This document shows positions 1 to 14,893 of a stretch of 14,893 nucleotides of DNA, one piece after another. Source of the stretch: a virus (lineage: Duplodnaviria > Heunggongvirae > Uroviricota > Caudoviricetes); IMG/VR virus record IMGVR_UViG_2737471841_000009, positions 1-14,893 of that record; one strand, 5' to 3'. The position numbers were made by a program, and so were the translations under genes. Numbering within the stretch: the stretch's first letter is position 1; every line of letters begins with the position of its first letter. Under the pieces are notes generated by a model. The model was given only the letters and a program-made list of their open reading frames with translations, searched no databases and was not told the DNA's origin.

Positions 1-585
1 TCAATACCCCACCGCTATAATGTCCACATTAAATCCCCCGGGACCTGCCTGCCAGATGCTGGCCCCTGTTAATGATTTTGTTTGATGAACAACCGCCACA
101 TTTGCTGGCGATTGTGTTTCAGTTGTTACAGTACCGATATCATTCCAGTTAATTGAGATGGAATAGTTCGTTGTTGTAAACGACCGGGGGAAAGTTATGT
201 GTCTTACATTGGTGCCGACAGGAAATCCAAGATAAACACGCTGAATTATCATTCCTCCAGGTAACATAACCCAGTTAGCACCTTCTCCAAAACCAAGGTT
301 TTCGAGAGCTGTTTTCACCGTGCCATCCGATTTGATATCGCCAAACGGATTCTTGCGGCTTAACAGCAGCGCACGAAGCGCGGTAAGCAGCTGGTCGTGC
401 CTCTCCTTCTCCAGGCTGGCACCGGATGCCTCCACCACGCTACAAAGCTCTTCCTGCAACATGTCAAAGTAGTCATCATCCAGATCGGTGGCAGGCGTGC
501 CGGTCTGGGGGTTGCCACGGGTAAAACCGTTCTTACCCGCGCCGAACTTATCCTTCTGCGCGGTTTTCGTGTCTATGCGATGCAT
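1..585 (-). CDS. Phage tail fibre protein, N-terminal part; gene runs off the window at position 1
   Basis: ATG at 585 placed 3 nt after the stop of the upstream baseplate gene. The N-terminus ([21 protein letters not shown]...[12 protein letters not shown]) resembles conserved tail-fibre N-terminal regions of P2/Mu/e14-type phages (recalled, not searched). The ORF is open to the window edge. Confidence 0.55.
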
Positions 586-588
586 GGA

Positions 589-1173
589 TTACTCCGGATA
601 TTTAAAAATTACGTAGGTATGAGACGGACAGAGTTTGTTAAGCACACATTCGACAACGGTGTCGCCCCAGATACGCAGTGCGGAATCACAGGGATCGCCA
701 CATGTCATCCAGGTGGTGTTTGTGGCGGCTGGCATGTTGACCTGCCAGTAATACCGCCATTCCGGCGCATTCACCGCGTCAGTACAGGCCGATGAGCAGG
801 TGAACGTGCTTTTGTCGTATCGCGTGATGGTAGCGTCTGGTCTGCCCAGGGCAGCAAGCTGTGCAAGATAAAAATTCTCGTTGATGCCGCCCGCCAGGTT
901 AACCTTCGCATCCAGCCGTTGCTGACGCTGGCGAAGGGTCTGTGTCCCTGCGGGAATACATTCATCCGGCAGACCGCACAGACGCTCCCAGCGGTTTATC
1001 AGTTCGGTGGTGGTGCGCGGATCCAGCTCCCGCATCAGGGCATCCGCACGCTGATGAACGCGGGTTAATGACGGTGCCGCACCGGCAATCGACGGATCGC
1101 TGGCTGACCACGCCGGACCGGGGGGCAACAGTGCCGACAACAGACGGATGTAATCATCGTTTGTCACGTCCAT
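589..1173 (-). CDS. Phage tail/baseplate protein, Mu gp48 / P2 gpI-like (same length as e14 YmfQ, 194 aa)
   Basis: 194-aa ORF with ATG at 1173. Its start overlaps the stop of the upstream J-like gene by 10 nt (ATGGACGTGA), indicating translational coupling. Position and size fit the gpI/gp48 slot. Family assignment is from recalled similarity. Confidence 0.55.
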
Positions 1174-2222
1174 GAAATCGTCCCCAGTACCGCCAGTTCA
1201 TTTTTTGCAATGGAGATATTGTCTGCCGGTGCAAGCAACTGATGGCTGTATTCCCCGTTCGCACCGGAAATCGCCTCACTGATACGCGATACCTTCAGTT
1301 CTCCCTGCGGATAACCATCACGCAGCAGGAACGAACGCAACTCCGCGGTGATGGCAGCCCGTATTTCCGGTGTGTCCGGCGTCACGCGGATATGAAAATC
1401 CACCGTATGTGCCACCGGCCTGAACACATACAAATCAGAGCCTGCCACCGGGGCCAGTGGCCCGATATGTTGTCTTGCCGCCGTTTCCGTTGATTCTTCC
1501 GGAATGGGATTAATCAGGTCACTGCTGGCAATCATCACACCGACAGTTCCCGTTCCCATCCAGTGACGGTATGTCCATGCGCGGGTAATGCCGGGCACTT
1601 CTTTAGCCCAGACGACATAGTCCCCGTCAGCCCCGCCCTGCGGCGTCCAGTAATACCGCTCAATGACGCGGGCGCGCCACGTTTCCAGCTCTTCAGTATC
1701 AAATCCGCCTGTCAGGGTGTCAGCCACACCGGAAGACGGCAGACCATTCACCGGCGTGACCAGGATTAATGCCGTACCGTCGTCAGCGTTACCGACCGCG
1801 CCTGCACTTGAGCAGGCGATCGGCACGCGCAGGACACCACCGGAGCTGGTTGCATCGGCAGTTGCCGTGTACTGAACCAGGTCATCGCGCTGAATAACAC
1901 TCCCGGCGGTCACCTTCAGGCCATCGCTGACACCTTCCCAGCGCATATACCCGCTGGCAGCCGTGGCCCCCTTGCGCGGACACCGTTTCATCGCAGCATG
2001 TCGCGCCAGCCAGGACTCATCGCACAGGTCAGGCAGCATGTTCATTGCCAGATAATCGATGTACCCGTAAACCGTATGCAGCGCCGCCGCATACACCTTT
2101 GCCCGCACGTCTTCATCCATGCGCCGGAGCGTGTCGCTGACGTCCAGCCTGGCGAATAAATCGTTACGGAGCATACTGATATTTTCTGCCAGCGTCGGGC
2201 GCTGAAATTCACTGTCCGCCAT
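1164..2222 (-). CDS. Baseplate J-like protein (Mu gp47 / P2 gpJ family)
   Basis: 352-aa ORF with ATG at 2222, overlapping the upstream gene by 14 nt. Size and synteny (between the gp46-like and gpI-like genes) fit the baseplate wedge protein. Confidence 0.6.
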
Positions 2223-2637
2223 GCGTTATCGCACTCCACAGATCATCAAAAGAAATCATTACCGGTCCGTCACGACGCCAGAGGGTGATACTGTTACCCA
2301 GTTCATTAATCCCGGTGCGGCGGATATCCAGATCAATACGGGACACCACGCCGTCATCAATCATCCATTGCAGGCATTCGCGGATATACCCCCTTACCGT
2401 CAGCACCAGCTGATTGGTCAGTTTGCTGCGCTGAAGCAGCCACAGTCGGGAGCCGTAACGGTCATTCTGTACCGCAGGCCAGGTATCCCCCCACCATCCC
2501 ATCGGGACGTCGGCGTTGTCATCAGGCTCCGCCCGCCGCCAGGTAAACAGGGAAATCACCACGGCGCGGGTCAGCGGATCCAGCGGTGCGCTGGCGCAGG
2601 TGCGTTTACCGTTCACCGTCAGCCACAGTTCCATCAT
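2209..2637 (-). CDS. Phage GP46-family baseplate protein (Mu gp46 / gpW-like)
   Basis: 142-aa ORF beginning ATGATG at 2637, with an ATGA overlap onto the upstream gene stop. Size and the motif GWWGDTW...GSRLWLL fit the GP46 family (recalled). Confidence 0.55.
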   Translation of the reverse strand: MMELWLTVNGKRTCASAPLDPLTRAVVISLFTWRRAEPDDNADVPMGWWGDTWPAVQNDRYGSRLWLLQRSKLTNQLVLTVRGYIRECLQWMIDDGVVSRIDLDIRRTGINELGNSITLWRRDGPVMISFDDLWSAITHGGQ

Positions 2638-3101
2638 GCCTCCATCGCTTTATCAGGTTTGTCGGTGTTACTGCCCTGACCGTTCTCTCTGTGACGATGC
2701 CCGTTATAGGCAAGCCGCATCGCTGACATGGTGGTGCCGCTGGAGTCGCACAGGTCTTTCACCTGTCCTGTCACTTCCAGGTCCATTTCAAAACGTGCTT
2801 TAGGTGAATTGCGAAACGTGATCGTTTTACCTGCACCGTCCACCACGATCCCCTCCCGGGTCAGCGTCACGGACTGCCCCTGATCGTCATAGACAGCCAC
2901 CTCACCCGTCTGCAGCCCTTTCAGGCGGTAGCGCCGGTCCGACACCGTAACAACCACCGCATGAGAACGGTCACCATCCGGAAACAACACCACCGCTTCC
3001 GCACCGCTGTTTGCTCTTGCGGTAAAACCGTAGGGTTCAAGATGTTCAACCCCGGCTTTGGGTTCCCGGCCATTTACCCGTAGCGTGACATTGTCGTTCA
3101 T
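2634..3101 (-). CDS. Small baseplate protein, gpV / Mu gp45-like (putative spike or hub component)
   Basis: 155-aa ORF with ATG at 3101 and an ATGA overlap onto the upstream gene. It sits between the DNA-circulation-like and gp46-like genes. Function is inferred mainly from synteny. Confidence 0.4.
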   Translation of the reverse strand: MNDNVTLRVNGREPKAGVEHLEPYGFTARANSGAEAVVLFPDGDRSHAVVVTVSDRRYRLKGLQTGEVAVYDDQGQSVTLTREGIVVDGAGKTITFRNSPKARFEMDLEVTGQVKDLCDSSGTTMSAMRLAYNGHRHRENGQGSNTDKPDKAMEA

Positions 3102-4252
3102 TGCACTGGCACCTTCAGAGGGATCACCGGCACAAAGCCGGGATGCGTAATGGCATTACGCCGGATAATGTCCGCGTCACGCGCCGCGTTATCAAACCAG
3201 GTCGCCGCCAGCACCAGCGCGGGTAAAACCTCATCCGGTGTGCGCTGAATGATCCGTGCAGACTGTTCAAGGCGCGTGTTGATATCCGCATTCAGATCTG
3301 CTTTCACCCGGCGCAGCGCCAGAAACAGCGCATCGCTGGTTGTACGGGACAACTCCTTATCAATTGCCGTATTCAGTGTGTCGCGAATGTCAGTCAGTTC
3401 TTCCCACGTCGGCAGGTCAACCGTGTTTTTCACCGCCGGTGCATTGTTCAGTGCCGGATGCGTGACGGAAGGCCAGCCAGTGCTCTGCGCGGGTGTTGTT
3501 GCCTGCCCCACTGCGGAATTCTGCATCACCGCGGAAGTTGTTGGCGCAGGCAATCGGGTGACGGCATACGCCGCTTCGCTGATTGCGGTTGTACGAAGGG
3601 TGCTGGCAACCACGTTACGCTGCTGCGTCGCCGTGGCGGTGGTTTTACTGTCCGTTTTCCAGACGCCGCGCGGTTGCAGATCGCTGCCGAGGCTGACACC
3701 GGAAAGCGTTTTGATCATGGTGACCAGGTCGCTGGCGTTACCATAAAGGCGTTTCCCGGTACGCCACATTTTCTGCACCTGCTCAACGAAATTTTTGCCT
3801 GACGATGGCGGCGGCAGAAGTACCGAGATATCCCCCTGCAACAGCCTGGCGGCATCCGATACGGCAGAATCCACCACTTTCATCGCATCAGAAACATACC
3901 CCAGCATTATGCTGGCATTACCGATAACGTCGTTCTGCACGAAATCCGCCACACCATCGATACTGAAACCGCTGAAGCTGTCACTGATGCAGTCATCCAG
4001 TGCAGAACAGGATGACATCAGCGTCTGCGCCGTCGCCGCACCTGATGTGGGGTAAGAGAGTTCTCCTGCTTCGACAAACTTCAGGTCAAAGCGGACAATA
4101 CGCCCTTCACTTTTCGATGTGCTGACCCGAACTTCCCCGTCAACACAGACTTTCAGCTCACCGTATGTCGGATGGACAAGCGTGCCGGGACCGGGTTTAT
4201 TCAGCGCGTCAATCAGGCGATCGCGCTGGTCAAAGCAGTCATCTCCCACCAC
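3098..4252 (-). CDS. Mu gp43-like 'DNA circulation' / baseplate hub family protein; 5' end apparently disrupted
   Basis: 384-aa ORF whose first codon at 4252 is GTG. The segment VVGDDCFDQRDRLIDALNKPGPGTLVHPTYGEL resembles the conserved core of the DNA-circulation N-terminal domain. The same frame stays open upstream to about 4340 with no SD or ATG, while a separate SD-preceded ATG ORF (4397-4239) lies in the +1 frame. Confidence 0.5.
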   Translation of the reverse strand: MVGDDCFDQRDRLIDALNKPGPGTLVHPTYGELKVCVDGEVRVSTSKSEGRIVRFDLKFVEAGELSYPTSGAATAQTLMSSCSALDDCISDSFSGFSIDGVADFVQNDVIGNASIMLGYVSDAMKVVDSAVSDAARLLQGDISVLLPPPSSGKNFVEQVQKMWRTGKRLYGNASDLVTMIKTLSGVSLGSDLQPRGVWKTDSKTTATATQQRNVVASTLRTTAISEAAYAVTRLPAPTTSAVMQNSAVGQATTPAQSTGWPSVTHPALNNAPAVKNTVDLPTWEELTDIRDTLNTAIDKELSRTTSDALFLALRRVKADLNADINTRLEQSARIIQRTPDEVLPALVLAATWFDNAARDADIIRRNAITHPGFVPVIPLKVPVQ

Positions 4253-4397
4253 ATAAGCCGTGATGGACGGGCGGAAAGTGACTTTTCCCAGATCTTCGGT
4301 ACGCGCCCCAGACGGTCGCCTCCACTGCGTCGCGGTTCTCCATCTTCTTCACTTCAGTAATGGCCTTGCGGGTTTTCTTTTTGAAAATACCAAACAT
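4239..4397 (-). other. 51-codon ORF (MFGIFKKKTRKAITEVKKMENRD...) out of frame with the downstream baseplate gene; possible remnant N-terminus or frameshifted 5' part
   Basis: ATG at 4397 preceded by AAGGA. The ORF ends at TGA 4239-4241, 13 nt inside the next ORF, which is in the +1 frame. Confidence 0.3.
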
Positions 4398-4535
4398 CGT
4401 GACTTTTCCTTTTAGTGGGTGAGCCTGCGCCCGGGGGTGACCAGCCCACAGAGAAAGTCACACTGACCATCCCGTAAGCTCACCCCTGAAAGGCTCTGTG
4501 GTTTTTTTGATGTGCGCCGGACGTGGCGCGGATAT

Positions 4536-4559
4536 AAAAAAGGCCCGCCGCAGCGAGCC
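4536..4559 (-). terminator. Intrinsic terminator downstream of the AraC-family gene
   Basis: On the minus strand a 7-bp GC-rich stem (GGCTCGC / GCGGGCC, one G-U pair) with a TGCG tetraloop is followed by T6 (plus-strand A6 at 4536-4541). It lies 26 nt after the stop at 4585. Confidence 0.6.
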
Positions 4560-4584
4560 TGTTTTCAATGAGTGCAAAATTCAA

Positions 4585-5328
4585 TTATTCTTGAGTAACA
4601 CTTAAACTCATCTCATTGAATGCAGCCATCCTGTAACCTGCCGGTGTAACACCAAAATAACTCCTGAATACGCTGATAAAATAAGATGTAAAATTATAGC
4701 CACACTGAGCAGCGATTCTGTTGATGGCGCAACGAGATTGATTCAACAGCATTGCTGCCATTCTCATTCTCTCTGTAAGCAACAACTCACTGAAACAGGT
4801 GCCTTCTTCTTTCAGTCTTTTTTTTAACAAACTTTCACTGATACATAACCGCGAAGACACATCTCTCAGAGTCCAGTTTGCTGCAATGTCCGTACGAAAC
4901 AATGCACTAAGCCTGTCACTAATATTGCCAATACACGCGGTCAGAAACGACGAAAACATTTTCTCTGATGAGAAAAACGCCAGACACGAAAAGGAAAGCA
5001 TTTCCGCTAAATTGTCCGTATGAATCTTTTCCTCACAAAGATAATCAATCAGGATGCCCATCAATTCTGCCTTGGGAAAACTCACGCAAAGATATCGTGG
5101 TATTTGCCGGACTAAAACTACATCCTGTTTTTCGTCTCCACACAACAGGTAACGGATAATTGTCGATTCACTGAGACTTATTCGCCGAAAACATTCCGAA
5201 AAGGGCAATAACGATCCAGCTCCCCCCCTGACAAGAAGTGCACTACCACTTTCCAGAGAGAGCTCTTTTCCTTCAAAGAGCACAACAAACGGGGAATGAA
5301 CAAAAACAACAGAACAAGCTTCATTCAT
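4585..5328 (-). CDS. AraC-family transcriptional regulator, AppY/Rns-like subfamily
   Basis: The C-terminal 100 aa show the AraC-type HTH signature (SESLLKKRLKEEGTCFSELL...CGYNFTSYFISVFRSYFGVTPAGY). The gene is visibly AT-rich compared with its flanks. ATG at 5328 is preferred over the TTG at 5388 used by the ORF track. Confidence 0.7.
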   Translation of the reverse strand: MNEACSVVFVHSPFVVLFEGKELSLESGSALLVRGGAGSLLPFSECFRRISLSESTIIRYLLCGDEKQDVVLVRQIPRYLCVSFPKAELMGILIDYLCEEKIHTDNLAEMLSFSCLAFFSSEKMFSSFLTACIGNISDRLSALFRTDIAANWTLRDVSSRLCISESLLKKRLKEEGTCFSELLLTERMRMAAMLLNQSRCAINRIAAQCGYNFTSYFISVFRSYFGVTPAGYRMAAFNEMSLSVTQE

Positions 5329-5450
5329 ATCAATTGCCCTGACATTACTGGTCACAAGATAAGTATATATCGATTTACAAAAATACAAGCCGAAAGACCA
5401 GTATTCGCAACCACCAGCGCGTTTAACGTCCTGTACCGTTTTTCAGGCAT

Positions 5451-5474
5451 AAAAAAACCCGCTCAGTGGCGGGT
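5451..5474 (-). terminator. Intrinsic terminator at the end of the cro operon
   Basis: Minus-strand hairpin ACCCGC-loop-GCGGGT followed by T7 (plus-strand A7 at 5451-5457), about 110 nt downstream of the stop at 5582. Confidence 0.5.
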
Positions 5475-5581
5475 TCTTAAATCTTATCAACGGTAGACAT
5501 ACAAAGCCCATCGTTGGAAAAATCTTATCCATATTTTTTGGAAAATGCAAGCATTATGTCGCCATCTTCGGCGAAAATCAT

Positions 5582-6247
5582 TTATCTCGTCACTTTTCTT
5601 AATTGCGCCTCAGCATATGCTTCTTCCTGCCAGCACTTTGTAACCAGTTTATCAATGACATCTGCATATCCTTTGTACCACTGATAATCTGTCAGGTCTG
5701 GTACCAGCTTCTGGACATGATGCCGCGCCAGTGTGGTTGGTAAACGGCTAAACCGGTTTCCATTGCAACGCCCACAAATCTTATAAACAGGCGTGCCATG
5801 AAGCCGGGTCCTTTTTTCATCCAGGACAATACCTTTACCCTTACACCCTCTGCACGCTGTGCTGACTTCTCCCTTACCATGACAATGCTGACATAGTTCC
5901 TTCAGCAGGCGCTGGTTTATATCGGCGTTCTCTACTTCCTCAATTTCAGGAAGCGATACGAACACCCCACCAGCAGACTGTGCGACAGCATCCGCAATGT
6001 AGTGAGTGCCAGCTGCGCGCTGTAAAACCATTGCCCATCCCAGCGGGAAAATCTGATCGCCATCGGCACGAAGGCGGTTAAATAATGCGCTCTCTGTTAC
6101 ATCCAGCCAGTCAGCAGCTTCAGCGTAACCCCCCGGCAACGCTGCGATAGTTTTTCTGACAGCTTTCACGTACCACTTAGGCTGTTTTTCTACTTTCCAG
6201 TGATGCTTACCCACGGCTATCTCCTTAAAACTGTGGTTACTTTTCAT
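5582..6247 (-). CDS. CII-position regulator (YdaT-like?) with a C-terminal Cys-rich zinc-ribbon
   Basis: ATG at 6247 overlaps the 3' end of the cro-like gene by 11 nt (the ORF track extends to a TTG at 6319). The gene occupies the cII/ydaT slot after cro. C-terminal motifs CQHCHGKGE, CRGCKGKG and CGRCNGNR are DnaJ-like CxxCxGxG repeats. Confidence 0.45.
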   Translation of the reverse strand: MKSNHSFKEIAVGKHHWKVEKQPKWYVKAVRKTIAALPGGYAEAADWLDVTESALFNRLRADGDQIFPLGWAMVLQRAAGTHYIADAVAQSAGGVFVSLPEIEEVENADINQRLLKELCQHCHGKGEVSTACRGCKGKGIVLDEKRTRLHGTPVYKICGRCNGNRFSRLPTTLARHHVQKLVPDLTDYQWYKGYADVIDKLVTKCWQEEAYAEAQLRKVTR

Positions 6248-6485
6248 CTGATGAATCTTTAATCTTTTGAAAAATATCTGGACGTAATTTTTCTTTTGAT
6301 ATGCCAGTGGTCTTTTCAATGAATATCGAGAGCTTTGCAGGGGGACGCTTTTCTCTGTTCAACCAGTTCCAGACATGTTGTTGCTTTACTAAATGACCGC
6401 TGCTGGCTGTGAGCTTCCGAGCCAATTCTGATTGACCACCAGCCAGAGCGATTGCCTCCGATAAGGCTAATTGCTCAGGTGTCAT
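6237..6485 (-). CDS. Cro-like repressor (YdaS / Cro-CI HTH family)
   Basis: 82-aa ORF with ATG at 6485 preceded by AAGGAG. It is transcribed divergently from the CI-like gene across an operator-rich intergenic region. The sequence (QSELARKL...LRPD) resembles the YdaS-type Cro family. Confidence 0.65.
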   Translation of the reverse strand: MTPEQLALSEAIALAGGQSELARKLTASSGHLVKQQHVWNWLNREKRPPAKLSIFIEKTTGISKEKLRPDIFQKIKDSSDEK

Positions 6486-6620
6486 AGCTTTCTCCTTTTT
6501 AGGTAGTTAAGTTGTTACGAGTTGCAAGAATACAACATTAACAACTTTTATCACAACTTTTAGGTGTTGGAAAGCTAAAACATAAAGTTGTAACCTCATC
6601 AAAAAAGAGAGGGATATGTT
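6486..6620. promoter_or_regulatory. OR-like divergent promoter and operator region between cro and cI
   Basis: 135-bp AT-rich intergenic region with repeated half-site-like motifs: AAGTTGT at 6509 and 6585; ACAACTT at 6541 and 6553; AGGTGTT at 6562. The 11-mer CATAAAGTTGT (6581-6591) recurs at OL (8234-8244). Confidence 0.65.
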
Positions 6621-7307
6621 GTGAAAACACTGGCAGAACGATTAAAGATAGGTAGAGAGAAAGCTGGCATGAGCCAAGCTCAACTAGCTGAAAAAATTGG
6701 ACTTTCACAACAATCTGTAGCCAAAATAGAGAATGGCGAAACTCTACAACCGCGCAAAATTAAAGAAATTGCAAAAGTTTTAGGTGTATCACAAAAGTGG
6801 TTACAACTTGGTATTGAAGACAACGCATCCATACCTGATCTTGTTGTAAAAGAAGCAGAAAGCACCGCATTAGACCCCGATATTTTCGTAAACATTCCTG
6901 TTTTAGATGTCGAGTTATCGGCAGGTAACGGATGTCTGGCTGAAATAGTTGAATCAGCTATTGACTGGTTTCCGTTAAGAAGAGCAGATTTGAGAAAATC
7001 TGGCGTATGTGCATCTAATGCCAAGATCGTAAAAATATGGGGGAACAGTTTATTACCGGTTCTCAATAATGGAGATCTTGTTGCCGTTGATATTTCTCAA
7101 ACCGTTCCTATTCGTGATGGCGATCTTTATGCCGTACGAGATGGTGTATTGCTAAGGGTTAAAATACTTATCAACTTACCTGACGGTGGCTTGATTCTTA
7201 GAAGCTTCAACAAAGATGAGTACCCAGATGAAATACTCACCTTTGAAGATAGACGAGCCAGAATTCATGTTATAGGTAGGGTATTCTGGTCATCGCGAAC
7301 TTGGTAA
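6621..7307 (+). CDS. CI-like prophage repressor (XRE-type HTH plus S24 LexA-like autopeptidase domain)
   Basis: GTG start at 6621 preceded by GAGAGGG. N-terminal HTH (MSQAQLAEKIGLSQQSVAKIENGE). An Ala-Gly candidate cleavage site (LSAGNG) and a Ser/Lys dyad (WGNSLLP and LLRVK) are present. Confidence 0.85.
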   Translation: MKTLAERLKIGREKAGMSQAQLAEKIGLSQQSVAKIENGETLQPRKIKEIAKVLGVSQKWLQLGIEDNASIPDLVVKEAESTALDPDIFVNIPVLDVELSAGNGCLAEIVESAIDWFPLRRADLRKSGVCASNAKIVKIWGNSLLPVLNNGDLVAVDISQTVPIRDGDLYAVRDGVLLRVKILINLPDGGLILRSFNKDEYPDEILTFEDRRARIHVIGRVFWSSRTW

Positions 7308-8180
7308 TGCATCGAAAAGCATTTCTTCAGAAATAATTTTAAGTTTTGCACCATTATCATCCCTATAAGATATAGCCTTTTCGATCTTCCTTCCGTGACT
7401 TGAGAATTTCCAATCACGGGAGGAAAGCGTCCCAATTACTAAAAAATCCAACTTTTGAGTAATTCCACTACTGATGTTCCCACCAGCATTTTTAATCAAA
7501 TTTTCAACTACGGCTCTCTTTCCTGCAACAAAAGTGCCTGTAAGACAATAGGTTTTACCCTCTAACTCTATCGAAGCCCCTACATCAATAGGCAGCCTGG
7601 TCGCCAAACCATCCACCACCCCACTTTCCAAGTCACATCCTGTGAAGTCTACTAATGCCTTATGTAGAGTTAAACTCTCATCTTCAGTAATAACACCATC
7701 TTTAAGAATTTCCTTTACAAGTGCATAAAGTTTTTTTCCTGGGTAGTTGTTCTTCAAAGCTCCATTTTGCTCAAGCCACCAATTAAGATATCTTATTTCT
7801 TCTTGAGTTAAGTTCCGATCAGCAATTAATCCTTTACATAGTCCATTAAGTAAATGGACATCTACATCCTTGGAGTAAAAATCAATTTCAGGGATATCAA
7901 GAATTTCCCTCTGTATTTGGAGAAGGCTATTTTTAAGGTCATCACGTTCTTCTGATGTGATTATTCCATCCGCAAGAATATCCGACACCCGTGCTGATAG
8001 ACTTTTTATAACTCCATTATTGATAATCTGCTTTGCTTCAAGTAACCATGTATCTAAGTAAAGAACCTCCTCTTCACGGACAACTCCATCTGCAATGATT
8101 CCATCAATGATGCTAATCAAGTTAGCAAATAACTTGTCCCGGTTCTGTGTGTAATTAAAAGCGTAAAGCGCGTCTTCCAT
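7290..8180 (-). CDS. Moron protein: four tandem ~40-aa repeats plus a C-terminal BRCT domain; candidate exclusion or defence effector
   Basis: ATG at 8180 preceded by AGGAGG (the ORF track extends to a GTG at 8210). Repeats centre on IIADGVVREEEVLYL, ILADGIITSEERDDL, LIADRNLTQEEIRYL and ILKDGVITEDESLTL. The C-terminus (GKTYCLTGTF...LDFLVIGT...KLKIISEEMLFDAL) matches the BRCT fold pattern of LigA-type BRCT domains. Confidence 0.8.
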   Translation of the reverse strand: MEDALYAFNYTQNRDKLFANLISIIDGIIADGVVREEEVLYLDTWLLEAKQIINNGVIKSLSARVSDILADGIITSEERDDLKNSLLQIQREILDIPEIDFYSKDVDVHLLNGLCKGLIADRNLTQEEIRYLNWWLEQNGALKNNYPGKKLYALVKEILKDGVITEDESLTLHKALVDFTGCDLESGVVDGLATRLPIDVGASIELEGKTYCLTGTFVAGKRAVVENLIKNAGGNISSGITQKLDFLVIGTLSSRDWKFSSHGRKIEKAISYRDDNGAKLKIISEEMLFDALPSSR

Positions 8181-8230
8181 ACAACCTCCTTTTTTTGATA
8201 ATCCTTGCACTCCTTGGCTACTCGTTCAAA

Positions 8231-8290
8231 CCACATAAAGTTGTTGACAACATTCAAAACCACAACTAAATTACAACTTAAAGGTGTTAA
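8231..8290 (+). promoter_or_regulatory. OL/PL-like operator and promoter region for the early-left operon
   Basis: -35 TTGACA (8244-8249), 17-bp spacer, -10 TAAATT (8267-8272). Operator-like motifs are shared with OR: CATAAAGTTGT (8234-8244), ACAACT (8262-8267), ACAACTT (8273-8279), AGGTGTT (8282-8288). Confidence 0.55.
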
Positions 8291-8382
8291 AACAACGAAC
8301 AGGCAGGACGCCCACGAAGTAGCCGCCGGTGGCGTATGAATGACCGGATGATTCGTTAAATACTATGTGTAAGAGAGCGCAA

Positions 8383-8586
8383 ATGAACCGTTATTTCACA
8401 TGCTCGTTTTGTGGCGCAAACGAGCTGCAGGCAAAAAAAATCATCGCCAAAGGCGGAAAAGATGAAGTTGCTATCTGCTCTGAGTGCGTAGTCTTGTGTG
8501 TCGGGGCATTAATCAATATCAGCACAACTATTCAGTTCACACCAAATGAGAATGCGCCTTTAGATGCGCGGAAATCTGGAGGTTAA
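8383..8586 (+). CDS. Small ClpX-type C4 zinc-finger protein; first gene of the early-left operon
   Basis: ATG at 8383 preceded by AAGAGAG (the ORF track starts at an upstream ATG at 8365). The motifs CSFCG and ICSECVVLC match the ClpX N-terminal zinc-binding domain pattern (CSFCGK...ICDECV). Confidence 0.6.
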   Translation: MNRYFTCSFCGANELQAKKIIAKGGKDEVAICSECVVLCVGALINISTTIQFTPNENAPLDARKSGG

Positions 8587-8594
8587 AGAACAAA

Positions 8595-8870
8595 ATGAAA
8601 GTCCAGATTTTAAACAATAACTGTGAAGTCGTTTGGTCATACGACATAGCCGCCCCTGTAGATCAGAGCGGCGATAGCTGGACCAATGGGAAACATCAGA
8701 TTATGGCTGGAGTTGTGTTCTCTTTACGCCGTGCTTTGGAACAGGCTGAAGTATTTCCATCAGACCCTGAATGGAAATGGCCTTTTTCTATTTGTCCAAA
8801 TTCGGAGAGCACATTTCAGAAAATTGGTCAGAAAGTCGCACTCGAAGAGCATCAGCCAACTGTTTCCTGA
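8595..8870 (+). CDS. Hypothetical protein (91 aa)
   Basis: ATG at 8595 with GGAGG 12 nt upstream, co-oriented with the PL operon. No recognisable domain. The 3' end overlaps a convergent ORF, so the true end is uncertain. Confidence 0.4.
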   Translation: MKVQILNNNCEVVWSYDIAAPVDQSGDSWTNGKHQIMAGVVFSLRRALEQAEVFPSDPEWKWPFSICPNSESTFQKIGQKVALEEHQPTVS

Positions 8871-9033
8871 TTTTTTCAGGTAACTCGTCGGCATCGCAGA
8901 AACAACAACGCTCGATCATGTTGAAAGCCGATTCGTAGAACTGTTTCTGCTGAGTGTCGCTGAGACAGGAAAAGAGCGACGTTACGATGATTTTATTAAT
9001 TGCATTATCAAGTTCTTTTTCATCAAAAGTCAT
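8788..9033 (-). CDS. Hypothetical protein (81 aa), antisense to the early-left operon
   Basis: ATG at 9033 preceded by AAGGA at 8-nt spacing. Cys-containing (CCFC) and acidic. Overlaps the 3' end of the 91-aa plus-strand ORF by 83 nt. Confidence 0.4.
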   Translation of the reverse strand: MTFDEKELDNAINKIIVTSLFSCLSDTQQKQFYESAFNMIERCCFCDADELPEKIRKQLADALRVRLSDQFSEMCSPNLDK

Positions 9034-9129
9034 TTGATTTTCCTTTTATGTATACGGGCTTAAAAGGATACCACCGAGCCTGAAGTGGTGAAAAGACAGG
9101 CACATAACAGCTAAGTATTTTCAACCAAA

Positions 9130-9450
9130 GAGAATCCTTAGCGTTGTGGTGAATGCGGCTCAGCGCACGCGGGTTAAGGTTGAGGCTGACAGTCGACCTT
9201 CTGTGGATACCCACCCGTCTGGTGTGCAACCTTCGCCAGGCACCGGGAGGCACCCGGCACCACAACTTTATGCTGTGTGTAGTCCTGGCGGTACCAGTTT
9301 GTACCCTTGCTTCCGGCTGGTACCGTCCTTTTTACAAAACAGAGAAGAGCATCACCGGACGACGGGCTCATAACCCAATCCATCCGGGCGGCTGCTACCG
9401 CAGGTGTTCTTCTCTGTTTTGTGGAGAAACTAATCGGCCTTGCAGGGTCG
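9130..9450 (+). other. GC-rich, ORF-poor structured segment; candidate structured RNA or cis-regulatory element
   Basis: All frames carry Arg/Pro-rich ORFs with no SD. Perfect 15-bp inverted repeat 9334-9348 / 9408-9422 (ACAAAACAGAGAAGA). An 11-bp stem 9287-9297 / 9317-9327 is followed by CTTTTT. A small hairpin CCGGG-AGGCA-CCCGG lies at 9243-9257. Confidence 0.4.
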
Positions 9451-9470
9451 ATATGATGAGGAGCAGCAAA

Positions 9471-9833
9471 ATGGCTAGCGAACGCAGTACTGATGTGCAG
9501 GCATTTATCGGGGAGCTGGACGGCGGCGTATTTGAAACCAAAATCGGCGCAGTTCTCAGTGAAGTCGCTTCCGGTGTGATGAACACGAAAACCAAAGGTA
9601 AGGTCTCACTCAACCTGGAAATCGAACCATTTGATGAGAACCGTGTGAAAATCAAACACAAACTCTCATATGTTCGCCCGACTAACCGCGGGAAAATTTC
9701 CGAAGAAGACACCACCGAAACGCCGATGTATGTCAATCGCGGTGGTCGCCTGACTATTCTGCAGGAAGACCAGGGACAATTACTGACTCTTGCCGGTGAA
9801 CCTGACGGAAAACTCCGCGCAGCAGGTCATTAA
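9471..9833 (+). CDS. yfdP: YfdP-like prophage protein (120 aa)
   Basis: ATG at 9471 preceded by GAGGAG; length and sequence match my recollection of K-12 CPS-53 YfdP. The ORF track's upstream extension (from 9153) lies in GC-rich non-coding-looking sequence and is rejected. Confidence 0.6.
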   Translation: MASERSTDVQAFIGELDGGVFETKIGAVLSEVASGVMNTKTKGKVSLNLEIEPFDENRVKIKHKLSYVRPTNRGKISEEDTTETPMYVNRGGRLTILQEDQGQLLTLAGEPDGKLRAAGH

Positions 9834-9898
9834 TATCGTTCTTAATTAACTGATTATTTATCTCATCACTGAATATCTTTATATAGTGAGGACTTATT

Positions 9899-10723
9899 AT
9901 GTCTCAGAACTTAGACGCAACCGCAATTAATCAAATCCATGCCCTTATTTCTGCTCAGGGTGTTAATGAAATTATCAGTAAGATTGGTGCCGATGCTGTG
10001 GCATTGCCTGAGAATTTCCGCATTCATGATCTGGAAAAATTTAATTTAAATCGCTTCCGTTTCCGTGGTGCGCTTTCCACTGCCAGCATCGATGACTTTA
10101 CCCGTTATTCTAAAGATCTTGCAGATGAAGGCACCCGCTGCTTTATCGATGCTGATAATATGCGTGCCGTCAGTGTGCTTAACCTGGGTACTATTGATGA
10201 ACCAGGTCACGCAGATAACACCGCCACTCTCAAACTGAAAAAGACAGCACCGTTCTCTGCTCTGTTGTCTGTTAATGGCGAGCGTAACTCCCAGAAATCA
10301 CTGGCAGAATGGATTGAAGACTGGGCCGACTACCTTGTGGGCTTTGATGCTAATGGTGACACCATTCAGGCAACAAAAGCGGCTGCGGCGGTCCGTAAAA
10401 TCACGATTGAAGCAAACCAGACCGCTGATTTTGAAGATAATGACTTCAGCGGCAAACGCTCCCTGATGGAGTCTGTCGAAGCGAAGACCAAAGACATTAT
10501 GCCAGTGGCATTTGAATTTAAATGCATTCCGTTTGAAGGTCTGAAAGAACGTCCGTTTAAATTACGCCTCAGCATTATCACTGGCGATCGTCCGGTACTG
10601 GTTCTGCGCATTATTCAGCTGGAGGCGGTGCAGGAAGAAATGGCTAACGAATTTCGTGATCTGCTTGTTGAGAAATTCAAGGACAGCAAAGTAGAAACCT
10701 TTATTGGTACTTTCACCGCCTGA
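9899..10723 (+). CDS. yfdQ: YfdQ-like prophage protein (274 aa, uncharacterised DUF family)
   Basis: ATG at 9899 preceded by GTGAGGA. Length and N-terminus ([17 protein letters not shown]) match recalled K-12 YfdQ. Colinear with the yfdP to yfdT order. Confidence 0.7.
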
Positions 10724-10735
10724 TTTCATTACTGC

Positions 10736-10757
10736 AAATGCCCCTGCGGGGGCATTT
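10736..10757 (+). terminator. Intercistronic hairpin (weak terminator or attenuator) between the yfdQ-like and yfdR-like genes
   Basis: Perfect 9-bp stem AAATGCCCC / GGGGCATTT with a TGCG tetraloop. The downstream tail ATGGAAACG is not a clean U-run. Confidence 0.35.
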
Positions 10758-10850
10758 ATGGAAACGTAATTTACTCAATAATCGCCGGATGGTGAGGGAT
10801 TCTTTTTACCAGAATTCAGCGCGGTGCAGCGCATATACGTGGAGAACAAA

Positions 10851-11387
10851 ATGTCATTTATTAAAACTTTTTCCGGGAAGCATTTTTATTATGACAGGAT
10901 AAATAAAGACGACATCGATATTAACGATATCGCGGTTTCCCTTTCAAATATCTGTCGCTTTGCCGGTCATCTTTCGCACTTCTACAGCGTCGCCCAACAT
11001 GCGGTTCTTTGCAGCCAGCTGGTGCCGCAGGAATTTGCTTTTGAAGCGTTAATGCATGATGCAACAGAAGCGTATTGCCAGGACATTCCCGCACCACTGA
11101 AACGCCTTCTTCCTGACTATAAACAAATGGAAGAAAAAATAGACTCCGTAATCCGTGAGAAATACGGATTACCCCCAGTTATGAGTACGCCCGTGAAATA
11201 TGCCGATCTCATCATGCTGGCAACCGAACGCCGCGATCTCGGGCTTGATGATGGCTCTTTCTGGCCTGTACTGGAAGGTATCCCGGCAACAGAGATGTTC
11301 AACGTGATTCCACTGGCACCGGGCCATGCCTACGGGATGTTTATGGAACGCTTTAACGAGTTATCGGAGTTACGCAAATGCGCATGA
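10851..11387 (+). CDS. yfdR: YfdR-like HD-domain phosphohydrolase (178 aa)
   Basis: ATG at 10851 preceded by GGAG (the ORF track starts at 10824). HD-domain motif residues (H...HD...D) are present, and length and sequence match recalled K-12 YfdR. Confidence 0.7.
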   Translation: MSFIKTFSGKHFYYDRINKDDIDINDIAVSLSNICRFAGHLSHFYSVAQHAVLCSQLVPQEFAFEALMHDATEAYCQDIPAPLKRLLPDYKQMEEKIDSVIREKYGLPPVMSTPVKYADLIMLATERRDLGLDDGSFWPVLEGIPATEMFNVIPLAPGHAYGMFMERFNELSELRKCA

Positions 11388-11740
11388 ATGTTTTCGAAAT
11401 GGAAGGGTTTCTTCGTGGGAGATGTGTACCGCGAGATCTGAAAGTAAATGAAACAGATTCTGAATACCTGGTGCGTAAATTCGATGCGCTTGAAGCTAAA
11501 TGTGCAGCACAGGAAAACAAAGTAATACCAGTGTCAACTGAACTGCCACCAGCAAATGAAAGTGTTTTGTTATTCGATGCTAACGGAGAAGGCTGGCTAA
11601 TTGGTTGGCGTTCTCTCTGGTACACCTGGGGACAAAAAGAAACCGGAGAATGGCAGTGGACATTTCAGGTCGGGGACCTTGAAAACGTCAATATCACTCA
11701 CTGGGCAGTAATGCCAAAAGCACCGGAGGCTGGAGCATAA
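11378..11740 (+). CDS. yfdS: YfdS-like prophage protein (120 aa)
   Basis: Start overlaps the yfdR-like stop; its own stop overlaps the next start (ATGA at 11738-11741). Length matches K-12 YfdS. Confidence 0.65.
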   Translation: MRMNVFEMEGFLRGRCVPRDLKVNETDSEYLVRKFDALEAKCAAQENKVIPVSTELPPANESVLLFDANGEGWLIGWRSLWYTWGQKETGEWQWTFQVGDLENVNITHWAVMPKAPEAGA

Positions 11741-12045
11741 TGACCACTTTTACCGACAAAGAACTGATTAAAGAAATTAAAGAGCGTATCAGCAGCCTTG
11801 ACGTGCGAGACGATATTGAGCGCCGTGCTTATGAAATCGCACTCCTATCTCTGGAAGTAGAACCAGATGAACGCGAAGCTTATGAATTATTCATGGAAAA
11901 GCGTTTCGGTGACTTAGTAGATCGTCGGAGAGCAAAAAACGGCAATAACGAATACATGGCATGGGATATGACTCTCGGTTGGATCGTCTGGCAGCAACGA
12001 GCTGGTATCCATTTTTCAACAATGTCACAGCAAGAGGTGAAATAA
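11740..12045 (+). CDS. yfdT: YfdT-like prophage protein (101 aa)
   Basis: ATG at 11740; its stop TAA (12043-12045) overlaps the excisionase ATG (TAATG). Length matches K-12 YfdT. Confidence 0.65.
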   Translation: MTTFTDKELIKEIKERISSLDVRDDIERRAYEIALLSLEVEPDEREAYELFMEKRFGDLVDRRRAKNGNNEYMAWDMTLGWIVWQQRAGIHFSTMSQQEVK

Positions 12046-12395
12046 TGGAGCCATACAGCCTCACACTCGATGAGGCCTGTCATTTTCTCAAGATATCCAG
12101 ACCGACTGCCATTAACTGGATACGCACAGGGCGTCTTCAGGCAACACGCAAAGATCCCACTAAGAATAAATCTCCTTACCTCACAACACGACAAGCCTGC
12201 ATTGCGGCTCTTCAGTCTCCGCTGCATACTGTCCAGGTGAGCGCGGGTGATGGCATAACAGAGGAAAGAAAATGTCACTCTTCCGCAGAAGTGAAATATG
12301 GTACGCCAGTTTCACATTGCCGAACGGTAAAAGATTTAAACAGTCTCTTGGAACAAAGGACAAAAGGCAGGCGACAGAGCTCCATGACAAGCTAA
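12045..12395 (+). CDS. xis: Excisionase (P22 Xis-like, 116 aa)
   Basis: ATG at 12045 preceded by AAGAGGTGA. N-terminal HTH ([26 protein letters not shown]). 116 aa matches the P22 Xis length. Sits immediately upstream of int and overlaps it by 124 nt. Confidence 0.7.
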
Positions 12396-13435
12396 AGGCT
12401 GAAGCATGGCGGGTCAGCAAACTTGGTGAAATACCTGATATGACGTTTGAGGAAGCGTGTGTCAGGTGGCTCGAAGAGAAAGCACATAAGAAATCACTGG
12501 ACGATGACAAAAGCCGGATCGGATTCTGGCTTCAACATTTCGCAGGGATGCAACTAAGAGACATCACTGAATCAAAAATTTATTCAGCGATGCAGAAAAT
12601 GACAAACCGGCGTCATGAGGAAAACTGGAAACTCAGGGCAGAAGCATGCAGAAAAAAAGGGAAACCTGTTCCAGAATACACGCCAAAACCAGCGTCCGTT
12701 GCAACGAAGGCTACGCATCTTTCATTTATAAAGGCCCTGCTAAGAGCCGCAGAGCGTGAATGGAAAATGCTGGATAAGGCACCAATTCTTAAAGTGCCTC
12801 AACCGAAGAATAAACGTATCCGCTGGCTGGAGCCTCATGAAGCACAAAGGCTGATTGATGAATGTCCGGAGCCATTAAAGTCTGTTGTTGAATTTGCACT
12901 GGCAACAGGCTTAAGACGCTCGAACATCATCAACCTTGAATGGCAACAAATAGACATGCAGCGCCGGGTGGCATGGATAAACCCGGAAGAGAGTAAATCA
13001 AACCGCGCAATTGGCGTTGCGCTGAATGATACTGCATGTCGCGTATTGAAAAAACAAATCGGGAATCATCACCGTTGGGTATTTGTATACAAGGAAAGCT
13101 GTACCAAACCAGACGGAACGAAAGCGCCAACGGTCAGGAAGATGCGGTATGACGCAAACACAGCCTGGAAAGCGGCGCTGAGACGAGCAGGTATTGATGA
13201 TTTCAGATTTCACGACTTGAGACACACCTGGGCAAGTTGGCTGGTTCAAGCCGGAGTCCCGTTGTCAGTGTTACAGGAAATGGGAGGCTGGGAGTCTATC
13301 GAAATGGTTCGTCGATATGCTCACCTCGCACCTAATCACCTTACCGAACATGCACGGCAAATAGACTCGATCCTGAACCCATCGGTCCCAAATTTGTCCC
13401 AGTCAAAAAATAAGGAAGGTACTAATGATGTGTAA
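12272..13435 (+). CDS. int: Tyrosine-recombinase integrase (P22 Int-like, 387 aa)
   Basis: C-terminal catalytic region [15 protein letters not shown]...VRRYAHL (R/H-x-x-R/Y signature). The gene ends 14 nt from the 3' end of thrW, the known P22 attachment tRNA. Length equals P22 Int. Confidence 0.85.
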
Positions 13436-13470
13436 CTTATTGATTTAAATGGTGCCGATAATAGGAGTCG
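13436..13470. other. Prophage–host junction (att core region) at the 3' end of thrW
   Basis: The interval between the int stop and the 3' part of the tRNA; tRNA-integrating phages carry the core homology over the tRNA 3' end. Exact core limits cannot be set without the other prophage end. Confidence 0.4.
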
Positions 13471-13525
13471 AACCTACGACCTTCGCATTACGAATGCGCT
13501 GCTCTACCAACTGAGCTATATCGGC
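13450..13525 (-). tRNA. thrW: tRNA-Thr (anticodon CGU), 76 nt with encoded CCA
   Basis: Reverse complement reads GCCGATATAGCTCAGTTGGTAGAGCAGCGCATTCGTAATGCGAAGGTCGTAGGTTCGACTCCTATTATCGGCACCA. Acceptor stem GCCGATA/TATCGGC, anticodon loop TTCGTAA, T-loop GGTTCGACTCC. Adjacent to proA as in E. coli. Confidence 0.93.
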
Positions 13526-13639
13526 CCTGAAAGGACATGTTCACGAACGTGAATCACGGTGGACAAGGTTAAAACTAACCGGGCGATGCGTCAATGGCCT
13601 TGTGAATCAAATGGCTACTTTTGCATCACCCGGTTTTAT

Positions 13640-14893
13640 TTACGCACGAATGGTGTAATCACCAATGCCGATCCACTTGTAAGTGGTCAGTGCTTCCAGC
13701 CCCATTGGGCCACGCGCGTGGAGTTTTTGTGTGCTTACCGCCACTTCCGCACCCAGACCAAACTGGCCGCCGTCGGTAAAACGCGTAGAGGCGTTAACGT
13801 AAACAGCGGACGAATCCACTTCGTTAACAAAACGCTGGGCGTTGCGCATATCGCGGGTCAGGATCGCATCGGAGTGTTGTGTGCCGTGTTCACGAATATG
13901 GGCGATGGCATCGTCAAGATCGCTGACGATTTTGACGTTCAAATCTAATGACAGAAACTCATCGTCATACTCTTCGGCTTTAACAGCAACCACCTTCGCA
14001 GGGCCTGCCTGCAACTGCGCCAGTGCAGCTGCATCTGCGTGTAATGTCACGCCGCTTTCCGCCATTTGTTTGCTTAATGCGGGCAGGAAGCTATCGGCGA
14101 TGTTTTTATTCACCAGCAACGTTTCAACCGTATTACATGTGCTCGGACGCTGAGTTTTCGCGTTGACGATCACTTTTAATGCTTCAGCGATCTCTACACT
14201 TTCATCAACGTAAATATGGCATACGCCTATACCACCTGTGATCACCGGGATTGTCGACTGTTCACGGCACAGTTTATGCAAACCAGCGCCACCACGCGGG
14301 ATCAGCATGTCGATGTATTTATCCATACGCAGCATTTCACTGACCAGCGCACGGTCAGGATTATCAATCGCCTGCACGGCACCCGCCGGTAAGCCGCAGG
14401 ATTTCAGGGCGTCCTGAATCACCGCCACCGTTGCAGCGTTAGTGCGACACGTTTCTTTGCCACCGCGCAGGATCACCGCATTACCGGTTTTCAGGCACAG
14501 CGAAGCGACATCAACCGTCACGTTCGGGCGCGCTTCATAAATCACGCCAATAACCCCCAGCGGTACGCGACGACGCTCAAGACGCAGGCCGCTGTCCAGT
14601 ACGCTGCCATCGATTACCTGCCCCACCGGATCGGCGAGGTTACACACCTGGCGCACATCATCGGCAATGCCTTTCAGCCGTGCGGGCGTCAGTGCCAGAC
14701 GGTCAAGCATCGCTTCGCCAAGGCCATTGGCACGCGCGTCAGCAACATCCTGGGCGTTAGCGTTGAGGATGATTTCGCTTTGTGCTTCCAGTTCATCGGC
14801 GATTTTTTCCAGCACGCGATTTTTTTCGCGGCTGGAGAGTTGCGCTAATTTATACGAGGCTTGCTTCGCGGCAATGCCCATTTGTTCCAGCAT
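13640..14893 (-). CDS. proA: Gamma-glutamyl phosphate reductase (glutamate-5-semialdehyde dehydrogenase)
   Basis: 417-aa ORF whose ATG is the last three bases of the window. Sequence matches my recollection of E. coli ProA ([50 protein letters not shown]...). Confidence 0.93.

What the first reader, a model, noticed from the sequence alone, without database searches (positions are those of the whole stretch)
4585..5328. AT-rich AppY/Rns-like AraC-family regulator wedged between the immunity module and tail genes
The gene is far more AT-rich than its neighbours and has its own intrinsic terminator (4536-4559). It encodes an AraC-type HTH regulator of the AppY/EnvY/Rns-like subfamily, whose members typically activate acid-resistance, envelope or virulence genes. 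Here it occupies the place where replication, lysis and head genes would be expected, so it looks like horizontally acquired regulatory cargo that could act on host genes in trans.
Basis: partly seen in the sequence, partly recalled or inferred. Interest (0 to 1): 0.45.

Follow-up and report, generated by a model that had tools for sequence, protein, structure and literature searches.

The report
Prophage-borne AraC regulator in decayed prophage
This is an intact but uncharacterised AraC-type regulator gene that lambda-like E. coli phages carry as a self-contained cargo cassette just after their late antiterminator gene; here it survives in a heavily deleted prophage, so it is an ordinary new member of a well-known class.

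Summary

It lies in a 968-bp cassette (4508-5475) bounded by two terminators. In all 18 other contexts examined, the cassette sits between a late antiterminator Q gene and the holin/lysis genes of a lambdoid prophage. This is the Q-to-lysis cargo ("moron") slot that stx2 also occupies in phage phiSTEC1575-Stx2k.

So the gene did not replace the replication, lysis and head genes. It is in its native place, and deletions removed what lay around it:
- a ymfL'::'Q in-frame fusion at about 5903;
- a terB-family stub joined at 4300/4301 to a 5'-truncated tail gene.

It is AT-rich (41.7% GC) only against the tail genes (56-58%). The immunity genes are as AT-rich (38-42%).

By sequence it forms its own small E. 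coli lineage. It is 36-39% identical to YdeO, GadW and the probable PatE, and 30% to AppY. EnvY, AdiY and GadX match in the C-terminal half, and Rns over a slightly longer C-terminal stretch.

A trans-acting role on host acid-resistance promoters is a reasonable inference from homology, but it is untested. This is a new member of a known kind and of low to moderate interest.

The parts
4585..5328 (-). Intact AraC/XylS-family regulator gene (247 aa): N-terminal beta-rich regulatory domain plus C-terminal double helix-turn-helix
   Evidence: ORF. Pfam HTH_18 and HTH_AraC above cut-off. 100% identical to WP_001345622.1. AlphaFold mean pLDDT 88.5. The DNA-binding domain superposes on the GadX DNA-binding domain at 1.0 A, 42% identity. 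dN/dS 0.30 against a 91%-identical variant.
4535..4560 (-). Intrinsic terminator following the AraC stop codon (stem 4541-4560, then a T-run)
   Evidence: Consensus scan. Fold -19.3 kcal/mol, z = -2.5. Conserved in 6 of 7 other contexts.
5329..5446 (-). Conserved 5' leader of the cassette. It holds a Shine-Dalgarno AGGG at 5337-5340 and a candidate weak -10 (TATACT, 5362-5367). No strong sigma-70 consensus promoter.
   Evidence: Nearly invariant in 7 copies, including the roughly 89-91%-identical W13-16 variant. The promoter scan found no minus-strand site at its threshold. The -10 assignment is by eye and is inference only.
5447..5475 (-). Terminator-like hairpin (AACCCGC-CACTGA-GCGGGTT plus a T-run) between the Q remnant and the AraC gene. 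It marks the tR'-like boundary of the cassette.
   Evidence: Fold -16 kcal/mol, z = -2.9. Similarity to different Q modules ends here and similarity between AraC cassettes begins here. The simple terminator scan did not list it.
4508..5475 (-). The mobile cargo (moron) cassette: upstream terminator, leader, AraC gene, downstream terminator
   Evidence: 99.9% identical over exactly this span to EC11 and VG35A2 prophages. The contexts diverge outside it.
5476..5581 (-). Region downstream of Q with a pR'-like promoter candidate (TTGCAT, 17 nt, TAAGAT at about 5521-5549). Inferred late promoter.
   Evidence: Lies within a 91.6%-identical blastn match (window 5451-5904) to the sequence downstream of the Q gene of the O157:H7 thrW prophage. 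Assigned by position only; below the promoter scan threshold.
5582..6319 (-). Chimeric ORF: N-terminal part of the CII-like YmfL fused in frame to the C-terminal 112 residues of antiterminator Q. Deletion scar at about 5903; probably non-functional.
   Evidence: Pfam Antiterm at residues 150-237 plus Phage_CP76 at 52-155. NCBIfam YmfL. 93% identical to Q residues 139-250. Over the stretch corresponding to YmfL residues 1-~103 the match is near-identical, within an alignment of 61% overall. The DNA breakpoints correspond to a gap of about 5.6 kb in the O157 prophage.
4299..4397 (-). Stub (first 33 codons) of a TerB-family gene that follows the AraC cassette in 08-00022/GB089-type prophages
   Evidence: 33 of 33 residues identical to WP_065225042.1. 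Window 4300-4503 matches GB089 DNA at 97%.
3098..4300 (-). DNA-circularisation (Mu gp43-like) tail gene lacking its first 42 codons. Deletion junction at 4300/4301.
   Evidence: 99% identical to residues 43-442 of the 442-aa protein of strain USMARC-49610. Pfam DNA_circ_N matched only from profile position 55. DNA match ends at 4301.

Best explanation
The gene is the payload of a 968-bp lambdoid-phage cargo (moron) cassette: upstream terminator, conserved leader, AraC-type regulator gene, downstream terminator.

The cassette's native position is the slot between the late antiterminator gene Q (with its pR'/tR' region) and the holin/lysis genes. In this window it is still in that position, inside a prophage integrated at thrW next to proA. 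That prophage has since lost three things:
- its replication/nin region, through a deletion that fused ymfL to the 3' part of Q;
- its lysis, head and most tail genes, through a deletion that joined a terB-family stub to a 5'-truncated tail gene;
- part of its baseplate module.

The protein has a beta-rich N-terminal domain and a double helix-turn-helix. It belongs to the E. coli radiation of small AraC regulators that includes YdeO, GadW, AppY and the prophage-encoded PatE, but it forms a separate, uncharacterised lineage.

Most likely it is made in the lysogen from a weak promoter in its own leader. The upstream hairpin would insulate it from pR' transcription, and no functional Q is left here. 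Most likely it also acts in trans as a transcriptional activator at AT-rich host promoters. The best guess for targets is the acid-fitness island (gadE, hdeA, gadW), as with its characterised relatives.

Shown: the gene, the cassette, its boundaries, its native context, the deletion scars and the family placement.
Inferred: the promoter, the insulation, activity as an activator, and the target genes.
For: Gene and domains.

Cassette boundaries: 99.9% identity over exactly 4508-5475 to EC11 and VG35A2, with flanks diverging at the two hairpins.

Native context: in 8 complete-genome loci and 10 further places that encode the identical protein, the gene lies downstream of a Q-type antiterminator. 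The Q types seen are PF06530 Q, PF03589 Antiterm and DUF1133. In 17 of these 18 loci holin genes lie downstream in the same orientation. In GB089 an IS66 element follows the gene and no holin is within the fetched stretch. Sometimes one other cargo gene or an IS lies in between.

Distant paralogues use the same slot in isolated phages: Lambda_2G7a has Q, blc, ybgA-like, AraC, holin; phiSTEC1575-Stx2k has Q, AraC, tRNAs, stx2AB, holin.

Deletion scars. thrW lies at 13450-13525.

Family placement:
- The best NCBIfam match is YdeO over the full length, at 147 bits against a 348-bit cut-off.
- phrog_1450 matches over the full length.
- Pairwise identities. In the NJ tree the protein has its own clade with P0003-P0005, with P0104 as a distant neighbour.
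- Only one 50%-identity cluster and 8 clusters with E below 1e-30 were found among 1.84 billion representatives.

Purifying selection: dN/dS 0.30, and 18 of 18 examined copies are intact.

Recognition-helix motifs SESLLKK(R/K)LK and SYFISVFR are shared with YdeO, GadW and the PatE-like proteins.

Relatives act on the GAD regulon: AppY binds gadE directly, and PatE and PsrB act at hdeA and gadE. Z0321 (patE) is RpoS-dependent.
Against: - No experiment or expression data exist for this lineage. Every database name is generic.
- Identity to any characterised regulator is at most 39%, so the target set could differ.
- No sigma-70 consensus promoter was found in the leader or at the putative pR'. 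The promoter calls are by eye.
- The upstream hairpin was not picked up by the simple terminator scan, although it folds well.
- Some copies in other strains are truncated or split: P0006 (158 aa, 61 member sequences) and H65, annotated as fragments. The gene is therefore dispensable in some hosts.
- The identification of the O157 thrW-prophage AraC gene as PatE/Z0321 rests on position (OI-8/CP-933H), not on a sequence labelled as such.
Confidence: 0.7

Rival explanations
1. The regulator serves the phage rather than the host. It would control late or lysis gene expression or the lysis-lysogeny decision in cis, and in this remnant it is an orphan with no remaining targets.
For: It always lies in the late operon between Q and the holin genes, in the same orientation, so Q-antiterminated transcription would include it in intact prophages.
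Against: - It is present in only 65 of 5426 genomes, whereas related prophage backbones are far more widespread: 1042 of 5426 genomes match part of the wider 4400-5600 stretch and every genome matches part of the window.
- It is combined with at least three unrelated Q types and several lysis cassettes, which is not expected of a core phage regulator.
- It is bracketed by its own terminators.
- Characterised relatives act on host regulons.
Confidence: 0.1
2. The gene is inert baggage. It would be transcriptionally silent (for example H-NS-silenced, or lacking a working promoter once cut off from Q-dependent transcription) and simply not yet mutated in this recently decayed prophage.
For: - No consensus promoter was found.
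- The Q gene is destroyed here.
- The ORF is 100% identical to copies in intact prophages, so little time has passed since divergence.
- Truncated copies exist elsewhere.
Against: - It is the only intact gene between two deletion scars.
- The lineage evolves under purifying selection (dN/dS 0.11-0.36).
- The leader is conserved even in the roughly 89-91%-identical variant.
- The relative PatE is well expressed and RpoS-dependent.
Confidence: 0.15
3. One reading: an independently acquired AT-rich island that was inserted into the prophage and displaced the replication, lysis and head genes.
For: GC drops from 56-58% to 41.7% at the left junction. The gene has its own terminator.
Against: - The GC step marks the junction between two phage modules brought together by deletion, not an insertion. 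The right flank and the immunity region are equally AT-rich.
- Both flanks are truncated phage genes whose full-length forms exist elsewhere.
- The Q-to-AraC order is the native one in 18 of 18 other loci.
Confidence: 0.05

Closest known systems
PatE (Z0321, prophage CP-933H / O-island 8 of E. coli O157:H7 EDL933)
   Same: [quoted passage not shown] Like this gene, it is carried by a prophage cluster at thrW/proA. PatE activates gadB, gadC, gadE and hdeAB and is RpoS-dependent.
   Different: Only 39% identical, and in a different clade of the tree. The O157 gene lies at the far end of the prophage, beyond the tail-fibre and pin genes, not between Q and holin. That the O157 gene I compared is PatE is inferred from its location, not verified by a labelled sequence.
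YdeO (E. coli K-12, EvgAS-YdeO-GadE acid-resistance circuit)
   Same: The best curated-family match, over the full length (NCBIfam NF007407, residues 2-230). 37% identical. Same size and two-domain layout.
   Different: The score of 147 bits is far below the 348-bit equivalog cut-off. YdeO is a chromosomal gene beside safA and ydeP, not phage cargo.
AppY (DLP12 cryptic prophage, E. coli K-12)
   Same: A prophage-encoded AraC/XylS regulator retained in a decayed lambdoid prophage. It acts in trans on host genes, including gadE.
   Different: Only 30% identical. AppY groups with GadW rather than with this lineage. It lies after the tail-fibre remnants, next to ompT, at the prophage end.
GadW / GadX (acid fitness island)
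   Same: GadW is 36% identical over the full length. The GadX DNA-binding domain (PDB 3mkl) is 42-43% identical and superposes on the model at about 1.0 A.
   Different: Both are chromosomal island genes. GadX matches only the C-terminal half, at 98 bits against a 500-bit cut-off.
Rns / CsvR / ToxT virulence activators
   Same: The best full-length structural matches to the model (Foldseek E about 1e-11 to 1e-8). They share the same two-domain architecture.
   Different: About 20% identity. TM-score is only about 0.42 over the full length, with a different domain orientation. The sequence match is confined to residues 87-231. Whether a fatty-acid pocket like that of Rns or ToxT exists was not tested.
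Cargo genes in the lambdoid late-operon slot between Q/tR' and the lysis genes (stx2AB in phiSTEC1575-Stx2k, blc in Lambda_2G7a)
   Same: Same slot and orientation, own terminator, and patchy distribution among related phages. In phiSTEC1575-Stx2k a 36%-identical paralogue sits in this slot just upstream of stx2AB.
   Different: The payload here is a transcription factor rather than a toxin or surface protein. Its own promoter is not demonstrated.

Membership tests
AraC/XylS family of transcription regulators | C-terminal DNA-binding domain of about 100 aa with two helix-turn-helix motifs (Pfam PF12833 / PF00165) | tested here: met
   HTH_18 51.6 bits (cut-off 33.6) and HTH_AraC 49.9 bits (cut-off 26.6) at residues 158-233. 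The model's DNA-binding domain superposes on GadX, MarA and AraC DNA-binding domains.
YdeO (NCBIfam equivalog NF007407) | Score at or above the curated equivalog cut-off (348 bits) | tested here: not met
   146.9 bits over residues 2-230. 37% identity.
GadX (NCBIfam equivalog NF007432) | Score at or above the curated cut-off (500 bits), with a full-length match | tested here: not met
   98.1 bits, residues 111-234 only.
AppY orthologue | High full-length identity to, and clustering with, K-12 AppY | tested here: not met
   30% identity over 233 aa. AppY pairs with GadW in the NJ tree, apart from this lineage.
EnvY / AdiY group | Full-length similarity, including the N-terminal domain | tested here: not met
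   BLASTP aligns only the C-terminal 123-127 residues. Both are on the outgroup side of the tree.
Rns/CfaD/ToxT-type virulence activators | Sequence membership, and a fatty-acid-binding pocket between the two domains | tested here: inconclusive
   The fold-level architecture matches (Foldseek E 6e-12) but at 20% identity and TM 0.42. The sequence match covers only residues 87-231. Pocket residues were not examined.
PatE / PsrA / PsrB (EHEC prophage-encoded AraC-like regulators of the GAD system) | Orthology to Z0321, Z1789 or Z2104 | tested here: inconclusive
   39% identity to the O157 thrW-prophage AraC that is probably PatE, which falls in a different clade. No labelled PsrA or PsrB sequences were available; the papers that describe them were not held.
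PatE / PsrA / PsrB / AppY functional class | Activates gadE, hdeA or other acid-resistance genes in trans | not testable with these tools
   Only homology and shared recognition-helix motifs are available.
Lambdoid phage cargo cassette (moron) | A discrete insert between conserved phage genes, present in some and absent in other related phages | tested here: met
   Found in 65 of 5426 genomes. The thrW prophages of other strains lack it, with similarity ending at 5451-5489. The cassette span is identical next to different Q and lysis modules.
Lambdoid phage cargo cassette (moron) | Own transcription terminator downstream | tested here: met
Lambdoid phage cargo cassette (moron) | Own promoter upstream, allowing expression from the repressed prophage | tested here: inconclusive
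   No consensus hit on the minus strand. There is a conserved leader with a candidate TATACT -10. A 5' end mapping experiment is needed.
Lambdoid phage cargo cassette (moron) | Base composition different from the flanking phage genes | tested here: inconclusive
   41.7% GC against 47% for the Q remnant and 56-58% for the tail genes, but equal to the immunity genes at 38-42%.

The most novel reading that the evidence does not exclude
This lineage may be a regulator whose output is tied to prophage induction. It always sits directly behind tR' in the late operon. Q-mediated antitermination could therefore flood induced cells with an AraC-type activator, as it does with Shiga toxin, and reprogramme host acid-resistance or virulence genes in the induced subpopulation. 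In decayed prophages like this one, the gene would have been captured by the host as a stand-alone stationary-phase regulator with a regulon distinct from those of YdeO, GadW, AppY and PatE.
Probability: 0.12. Interest if true: 0.5.

Novelty: new member of a known kind. Interest (0 to 1): 0.25.

Why it matters
Prophage-encoded AraC-like regulators (AppY, PatE, PsrA, PsrB) are known to rewire E. coli acid resistance and type III secretion. This gene adds one more uncharacterised lineage to that set. It is found mostly in bovine, farm and food isolates and in some STEC and ETEC strains, and here it survives intact in a prophage that has lost nearly everything else around it. If it does activate the GAD system, it would contribute to strain-to-strain differences in acid survival. 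For genome annotation, the practical point is that the odd position is explained by deletions around a native cargo slot, not by a special insertion event.

Tried and rejected
1. I tried to read the primary PatE and PsrB papers (PMC3416394, PMC4288888). Neither is held, so PatE identity rests on the O-island 8/CP-933H location, and PsrA and PsrB could not be placed in the tree.
2. I tried to fetch the EDL933 record NC_002655 to get Z-number tags. It is not in the collection.
3. I searched the literature for 'CP-933H' with 'thrW'. No papers were found.
4. I looked up cluster members hoping for informative names. Only generic 'AraC family' or 'helix-turn-helix domain-containing' names came back.
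5. The consensus promoter scan of 4200-6700 gave no minus-strand promoter. The promoter proposals are therefore marked as inference.
6. An Rfam scan of the whole window found only tRNA-Thr and no known regulatory RNA in the Q-AraC spacer.
7. A protein search of the isolated-phage collection found no phage carrying this lineage (best 40% identity). I used the distant paralogues only to show that the same slot is used.
8. I rejected the idea that the gene is a pseudogene or misannotated ORF. It is intact in 18 of 18 copies examined, dN/dS is about 0.3, and the model is confident.
9. I rejected 'AT-rich island inserted into a GC-rich prophage', because the early region is equally AT-rich.
10. A PADLOC scan of the AraC protein found no match to defence-system models.

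Full report
**1. What the window is.** The right end carries proA (13640-14893, minus strand) and tRNA-Thr(CGT), thrW, at 13450-13525. A tyrosine integrase gene (12272-13435) follows. After it come yfdT/S/R/Q-like early genes, a BRCT-domain gene (7290-8210, minus), a cI-type repressor with an S24 peptidase domain (6621-7307, plus) and a cro-like gene (6237-6485, minus). The left 4.3 kb encodes Mu/P2-like baseplate and tail proteins. The window is therefore an E. coli prophage integrated at thrW. Every one of 5426 complete E. coli genomes matches part of it, but none covers 80% of it.

**2. The observation.** The ORF at 4585-5328 (minus strand) is real and intact. It has 247 codons from the ATG at 5328. 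PGAP calls the same 744-nt gene in 100%-identical copies. The N-terminus aligns residue for residue with those of YdeO, GadW and AppY. Pfam HTH_18 and HTH_AraC match above their cut-offs. The terminator reported at 4536-4559 is confirmed: stem at 4541-4560 with a T-run, -19.3 kcal/mol, conserved in other copies.

The composition claim is only half right. The gene has 41.7% GC. The tail genes on its left have 56-58%, but the Q remnant has 47%, and cro, cI and the BRCT gene have 42, 40 and 38%.

**3. The gene belongs to a discrete cassette.** Local BLAST of the window against fetched loci shows 99.9% identity over exactly 4508-5475 to prophages of strains EC11 and VG35A2. Slightly different end points (4486-4537 on the left, 5459-5515 on the right) appear in other strains.

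The right boundary is a hairpin with a T-run at 5447-5475 on the minus strand (-16 kcal/mol, z = -2.9). Upstream of it the sequences of different copies are unrelated or only partly related. From it down to the ATG they are nearly invariant, even in the roughly 89-91%-identical W13-16 variant. The left boundary lies about 30 nt beyond the downstream terminator. The unit is therefore terminator, leader, gene, terminator.

**4. Native context.** I looked at eight complete-genome loci and ten further places that encode the identical protein. In all of them the gene lies downstream of a late antiterminator gene. Three different types were seen: PF06530 Q, PF03589 Antiterm and DUF1133. In 17 of the 18 loci holin/endolysin genes lie downstream in the same orientation. 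In GB089 an IS66 element follows the gene and no holin lies in the fetched stretch. Sometimes one extra cargo gene (ORF6N, a DNA methyltransferase, a TerB-family gene plus DUF3927) or an IS element sits in between. This is the lambdoid cargo (moron) slot.

Distant paralogues (36-37% identity) occupy the same slot in isolated phages. Lambda_2G7a has Q, blc, a ybgA-like gene, AraC, holin. phiSTEC1575-Stx2k has Q, AraC, three tRNAs, stx2AB, holin. Other paralogues, like AppY and the O157 gene, sit after the tail-fibre genes.

The cassette is present in 65 of 5426 complete genomes, always on chromosomes and at varied positions. The exact protein is indexed in 3921 blocks of the assembly collection. 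No isolated phage in the phage collection carries this lineage.

**5. Why it lies next to tail genes here.** The ORF at 5582-6319 is a chimera. Its residues 36-~139 correspond to YmfL residues 1-~103, with a near-identical match over that stretch. Its residues 134-245 match residues 139-250 of the 250-aa antiterminator of the O157 thrW prophage at 93% identity. The DNA breakpoint at about 5903 corresponds to a gap of about 5.6 kb in that prophage, which there holds the replication, PerC, methylase, RusA, KilA-N and DUF968 genes.

On the other side, window 4300-4503 continues the 08-00022/GB089-type sequence found downstream of the cassette. It encodes the first 33 residues (33 of 33 identical) of a 141-aa TerB-family protein. 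At 4300/4301 this abuts a DNA-circularisation gene that lacks its first 42 codons and is 99% identical from residue 43. A third deletion of about 1.15 kb, with a 10-bp overlap at 3064-3073, removed a baseplate gene.

The gene has therefore not taken the place of the replication, lysis and head genes. They were deleted on either side of a cassette that stayed put and stayed intact.

**6. What the protein is.** NCBIfam's best hit is YdeO over the full length, but at 147 bits against a 348-bit cut-off. GadX, HilD and the others match only the C-terminal half. PHROG 1450 (function unknown) matches over the full length.

Pairwise identities are as follows:

| Protein | Identity |
|---|---|
| O157 thrW-prophage AraC (probable PatE) | 39% |
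| YdeO | 37% |
| GadW | 36% |
| AppY | 30% |
| GadX, AdiY, EnvY | C-terminal domain only |

A profile search recovered a radiation of unnamed AraC proteins at 30-42% identity. Where a source gives a name, it is E. coli. In an NJ tree the window protein forms its own clade with P0003-P0005 (75-85% identity), with P0104 as a distant neighbour. It is separate from the PatE-like, YdeO-like and GadW/AppY branches, and EnvY, AdiY and GadX fall on the outgroup side. This tree is a simple distance tree without support values.

Among 1.84 billion 50%-identity representatives, only one cluster exceeds 50% identity and only eight score below E = 1e-30.

The AlphaFold model (mean pLDDT 88.5) has a beta-rich N-terminal domain, a helical linker and a double helix-turn-helix. 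Its best full-length structural neighbours are Rns, CsvR and ToxT, at about 20% identity and TM about 0.42. The DNA-binding domain superposes on that of GadX at 1.0 A.

The two recognition-helix motifs (SESLLKKRLK and SYFISVFR) are near-identical to those of YdeO, GadW and the PatE-like proteins. dN/dS against the 91%-identical variant is 0.30, and all 18 examined copies are intact. Truncated or split copies exist in other strains.

**7. How it most likely works.**
- Shown: a self-contained cassette bracketed by terminators, in the late-operon cargo slot.
- Inferred: in an intact prophage, pR' transcripts stop at the 5447-5475 hairpin unless Q modifies RNA polymerase, so the gene would be co-induced with lysis. 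In the lysogen, and in this remnant where Q is destroyed, expression must come from the conserved leader.
- The consensus scan finds no sigma-70 promoter there. By eye there is a TATACT at 5362-5367 in the context ATATACTTAT. From my own memory of the literature, this resembles sigma-S -10 regions. It is a lead, not a result. PatE/Z0321 is RpoS-dependent.
- By homology, the protein is expected to activate AT-rich host promoters. The acid-fitness island (gadE, hdeA, gadW) is the best guess, because AppY, PatE, PsrB, YdeO and GadW all converge there. None of this is tested.

**8. Comparison and novelty.** This is one more prophage-encoded AraC-like regulator of the AppY/PatE/Psr kind. It is an orthologue of none of the ones I could compare. 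It fails the YdeO and GadX equivalog cut-offs and does not cluster with AppY. PsrA and PsrB could not be compared because no labelled sequences were available. It counts as a new member of a known kind. Its location, composition and terminator are all ordinary features of a lambdoid cargo cassette. Interest is low to moderate. The one point worth following up is that it stays intact between two deletion scars, which hints at domestication but is also compatible with recent decay.

Noticed in passing
window 5582-6319 (junction at about 5903): In-frame chimera of the N-terminal ~103 residues of the CII-like protein YmfL and the C-terminal 112 residues of antiterminator Q. It was created by a deletion of about 5.6 kb covering the replication/nin region. 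It keeps the Q zinc-finger-like CxxC motifs but lacks the N-terminal half of Q.
   Followed up: yes
window 3064-3073: Another deletion scar of about 1.15 kb relative to strain USMARC-49610, with a 10-bp overlap between the two matching segments. It removes nearly all of a baseplate assembly gene and the 5' end of the gpV-like gene.
   Followed up: partly
window 7290-8210 (minus strand), beside cI: A 306-aa protein with a C-terminal BRCT domain (Pfam, 28.8 bits). It matches PHROG 3989 (unknown function) over the full length and has a weak hit to the PADLOC candidate defence family PDC-S48 (E 2.7e-7). It is very AT-rich (38% GC) and sits next to the repressor gene, so it could be a superinfection-exclusion or defence gene.
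   Followed up: partly
L011 (strain GB089) 650-3413, corresponding to window 4496-4503: An IS66-family element is inserted just downstream of the AraC cassette in GB089. The two flanking matches to the window overlap by 8 bp (4496-4503), consistent with an 8-bp target-site duplication.
   Followed up: partly
L027 (phage phiSTEC1575-Stx2k) 3001-3714: A 36%-identical paralogue of this AraC regulator lies in the Q-to-holin slot directly upstream of the tRNA genes and stx2AB of a Stx2k-converting phage. There, a regulator of this family is co-transcribed with Shiga toxin genes.
   Followed up: no
L019 and L020 (CP057152.1, about 2.79 Mb and about 2.99 Mb): One genome carries the identical AraC protein twice, in two different lambdoid prophages with different Q types (PF06530 and PF03589). 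EC11 also has two matching places.
   Followed up: no
L014 (strain 08-00022) 9455-10213; L020 9307-10080: Prophages carrying this cassette also carry adhesin-type cargo elsewhere: the AcfC-family adhesin Paa in 08-00022 and a K88-type fimbrial protein in L020. Many carriers are bovine, farm or food isolates, STEC or porcine ETEC.
   Followed up: no
window 5476-5581 vs L001 14039-14170: The stretch between the Q stop codon and the tR'-like hairpin lies within a 91.6%-identical match to the O157:H7 thrW prophage. It contains a conserved TTGCAT, 17 nt, TAAGAT/TAATAT element. This is probably pR' plus the Q-utilisation site, which would give a short terminated transcript of about 50-60 nt.
   Followed up: partly

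Follow-up and report, generated by a model that had tools for sequence, protein, structure and literature searches.

The antitermination protein Q of phage lambda (PDB 4MO1, 7UBJ-7UBN) represents the family collected in PF03589 (PMC9388147). Its residues 1-44 fold into a torus that forms the RNA-exit nozzle and is required for antitermination, residues 45-60 fold upon contact with the paused complex, residues 61-113 together with residues 153-207 build a four-helix body in which helices H4-H5 constitute a helix-turn-helix (HTH), and residues 114-152 form a zinc-ribbon arm (PMC9388147). A lambda Q mutant lacking residues 1-38 has lost antitermination and retains binding to the Q-binding element and to RNA polymerase; downstream of Q, the PR' promoter, a sigma-dependent pause element and a terminator are laid out as a cassette (PMC9388147). 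A related Q of 250 aa is present in phage SfV and, as YdfT (QuuQ), in the Qin prophage. When this intact SfV-type Q was aligned with lambda Q, its residues 1-120 corresponded to lambda residues 1-125, ending with CEHCAGTG opposite CRDCHGTG, and its residues 159-250 corresponded to lambda residues 116-207, with CRGCKGKG opposite that same CRDCHGTG. On this alignment, the SfV-type Q is a lambda Q with an insertion of about 40 residues in the first zinc knuckle, adding two CxxC pairs to give a total of four.

The second family relevant here is that of YmfL (NCBIfam NF041471; PF06892, "Phage_CP76, regulatory protein CII"), which is encoded in e14 and, as orf36, in SfV. In SfV/e14-like prophages, ymfL is the gene in the cII position, and its product normally has 183-185 aa. 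Over-expression of YmfL does not cause filamentation (bioRxiv 10.1101/2020.11.19.390815).

The locus studied here lies in a stretch of 14,893 nucleotides, hereafter the window, in which nucleotides 5582-6247 of the minus strand form an uninterrupted reading frame: 221 codons and a stop codon. An earlier note on this DNA had placed the gene directly after cro, that is, in the cII position, and this location is correct: the ORF adjoins a cro-like gene of the YdaS HTH family (6237-6485, minus strand; PF15943, 7.8e-15; PHROG 35), which is the first gene of the rightward early operon, and lies opposite an apparently intact cI-type repressor gene, recognized by its profile matches (HTH_3 plus S24 peptidase; 6621-7307, plus strand). 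The ORF is thus the second gene of the operon, as ymfL is. The same note had also postulated an 11-nt overlap with cro and translational coupling, both of which depend on the ATG at 6247. This upstream candidate start is not preceded by a Shine-Dalgarno sequence, whereas the GTG at 6212-6214 has TTTAAGGAGATAGCC, with an AAGGAG site, on its 5' side, as is the case for ymfL. That GTG is the start both in the NCBI entry WP_052318743.1 and in all YmfL homologues, which begin with MGKHHWK, and it is the likely start of the ORF. A protein initiated there leaves a gap of 22 nt between cro and the ORF, so that overlap and translational coupling are unlikely. The ORF then extends from 5582 to 6214 on the minus strand and encodes 210 aa plus stop; the product is identical to WP_052318743.1, which NCBI labels "YmfL family putative regulatory protein".

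Profile searches divide this ORF, from end to end, between two families: YmfL/CII-like models cover its residues 12-130, and the Qlambda-family antitermination model covers residues 126-213. The CII-like appearance of the N-terminal part, on which the earlier note had commented, was borne out by matches to PHROG 101 (CII-like; 1.4e-36) and to NCBIfam NF041471 (YmfL; 115 bits, cut-off 90), the latter involving profile positions 2-105 of 143 only. The PF06892 score of 25.2 bits, over profile positions 5-106 of 146, fell slightly short of the cut-off (26); intact YmfL scores 52.5 bits with this model over positions 5-141, the full-length domain being absent from the ORF. PF06892 was the only "CII" match of the ORF in a Pfam scan at E up to 1. 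When the PDB was searched by sequence, no CII chain matched either the ORF product (E up to 1) or intact YmfL (E up to 10), and the latter search returned no solved relative of YmfL at all. For the C-terminal part, PF03589 ("Antitermination protein Q") matched residues 126-213 with 107.1 bits against a cut-off of 26.7, and PHROG 127 ("Q-like") matched with 8.3e-47, over profile positions 141-252 of 253 only.

The C-terminal part contains the three cysteine pairs that had first drawn attention to this gene. They are encoded on the minus strand at 5870-5893 (CQHCHGKG), 5831-5854 (CRGCKGKG) and 5753-5776 (CGRCNGNR). By phmmer alignment, CRGCKGKG pairs with the first zinc knuckle of lambda Q, CRDCHGTG, and CGRCNGNR with the second, CGRCKGVG; the spacing of 22 residues from CRGC to CGRC is the same in both proteins. 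CQHCHGKG is the second CxxC knuckle of the approximately 40-aa insertion that distinguishes SfV-type Q from lambda Q. These motifs had been likened to those of DnaJ and also to those of Q-type antiterminators, and the second of these comparisons is the one that stands. The ORF shares with the DnaJ cysteine-rich domain (PF00684) and with anti-TRAP the CxxCxGxG type of cysteine spacing, and it matches both models weakly (24.7 and 16.2 bits, under the Pfam cut-offs of 32.7 and 32, respectively). Unlike DnaJ, it has three motifs instead of four, the last one being CGRCNGNR. A J domain or DnaJ C-terminal domains gave no Pfam match at E up to 1, and the NCBIfam DnaJ models gave 11-25 bits against cut-offs of 338-585. 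Since intact Q scores similarly weakly with PF00684 (30.8 bits), the likeness to DnaJ is a motif-level resemblance among zinc ribbons.

The ORF product was also compared by tblastn with 50,697 phage records, none of which covers 80% or more of it. Residues 1-157 match proteins encoded in the cII position of mEp460, cdtI and Stx phages, with about 69% identity, and residues 110-221 match phage Q proteins, with up to 99% identity. The extension of the former matches as far as residue 157 could suggest a zinc finger intrinsic to YmfL; intact YmfL has none there, and the extension is a weak alignment.

Both parents of the ORF were found in an intact relative of the prophage, located at the same thrW/proA site in E. 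coli ECCHD184 (L001). Here the genes follow one another in the order cro, ymfL (183 aa), DUF4222, a HTH_36 replication gene, PerC, a Dam-type methylase, a LexA-like gene, RusA, KilA-N, DUF968 and Q (250 aa), followed by the lysis, head and tail genes. The 5' part of the ORF (5904-6214, minus strand) corresponds to codons 1-104 of the 183-aa YmfL (PF06892 positions 5-106 of 146); over nucleotides 5903-6498, the window is 99.5% identical (593/596) to the cro-ymfL stretch of ECCHD184. The last ~80 residues of YmfL, from EVIEQIGSYSKQIR to the Cys-rich tail, are missing. The 3' part (5582-5903, minus strand) corresponds to codons 144-250 of the 250-aa SfV/Qin-type Q plus the stop codon, and nucleotides 5583-5904 are 94.7% identical to the 3' part of ECCHD184 Q. 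At the protein level, this C-terminal stretch of 107 residues, of which SfV/Qin-type Q is the direct parent, is 99.1% identical to Q of Salmonella phage 118970_sal3 and 95.5% identical to SfV Q. The lambda-Q-like N-terminal 143 residues of that parent are gone, and with them the first of its four motifs (CEHCAGTG, CQHCHGKG, CRGCKGKG and CGRCNGNR), as CEHCAGTG falls in the deleted portion of Q. The earlier suggestion that the protein may be a fusion is therefore upheld by two truncated halves that are 95-99.5% identical to separate full-length genes.

The joint between both parts (5902-5905, minus strand) was defined by three-way alignment and by mapping against the intact prophage. In the immediate vicinity of the break (indicated by a caret), ymfL reads ...CGCCTGCTG^GAAGTC, Q reads ...TGGGTG^AAGGAAC and the window reads ...CGCCTGCTG^AAGGAAC; in the longer form of the alignment, the corresponding sequences are ...CAGCGCCTGCTG^GAAGTC, ...GAGTGGGTG^AAGGAACTATGT and ...CAGCGCCTGCTG^AAGGAACTATGT. 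The switch from ymfL to Q occurs at 5903/5904, and the dinucleotide TG is the sole sequence common to both sides. In the protein, YmfL ...NQRLL^EVIEQ and Q ...EEWV^KELCQHC give rise to ...NQRLL^KELCQHC. The break points are 5,648 bp apart in ECCHD184, and this intervening DNA is missing from the window.

Downstream of the ORF, the region expected of a Q gene is still present. A late-promoter cassette is predicted from the sequence pattern at 5449-5550 (minus strand), its elements all lying within 135 nt past the ORF stop codon: a PR'-like promoter (TTGCAT, 17 nt, TAAGAT; 5522-5550), a -10-like AACGAT at 5510-5515 in the initial transcribed region, and a terminator consisting of the hairpin AACCCGCCACTGAGCGGGTT (5456-5475) and a run of seven T. 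AACGAT is the pause element of lambda PR'. The cassette stretch is conserved in two further loci, L007 and L010. After the terminator, an accessory ("moron") gene encoding an AraC-family regulator is located (4585-5328, minus strand), within a 1.18-kb segment (4302-5483) that is not present in the ECCHD184 prophage. The same AraC gene is found in E. coli 08-00022 between a gene of the DUF1133 family, a family of Q-type antiterminators, and the lysis genes.

Comparison with ECCHD184 revealed two additional deletions. The second one, of about 15.6 kb, extends from downstream of Q to the inside of the DNA-circularization (tail) gene, which remains as a 5'-truncated copy at 3098-4301 (minus strand); it took the lysis, terminase, portal, capsid, sheath, tube and tape-measure genes, that is, the lysis, head and most tail functions, and the 1.18-kb AraC segment occupies its place. 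The third one, of 1.15 kb, led to the loss of a baseplate assembly gene, its joint near 3064-3073 showing a short CCGGC-type microhomology. The attachment end of the prophage is marked by the integrase gene (12272-13435, plus strand) and by the tRNA-Thr(CGU) gene thrW (13450-13525, minus strand), which adjoins proA. With these three mapped deletions the prophage is defective and, judging from its gene content, would be unable to replicate, activate its late genes, lyse the host or build particles.

We therefore interpret the ORF as a chimera, in all probability a pseudogene-like relic with the front of ymfL and the back of Q that a single 5.6-kb deletion created in a decaying E. coli prophage. 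The event would have taken place in an SfV/e14-like prophage residing at thrW, next to proA, in the strain represented by draft genome GCA_000798295.1. A single illegitimate deletion, using TG as microhomology, would have fused ymfL codon 104 in frame to Q codon 144, and would have taken out the replication, PerC, Dam, RusA, KilA-N and DUF968 genes. Because the deletion joined ymfL to Q, the zinc ribbon would be ordinary Q sequence and not a new regulator, made up of the arm usual in Q (CRGC...CGRC) and a single remaining knuckle (CQHC). Transcription of the chimera would proceed from PR, and solely upon inactivation of the intact cI.

What the chimera could still do was considered in the light of the lambda Q domain map. 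ORF residues 116-221 (221-aa numbering) align with lambda Q residues 116-207 (E ~1e-17), so that both CxxC knuckles of the arm and the H4-H5 HTH are represented, and the cassette of promoter, -10-like pause element and terminator lies 3' of the chimera as it does for Q genes. Unlike lambda Q, the chimera has no equivalent of residues 1-113 (the torus formed by residues 1-44, residues 45-60 and helices H1-H2), it contains the extra CQHC knuckle contributed by the SfV-type insertion, and an unrelated gene supplies its N-terminus. Regarding the four-helix body, the equivalent of residues 153-207 is present and that of residues 61-113 was lost with the deleted portion of Q; reduced to two of its four helices, the body is not likely to fold in the normal way. 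Antitermination by the chimera is very unlikely because the torus and helices H1-H2 of the four-helix body are missing, and normal YmfL activity is probably lost as well, since the chimera retains neither the final quarter of the PF06892 domain nor the C-terminal tail. We infer this loss of function from the structure-function work on lambda Q. Some binding to DNA or RNA polymerase may persist, given the unbroken reading frame and the preservation of the zinc-ribbon arm, of the HTH and of the cognate PR' region. An AlphaFold2 model of the chimera, built on an alignment of 38 sequences, was uninformative (pLDDT 42.7, pTM 0.25).

The ymfL-Q architecture is extremely infrequent. The joint is absent from all 5,426 complete E. 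coli genomes searched, of which 2,472 (~45%) contain the SfV/Qin Q type. Among approximately 15 billion proteins, the identical 210-aa sequence forms a singleton cluster; it is encoded in two contigs, NCBI JUDJ01000058.1, from which the window derives, and one Logan contig (assembly of SRR2239585). When 1.84 billion cluster representatives were scanned with HMMER, no other protein was found to span both halves, each match corresponding either to the YmfL part or to the Q part; therefore, a conserved and evolving family of CII proteins with a zinc ribbon does not exist among them. Apart from a few sporadic look-alikes, this genome is essentially the only one with such an architecture.

Homology searches also brought up about 30 other rare chimeras with the same Q C-terminus, and their break points on the Q side are strongly clustered. 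Each of them is present in only 1-15 contigs, versus thousands of intact Q sequences, and their contexts correspond to simple deletions in otherwise collinear SfV/e14-like prophages. An analogous joint is also found in the complete chromosome CP063068.1. About 12 independent in-frame fusions occur at Q codon 143/144 (GTG^AAGGAAC), their left partners being ymfL (twice), RusA, KilA-N, PerC, the HTH_36 replication gene, a cro-like gene and DUF968. The left side ends in CTG in all six loci that were checked at the DNA level (the window, L005, L007, L132, L134 and L135). Another set of fusions has its Q-side break at in-frame G(G/A)T^A sites, which fall within the CxxCxG^xG motifs (codons 118, 153 and 166), and its other end at G(G/A)T^A sites of upstream genes. 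The 1,853 upstream codons offer only 22 sites of this type (7 GGT^A, 15 GAT^A), several of which have been used more than once. Two fusions of this set join sequence of the host genes RspA and RspB to Q codon 119. A scan of IMG/VR for non-native joints at the Q site gave none, compared with at least 120 native sites.

The second ymfL-Q joint (P0002) involves a different ymfL allele and a different immunity region. A single origin of both ymfL-Q fusions (P0001 and P0002) is unlikely because SNPs separate the two ymfL halves as close as 6 nt to the joint, and their immunity regions differ. There are 187 in-frame NTG codons upstream, and by our own estimate some 12 events would give about a 1-in-4 chance of one repeat; it is hence plausible that, once the Q site is fixed, both fusions share their left site by chance. 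As a second allele shares the joint and about 12 fusions reuse the Q codon, the ymfL-Q joint does not appear to be a purely random accident.

Several candidate joints and causes were discarded. Proteins of 107 aa beginning with MKELCQHC (P0257 and P0127) had looked like further joints, and their DNA is that of native Q: the gene caller begins at GTG (V143) where an IS3-family element or a scaffold gap breaks Q upstream. An IS1 copy in the Q gene of strain VE-F5, inserted 5 nt off another hot site, has no relation to it. There was no support for DNA hairpins at the break points on the Q side (z = -0.7). By eye, none of the Chi, invertase (Pin) crossover, topoisomerase IB-type CCCTT, IS1/IS10 end, CRISPR I-E PAM, RusA or primase sites fits all the break points. 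That the clustering results from a sequence-specific deletion process in lambdoid prophages, or from selection favouring the expression of C-terminal Q pieces that would dampen late-gene expression (prophage domestication), is in our opinion an unlikely account.

One rival reading is that the chimera has been retained as a useful, dominant-negative "anti-Q": its Q fragment (arm plus HTH, lacking the nozzle), tethered to a piece of the YmfL N-terminus, would sit on the Q-binding element or on RNA polymerase and bring about no antitermination. Such a product would shield the host from late-gene expression by its own prophage and by co-resident prophages of the same Q type. In favour of it, the chimera forms an uninterrupted in-frame ORF that still encodes the equivalents of lambda Q residues 116-207, with the DNA-contacting arm and the HTH; lambda Q without residues 1-38 binds both targets and does not antiterminate (PMC9388147). 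Moreover, the Q-type cassette remains downstream of the chimera, other genomes repeatedly show independent fusions in frame at this Q codon, and the ~45% of complete E. coli genomes with this Q type would make a common target. Against this, the equivalents of H1-H2 are missing, so that the HTH-bearing domain is probably unfolded, all fusions of this kind are very rare and none was found in IMG/VR, with nothing to indicate that they have spread or been selected, their left partners are whatever gene happened to be upstream, and cI represses the chimera in the lysogen. Because the body domain is broken and the chimera has not spread, we consider this role quite improbable.

Still less credit can be given to an assembly artefact, by which the ymfL of a prophage would have been wrongly linked to the Q of the same or of another prophage. 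The source is a short-read draft, and E. coli often has several related prophages sharing these genes. However, both sides have only 2 nt in common at the joint, which a k-mer graph could not bridge; the joint is also present in the separate Logan assembly (SRR2239585), analogous joints occur in other assemblies, including the complete chromosome CP063068.1, and the contig is collinear with the prophage map on either side of the joint. These data render an artefact extremely improbable. A native lysis-lysogeny regulator of the CII/YmfL type that had evolved a DnaJ-like zinc domain, as the location after cro, the CII-like profile matches and the weak DnaJ_CXXCXGXG match could suggest, stands practically no chance of being correct, given that the zinc part is 95-99% identical to the Q C-terminus and the remainder 99.5% identical to ymfL, that normal YmfL (183-185 aa) lacks such a domain, that the DnaJ match is below threshold and intact Q scores likewise, and that no diverged homologue with this architecture was found in 1.84 billion representatives.

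The deletion chimera thus being the preferred interpretation, the earlier proposal of a lysis-lysogeny regulator bearing a zinc ribbon gives way to a plain deletion scar within a prophage that has suffered several deletions, with no diverged family behind it. In database terms, the NCBI label "YmfL family putative regulatory protein" masks a Q antiterminator fragment in half of WP_052318743.1, and zinc-ribbon "CII-like" proteins of this kind are not to be counted as a new class of regulators. With respect to prophage biology, the locus represents a clean and fully mapped case of decay, in which three deletions would have disabled replication, late-gene activation, lysis and morphogenesis, and in which the repressor, cro, the integrase and the AraC-type accessory gene are the survivors. 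Its wider interest lies only in the reuse of the same few Q nucleotides by independent deletions in many genomes.

The break point found in Q at the deletion joint of the chimeric gene (window 5902-5905), where the 5′ part of ymfL is fused to the 3′ part of the antiterminator gene Q, is one of several that are used recurrently. Rare in-frame fusions that arose independently in other genomes have SfV/Qin-type Q broken at these same points. One lies at codon 143/144 (GTG/AAGGAAC, the slash marking the break) and is that used in the window, while the remaining ones are of the form GGT/A, in frame, within the CxxCxG/xG motifs. The left partners vary, and the microhomology is of just 2-7 nt. Apart from the window, joints of this type were located in six related loci: L007 (about 4905), L132 (about 6417), L134 (about 6699), L135 (about 6153), L138 (about 3561) and L140 (about 3233).

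The intact Q gene of E. coli ECCHD184 (locus L001, 34-786, minus strand) contains AAGGAAG followed by GTG (V143), within Q nt 415-432. When Q is broken upstream, gene callers predict a 107-aa ORF starting from the V143 GTG ('MKELCQHC...'; P0257 and P0127, 63 member sequences). With respect to the start of the chimeric gene itself, the 11-nt overlap with cro described in the earlier note depends on an ATG at 6247 that is not provided with a ribosome-binding site. A GTG at window 6212-6214, preceded 6 nt upstream by an AAGGAG site and coinciding with the start annotated at NCBI, is the likely start codon instead.

The Chi octamer (GCTGGTGG) occurs five times in the window, each time on the minus strand (5411-5418, 5967-5974, 6436-6443, 7480-7487 and 11546-11553). 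One of them is located within the ymfL-derived part, the deletion joint being 64 nt downstream; a connection of these five octamers to the deletion could not be established.

Q is also split by an inserted element in E. coli GCA_900449015.1 (L142, 1420-4945). The insertion point lies after '...TTTTATAATGTA', the element ends are TGTAGTGG...CCACTACA and the target duplication is GTA. One gene of the element encodes a reverse transcriptase/maturase of the group II intron type (RVT_1 + GIIM). In two other loci, L143 and L144, the same right-hand element end adjoins an IS3-type transposase gene (HTH_Tnp_1).

Comparison with the intact ECCHD184 prophage revealed, besides the ymfL-Q joint, two more deletions in the window prophage, with joints near window 4301 and near 3064-3073. 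About 15.6 kb, comprising lysis, head and most tail genes, was lost, and a 1.18-kb AraC-family accessory-gene segment is present there instead (window 4302-5483; GC 0.446 vs 0.564 for the adjacent tail genes). A baseplate assembly gene was lost through a 1.15-kb deletion. The genes for a BRCT-domain protein (window 7290-8210, minus strand, overlapping the cI end) and, in the early-left region, for a small ClpX-type C4 zinc-finger protein (window 8365-8586, plus strand) are both conserved in the ECCHD184 prophage. The 1.3 kb spanning window 9448-10739, which include a DUF2303 gene (9899-10723), have no counterpart at this position in that prophage and are a mosaic replacement within the early-left region.

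What the first reader, a model, noticed from the sequence alone, without database searches (positions are those of the whole stretch)
7290..8180. Repeat-plus-BRCT protein in the immunity-region moron slot: candidate novel exclusion or defence gene
A well-supported 296-aa ORF (AGGAGG SD, ATG at 8180) sits between cI and OL, the slot that holds rexAB in lambda and is a known hotspot for superinfection-exclusion and anti-phage cargo. Residues ~17-180 contain four tandem ~40-aa repeats with a conserved [IL][IL]-A/K-D-G-x-[IV]-[TR]-x-E-E-x-x-x-L core (reminiscent of TerB/DjlA-N-type helical repeats, but that is only my impression). Residues ~203-292 form a BRCT domain (GKTYCLTGTF...LDFLVIGT...KLKIISEEMLFDAL), a fold that binds phosphorylated proteins, DNA ends or ADP-ribose polymers. 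I recognise no characterised defence or exclusion family with this architecture, and no nuclease, NTPase or transmembrane segment is visible. That suggests a sensor or scaffold acting on host machinery.
Basis: partly seen in the sequence, partly recalled or inferred. Interest (0 to 1): 0.85.

Follow-up and report, generated by a model that had tools for sequence, protein, structure and literature searches.

The report
Prophage BRCT protein, K139 Orf2 family
This is a real, strongly conserved prophage gene next to the phage repressor, encoding helical repeats plus a DNA-end-binding type of BRCT domain; it is a relative of Orf2 of Vibrio phage K139, which was reported in 1999 to help prevent superinfection, so it is a promising but not wholly new candidate phage-exclusion gene whose mechanism is still unknown.

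Summary
ORF 7290-8180 (-) encodes a 296-aa cytoplasmic protein under strong purifying selection. It has two duplicated ~80-aa four-helix modules (four ~40-aa repeats) and a C-terminal BRCT domain. The BRCT is closest to the RFC1/LigA type and keeps that type's phosphate-pocket residues.

The gene lies between the 3' end of a CI-type (HTH+S24) repressor gene and OL/PL. It is convergent with cI, not co-transcribed like rexAB, and has its own conserved weak promoter back-to-back with PL.

The claim that no characterised family matches is wrong:
- It is a full-length homolog (33% identity, E 3e-48) of Orf2 of Vibrio phage K139. That gene sits in the lysogenic cI-orf2-glo-int operon and is cited as preventing superinfection.
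- It is also the nuclease-less relative of PADLOC candidate PDC-S48 (DEDDh exonuclease + same repeats + BRCT).

The family is large (about 3,500 clusters at 50% identity). It recurs at the 3' side of repressor genes in enterobacterial, Aeromonas, Vibrio and Pseudomonas temperate phages. About two thirds of members surveyed across species show no prophage marker nearby.

The TerB relationship is weak. The mechanism is inferred, not shown: most likely a lysogen-expressed reader of 5'-phosphorylated DNA ends or nicks that interferes with incoming phage DNA.

The parts
7290..8180 (-). Coding sequence of the 296-aa protein (stop codon 7290-7292), a member of the K139 Orf2 family
   Evidence: Translation. 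100% identical to WP_000389078.1, annotated 'BRCT domain-containing protein', in 47 of 5426 complete E. coli genomes. dN/dS 0.05. phrog_3989 matches over the full length at 1.5e-128.
7902..8153 (-). Helical module 1 (residues 10-93): four helices, repeats 1 and 2 with D-G-x-[IV]-x-x-x-E cores
   Evidence: AlphaFold2 helices 10-29, 36-52, 56-69, 76-93. hhalign against module 2: probability 99.7%, E 2.5e-26.
7629..7862 (-). Helical module 2 (residues 107-184): four helices, repeats 3 and 4. This is the module kept in the ~210-aa short forms of the family and in PDC-S48.
   Evidence: PADLOC PDC-S48 match to residues 119-251. Short forms match profile positions ~105-292.
7311..7565 (-). BRCT domain (residues 206-290) with conserved T214-G215, R222 and S254-R255
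8187..8192 (-). Shine-Dalgarno sequence AGGAGG
   Evidence: conserved in 19 diverged loci.
8201..8229 (-). Putative promoter of the gene: -35 TTGAAC (8229-8224), 17-nt variable spacer, extended -10 TGCAAGGAT (8209-8201). Predicted start near 8194.
   Evidence: Phylogenetic footprint: the two elements are conserved and the spacer is variable in 19 loci. It is too weak for the consensus scan. Function is inferred.
8230..8244 (-). Proximal OL operator-like site ACAACTTTATGTGGT. It is centred about 43 nt upstream of the predicted start of the gene and about 42 nt upstream of the predicted PL start.
   Evidence: The same 12-mer ACATAAAGTTGT occurs at 6580-6591 in the cI-cro region.
8244..8272 (+). 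PL-like promoter for the rightward early operon: TTGACA, 17 nt, TAAATT
   Evidence: Consensus scan, 10 of 12 matches. Both hexamers are conserved in 19 loci.
8273..8287 (+). Distal OL operator-like site ACAACTTAAAGGTGT, overlapping the predicted PL start
   Evidence: The half-sites are swapped (ACACC..GTTGT against ACAAC..GGTGT) between loci, as expected of a dyad operator.
6621..7307 (+). CI-type repressor gene (HTH_3 + Peptidase_S24, 228 aa), convergent with the BRCT gene; the 3' ends overlap by 18 nt
   Evidence: Pfam. A CI homolog is convergent and abutting in all 85 close-homolog loci and in L169-L171.
6553..6591 (.). OR operator-like sites (ACAACTTTTAGGTGT at 6553-6567; ACAACTTTATG on the minus strand at 6581-6591) between cI and the cro-like gene

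Best explanation
The gene encodes a cytoplasmic member of the K139 Orf2 family. It is an accessory protein carried inside the immunity module of temperate phages, most likely expressed from the prophage, and it helps protect the lysogen against superinfecting phage.

Proposed mechanism:
- The basic C-terminal BRCT domain is of the RFC1/LigA type and keeps the T-G / R / S-[RK] phosphate pocket. It is proposed to recognise 5'-phosphorylated DNA ends or nicks on incoming or replicating phage DNA.
- Binding would hinder end joining, ligation or replication, or would recruit a nuclease. In related proteins (PDC-S48) a DEDDh exonuclease is fused to the same module.
- The two acidic four-helix modules, each with conserved Asp/Glu pairs, would act as a regulatory or partner-binding part.

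Shown here: the architecture, the homology, pocket conservation, the genomic slot, purifying selection, and the conserved promoter and operator geometry.

Taken from the literature and database annotation: the K139 Orf2 phenotype and its lysogenic transcription.

Inferred: expression in the lysogen for this cassette, DNA-end binding, and the way exclusion is achieved.
For: Homology:
- K139 Orf2 is 33% identical over 282 aa (E 3e-48) with the same repeats and BRCT.
- In the K139 record, orf2 lies in the lysogenic operon PL-cI-orf2-glo-int, with a mapped lysogenic start site.
- A review cites Nesper et al. 1999 for superinfection protection by K139 Orf2. My own recollection of that paper's abstract is that 'Orf2 is involved in preventing superinfection'.

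Genomic position:
- The gene recurs at the 3' side of the repressor gene. It is convergent in 85 of 85 enterobacterial loci (many are near-identical, about ten identity classes from 69 to 100%) and in L169-L171.
- It is co-directional in L006/L007, in Aeromonas prophages, in K139 and in Pseudomonas phage phi1.
- In a one-genome-per-species survey, 14 of 79 loci have a CI-type repressor adjacent, always in one of these two layouts.
- The repressors belong to unrelated families: S24 type here and Phage_CI_repr/CI_C in K139. This argues for shared lysogenic expression rather than a specific repressor partner.

Promoter:
- The conserved -35 and extended -10 have a variable spacer and lie back-to-back with PL.
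- An operator is centred near -43 and none lies over the -10 or the start, whereas PL has an operator over its start.

BRCT:
- The closest solved relatives are the RFC1 and LigA BRCTs.
- T214, G215, R222 and S254-R255 align with RFC1 T415, G416, R423 and S457-K458 and are conserved in the family.
- The BRCT has pI 8.8 and the N-terminal part pI 4.45.

Links to nucleases and defence:
- 52 of 61 relatives hit PADLOC PDC-S48, which carries a DEDDh exonuclease at its N-terminus.
- A DEDDh gene overlaps the start of the family gene in L088.
- A thermonuclease gene follows it in Sulfurimonas phage SNW-1.
- Some members are fused to LigA-like HhH2+BRCT.
Against: - No experiment exists for this protein. 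The K139 paper could not be read here, so the nature and strength of the Orf2 phenotype is second-hand.
- It could reflect help to immunity rather than exclusion.
- At 33% identity, function may have drifted.
- About two thirds of the 79 loci surveyed across species show neither a repressor nor an integrase within 6 kb. Aeromonas and Vibrio species carry copies in conserved chromosomal contexts. The ancestral role may therefore be DNA metabolism, not defence.
- dN/dS of 0.05 is unlike a fast-evolving arms-race sensor.
- The promoter is weak, and its regulation by CI (activation, indifference or repression) cannot be decided from sequence.
- There is no effector domain, and 124 of the top 150 family representatives are stand-alone.
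- PDC-S48 itself is only a candidate, and no paper on it was found.
Confidence: 0.5

Rival explanations
1. It is a regulator of the lysis-lysogeny decision that senses DNA damage. The BRCT domain would detect damaged DNA (nicks, ends) or a phosphorylated or ADP-ribosylated signal. It would then modulate repressor inactivation or prophage induction, working alongside CI.
For: The gene is tightly and repeatedly linked to repressor genes of several types. It lies inside the OL-OR immunity block. A 2026 preprint on Roseobacter prophages notes regulatory modules that encode cI and BRCT-domain proteins, and proposes that they respond to DNA damage. If K139 Orf2 reinforces immunity, that could also read as 'preventing superinfection'.
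Against: The partners are unrelated repressor families, including non-S24 types, so a specific protein-protein mechanism is unlikely. Most family members across species have no repressor nearby. Fusions and adjacencies are to nucleases and DNA-binding HhH modules, not to regulators. Linkage inside the immunity block is expected for any cargo sitting there. The preprint's statement is genomic speculation.
Confidence: 0.2
2. It is a DNA-repair or replication accessory factor: a scaffold that brings exonuclease, ligase or clamp-loader-like activities to nicks and gaps. The prophage would carry it as a fitness moron that benefits the lysogen, with no direct anti-phage role.
For: The BRCT is of the RFC1/LigA type. 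Some members are fused to a DEDDh proofreading-type exonuclease or to the LigA-like HhH2-BRCT. In one locus the gene directly follows ligA (L166). Many members are chromosomal without prophage markers. Purifying selection is strong.
Against: The K139 Orf2 phenotype. The strong enrichment next to phage repressors and integrases. The low GC content (38% against 48.9% for the window) and the patchy distribution (47 of 5426 E. coli genomes), both typical of mobile cargo. The relative PDC-S48 was picked up as a defence-island candidate by PADLOC.
Confidence: 0.17
3. It is an early lytic gene. CI bound at OL would repress its promoter, so the gene is expressed on induction or infection. It would then act on host DNA metabolism (for example blocking host ligase or end-processing nucleases), and its transcription would run antisense into cI and reinforce the switch.
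For: The promoter is back-to-back with PL and abuts an OL operator. The gene is convergent with cI with overlapping 3' ends, so transcription would oppose cI expression.
Against: In K139, phi1, L006 and Aeromonas prophages the homolog is on the repressor's strand, downstream of it, and in K139 it is part of the mapped lysogenic transcript. No operator overlaps the -10 or the start of its promoter, unlike PL.
Confidence: 0.1

Closest known systems
Orf2 of Vibrio cholerae phage K139 (NP_536630; also kp3 of phage Kappa, and VPUSM 8, 919TP, VcP032)
   Same: Full-length homology: 33% identity over 282 of 296 aa, E 3e-48. Same two helical modules plus a BRCT that scores above the Pfam cut-off. Similar length (301 aa). 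It lies immediately beyond the 3' end of the prophage repressor gene, inside the lysogeny module.
   Different: K139 is a P2-like phage with a 186-type CI (Phage_CI_repr/CI_C). There orf2 is co-transcribed with cI, glo and int from the lysogenic promoter. Here the phage is lambdoid with an S24-type CI, and the gene is convergent with cI and has its own promoter next to OL. The phenotype is reported only for K139 and was not tested here. The K139 literature I could reach does not discuss the BRCT or repeat architecture.
PADLOC phage-defence candidate PDC-S48 (PDLC05027/05028)
   Same: It shares the last helical module and the BRCT domain (query residues 119-251 against model positions 239-377, E 2.4e-7). 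52 of 61 diverse family members hit the model.
   Different: PDC-S48 has an N-terminal DEDDh 3'-5' exonuclease (model positions ~8-164), which is absent here. It is a computational candidate only, and I found no publication on it.
BRCT domains of RFC1 (p140) and of NAD-dependent DNA ligase LigA
   Same: These are the best sequence matches among solved structures (4.8e-8 and about 1e-6 with the family profile). The T-G, Arg and Ser-Lys/Arg positions that form the 5'-phosphate-binding site in RFC1 are conserved. That role of the RFC1 residues is from my own knowledge of Kobayashi et al. The fold is the same.
   Different: There is no clamp-loader AAA+ module. The ligase adenylation, OB and HhH domains are absent, so the 'NAD-dependent DNA ligase' names in some records are mis-annotations. 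The family has a distinctive, invariant SRDW...GRKIEKA insert.
Lambda RexAB and other cargo of the cI-to-PL slot
   Same: It occupies the same map position, between the repressor gene and OL/PL. It is low-GC cargo, and in other phages of the family it is co-transcribed with the repressor.
   Different: There is no sequence similarity. It is a single soluble protein with no membrane component. In this cassette it is transcribed towards cI, not with it.
TerB / DjlA-N type helical domains (Pfam PF05099 clan)
   Same: A repeated [IL][IL]-A-D-G-x-[IV]-x-x-x-E motif sits on helix-loop-helix units that form four-helix bundles. Nine of 61 relatives give weak TerB hits and 2 give DUF533 hits.

Membership tests
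K139 Orf2-like proteins (two helical modules + BRCT) | Significant similarity over the full length to K139 Orf2 | tested here: met
   BLASTP: 33% identity, 282 aligned residues, E 3e-48. tblastn: 95% of the query covered.
K139 Orf2-like proteins (two helical modules + BRCT) | Same domain order: duplicated helical module, conserved G-x-ATRLP-like linker, C-terminal BRCT with the SRDW...GRKIE insert | tested here: met
   Alignments A2 and A3. Pairwise alignment. Pfam BRCT in K139 Orf2 at 26.8 bits.
K139 Orf2-like proteins (two helical modules + BRCT) | Located in the lysogeny module, beyond the 3' end of the repressor gene | tested here: met
   Orientation differs: convergent here, co-directional in K139.
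K139 Orf2-like proteins (two helical modules + BRCT) | Expressed in the lysogen and contributes to preventing superinfection | not testable with these tools
   Known only for K139, from the record annotation and a review citing Nesper 1999. For this cassette there is only promoter geometry.
BRCT superfamily (Pfam PF00533) | Profile score above the curated threshold | tested here: met
   29.0 bits against a cut-off of 21.3, residues 206-290. 58 of 61 relatives also match.
BRCT superfamily (Pfam PF00533) | Beta-alpha-beta-beta-alpha-beta-alpha fold | tested here: met
BRCT superfamily (Pfam PF00533) | Phosphate-binding pocket residues (T/S-G after beta1, Arg in alpha1, Lys/Arg at the start of alpha2) as in RFC1 | tested here: met
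   T214-G215, R222 and S254-R255 align with the RFC1 TG, R and SK and are conserved. Binding itself was not tested.
TerB domain (Pfam PF05099) | Profile match to TerB | tested here: not met
   No hit for the query at E <= 0.1. Only 9 of 61 relatives hit, best 9.5e-5.
TerB domain (Pfam PF05099) | Structural similarity to solved TerB-like domains | tested here: inconclusive
PADLOC PDC-S48 | N-terminal DEDDh (RNase_T-like) exonuclease domain | tested here: not met
   No RNase_T or DEDDh hit. The match covers only model positions 239-377 of 411. Genuine members P0208 and P0255 do have the domain.
PADLOC PDC-S48 | C-terminal helical module + BRCT | tested here: met
   E 2.4e-7 for residues 119-251. 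52 of 61 relatives hit, best 4.7e-14.
Lambda RexAB-type exclusion | Homology to RexA/RexB, a membrane component, and co-transcription with cI | tested here: not met
   No PADLOC hit other than PDC-S48. No transmembrane segment. The gene is convergent with cI.
NAD-dependent DNA ligase (name given in some records) | Adenylation, OB-fold and HhH domains | tested here: not met
   Pfam finds only the BRCT. The names appear.

The most novel reading that the evidence does not exclude
A nuclease-free BRCT 'DNA-end reader' is a widespread effector carried in the immunity modules of temperate phages across Proteobacteria. It would stop superinfecting genomes after entry by capping their 5'-phosphorylated ends or nicks, for example by competing with host LigA or blocking circularisation. 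It would be gated by two acidic, possibly cation-binding, four-helix modules. This would be a mechanistic class of exclusion not described so far, built on the same BRCT subtype that reads DNA ends in eukaryotic RFC1. It would also explain the K139 Orf2 phenotype, left open since 1999.
Probability: 0.25. Interest if true: 0.8.

Novelty: new member of a known kind. Interest (0 to 1): 0.55.

Why it matters
K139 Orf2 has been cited for 25 years as a superinfection-prevention factor without any mechanism. The sources I could reach do not note that it is a BRCT protein.

This work shows three things:
- The E. coli prophage protein, K139 Orf2, short forms in Pseudomonas phages and the PADLOC candidate PDC-S48 form one large family.
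- Many of its prophage copies sit at the 3' side of the phage repressor gene.
- The family carries an RFC1/LigA-type phosphate pocket.

Together these turn an anonymous 'BRCT domain-containing protein' into a directly testable hypothesis: pocket mutants, assays with 5'-phosphorylated DNA ends, and the fate of incoming phage DNA.

If confirmed, it would add a post-entry exclusion mechanism without an enzymatic domain. It would also be a bacterial immune use of a domain best known from the eukaryotic DNA-damage response. If instead the protein tunes induction, it would be a new input to the lysis-lysogeny switch.

Tried and rejected
- Megablast against sequenced phages found nothing. Only the protein-level search found K139 and the Pseudomonas phages.
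- Literature searches for BRCT with prophage or anti-phage, PDC-S48, TerB with BRCT, and BRCT with phage defence returned nothing relevant. The one useful result was a 2026 preprint's remark on cI/BRCT modules.
- Nesper et al. 1999 could not be read by DOI or PMC id.
- The 919TP paper does not discuss orf2 itself.
- A profile search with the N-terminal region alone found only BRCT-bearing proteins. No alternative C-terminal effectors were found.
- Diverse alignments A2 and A3 were too variable for the locus finder. A smaller alignment worked.
- The locus of the DEDDh-fused P0208 was too short to be informative.
- The conserved PL leader (8293-8350) does not fold better than shuffles (z 0.09) and matches no Rfam family, so I dropped the idea of a put/nut-like RNA.
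- Rejected: a LigA fragment (no ligase domains); a membrane exclusion protein (no transmembrane segment); a spurious ORF (dN/dS 0.05); and the GTG at 8210 as the start (homologs and the conserved SD support the ATG at 8180).
Full report
**1. The observation**

The minus-strand ORF from the ATG at 8180 to the stop at 7292-7290 encodes 296 aa. AGGAGG lies 7 nt upstream of the ATG. The ATG, the SD and an A-run are conserved in 19 diverged homologous loci. The upstream in-frame GTG at 8210 has no such support.

The gene is under strong purifying selection. dN/dS is 0.05 against a 92%-identical homolog. In more distant pairs the synonymous sites are saturated while the proteins stay 60-83% identical.

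The protein has no hydrophobic segment long enough to span a membrane. It has an acidic N-terminal part (pI 4.45) and a basic C-terminal part (pI 8.8). GC content is 38%, against 48.9% for the window.

Profile-profile comparison on a diverse family alignment shows a tandem duplication of an ~80-aa module: residues 10-93 against 107-184, probability 99.7%, E 2.5e-26. Each module consists of two more distantly related ~40-aa helix-loop-helix units. AlphaFold2 predicts four helices per module.

The C-terminal domain is a BRCT by three tests:
- Pfam: 29 bits against a cut-off of 21.3.
- Predicted topology.

**2. The surroundings**

The gene converges on a 228-aa repressor gene (HTH_3 + Peptidase_S24, 6621-7307, plus strand), and the 3' ends overlap by 18 nt. 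Beyond the repressor lie a divergent YdaS/cro-like gene and a CII-like gene.

An operator-like motif, ACAAC-N5-G[GT]{T,G}GT, is over-represented. ACAACTTNNNG occurs 5 times against 0.53 expected, and none of 200 shuffles reached 5. Four of the five sites lie in the cI-cro intergenic region and at 8234-8283. A good sigma-70 promoter (TTGACA-17-TAAATT, 8244-8272, plus strand) points rightwards into the early-left operon: a ClpX-zinc-finger-like protein, YfdP/Q/R-like genes, then the integrase and a tRNA.

It is transcribed towards cI, however, not with it.

Phylogenetic footprinting of the 260 nt upstream of the gene in 19 diverged loci shows conserved blocks separated by variable spacers:
- The two OL operators. 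Their half-sites are swapped between loci, as expected of a dyad site.
- The PL hexamers.
- On the gene's own strand, TTGA[AT][CT], then a variable 17-nt spacer, then TG[CT]AAGGAT. This reads as a weak -35 plus an extended -10.

The predicted start (~8194) lies about 85 bp from the predicted PL start (~8279). The proximal operator is centred near -43 of the gene's promoter and abuts its -35. No operator covers this promoter's -10 or start, whereas the distal operator covers the PL start. From memory, this is the geometry of lambda PRM/OR2/PR. I infer, and have not shown, that the promoter stays active or is stimulated when CI is bound.

**3. Relatives**

The exact protein is WP_000389078.1, annotated 'BRCT domain-containing protein'. 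It is present once, on the chromosome, in 47 of 5426 complete E. coli genomes. In strain ECCHD184 it sits in an apparently complete prophage at a tRNA-Thr gene next to proA.

Homologs of 68-89% identity occur in Serratia, Citrobacter, Klebsiella, Salmonella, Enterobacter and others. Some are mis-named 'NAD-dependent DNA ligase'.

In all 85 loci of close homologs that I fetched, a CI homolog lies convergent with an abutting 3' end. These loci are redundant, with about ten identity classes. The flanks beyond OL and beyond cro are mosaic. Because OL and OR must match the repressor, anything lying between them is inherited with it. The co-divergence of the two genes therefore does not in itself prove functional coupling.

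An exhaustive profile search finds about 3,483 clusters (50% identity) at E <= 1e-3, and 394 at E <= 1e-30. Of the 150 best representatives:
- 111 have both modules plus the BRCT.
- 35 are ~210-aa short forms with one module plus the BRCT.
- 4 carry an N-terminal DEDDh exonuclease.

Others are fused to a LigA-like HhH2-BRCT.

The PADLOC model PDC-S48 is this DEDDh + module + BRCT architecture. The window protein matches only its C-terminal part, so it is a nuclease-less relative and not a member.

**4. The decisive relative**

A protein-level search of sequenced phages finds Orf2 of Vibrio cholerae phage K139, with identical copies in Kappa, VPUSM 8, 919TP and VcP032. The match is 33% identity over 282 residues (E 3e-48), with the same modules and BRCT.

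The K139 record annotates a lysogenic promoter with a mapped start site, followed by cI, orf2, glo ('involved in phage exclusion') and int. A review cites Nesper et al. 1999 for superinfection protection by K139 Orf2. My recollection of that abstract is 'Orf2 is involved in preventing superinfection'. The paper itself is not in the held library.

The same slot recurs in other temperate phages:
- Pseudomonas phage phi1 has a short form 30 nt downstream of its repressor gene.
- Aeromonas prophages have the order cI, two small genes, then the homolog, all on one strand.
- A 45%-identical metagenomic homolog lies 56 nt downstream of an S24-type CI gene.
- Phage Lodos carries it beside the integrase gene.
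- In Sulfurimonas phage SNW-1 a thermonuclease gene follows it.

In a survey of 79 loci from different species, 14 have a CI-type repressor gene immediately adjacent. Eight are upstream and co-directional, and six are downstream and convergent, so the family gene is always on the 3' side of the repressor gene. Twenty have a repressor within three genes, and 13 have an integrase within 6 kb.

The repressors are of unrelated families: S24 type, and the 186/K139 type. The remaining two thirds of loci show no such marker. In Aeromonas and Vibrio species, copies sit in conserved chromosomal contexts.

**5. What the domains suggest**

With the family profile, the best solved relatives are the BRCT of RFC1 (4.8e-8) and of bacterial LigA (about 1e-6). 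In these alignments T214-G215, R222 and S254-R255 fall on RFC1 T415-G416, R423 and S457-K458. As I recall from Kobayashi et al., these RFC1 residues bind the 5' phosphate of a DNA end. They are invariant or nearly so across the family. The family also has an invariant SRDW...GRKIEKA segment of unknown role.

**6. Interpretation**

My best explanation (about 0.5) is a lysogen-expressed member of the K139 Orf2 family that protects against superinfecting phage. The BRCT would read 5'-phosphorylated ends or nicks on phage DNA. The acidic modules would regulate this or recruit a partner.

The homology, position, pocket conservation and links to nucleases are shown. The phenotype is borrowed from K139. 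The mode of action is inference.

Rivals:
- A DNA-damage-sensing regulator of induction (0.2). It is supported by the repressor linkage and by a 2026 preprint's remark. It is weakened by the variety of repressor types and by the many members that have no repressor nearby.
- A DNA-repair accessory carried as a fitness moron (0.17).
- A CI-repressed early gene whose transcription opposes cI (0.1). It is contradicted by the co-directional layouts and by the K139 lysogenic transcript.

**7. Novelty and score**

The gene is not a new kind of thing. It belongs with a prophage factor reported in 1999 and with a catalogued defence candidate. The protein, though, is uncharacterised. In the papers I could reach, the family's architecture has not been connected to the K139 phenotype, and the mechanism is open.

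I rate it a new member of a known kind, with interest 0.55. The most novel reading not excluded is an enzymatic-domain-free, BRCT-based capping of incoming phage DNA ends. I give it probability 0.25 and interest 0.8 if true.

Noticed in passing
window 5582-6319 (-), junction near 5900: A 245-aa ORF joins a CII-like N-terminal part (Phage_CP76, residues 52-155) to the C-terminal part of an antiterminator Q (PF03589, residues 150-237). Homology to other E. coli prophages stops at about 5900. None of 5426 complete E. coli genomes has this junction. It looks like a deletion that removed the replication, lysis and head genes. The prophage in this window would then be a remnant that has kept an intact cI and BRCT gene.
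   Followed up: partly
window 4585-5388 (-): An AraC-family regulator gene (HTH_18/HTH_AraC) lies between the Q remnant and the tail/baseplate genes (Baseplate_J at 1164-2222). It is possibly a moron-type regulator.
   Followed up: no
window 8365-8586 (+): The first gene of the PL operon encodes a 73-aa protein that consists of little more than a ClpX-type C4 zinc finger (PF06689, 1.4e-10; phrog_5259). It could mimic or interfere with ClpX substrate or adaptor recognition.
   Followed up: no
window 8595-8870 (+) and 8788-9033 (-): Two small ORFs on opposite strands overlap by 83 nt at their 3' ends. Both match PHROG families over their full length (phrog_3195 3.8e-65; phrog_3311 1.2e-55). The minus-strand ORF is not annotated in the RefSeq record of ECCHD184.
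   Followed up: no
window 8293-8350 (+), PL leader: A ~60-nt GC-rich stretch (CGAACAGGCAGGACGCCCACGAAGTAGCCGCCGGTGGCGTATGAATGACCGGATGATTCG) lies downstream of PL. It is highly conserved in most homologous loci whose flanks are otherwise unrelated. It does not fold better than shuffled sequence (z 0.09) and has no Rfam match. On the minus strand it contains a terminator-like hairpin at 8315-8299. Its role is unexplained.
   Followed up: partly
window 9040-9450, site at 9262-9272 (+): A fifth exact copy of the operator-like motif (ACAACTTTATG) lies in a ~400-nt GC-rich stretch with no convincing ORF, upstream of the YfdP-like gene. The corresponding region is annotated as a frameshifted pseudogene in ECCHD184. 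It could be a further CI site or a chance match.
   Followed up: no
window 6598-6612 and 8185-8199: The 5' leaders of cI and of the BRCT gene are alike (ATCAAAAAAGAGAGG against ATCAAAAAAAGGAGG; inverted repeat I12). This hints that the two lysogeny-side genes share translation-initiation or regulatory features.
   Followed up: no
window 13453-13525 (-) and 12272-13435 (+): A tRNA gene (Rfam 71.8 bits) lies directly beyond the integrase gene (PF00589). It is the likely attachment site. The related prophage in ECCHD184 sits at a tRNA-Thr gene next to proA.
   Followed up: no
L088 5339-6007 and L181 4055-4486: In a Chromatiales genome a DEDDh (RNase_T) exonuclease gene overlaps the start of the family gene. 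In Sulfurimonas phage SNW-1 a thermonuclease-family gene follows it with a 3-nt gap. These are separate-gene versions of the fused PDC-S48 architecture.
   Followed up: partly
L175/L176 4584-5890 (Aeromonas hydrophila prophage): Two uncharacterised genes (181 aa; 254 aa with a weak DUF1828 hit) sit between cI and the BRCT-family gene, on the same strand, in Aeromonas prophages. They are further candidates for lysogen-expressed cargo.
   Followed up: no

Follow-up and report, generated by a model that had tools for sequence, protein, structure and literature searches.

The locus considered here, where a cI-type repressor gene and a gene for a BRCT-domain protein converge tail to tail and share their last 18 bp, raises the question of whether such an arrangement serves as a regulatory device or is the by-product of tight gene packing. 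The initial annotation saw in it scope for transcriptional interference between the lysogeny repressor and an accessory gene. The window, i.e., the whole 14,893-nucleotide stretch of DNA that was analysed, comes from an E. coli chromosome in which a lambdoid prophage lies beside tRNA-Thr(CGT) and proA; the integration site of the prophage is thrW. The explanation preferred in the present study, to which a probability of about 0.6 is assigned as a whole, is that of a compact, portable immunity cassette in which the gene overlap is ordinary, the BRCT gene would be expressed from a cI-coupled promoter, and the convergent transcripts would be terminated by Rho and by polymerase collision. The features on which the argument is built are collected in Table 1.

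Table 1 Features of the prophage control region and its surroundings (positions are those of the window; promoters and operator-like sites are predicted)
Feature	Position	Strand	Description
cro-like gene	6237..6485	-	YdaS-family HTH, 82 aa; divergent from cI; Pfam YdaS_toxin, E 7.8e-15
OR region			135 bp between the cro-like gene and cI
Predicted PR	6527..6556	-	-35 TTGTGA (6556..6551), 18 nt spacer, -10 TATTCT (6532..6527); best - strand OR site in weight-matrix scan
Operator-like 15-mer ACAACTTTTAGGTGT	6553..6567		In OR; overlaps PR -35 and abuts PRM -35; near-invariant across 7 cassettes
Predicted PRM for cI	6568..6596	+	TGGAAA, 17 nt spacer, TAACCT; best + strand OR site in weight-matrix scan
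Second OR operator-like site	6577-6591		Over PRM spacer and -10
cI-type repressor gene	6621..7307	+	228 aa, GTG start; HTH_3 E 1.4e-15; full-length Peptidase_S24 E 6e-15
Hairpin H1	7211..7245	-	Inside 3' end of cI, 45-80 nt downstream of BRCT stop; 15 pairs, no U-tract
Tail-to-tail overlap	7290..7307		18 bp; cI ends in SSRTW and stop, BRCT protein in LPSSR and stop
BRCT-domain accessory gene	7290..8180	-	296 aa, ATG at 8180
Hairpin H2	7387..7426		Inside BRCT coding region, codons for SSRDWKFSSHGRK; 80-120 nt downstream of cI stop; no U-tract
OL region	8181-8364		184 bp
Predicted BRCT promoter	8201..8229	-	-35 TTGAAC (8229..8224), 17 nt, extended -10 TGc AAGGAT (8206..8201); best - strand OL site
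Operator-like 15-mer ACAACTTTATGTGGT	8230..8244	-	Overlaps PL -35 by 1 nt; abuts BRCT promoter -35, centre at about -43
Predicted PL	8244..8272	+	TTGACA, 17 nt spacer, TAAATT; 10/12 consensus matches; top weight-matrix score of the region; invariant in homologues
Operator-like pseudo-palindromic 15-mer ACAACTTAAAGGTGT	8273..8287		Over PL start site; motif on both strands; conserved
Early-left (PL) operon	First gene 8383-8586	+	First gene ClpX-zinc-finger-like
Integrase gene	12272-13435	+	At the tRNA end of the prophage
tRNA-Thr(CGT)	13450-13525	-	

In lambda, cI and the PL operon run in one direction and cro in the opposite one. The control region of the present prophage has the same layout: a repressor with an HTH_3 domain and a full-length Peptidase_S24 domain is adjoined by the divergent cro-like gene of the YdaS family (labelled in RefSeq as a transcriptional regulator), and the sole difference from lambda is the inverted gene in the "rexAB slot". 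This layout is partly shown and partly predicted. The lysogeny-side genes, cI and the BRCT gene, face each other between OR and OL, and the lytic promoters PR and PL would fire outward from both ends of the cassette. The small ClpX C4 zinc-finger-like protein encoded by the first gene of the PL operon (Pfam zf-C4_ClpX, E 1.4e-10) occupies the slot held by N in lambda, and no N-like antiterminator was evident at this position.

The portable cassette consists of the BRCT gene, cI, the cro-like gene and a ymfL-like gene. Since the flanking prophage genes differ among homologous loci, the cassette itself appears to be the conserved unit. From cro to OL (6486-8364) the DNA is AT-rich, with a G+C content of 0.32-0.42 against 0.53 in the prophage left arm and 0.54 in proA, and the low G+C of the whole cassette fits a separately acquired mosaic module. 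A search of the whole window against Rfam gave no match at the gene junction or in OL and returned only the tRNA, a sub-threshold STnc100 match and chance matches. The STnc100 sRNA match (9121-9336, + strand) extends over the full model length with 39.5 bits against a gathering score of 47 (E 1e-5), and it contains an operator-like 15-mer with two mismatches at 9262-9276.

Both partners of the convergent pair are well-defined genes. The BRCT gene product matches Pfam BRCT (PF00533) above the gathering score (29 bits against a cut-off of 21.3) and phrog_3989 over its full length (E 1.5e-128). The shared sequence, TCATCGCGAACTTGGTAA, contains the TAA stop of cI (7305-7307) and, as TCA at 7290-7292, the complement of the TGA stop of the BRCT gene, and the codon boundaries within it are common to both reading frames. 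The same two overlapping CDS are annotated in RefSeq, and both genes are called by the NCBI annotation pipeline in 47 E. coli genomes. The pair thus consists of opposite-strand open reading frames, each with family matches and a conserved C-terminus. The C-termini are kept at the protein level (WSSR(S/T)W at the end of the repressor and LP at the end of the BRCT protein), and their conservation implies that the minimal overlap of 9 bp is no annotation artefact. The geometry described in the initial annotation, two genes converging with an 18-bp overlap so that read-through from either would be antisense to the other, is consequently confirmed by the reading frames, the stop codons and the RefSeq CDS. 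At the same time, the overlap per se is statistically not unusual: tail-to-tail overlaps are common in E. coli, and 75 convergent overlapping pairs have been counted among 4,131 adjacent pairs in the K-12 strain (PMC4161906). What does exceed chance is that the convergent pairing has been kept across eight diverged lineages.

Comparison of the junctions in these lineages shows the 9-mer TCATGGTAA, in which cI ends in SW and the BRCT protein in LP, as the ancestral state, and the 18 bp as a derived one. The 9-mer is found in five of the eight lineages; the rest carry ACT, AGT or TCT variants, which result in overlaps of 15-18 bp. Depending on the lineage, stop-codon substitutions have led to overlaps of 9, 12, 15 or 18 bp. 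In the window, the ancestral TCA at 7299-7301 has become ACT, which replaces Ser by Thr in the repressor and the stop by Ser in the BRCT protein; because the BRCT stop (TCA on the + strand) has been lost in this way, its reading frame continues for three more codons, up to another TCA, giving 18 bp. Among 120 cluster representatives, the BRCT protein ends in LP in 79 cases, and is extended by two residues in 23, by three residues in seven and by one residue in a single case; an 18-bp overlap is implied for 7 of 110 representatives. The overlap thus presents itself as a by-product of tight packing and stop-codon drift, apparently without a conserved sequence element or a dedicated function. A role of the overlap itself as a regulatory device was not borne out, as its length drifts between 9 and 18 bp and conserved or covarying RNA structure is absent at the junction.

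Cassettes homologous to that of the window were collected from E. coli TST3, Citrobacter, Serratia, Rosenbergiella (L013), Enterobacter, Klebsiella and Plesiomonas, and from an assembly labelled Pseudomonas lundensis (L007). The convergent pairing with an HTH_3 + S24 repressor is kept in eight lineages with 68-100% protein identity. In the eight collected cassettes, the BRCT proteins are 68-82% identical to that of the window, and the gene converges on a repressor gene for 228-250 aa with an overlap of 9 or 15 bp. The L007 cassette (JAWQUI010000002.1) encodes a BRCT protein of 77% identity and has the same operators and typical enterobacterial neighbours, which suggests a contaminated or misassigned assembly, or else a recent transfer. 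A megablast search of the phage collection with positions 6200-8400 found no close relative of the cassette and matched only the 70-nt PL leader element described below.

The BRCT gene is present at an identity of at least 98.7% in 47 of 5,426 complete E. coli genomes, and the cI gene of the window, at an identity of at least 95%, in an equal number (47); the two genes are adjacent in every record present among the matches to both. About 24 further E. coli genomes contain a cI variant with 84% identity. The two of these that were examined, L004 and L006, have lost the same 714 bp from within the BRCT gene, equivalent to positions 7434-8147 of the window (breakpoints at 3425/3427 in L004 and 3424/3427 in L006). 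The remnant keeps 144 bp beside cI, including hairpin H2, together with the first 33 bp of the gene and the promoter region, and it is decaying through further small deletions. It follows that the cassette originally contained the BRCT gene and that a prophage can be maintained without it.

The operator motif ACAACTTTAAGGTGT (15-mer, up to three mismatches) has seven matches in the window against 0.46 expected. The sites cluster at 6553 and 6577 in OR and at 8230 and 8273 in OL; these repeated sites flank the repressor region, overlap the predicted PR and PL, and are taken as predicted cI operators. One further operator-like 15-mer, AAAAGTTTTAGGTGT, with three mismatches, lies inside the cI coding region (6773-6787, + strand) and could be a chance match or an extra repressor site. 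The predicted promoters are conserved as well: in homologous cassettes the -10 element of PR is TATAAT, and in seven cassettes the TGGAAA of PRM is invariant, with T1, A2 and T6 of its -10 element kept in all seven. PL is bracketed by the two OL operator-like sites.

The initial annotation overlooked that the BRCT gene has its own predicted operator-adjacent promoter at OL, with an expected transcription start near 8194. Across eight lineages this site keeps TTGA at the -35 position, the exact 17-nt spacing and A(A/G)GG(A/C)T at the -10 position, and the TG of the extended -10 element is present in seven, whereas the spacer sequence varies freely; conserved hexamers and spacing with a variable spacer are the pattern predicted for a promoter. 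The -10 hexamer AAGGAT speaks against it, as it is a poor one that agrees with the consensus in three of its six positions. The predicted PRM and BRCT promoter, which are about 1.6 kb apart and both weak-looking, share the same arrangement of operator, -35 element, 17-nt spacer and -10 element, and resemble each other in the A-rich leader and the Shine-Dalgarno region that follow. PRM of lambda is activated by cI bound at OR2, next to the -35 element. The operator-like site at 8230-8244 abuts the -35 element of the BRCT promoter in the same manner, and this leads us to infer a cI-coupled promoter from which lysogens express the BRCT gene. Such an operator could alternatively be neutral or repressive, e.g., through OL-OR looping. 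The description of the BRCT gene as a "moron" in the initial annotation holds in part: a conserved promoter-like site is present, but the terminator is missing, and the G+C content of the gene (0.38 against 0.53 in the flanking prophage left arm) fits acquired DNA, although the whole cassette is AT-rich.

A further element of about 70 nt (8285-8358, + strand), located just downstream of the predicted PL start, is 86-98% identical in 33 phage records. Its carriers include SfV, SfII, SfIV, ST64B, mEp460 and Yersinia YeP1-3, and SfV has it in the same place, after PL and ahead of the first early-left gene. No Rfam family matches the element, and folding of the single sequence gave an ordinary result (z 0.09). 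It could represent a conserved leader, for instance a nut-like or antitermination signal.

In agreement with the initial annotation, a consensus scan detected no canonical intrinsic terminator at or near the junction, the sole match being a weak stem with three G-C pairs (7258..7235, - strand); nor does the gene boundary contain a bidirectional terminator, i.e., a G+C-rich hairpin with an A-tract and a U-tract. Read-through would run on from the BRCT gene into cro on the - strand and from PRM into the PL operon on the + strand, and this leakage, overlooked in the initial annotation, is a stronger selective issue than antisense transcription of the partner. For this reason, termination by Rho and by collision is favoured. 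RNA read through beyond cI is rich in C and poor in G (C/G 1.4-3.0 over 7308-7867), as expected of a Rho substrate, and programmed collisions at convergent gene pairs have been documented in E. coli (bioRxiv 10.1101/2022.10.23.513370). In the deletion variants L004 and L006, cI is only about 200 bp from PL with no canonical terminator between them, so that either H2 terminates transcription or read-through is tolerated there.

According to the preferred reading, the BRCT gene would not be co-transcribed with cI, but read from a separate weak promoter of the extended -10 type, situated on the OL minus strand; the gene would probably be on in lysogens, tied to cI occupancy, and off after induction. 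Past its stop codon, each transcript would continue as untranslated antisense RNA with 0.7-0.9 kb of the partner gene ahead of it, and would probably not extend beyond a few hundred nucleotides, being stopped by Rho, by polymerases meeting head-on and perhaps also through pausing at the hairpins. With such ends inside the partner gene, transcription from PRM would not reach the PL operon, and that of the BRCT gene would not reach cro. A more specific version can be put forward tentatively, with less than even confidence: OL would contain a second PRM-like promoter, activated by cI from 8230-8244, with the BRCT gene on in lysogens and off at induction, and the head-on genes would replace the terminator after cI, making the cassette a mirror-symmetric "double PRM".

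Other explanations of the arrangement were weighed against the same data. Convergent transcription might itself be a regulatory device, as proposed in the initial annotation, with collisions, antisense RNA or dsRNA processing tuning the level of the repressor or of the cargo, and with gene orientation selected for this purpose. The retention of convergence in eight lineages, though the homologue is co-oriented in P2-like phages, speaks for this, as does the missing terminator between the two genes. There are precedents for it: the ith/tha genes of S. aureus phage 80alpha represent a functional antisense architecture in a lysogeny module, in which the cI promoter interferes with an antisense gene of the cI operon and thereby controls it (PMC11087260), and transcriptional interference between convergent promoters is established for coliphage 186 (PMC5001618). 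However, the overlap length is not conserved, no covarying structure was found at the junction, the predicted promoters are weak and 1.6 kb apart, and prophages with a deleted BRCT gene persist in about 24 genomes with an intact cI, which indicates that cI does not depend on this partner. We therefore consider a device of this kind rather unlikely; some regulatory interference between cI and the BRCT gene is possible, the geometry being the one feature compatible with it.

The embedded hairpins would offer another solution if H1 ended the BRCT transcript and H2 the cI transcript, leaving an mRNA overlap of about 100-200 nt and little interference. The strand bias of H1 is suggestive in this respect (-19.0 kcal/mol on the - strand against -9.8 on the + strand, with four G.U pairs that form only in BRCT-sense RNA), the - strand fold of 7120-7330 has a z-score of -3.07, and H2 (-21.4 kcal/mol on the + strand and -19.0 on the - strand) is retained beside cI in L004 and L006. 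Both hairpins lack a downstream U-tract, however, and RNAalifold and pair counts with 6-8 homologues revealed no covariation at the junction and no compensatory changes in H1 or H2, the covariation term being unfavourable. H1 is only partly conserved, and L013 has the convergent overlap but has lost the two hairpins; moreover, both lie in codons for conserved residues, and this strongly conserved protein-coding location alone explains their sequence conservation. Hairpin termination is regarded as distinctly unlikely. Finally, the BRCT gene might be an early gene repressed by cI via OL, so that convergent transcription would occur only on induction or infection and, being antisense to cI, would help to shut it off. 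Its promoter does lie inside OL between two operator-like sites, where cooperatively bound cI or an OL-OR loop could occlude it. But the operator is placed upstream of the -35 element and not over the core, which is the classical activating or neutral position known for lambda OR2 and PRM; the same geometry is predicted for the PRM of this phage, and the K139 homologue belongs to a lysogenic cI operon. This last possibility is regarded as very unlikely.

The K139 homologue just mentioned also bears on the nature of the BRCT gene. In Vibrio phage K139, orf2 encodes a protein with 33% identity over 95% of the BRCT protein, and the gene order is cI, orf2, glo, int, downstream of an annotated lysogenic promoter PL with a mapped start site; the same co-oriented order is found in P2-like prophages of Pantoea and Kosakonia. 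The co-orientation of the homologue inside the cI operon of K139 marks the BRCT gene, by sequence comparison, as repressor-linked cargo. Its product was predicted by AF2 (pLDDT 72) to consist of two helical bundles followed by one C-terminal BRCT domain, and no catalytic domain is recognisable in the protein. PADLOC-DB v2 gave a weak partial match to the candidate family PDC-S48 (E 2.4e-07, aa 119-251 against positions 239-377 of a 411-position profile). Assignment of the N-terminal 200 residues to BrxL_N or SHOCT was rejected, the matches being weak and below threshold. Distant homologues (35-39% identity) stand alone in varied, often mobile contexts, next to an RNase_T exonuclease, a Tse2-like ADP-ribosyltransferase, AAA and SbcC-like ATPases, RhuM and transporters, and no conserved partner gene emerged among these contexts. 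A literature search found no paper tying this BRCT family to a function. As the gene lies beside the repressor gene in two phage types, and in K139 also adjoins the exclusion gene glo, it may be of benefit to the lysogen, and exclusion or defence would be our guess.

The 18-bp overlap alone is thus of little weight, and the wider picture of the cassette is more useful. One accessory gene family stands beside the repressor gene in two unrelated kinds of temperate phages, P2-like and lambdoid. If the proposed arrangement is confirmed, it would show that prophages have a second means of linking the expression of their cargo to lysogeny and would provide a natural test case for how terminator-less convergent genes avoid leaking into lytic genes, and the BRCT protein would be a reasonable candidate for superinfection exclusion or defence.

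Among the known systems that resemble the cassette is the immunity region of lambda. In that phage, cI, rexA and rexB are transcribed from PRM, and transcription ends at a terminator before OL/PL. The two phages share the place of the cargo, which lies between the repressor gene and OL/PL, and the type of repressor, an HTH + S24 protein whose gene is divergent from cro. In both, operators recur at OR and OL, the lytic promoters point outward, and an operator abuts the -35 element of the maintenance promoter. Unlike in lambda, the cargo is inverted here and converges on cI with an overlap of 9-18 bp, seems to be read from a second promoter of the PRM type on the opposite face of OL, and is not separated from cI by a terminator. 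The contrast with the co-oriented rexAB genes drawn in the initial annotation is well founded and extends to Stx1 phage SH2026, NC-SV and K139, where the cargo after cI is co-oriented as well. Being on the opposite strand, the BRCT gene is not cargo of the rexAB type, i.e., co-oriented and co-transcribed from PRM, whereas its K139 homologue is. SfV has no cargo, but a strong intrinsic terminator directly after cI, followed by PL. The sRNA svsR, described "at the 3' end of cI" of NC-SV (PMC12803456), was rejected as non-homologous to this region: NC-SV was located in strain NC101, the identity between its cI and that of the window is only 32%, its cargo is co-oriented, and the alignment of C0293 with the window was at background level (score 40 against 38 +/- 5).

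K139 resembles the present prophage in having the BRCT homologue directly beside the repressor gene, and differs in that orf2 is co-oriented with cI and read from the lysogenic promoter, the repressor is of another type and there is no overlap with cI. In phage 80alpha, the tha/ith "noncontiguous operon" (PMC11087260) likewise has an opposite gene with its own promoter in or beside the cI unit, so that overlapping antisense transcripts are expected; there, however, the antisense gene is nested in the cI operon, encodes an inhibitor of a defence protein, and its interference was shown experimentally, whereas the genes of the present cassette are merely tail-to-tail, are known from sequence and encode unrelated proteins. 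The pR-pL switch of coliphage 186 and P2 also involves convergent transcription within a prophage control region, but its lytic and lysogenic promoters are tens of bp apart and their interference sets the switch, while here both genes are on the lysogeny side and their promoters are about 1.6 kb apart. As in the convergent E. coli gene pairs mentioned above (bioRxiv 10.1101/2022.10.23.513370), the transcripts must end at a common boundary, although those pairs have a defined stem-loop between the genes, and the present pair has neither an intergenic space nor a conserved stem-loop. Relative to known lambdoid immunity regions, the modest novelty of this one lies in a conserved inverted cargo gene with its own predicted operator-linked promoter and with no canonical terminator between it and the repressor gene.

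Follow-up and report, generated by a model that had tools for sequence, protein, structure and literature searches.

Probable CI operators built from 15-bp dyads, and a linked BRCT-domain gene, in the immunity region of a lambdoid Escherichia coli prophage

The window, as we call the whole stretch of 14,893 nt that was analysed, is a lambdoid prophage carried at the tRNA-Thr/proA site, with the integrase gene at 12272–13435, the tRNA at 13453–13525 and proA at the right end. Over the 2.5 kb around the putative operators described below, the 15 best-matching complete E. coli genomes are 99.6–99.8% identical to the window, and at least 80% of this 2.5-kb region is present in 47 of 5,426 complete E. 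coli genomes (about 1%). Among sequenced phage isolates, none has a CI protein more than 45% identical to that of the window.

The order of genes and control regions is cro-like gene (− strand), OR, cI (+), a BRCT-domain gene (−), OL with the PL promoter, and the early-left genes (+). The cro/OR/cI/BRCT/OL order is identical in all loci examined, and the position of the cro-like gene is unchanged in all related loci. That gene (6237–6485, − strand), the first of the early-right operon, encodes a YdaS-family helix-turn-helix protein (Pfam YdaS_toxin, 54.9 bits; PHROG 35, transcriptional repressor). It is separated by a 135-nt intergenic region, OR, from the cI-like gene (6621–7307, +), whose product of 228 aa contains HTH_3 (57.5 bits) and Peptidase_S24 (55.4 bits) domains, both above the Pfam cut-offs. 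The BRCT-domain gene (7290–8180, −; 296 aa) is convergent with cI and overlaps its 3′ end by 18 nt. OL is the 184-nt region between the BRCT gene and the early-left operon, which runs rightward with a ClpX-zinc-finger-like ORF as its first gene and the integrase gene as its last.

Two of the neighboring genes have features of their own. The first ORF of the PL operon (8365/8383–8586, +) encodes 67–73 aa that are essentially one ClpX-type C4 zinc finger (Pfam, 41 bits). Its location beside a LexA-like repressor is notable because, according to the title of a paper, ClpX is reportedly needed to clear cleaved CI repressor when a prophage is induced in S. aureus. The second early-right gene, annotated as ymfL (about 5663–6214; ORF 5582–6319, −), is an unusual fusion of two regulator types, with a CII-like N-terminal part (Phage_CP76, phrog_101) and a Q-antiterminator-like C-terminal part (Pfam Antiterm, phrog_127).

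The initial annotation had pointed out a three-part block common to OR and OL, together with a second shared word, CATAAAGTTGT. Every one of its coordinates turned out to be right. The block reads ACAACTT-TTATC-ACAACTT-TT-AGGTGTT at OR (6541–6568) and ACAACT-AAATT-ACAACTT-AA-AGGTGTT at OL (8262–8288), and CATAAAGTTGT is found at 6581–6591 and 8234–8244, where the exact common word is the 12-mer ACATAAAGTTGT (6580–6591 and 8233–8244). Judged by motif counts against shuffled sequences, the sharing is beyond chance. ACAACTT occurs nine times in the window as opposed to 2.5 expected, a count reached in 0 of 200 shuffles, and six of the nine copies fall within the 2% of the window that is OR and OL intergenic DNA. 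Similarly, ACAACNNNNNGTTGT with at most one mismatch has six matches in the window against 0.59 expected (0 of 200 shuffles), four of them in OR or OL. A Smith–Waterman local alignment of OR with OL was weakly significant (14 of 2000 shuffles) because the likeness sits in short blocks. With the alignment being marginal, the argument therefore rests on motif counts and conservation.

Conservation was assessed over about 90 related loci representing at least six genera, yielding 45 distinct OR and 50 distinct OL sequences. Four of the loci were found through the CI protein (58–71% identical) in species-representative genomes, namely those of Pseudomonas lundensis, Proteus terrae, Providencia rustigianii and Serratia microhaemolytica. 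A further sample consisted of 80 viral contigs with CI 76–100% identical, and homologs of the BRCT protein led to three extra loci, in Plesiomonas (L089), Salmonella (L090) and Cronobacter. The Proteus and Providencia loci are referred to as L003 and L004. Most of the relatives are closely related Enterobacterales prophages, so that part of the conservation represents shared ancestry.

In alignments of these relatives, the functional unit emerges as a 15-bp dyad, ACAAC-N5-GTTGT, with an A/T-rich center. There are two such dyads at OR (C and D) and two at OL (E and G), each with one mismatch to ACAAC-N5-GTTGT. The three-part block, although truly shared, is thus not a unit, since it is composed of an orphan half-site (B at OR, F at OL) followed by a 15-bp dyad (C at OR, G at OL). 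In the same way, CATAAAGTTGT is shared but does not stand as a motif of its own, being the right two-thirds of dyads D and E.

Dyad C (6553–6567, +; ACAACTTTTAGGTGT) is OR2-like, its center at 6560 lying at about −41 of the predicted PR and −43 of the predicted PRM. It is kept in all relatives, including the Proteus, Providencia, Serratia, Plesiomonas, Salmonella and Cronobacter loci. The OR3-like dyad D (6577–6591, +; AAAACATAAAGTTGT), nearly invariant in relatives, lies within the PRM spacer, with its center at about −19 of PRM and 24 bp from that of C. At OL, dyad E (8230–8244, +; ACCACATAAAGTTGT; center 8237) is positioned at about −43 of a candidate BRCT promoter and −42 of PL. It is the same in 47 of the 50 distinct relatives and forms a perfect palindrome, ACAACATAAAGTTGT, in the Proteus and Providencia loci. 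Dyad G (8273–8287, +; ACAACTTAAAGGTGT) is centered on the predicted PL start. Among distinct relatives it occurs as ACAACTTAAAGGTGT (n = 19) and as ACACCTTAAAGTTGT (n = 19), two oppositely oriented versions of one imperfect dyad. Both the perfect form of dyad E in L003 and L004 and the mirror forms of dyad G argue for true dyad recognition.

Two other ways of parsing the repeats were rejected. Sites of the 434 style, 14 bp long (ACAA-N6-TTGT), are absent, all four dyads being 15 bp, ACAA-N7-TTGT. Palindromes of the opposite polarity, GTTGT-N-ACAAC, are not kept as units by relatives and have no conserved spacing: at OL, N is 2 in the window, 4 in L003 and 5 in L004. Outside OR and OL, dyad-like matches are found at 1137 and 9262. 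The latter site, ACAACTTTATGCTGT (9262–9276, +), has 11 nt in common with dyads D and E on the other strand. It belongs to a conserved GC-rich module (9121–9336), some 1 kb into the early-left operon, for which the sRNA family STnc100 gave a sub-threshold match (39.5 bits, threshold 47). The site may be a chance occurrence or a remote operator.

In addition to the dyads, four conserved half-sites without a dyad partner form direct repeats spaced by 9–12 bp. Half-site A (6508–6515, − strand; AAAGTTGT, reading ACAACTTT on the − strand) would cover about +5 to +12 of the predicted PR. In the 45 distinct OR sequences it is at least 95% conserved between variable flanks on both sides and has no conserved palindromic partner. 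Half-site B, ACAACTT (6541–6547, +), which is the left part of the OR block, is nearly invariant and has no GTTGT-like partner 10 nt downstream, and another conserved orphan ACAAC half-site lies at 6532–6536. On the left of dyad C, half-sites are all that is found, a full OR1-like dyad being absent. The left part of the OL block, half-site F (ACAACT, 8262–8267, +), is directly 5′ of the PL −10; it is kept in most relatives and missing from the Plesiomonas locus. Taken as a whole, the OR core (6540–6596) is almost invariant, at least 95% conserved in the 45 distinct sequences; the DNA from the left half-site to the PR −10 and from 6597 to the Shine–Dalgarno sequence is freely variable. OL contains two blocks conserved to at least 95% in the 50 distinct sequences, with a PL spacer of variable sequence between them.

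The promoters were mapped with a consensus scan and with sigma-70 weights of our own approximation, and starts were placed by inference 7 nt after each −10. In PL (8244–8272, +), TTGACA (8244–8249) and TAAATT (8267–8272) are separated by 17 nt and the start is predicted at about 8279. It had been described in the initial annotation as a near-consensus promoter overlapping the OL block, and so it is: with 10/12 matching positions it is the sole match of this quality in 6200–8700, its hexamers are conserved (−10 TAAATT or TAGATT in most relatives), and the spacer is 17 nt in 49 of the 50 distinct relatives despite its variable sequence. The predicted PR (6527–6556, −) consists of −35 TTGTGA (6556–6551), an 18-nt spacer and −10 TATTCT (6532–6527), with the start at about 6520. 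It has the best − strand score in OR, its −10 is TATAAT in most relatives, and the scan calls it with 10/12 in the related locus L002. The PR spacer region contains the conserved ACAAC half-sites at 6532–6536 and 6541–6547. Facing the other way, the predicted PRM (6567–6596, +) has −35 TTGGAA/TGGAAA (6567–6573), a spacer of 18/17 nt, −10 TAACCT (6591–6596) and a start at about 6603, some 83 bp from that of PR. A conserved Shine–Dalgarno sequence lies downstream. The PRM −35 is kept in all relatives, and the −10 is TAAAAT in L003 and L004, the scan calling 9/12 in L004. In the window itself the consensus scan calls neither PR (8/12) nor PRM (7/12). A promoter on the + strand of OR in the PL register (TTGCAA-18-TTTTAT) was rejected, its −35 not being conserved.

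The CI protein has a serine in GNSL, a lysine in RVK and an Ala-Gly pair in LSAGNG. The serine and lysine are invariant in five homologs, four of which retain Ala-Gly, and by analogy with LexA and lambda CI these residues would have catalytic roles. The best solved-structure match of the CI N-terminal domain is the DNA-binding domain of 434 repressor (E = 4e-13, alignment to 1per). Its recognition helix, S/T-QQ-S/A-I/V, is conserved in homologs and begins with QQS as in 434. In 434 repressor, the glutamines of the QQS recognition helix read ACAA half-sites, as established by structural work. The ACAAC half-site therefore fits the 434-like helix of this CI.

Heteroimmune phages provide a control. 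The CI of Stx1 phage SH2026, 41% identical and with the helix SQPAIQK, is encoded among ATAAC-N4-GTTAT dyads, and PL of SH2026 carries GTTATTGAC, the same operator/−35 overlap as GTTGTTGAC in the window. In SfV, GTAC-type repeats precede the leader RNA described below. Heteroimmune relatives thus have other half-sites in the same architecture and places. Moreover, the window is homologous to heteroimmune phages from about 8285–8296 onward, a boundary at the right edge of dyad G, and therefore the OL block belongs to the immunity module. The suggestion in the initial annotation that the shared elements are sites for the CI-like repressor is accordingly favored by several kinds of sequence evidence, namely invariant islands, dyad symmetry, the fit to a 434-like helix and half-sites that differ in heteroimmune relatives.

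On the other side of this boundary, the PL transcript would include a conserved structured leader RNA (8295–8356, +) of about 62 nt, located about 16 nt after the predicted PL start. Its closing stem pairs ACGAACA with UGAUUCGU, two hairpins complete the structure, and compensatory changes are seen in 4 of 15 predicted pairs. The leader is common, at 82–98% identity, to heteroimmune SfV, SfII, SfIV, ST64B, mEp460, ZF40 and others, and on this sequence evidence is a part of the neighboring mosaic module, not of the immunity module. Several of the phages sharing it are without N, cII and cIII (PMC3851460). The leader matched no Rfam family, and its covariance model had no match in the other loci searched; the window has one copy only, with none downstream of PR. 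Another RNA directly downstream of PL is the put antiterminator of HK022, which is about 70 nt long and has two stems. In sequence the leader does not resemble put: blastn revealed no similarity to HK022 20–32 kb and the covariance model had no match in HK022. It is possibly a protein-independent antiterminator or a processing element. Opposite leader stem I there is a terminator-like hairpin with a T-rich tail (8299–8315, −), which could keep leftward read-through out of OL and the BRCT gene.

The BRCT gene starts, as the initial annotation had stated, on the other strand 51 nt to the left of 8231, at an RBS-preceded ATG (8180). Assignment of the domain is upheld both by Pfam (BRCT, 29 bits against a cut-off of 21.3) and by fold comparison. 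An AlphaFold model of moderate confidence (pLDDT 68) consists of helical repeats followed by a BRCT fold, and modeled residues ~205–290 match the BRCT domains of RFC1, XRCC1, ligase and other proteins, with ~85–90 aligned columns in the domain-level matches. A fold search with the N-terminal helical repeats gave no match. The protein matches phrog_3989 (function unknown) over its full length and, in PADLOC, weakly and partially, the candidate system PDC-S48. Homologs number several hundred in Enterobacterales, with a length of ~293 aa. The gene is linked to this cI family, and to cro, in every locus examined; such strict linkage of cI and BRCT across genera is unusual for a gene in the rex position. 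Searching the literature for BRCT genes located within prophage immunity regions returned nothing relevant. The 18-nt convergent overlap with cI (7290–7307) is kept in relatives. Between the two genes there is no convincing terminator, the sole candidate being a weak − strand hairpin inside cI (7258–7235), and therefore each transcript would run antisense into the other gene. This suggests transcriptional interference or Rho-dependent termination.

A candidate promoter for the BRCT gene (8201–8229, −) directly adjoins dyad E. It is composed of −35 TTGAAC (8229–8224), a 17-nt spacer, and TGC + AAGGAT (8209–8201), with a start at about 8194. In relatives, the − strand beside dyad E reads TTGATT or TTGAAC, 17 nt, TG(C/T)AAGGAT; the length is invariant in 50 of 50 and the spacer sequence is variable. 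The element is also present in L003, L004 and L092, and has a spacer of 18 nt in the Salmonella locus. With our approximate sigma-70 weights it is the best − strand score in 50 of 50 distinct OL sequences and ranks within the top 22 of 29,724 positions in the window. Its −10, AAGGAT, is non-canonical and without a T at −12, and the element fails the rules of the consensus scan. In one lineage of viral contigs (15 loci, CI 93% identical), the BRCT gene has an internal deletion (equivalent to ~7400–8150), with both gene ends, dyad E and PL intact. There the promoter-like TGCAAGGAT has become GGCAAGGGT, which is what relaxed selection on a promoter would give. An abutting promoter-like element at invariant spacing is consistent with the earlier expectation that the BRCT promoter must overlap or abut OL and, therefore, coupling of the gene to the immunity switch is plausible.

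We consider it very likely that the repeats are the operators, left and right, of a lambda-like switch in an E. coli prophage, in which a 434-like CI would bind 15-bp dyads. CI binding, transcription starts and the repression or activation of promoters are inferred here from sequence, conservation, symmetry, spacing, protein similarity and linkage. In the proposed switch, the LexA-like CI with its 434-type DNA-binding domain would bind ACAAC-N5-GTTGT dyads. Dyad C, between the divergent PR and PRM, overlaps the PR −35 by four bases and merely touches the PRM −35; CI bound there would turn off PR and allow, or stimulate, PRM activity. At a high repressor level, CI on dyad D would limit PRM. Orphan ACAAC half-sites would occupy the PR core, where lambda has OR1. 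A full OR1-equivalent dyad is absent and, therefore, complete repression of PR is hard to explain. At OL, CI bound to dyad G on the PL start would block the early-left operon. Dyad E, located between PL and the presumably weak divergent BRCT promoter, would repeat the OR plan at OL, such that the BRCT gene would be transcribed in the lysogen with dyad E occupied and possibly be activated by CI.

The sign of the proposed regulation at the BRCT promoter could also be the reverse. CI at dyad E, maybe together with G through cooperativity or an OL–OR loop, would then occlude the −35, and the BRCT gene would be an early lytic gene, turned on along with PL upon induction. Dyad E does directly abut the candidate −35, the two dyads flank a divergent promoter pair, and the coupling proposed in the initial annotation was worded in a way compatible with this sign. 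We nonetheless regard repression as unlikely. The BRCT hexamers lie at +1 to +6 and +24 to +29 from the edge of dyad E, which are exactly the offsets of the PRM hexamers from the edge of dyad C. Since dyad C also covers the PR −35, PRM has to function while C is occupied, and the BRCT promoter should likewise function while E is occupied; thus, transcription of the BRCT gene in the lysogen is the most likely outcome. In lambdoid phages, moreover, the interval between cI and OL holds lysogen-expressed accessory genes, such as lambda rexAB, 933W stk and 434 hex. Finally, the BRCT gene has been lost without loss of cI, OL or PL. Geometry therefore suggests that BRCT expression is CI-compatible, possibly CI-activated, and belongs to the lysogen.

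The likeness to rexAB, stk and hex includes the same map position and dispensability for lysogeny, the BRCT gene being internally deleted in one lineage. On the other hand, the BRCT gene is encoded on the opposite strand, pointing away from PL and towards cI, and it is tied to one cI family across genera instead of being swapped within one immunity type.

A separate question is which protein reads the repeats. Rather than CI, the YdaS-type Cro or the CII/Q-like YmfL might be the main reader of the repeats or of the orphan half-sites, four of which are conserved as unpartnered direct repeats 9–12 bp apart. We think this quite improbable, since ACAA is what a QQS helix reads in 434 and the full dyads are placed at points of CI action (the PL start, the PR −35 and the PRM spacer). 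In addition, lambdoid Cro and CI share operators, so that reading by Cro would complement CI binding. The YdaS-type Cro could be the reader of some repeats. In the characterized CP-933P switch of E. coli O157:H7 (PaaR2/YdaS/YdaT), footprints of the YdaS-type Cro overlap those of PaaR2, which is CI-like, on mixed direct and inverted repeats (PMC8630535), and by this analogy CI and the YdaS-type Cro likely share the repeats described here.

It is extremely improbable that OR and OL resemble each other only through common promoter sequence or an old duplication and do not act as operators: the OL block does overlap the PL −10 and start, and the single OR–OL local alignment is only weakly significant, but the OR block is not on a conserved + strand promoter in the PL register (the would-be −35, TTGCAA, is unconserved), and dyad symmetry, the orientation flip of G and a half-site changing with the repressor helix are not expected of promoter elements.

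The operator reading preferred here, with CI on 15-bp dyads, places the locus close to several well-known switches. As in lambda, divergent lytic and maintenance promoters start ~83 bp apart, with one operator in the middle, ~41–43 bp from either start, and another at about −19 within the PRM spacer, the operator centers being 24 bp apart. A second operator set is located ~1.7 kb away at PL, and the repressor is a LexA-like S24 protein. The positions of dyads C and D are those of lambda OR2 and OR3. Unlike lambda, there are two full dyads per region, not three, with orphan half-sites in place of OR1; the dyads are 15 bp instead of 17 bp; Cro is of the YdaS family; PRM has a leader with a Shine–Dalgarno sequence, whereas in lambda it is leaderless; and there is a second, candidate PRM-like promoter at OL.

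With 434 the locus has in common a half-site that begins with ACAA, dyads that each have one perfect and one imperfect half, and the QQS start of the helix. It differs in having ACAA-N7-TTGT with an invariant fifth base C (14-bp ACAA-N6-TTGT in 434), AK at helix residues 32–33 (EQ in 434), and low identity outside the N-terminal domain. The analogy thus covers the choice of half-site and not the geometry of the dimer, the dyad being one base longer (N7 versus N6). The repressor/operator pair would work like that of 434 but, judged by the 14-bp operator, is not a member of the 434 immunity group.

CP-933P is likewise a lambdoid switch with a YdaS-type Cro, mixed direct and inverted repeats at OR and OL, and accessory genes that adjoin the repressor locus and share its expression (PMC8630535). 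However, its operator consensus is of the GTTTAGTAA type, in 18-bp palindromes, and paaA2-parE2 are co-transcribed with the repressor (PMC8630535), whereas the BRCT gene is convergent and has its own candidate promoter. The immunity specificity proposed here is new, of a well-known lambdoid kind, and the duplicated OR-like layout at OL, which would serve the conserved BRCT gene, is modestly unusual.

One further idea, which we put forward tentatively and with low confidence, is that the BRCT gene, rather than being a swappable moron, is an integral third component of immunity, convergent and overlapping with cI, with a PRM-like, CI-activated promoter at OL and co-inheritance with cI across Enterobacterales. 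BRCT proteins bind DNA ends or phosphopeptides. If the gene were integral to the immunity module, its product would keep other phages out of the lysogen or adjust how readily the LexA-like repressor is induced. Separately, and just as tentatively, the structured leader after PL, found also in N-less lambdoid phages, could be a new protein-independent antiterminator.

By sequence alone, a probable operator code, ACAAC-N5-GTTGT, and a probable promoter map are defined for an uncharacterized immunity type, which also occurs in related prophages of Serratia, Citrobacter, Klebsiella, Salmonella, Proteus, Providencia and Plesiomonas. Set beside 434, the system is a natural case for comparing how half-sites spaced one base differently are accommodated. 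With a candidate PRM-like promoter at OL, the BRCT gene may have a lysogen function that depends on the repressor, a specific and testable possibility.

Follow-up and report, generated by a model that had tools for sequence, protein, structure and literature searches.

The closest described relatives of the locus considered here are small RNAs of enterobacterial prophages. STnc100 copies are expressed in EHEC, one of them confirmed by Northern blot (PMC5331693), and the PasD small RNAs, which are relatives of STnc100, bind Hfq (PMC8550237; bioRxiv 10.64898/2026.05.13.724894). DicF, from the dicBF operon of the E. coli K-12 prophage Qin, occurs as a 190-nt species, the 5′ end of which is made by RNase III, and as a 53-nt species for which this is done by RNase E (bioRxiv 10.1101/2023.04.14.536235). 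A further point of reference is formed by the put RNAs, i.e. RNAs of ~70 nt with two stems that are transcribed from early operons (PMC9378689).

The DNA analysed here (hereafter the window) is a stretch of 14,893 nucleotides from IMG/VR virus record IMGVR_UViG_2737471841_000009, and it carries a structured island that is a non-coding RNA cassette in the PL-operon leader of an SfV/e14-type lambdoid prophage. The island consists of two modules, a divergent STnc100-type unit with its terminator (9121-9336) and then a second RNA, here called E2 (9334-9422), and it belongs to a widespread family of modular RNAs, with DicF and elements of phage P1 among its members. Its features, preceded by the predicted promoter, are as follows.

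8244-8272, + strand: predicted PL promoter, TTGACA-17-TAAATT, scoring 10/12 in a promoter scan (presumed function; context, outside the island)
9110-9142, + strand: simple 13-bp hairpin directly 5′ of the STnc100-like body (repeat search; fold -11.8 kcal/mol, z = -6.4)
9121-9336, + strand: divergent STnc100-type unit (Rfam RF02076) with multi-branched body, single-stranded spacer and terminator
9143-9266, + strand: body of the unit, closed by a 9-bp helix of GTTGTGGTG (9143-9151) and CACCACAAC (9258-9266), 100% complementary
9243-9257, + strand: conserved hairpin CCGGG-AGGCA-CCCGG within the body
9267-9286, + strand: conserved single-stranded spacer UUUAUGCUGUGUGUAGUCCU, a candidate seed
9287-9333, + strand: intrinsic terminator, 13-bp stem (9287-9299/9315-9327), a C and U5 (9329-9333); fold -20.5 kcal/mol, z = -3.7
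9334-9422, + strand: E2, three-way-junction RNA with P1 helix (9334-9353/9403-9422), P2 arm (9355-9387) and P3 hairpin (9388-9401)
9360-9382, + strand: P2 apex, GGG (9364-9366) and CCC (9374-9376) around the loop CUCAUAA (9367-9373; CAU at 9369-9371), with 3′ flank AAUCCA
9423-9430, + strand: conserved tail GGAGAAAC directly 3′ of E2, present in nearly all yfdP-type loci with any downstream gene
9433-9452, + strand: small hairpin that separates E2 from the ribosome-binding site of yfdP (-10.4 kcal/mol with z = -0.6, the energy alone not being significant)

Location and coding status of the island

A first-pass annotation had described the region as a GC-rich island inside the early-left operon, and both parts of this description hold: the GC content is 0.545-0.585 over 9101-9400 versus 0.395-0.45 in the flanking DNA, and a sigma-70 promoter lies upstream amid operator-like repeats (ACAAC/GTTGT), which flank the predicted PL and occur likewise in the cI-cro intergenic region (6500-6600). 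The predicted PL lies ~850-1150 nt upstream of the island, which forms part of the yfdP-xis-int leader; a stretch of ~600 nt is untranslated here, between the end of an ORF at 8870 and the start of yfdP (ATG at 9471). The overlapping ORFs reported in several frames are indeed present (9146-9373 and 9307-9456 on the + strand; 9174-9383 and 9023-9265 on the - strand), and the claim that ribosome-binding sites are missing stands for the island itself, with the correction that the site of yfdP (GAGGAG, 9458-9463) lies just beyond the interval first described. A consensus scan of 8300-9900 gave no + strand promoter for a small RNA between 8870 and 9121, and the sole Rfam match at gathering thresholds in the whole window is thrW. 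At other loci the place of the 9433-9452 hairpin is taken by a different GC-rich hairpin (GGCGGT..GCCGCC).

At exactly this place (window 9146-9456), PGAP annotates a frameshifted pseudogene ('frameshifted hypothetical protein'), the e14 homologue is annotated in K-12 as the 103-aa protein YmfH, and some phage records list hypothetical proteins here, all of which would suit a YmfH-family coding sequence that has since decayed. However, of 118 loci only 6 keep the ymfH frame open over 95 codons or more, and the lengths of the region (283, 327, 328, 335, 341, 343, 345, 346, 348 nt and so on) differ by indels that are not multiples of three. The island ORFs have no match in Pfam. Moreover, the substitutions are compensatory in RNA helices, the G-U pairs are found on a single strand, and the ymfH ORF extends from the closing helix of the STnc100-like unit to shortly past E2, as would an accidental ORF over a GC-rich structured RNA. 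A coding origin is thus highly improbable, and the island is not a dead or decayed gene. The earlier suggestion of a scar left by a deleted gene falls with it, ymfH being the sole candidate for such a gene.

The STnc100-type unit and its terminator

The STnc100 model (RF02076) matches the unit over its full length (model positions 1-206) with 39.5 bits and E = 4.6e-7, which falls short of the gathering threshold of 47 bits; the homologous units of e14, phage P1 and ST64B score 29.2, 33.4 and 35.1 bits, respectively. A related prophage has a canonical STnc100 copy (175.6 bits) in its late region, which shares the hairpin CACCGGGAGGCACCCGGCA with the window unit; a 19-nt hairpin, at 9243-9257 in the window, is identical in the two. 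The features by which STnc100 is recognised, being a closing helix, the CACCGGGAGGCACCCGG hairpin and a 3′ intrinsic terminator, are all found in the window unit. The closing helix is retained in the centroid fold, and in phage P1 it reads GTTGCGGTG/CACCGCAAC, which constitutes a compensatory change relative to the window. Both end motifs of the body are present in 114 of 150 E2-bearing loci, with a mosaic interior, and the fold energy of the body alone is not significant (z = -1.7 to -1.9). The simple hairpin at 9110-9142 occupies the position that is taken by E2-like long hairpins in P1, Pantoea phage PA-1 and Qin. Identity with PasB or PasD was rejected, as the probe and seed sequences of PMC8550237 are absent from the window.

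The spacer that follows the body lies where DicF has its 5′ part in Qin, and variants from E. coli, Salmonella ST64B, phage LLS, Mixta and Citrobacter all contain the stretch UGCUGUGUGUAGUC; a site complementary to this putative seed was not found within the window. For the terminator, an 11-bp stem followed by CTTTTT had been noted before, which RNAfold extends to 13 bp with a 15-nt loop, followed by C and TTTTT (9329-9333). The consensus terminator scanner overlooked it because its loop limit is 8 nt. At the same position, 54 distinct homologous flanks carry a GC-rich hairpin with T4-T7, comprising at least 8 unrelated stem sequences. The earlier reading as a tL-like terminator is thereby borne out on comparative grounds, the hairpin and U-tract having been kept across dozens of phages with quite different stems.

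Such conservation of the terminator position could also mean that the island is purely cis-acting punctuation, in which a tL-type attenuator would precede a large and inert hairpin that structures the long leader, blocks Rho loading or shields the 5′ end of the yfdP mRNA, with neither a small RNA nor a role in trans. The untranslated RNA between 8870 and 9471 and the strong structure in every module agree with this, as does the position of E2, which lies directly 3′ of the U-tract in every yfdP-type locus. An inert structure, however, leaves both the 22 invariant apical nucleotides of E2 and the spacer UGCUGUGUGUAGUC unexplained, and the modules are also found downstream of tRNA genes in late operons, as well as in the ban operon of P1, where no early-left attenuation is needed. 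In addition, STnc100, DicF and PasD are documented as stable small RNAs, so that punctuation in cis as the sole role of the island seems unlikely.

The presence of a terminator inside the PL operon of SfV/e14-type phages, which nevertheless have no annotated N homologue, also brings to mind a put-like, protein-independent antiterminator RNA, by which RNA polymerase would read through early-left terminators without N; the put RNAs are, after all, two-stem structures of early operons. Yet the elements lie ~850 nt from PL, E2 is downstream of the very terminator that would have to be suppressed, the rightward operon has no second copy (cmsearch finds a single site in the window), and late operons under the control of Q contain these elements too. 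HK022 putL is likewise not similar in sequence: in a comparison with the PL-nun region, in which putL was read directly, only chance words of up to 10 nt were shared, with the island at least 850 nt from PL. This possibility can hence be regarded as very remote.

The E2 RNA and its tRNA-fMet-like tip

The perfect 15-bp inverted repeat that had first drawn attention to the region is confirmed, 9334-9348 (ACAAAACAGAGAAGA) being the exact reverse complement of 9408-9422, and with G-U pairs it extends to 20 bp (9334-9353/9403-9422) rather than the ~18 bp proposed; a repeat search gave 25-nt arms with 84% complementarity. The repeat does close the 59 nt described as its loop, but this is not a plain loop, as it consists of two conserved hairpins. 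The fold of 9334-9422 has an energy of -45.5 kcal/mol versus -21.7 +/- 3.2 for shuffled sequences (z = -7.4), and 0 of 200 shuffles are as good. A comparative alignment for compensatory changes had been proposed as a check, and the E2 stems do covary. When 35 variants are aligned with MAFFT, 96.4% of the cells are paired versus 40-52% in shifted controls, with double-sided changes in 10 pairs versus 0-4. For 47 variants, including the Klebsiella and P1 types and aligned by fitting to the covariance model, 94.6% are paired versus 37-47% in controls, with double changes in 28 of 34 pairs. The P3 hairpin varies in length from 14 to 39 nt. With covariance model R1 the window E2 scores 109.5 bits on the + strand versus 42.1 on the - strand, the former being the score of a training sequence, since R1 was built from sequences that include it. 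Based on the G-U pairs and these strand scores, E2 was assigned to the + strand.

The window copy thus displays the three-way junction, the covarying P1, P2 and P3, and the apex GACGGGCUCAUWAYCCAAUCCA that characterise the motif. The covariance scan against Rfam that had also been proposed yielded the sub-threshold STnc100 match for the first half of the island, but no family for E2, even in a permissive scan, and E2 is a conserved RNA motif new to Rfam. Taken together, a unit of the STnc100/DicF type followed by a covarying three-way-junction RNA supports the initial reading of the island as a structured regulatory RNA. The tail at 9423-9430 appears to resemble the GGUGAAUG start of an STnc100-type body, its likeness to ...GTTGTGGTGAATG being conjectural. 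A site complementary to the E2 loop, comparable to seqA/seqC of P4 or a2/b2 of C4, was not found elsewhere in the window.

E2 is carried by 2808 of 5426 complete E. coli genomes (approximately half), and is also found in Salmonella, Klebsiella, Pantoea and P1 phages; the e14 homologue is located between ymfJ and xisE-intE. In the Klebsiella type the closing helix has 6-7 bp. A genome-wide pattern scan also gave non-enterobacterial matches, most of which lie in coding sequence and are due to chance, ~70 random 18-mer matches being expected in 596 Gb. One hairpin from Acidobacteriaceae (locus L160) has a neighbourhood without tRNA and with nothing obviously phage-like.

The most constant part of E2 is the apex of P2, of which 22 nt (alignment columns 28-49) are invariant in the 35 yfdP-type variants save for one A/U position. 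Of the 17 bases at 9360-9376, 16 match nt 26-42 of the E. coli initiator tRNA metZ, including three G-C pairs and the CUCAUAA loop, and 0 of 2000 shuffles score as well. In the wider family, the Klebsiella type has UCC for CCC, the P1 copies have UUCAUAU or GUCAUAU, and e14 lacks the CAU. Neither ARAGORN nor Rfam RF00005 calls a tRNA at 9334-9422, and a tRNA gene was rejected after ARAGORN runs with mitochondrial and low-threshold settings, which gave nothing sensible in window-type or Klebsiella-type copies. A remnant of an att site was rejected by reasoning, as the identity is limited to the anticodon arm and does not cover the 3′ half of the tRNA, the host phages use other integration sites (thrW, icd) and covariation is seen in the flanking helices.

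Enteric VapC toxins cut tRNA-fMet within the anticodon loop, and anticodon nucleases are countered by phage tRNAs. It is conceivable, though not likely, that E2 is a trans-acting tRNA mimic, the initiator-tRNA-like arm of which would lure or sense a tRNA-fMet-recognising factor of the host or of a phage (e.g. an anticodon nuclease of the VapC/MvpT type, MetRS, or IF3 with the 30S P site), while the long helix merely packages and releases the tip. Besides the match itself, this would account for an apex that is invariant in the yfdP type while every flanking helix covaries, and for the retention of UCAU even in the divergent P1 copies. It would also suit the Klebsiella type, which directly follows tRNA genes and has an acceptor-like 6-7-bp helix with an RCCA end, as well as module 1 of phage P1, which holds a T-arm look-alike (GAGGGUUCGAAUCCCU) in a similar long stem. 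On the other hand, E2 has a C-A mismatch where the tRNA has its C28-G42 pair, nothing in a tRNA corresponds to the 3′ flank AAUCCA, the element is rejected by ARAGORN as well as by the covariance model for tRNA, any binding partner is putative, and a literature search found no precedent. The toxin of retron-Sen2 was triggered by an over-expressed e14 'ymfH' clone, which is this RNA array, but its authors read the result as a protein effect (bioRxiv 10.1101/2020.06.22.160242), and since the e14 loop is degenerate (CAU to AAU), the result cannot depend on an intact mimic. The stronger proposal, that E2 represents a new class of phage-encoded tRNA mimic on a processing stalk, freed from early or late transcripts to bind, titrate or trigger a factor that reads tRNA-fMet, is slightly less probable again. 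If it were true, K-12 YmfH, the reported retron-Sen2 trigger, would act as an RNA, and together with the T-arm look-alike of P1 it would imply that temperate enterobacterial phages hold tRNA-fragment decoys hidden as hypothetical proteins (ymfH, plp, upl). A mimic is compatible with the processing model given below, and addresses the role of the tip.

Proposed maturation and comparison with known systems

The best explanation, to which a probability of roughly two in three can be assigned, is that the cassette comprises an STnc100/DicF-like small RNA, a leaky terminator and an RNase III-cut E2 with a factor-binding tip. Upon derepression, or through leaky repression, most PL transcripts would stop at the terminator (9329-9333), which would yield the small RNA with the spacer (9267-9286) as its seed, while by analogy with its relatives the terminator and U-tail would bind Hfq. 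Its 15-nt loop and the short run of five U probably make the terminator leaky, such that some polymerases would continue into yfdP-xis-int. The read-through RNA may then be cut by RNase III in the 20-bp E2 helix, as at the long hairpin 5′ of DicF, which would uncouple the small RNA from the mRNA and free the E2 core, with the tRNA-fMet-like tip as a putative binding site for a tRNA-recognising factor. The earlier idea of a processing site agrees with this comparatively, in that the long inverted repeat is shaped like the hairpin 5′ of DicF in Qin. RNase III cutting does not, however, explain the invariant 22-nt apex or the 6-7-bp closing helix of the Klebsiella type.

An RNA cassette thereby replaces the annotation as hypothetical protein or pseudogene (ymfH in K-12) across approximately half of the complete E. 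coli genomes, and STnc100, DicF and the island elements share interchangeable modules. The combination of leaky terminator, RNase III and RNase E provides a concrete maturation model for a sizeable set of prophage small RNAs about which little is understood, and the E2 tip is a testable lead towards phage-host conflict over tRNA, including a re-reading of the retron-triggering activity of 'ymfH'. The cassette also bears on how xis-int is controlled in serotype-converting Shigella phages of the SfV type, since all transcription from PL has to cross it.

With respect to known systems, E2 resembles the RNase III stalks of rRNA precursors, T7 early mRNA, the lambda N-leader and sib, in that an RNA domain is enclosed by a ~20-bp helix formed by its flanks within a polycistronic phage transcript; its P1 helix, which contains two G-U pairs, attains the approximately two helical turns (~20 bp) of an RNase III substrate. 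The Klebsiella-type helix is too short for this, and RNase III can therefore not define the function of the family. With the initiator tRNAs (metZ/W/V, metY) and phage tRNA-like RNAs, E2 shares the anticodon arm and, in the Klebsiella type, the location after tRNA genes, the acceptor-like helix and the RCCA end. It differs from them in having no D arm and no T-loop, in the 20-bp closing helix of the window type, in its rejection by the tRNA-finding programs and in the conserved AAUCCA flank, which is not tRNA-like. The likeness to HK022 put is that both are structured early-operon RNAs of lambdoid phages without N, with no correspondence in sequence or position.

Like the STnc100/PasD RNAs of EPEC/EHEC prophages, the first module is prophage-borne and ~200 nt long, with a multi-branched body, a closing helix that starts with ...UGRUGAAU, a near-identical hairpin CACCGGGAGGCACCCGGCA just 5′ of the 3′ strand of this helix, and a single-stranded spacer before an intrinsic terminator. 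Unlike STnc100, it scores below the model threshold, its mosaic interior is unrelated, it is directly followed by E2, and it lies in the early-left leader, whereas STnc100 is a late-region RNA located downstream of Q and the tRNA array.

The relation to DicF is one of architecture. The order of a long hairpin, a GTTGYGGTGAAU...CACCRCAAC body, and a spacer with terminator is found in the dicBF operon of Qin and three times in tandem in phage P1. In Qin (locus L195) it comprises an E2-like hairpin at 873-958 (19 bits with R1, fold z = -3.3), a body at 951-1068, and DicF as the last segment at 1084-1135. The 5′ end of the 190-nt species would lie around L195 946-951, inside the 3′ strand of the hairpin, by our own length arithmetic from the DicF 3′ end and not from a published coordinate. 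The DicF model (RF00039) gives 15.7 bits for window positions 9274-9328 and 28.5 for the e14 homologue, both below the cut-off of 48, versus 76.7 for genuine DicF. The 5′ seeds are unlike as well (UGCUGUGUGUAGUCC versus UUUCUGGUGACGUUU), so that ftsZ and other DicF targets cannot be assumed. The long hairpin of Qin lacks the conserved tRNA-fMet-like apex and lies upstream of the body, whereas E2 in the window lies downstream of the terminator, and the analogy hence covers the type of hairpin and not an identical position. What the two loci have in common is an operon under a cI-type repressor, a spacer and terminator after an STnc100-like body (L195 951-1140 versus window 9143-9333), and similar terminator stems (GGCGGUAYCAG...), and in the case of DicF the published maturation from the polycistronic transcript is by RNase III (190 nt) and RNase E (53 nt).

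The island in its early-left operon

The window is an SfV/e14-type lambdoid prophage with thrW as its integration site. Positions 9000-9500 are 99.8% identical to Shigella phage SfV, where their counterpart has cI/orf33 on one side and orf32 (yfdP) on the other, after which come yfdQ, yfdR, xis and int. An upstream sigma-70 promoter is surrounded by ACAAC/GTTGT repeats, which also fill the cI-cro intergenic region, and is taken to be PL from this sequence context; with that assignment the island (i.e. the GC-rich stretch 9130-9450) would lie ~850-1150 nt into the + strand early-left transcript.

Features flanking the island
8244-8272, + strand: sigma-70 promoter from the promoter scan (TTGACA-17-TAAATT, 10/12)
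8365-8586, + strand: small ORF upstream of the island, ClpX-type zinc finger
8595-8870, + strand: second small ORF upstream of the island
9458-9463 and 9471: ribosome-binding site and ATG of yfdP, downstream of the island
12272-13435: integrase gene
13453-13525, minus strand: tRNA-Thr(CGU)

The 73-aa product of the first ORF of the PL operon (8365-8586) is a ClpX-type C4 zinc finger (Pfam PF06689, 1.4e-10) and may serve as a ClpX adaptor or inhibitor mimic. For a 306-aa ORF on the minus strand (7290-8210), Pfam detects a BRCT domain at the C-terminus (1.4e-6) and PADLOC gives a weak match to the candidate defence family PDC-S48 (2.7e-7); its insertion between cI and PL and its absence from SfV itself make it a probable moron or defence gene. 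A minus-strand ORF of 81 aa (8788-9033), preceded by a good ribosome-binding site, shares 83 nt with the 3' end of the second small ORF (8595-8870, +), and the K-12 e14 annotation has the same convergent pair (ymfI versus ymfJ). This minus-strand ORF would need a promoter within the RNA cassette, and a terminator-like hairpin is present on the minus strand at 9089-9070.

A predicted small-RNA unit and a three-way junction

All sequence statements of the first-pass annotation were correct on re-check of the window sequence, among them the raised GC content of the island (0.55-0.59 versus about 0.40-0.45 in its flanks) and its short ORFs, which gave 0 Pfam family matches. In a permissive Rfam covariance-model scan, which that annotation had proposed, 9121-9336 matched the prophage small RNA STnc100 (RF02076) over the full length of the model at 39.5 bits (E = 4.6e-7), short of the gathering score of 47 bits. 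The body of this unit is closed by a helix (GTTGTGGTG/CACCACAAC, 9143-9151/9258-9266) whose counterpart in the homologous element of phage P1, GTTGCGGTG/CACCGCAAC, shows a compensatory change relative to the window, and just inside its 3' strand lies a hairpin (CACCGGGAGGCACCCGGCA) that also occurs in the canonical 175.6-bit STnc100 of a related prophage. Both end motifs of the body are found in 114 of the 150 loci bearing E2 (i.e. the three-way-junction RNA at 9334-9422), its interior being mosaic. The body is followed by a conserved single-stranded stretch (UGCUGUGUGUAGUC) and then by a hairpin with T4-T7, which occurs at a constant position with stems of at least eight unrelated sequences and bears the signature of a functional intrinsic terminator. 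In the window this is the previously noticed terminator-like stem, of 13 bp (9287-9299/9315-9327), with C and U5 behind it (z = -3.7). In EHEC, STnc100 copies are expressed, one of them verified by Northern blot (PMC5331693), and the related PasD RNAs are Hfq-dependent (PMC8550237; bioRxiv 10.64898/2026.05.13.724894). As far as sequence comparison goes, the first half of the island represents a known kind of small RNA in a new variant that scores below threshold.

The canonical STnc100 lies in the late region of the E. coli O157:H- 493/89 prophage (L002 491-759), ~110 nt past an Ile-Arg-Arg tRNA array, and AgvB (56.2 bits) abuts it on the opposite strand; late-region spacers are thus densely packed with small RNAs.

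The perfect 15-bp inverted repeat described earlier is present as the outer portion of a 20-bp helix; it does close the reported 59 nt, which are not an open loop but two hairpins making a three-way junction with that helix.

Elements of E2
9334-9353/9403-9422: P1 helix, 20 bp
A9354: J12
9355-9387: P2, with internal loops
9388-9401: P3
A9402: J31

The 89 nt of E2 fold at -45.5 kcal/mol, versus -21.7 +/- 3.2 for shuffles (z = -7.4). BLAST and exact-pattern scans placed E2 in 2808 of the 5426 complete E. coli genomes. They also recovered it from SfV, SfII, SfIV, ST64B, LLS and many uncultured viral contigs, and from prophages of Citrobacter, Enterobacter, Kosakonia, Leclercia, Mixta, Erwinia, Phytobacter and Klebsiella. 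In a MAFFT alignment of 35 distinct variants, 96.4% of cells are paired (40-52% with partners slid) and double-sided changes occur at 10 pairs (0-4 slid) and in 60 cells (at most 13), covariation values reached by 0 or at most 1 of 500 shuffles. A wider set of 47 distinct sequences, with the divergent types aligned by R1 (the covariance model built for E2), gives 94.6% paired cells versus 37-47% slid and double changes in 28 of 34 pairs versus 7-15; all these figures carry the caveat of an alignment fitted to R1. The G-U pairs, together with the asymmetry in R1 score (109.5 bits on the + strand versus 42.1 bits on the opposite one), place the RNA on the + strand. The search for compensatory changes among homologues, likewise proposed at first pass, thus returned covarying E2 stems besides the P1 comparison, and the structured-RNA reading is borne out by both halves. 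No Rfam family for E2 emerged from the Rfam scan, and the second half of the island is a predicted RNA motif that is widespread and uncatalogued.

Coding potential, locus types and the E2 apex

The suggestion that the island is the scar of a deleted gene did not hold. PGAP annotates 9146-9456 as a frameshifted hypothetical protein, whose intact "parent" is ymfH of K-12 e14, an ORF spanning from the STnc100-like closing helix to just beyond E2. An uninterrupted run of at least 95 codons exists in its frame at only 6 of 118 loci, differences in region length are not multiples of three, and the length of the P3 hairpin varies between 14 and 39 nt, which argues against a decayed gene, as do the covarying stems. 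Because ymfH (b1142; minus strand, 370-714 of L193, K-12 e14, NC_000913.3 1200700-1204500) covers the same stretch as the STnc100-like body, the terminator and E2, YmfH is probably not a protein. The e14 copy of E2 retains its helices, but its loop is degenerate (UUAAUAA), consistent with decay in a cryptic prophage.

Among the 35 yfdP-type variants, alignment columns 28-49 (window 9361-9382, GACGGGCUCAUAACCCAAUCCA) are invariant bar one A/U, and the helices flanking this apex all covary. Positions 9360-9376 share 16 of 17 bases with nt 26-42 of the metZ initiator tRNA, including three consecutive G-C pairs and the CUCAUAA loop, a match equalled by 0 of 2000 shuffles. A tRNA gene is ruled out, since neither ARAGORN nor the Rfam tRNA model recognises E2. 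The most interesting open reading is that the apex would act as a tRNA-mimic decoy or trigger. This agrees with a preprint in which over-expressed ymfH is listed among the triggers of RcaT, the retron-Sen2 toxin (bioRxiv 10.1101/2020.06.22.160242), which may be an RNA effect given that YmfH is probably no protein, but the authors of that preprint assumed a protein, and the e14 loop is degenerate. Put-like antitermination and an att remnant were rejected on test or reasoning.

In the yfdP type, the long P1 helix is in every case directly 3' of the terminator U-tract, and GGAGAAAC follows irrespective of the next gene. In the Klebsiella type, P1 has 6-7 bp and E2 lies downstream of Q, directly 3' of tRNA-Asn or tRNA-Arg. 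These copies, from Klebsiella phages (1502-1581 in both L004 and L005, and ~15 viral contigs), start 5-6 nt past the tRNA, and their acceptor-like helix with a 3' end ...GGCC(A/G)CCA (RCCA) suggests tRNA-like maturation by RNase P and 3' trimming. In the third type (P1 and Pantoea PA-1), E2 is immediately 5' of the STnc100-like body. The P1 ban operon contains, between trnT and tciA, three tandem modules, each a long hairpin with a tRNA-arm-like core followed by a GTTGYGRTGAA...CACAAC body (about 928-1625, + strand, of L003, NC_005856 68577-71608); module 1 has a T-arm look-alike (GAGGGUUCGAAUCCCU) inside its long hairpin, and modules 2 and 3 score 33.9 and 40.6 bits with the E2 model. They overlap the minus-strand ORFs plp and upl, of unknown or only putative function, which may be spurious.

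Two further sequences resemble the apex. An intergenic hairpin in an Acidobacteriaceae MAG (PMHC01000083.1; L160 2553-2622, minus strand; 12-bp and 9-bp stems, z = -6.9) has the same 21-nt apex as E2 (GACGGGCUCAUAACCCAAUCC) and may be a distant homologue or, with ~0.5 chance matches expected in the database, a coincidence. In Gammaproteobacteria bacterium DTU037 (L178 3666-3741), a truncated initiator-tRNA-like sequence without a tRNA call by ARAGORN is identical to tRNA-fMet through to the anticodon arm and then runs CCCAAUCC, as in E2, joined straight to ...CCCGCAACCA.

Comparative data support, at the level of sequence, a non-coding and modular cassette homologous to STnc100 and DicF units, with a terminator conserved in position and a structured E2 RNA whose tRNA-fMet-like apex is invariant in the yfdP type. 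By comparison of phages, the earlier terminator reading stands for the positionally conserved intrinsic terminator; the finding is real and more than a terminator, comprising a small-RNA unit plus E2.

The Qin dicBF operon as a parallel

The dicBF operon of E. coli K-12 Qin (L195, NC_000913.3 1648300-1650300) has the same layout as the cassette modules of the window.

Modules in L195
873-958: long hairpin, weak E2-model match (19 bits), fold z = -3.3
951-1068: STnc100-like body, interior same as one E. coli variant of the window unit
1084-1135: DicF (76.7 bits), exactly in the spacer-plus-terminator position

In this region (L195 873-1342), a long hairpin precedes an STnc100-like unit whose last segment is DicF, and between dicF and dicB the spacer is taken up by another STnc100-like element (34.4 bits). 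As summarised in bioRxiv 10.1101/2023.04.14.536235 (citing Faubladier et al. 1990), DicF is excised from a polycistronic transcript: RNase III produces a 190-nt species by cutting at its 5' end, and the 53-nt DicF species comes from RNase E. Stepping back 190 nt from the 3' end of DicF leads, by own arithmetic and not from a published coordinate, to L195 ~946-951, within the 3' strand of the long hairpin; the published species is about as long as STnc100 RNA.

In the window, most PL transcripts would stop at 9329-9333, yielding a small RNA with the spacer as seed. The terminator, with its 15-nt loop and five U residues, is probably leaky, and RNase III would cut read-through RNA within the helix of E2, much as it does the Qin hairpin, which would uncouple the small RNA from the yfdP-xis-int mRNA. 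Such cleavage cannot be what E2 does across the whole family, as P1 of the Klebsiella type is not long enough for it; the apex may be a binding site for some factor.

Given the same layout in Qin, 9267-9333 is the positional counterpart of DicF. DicF-model scores (15.7 bits in the window, 28.5 bits in e14) are too low for DicF membership, and the 5' sequence differs, whereas the terminator stems are similar. As a variant of the prophage small-RNA/processing cassettes, the island yields one testable hypothesis and several annotation corrections.
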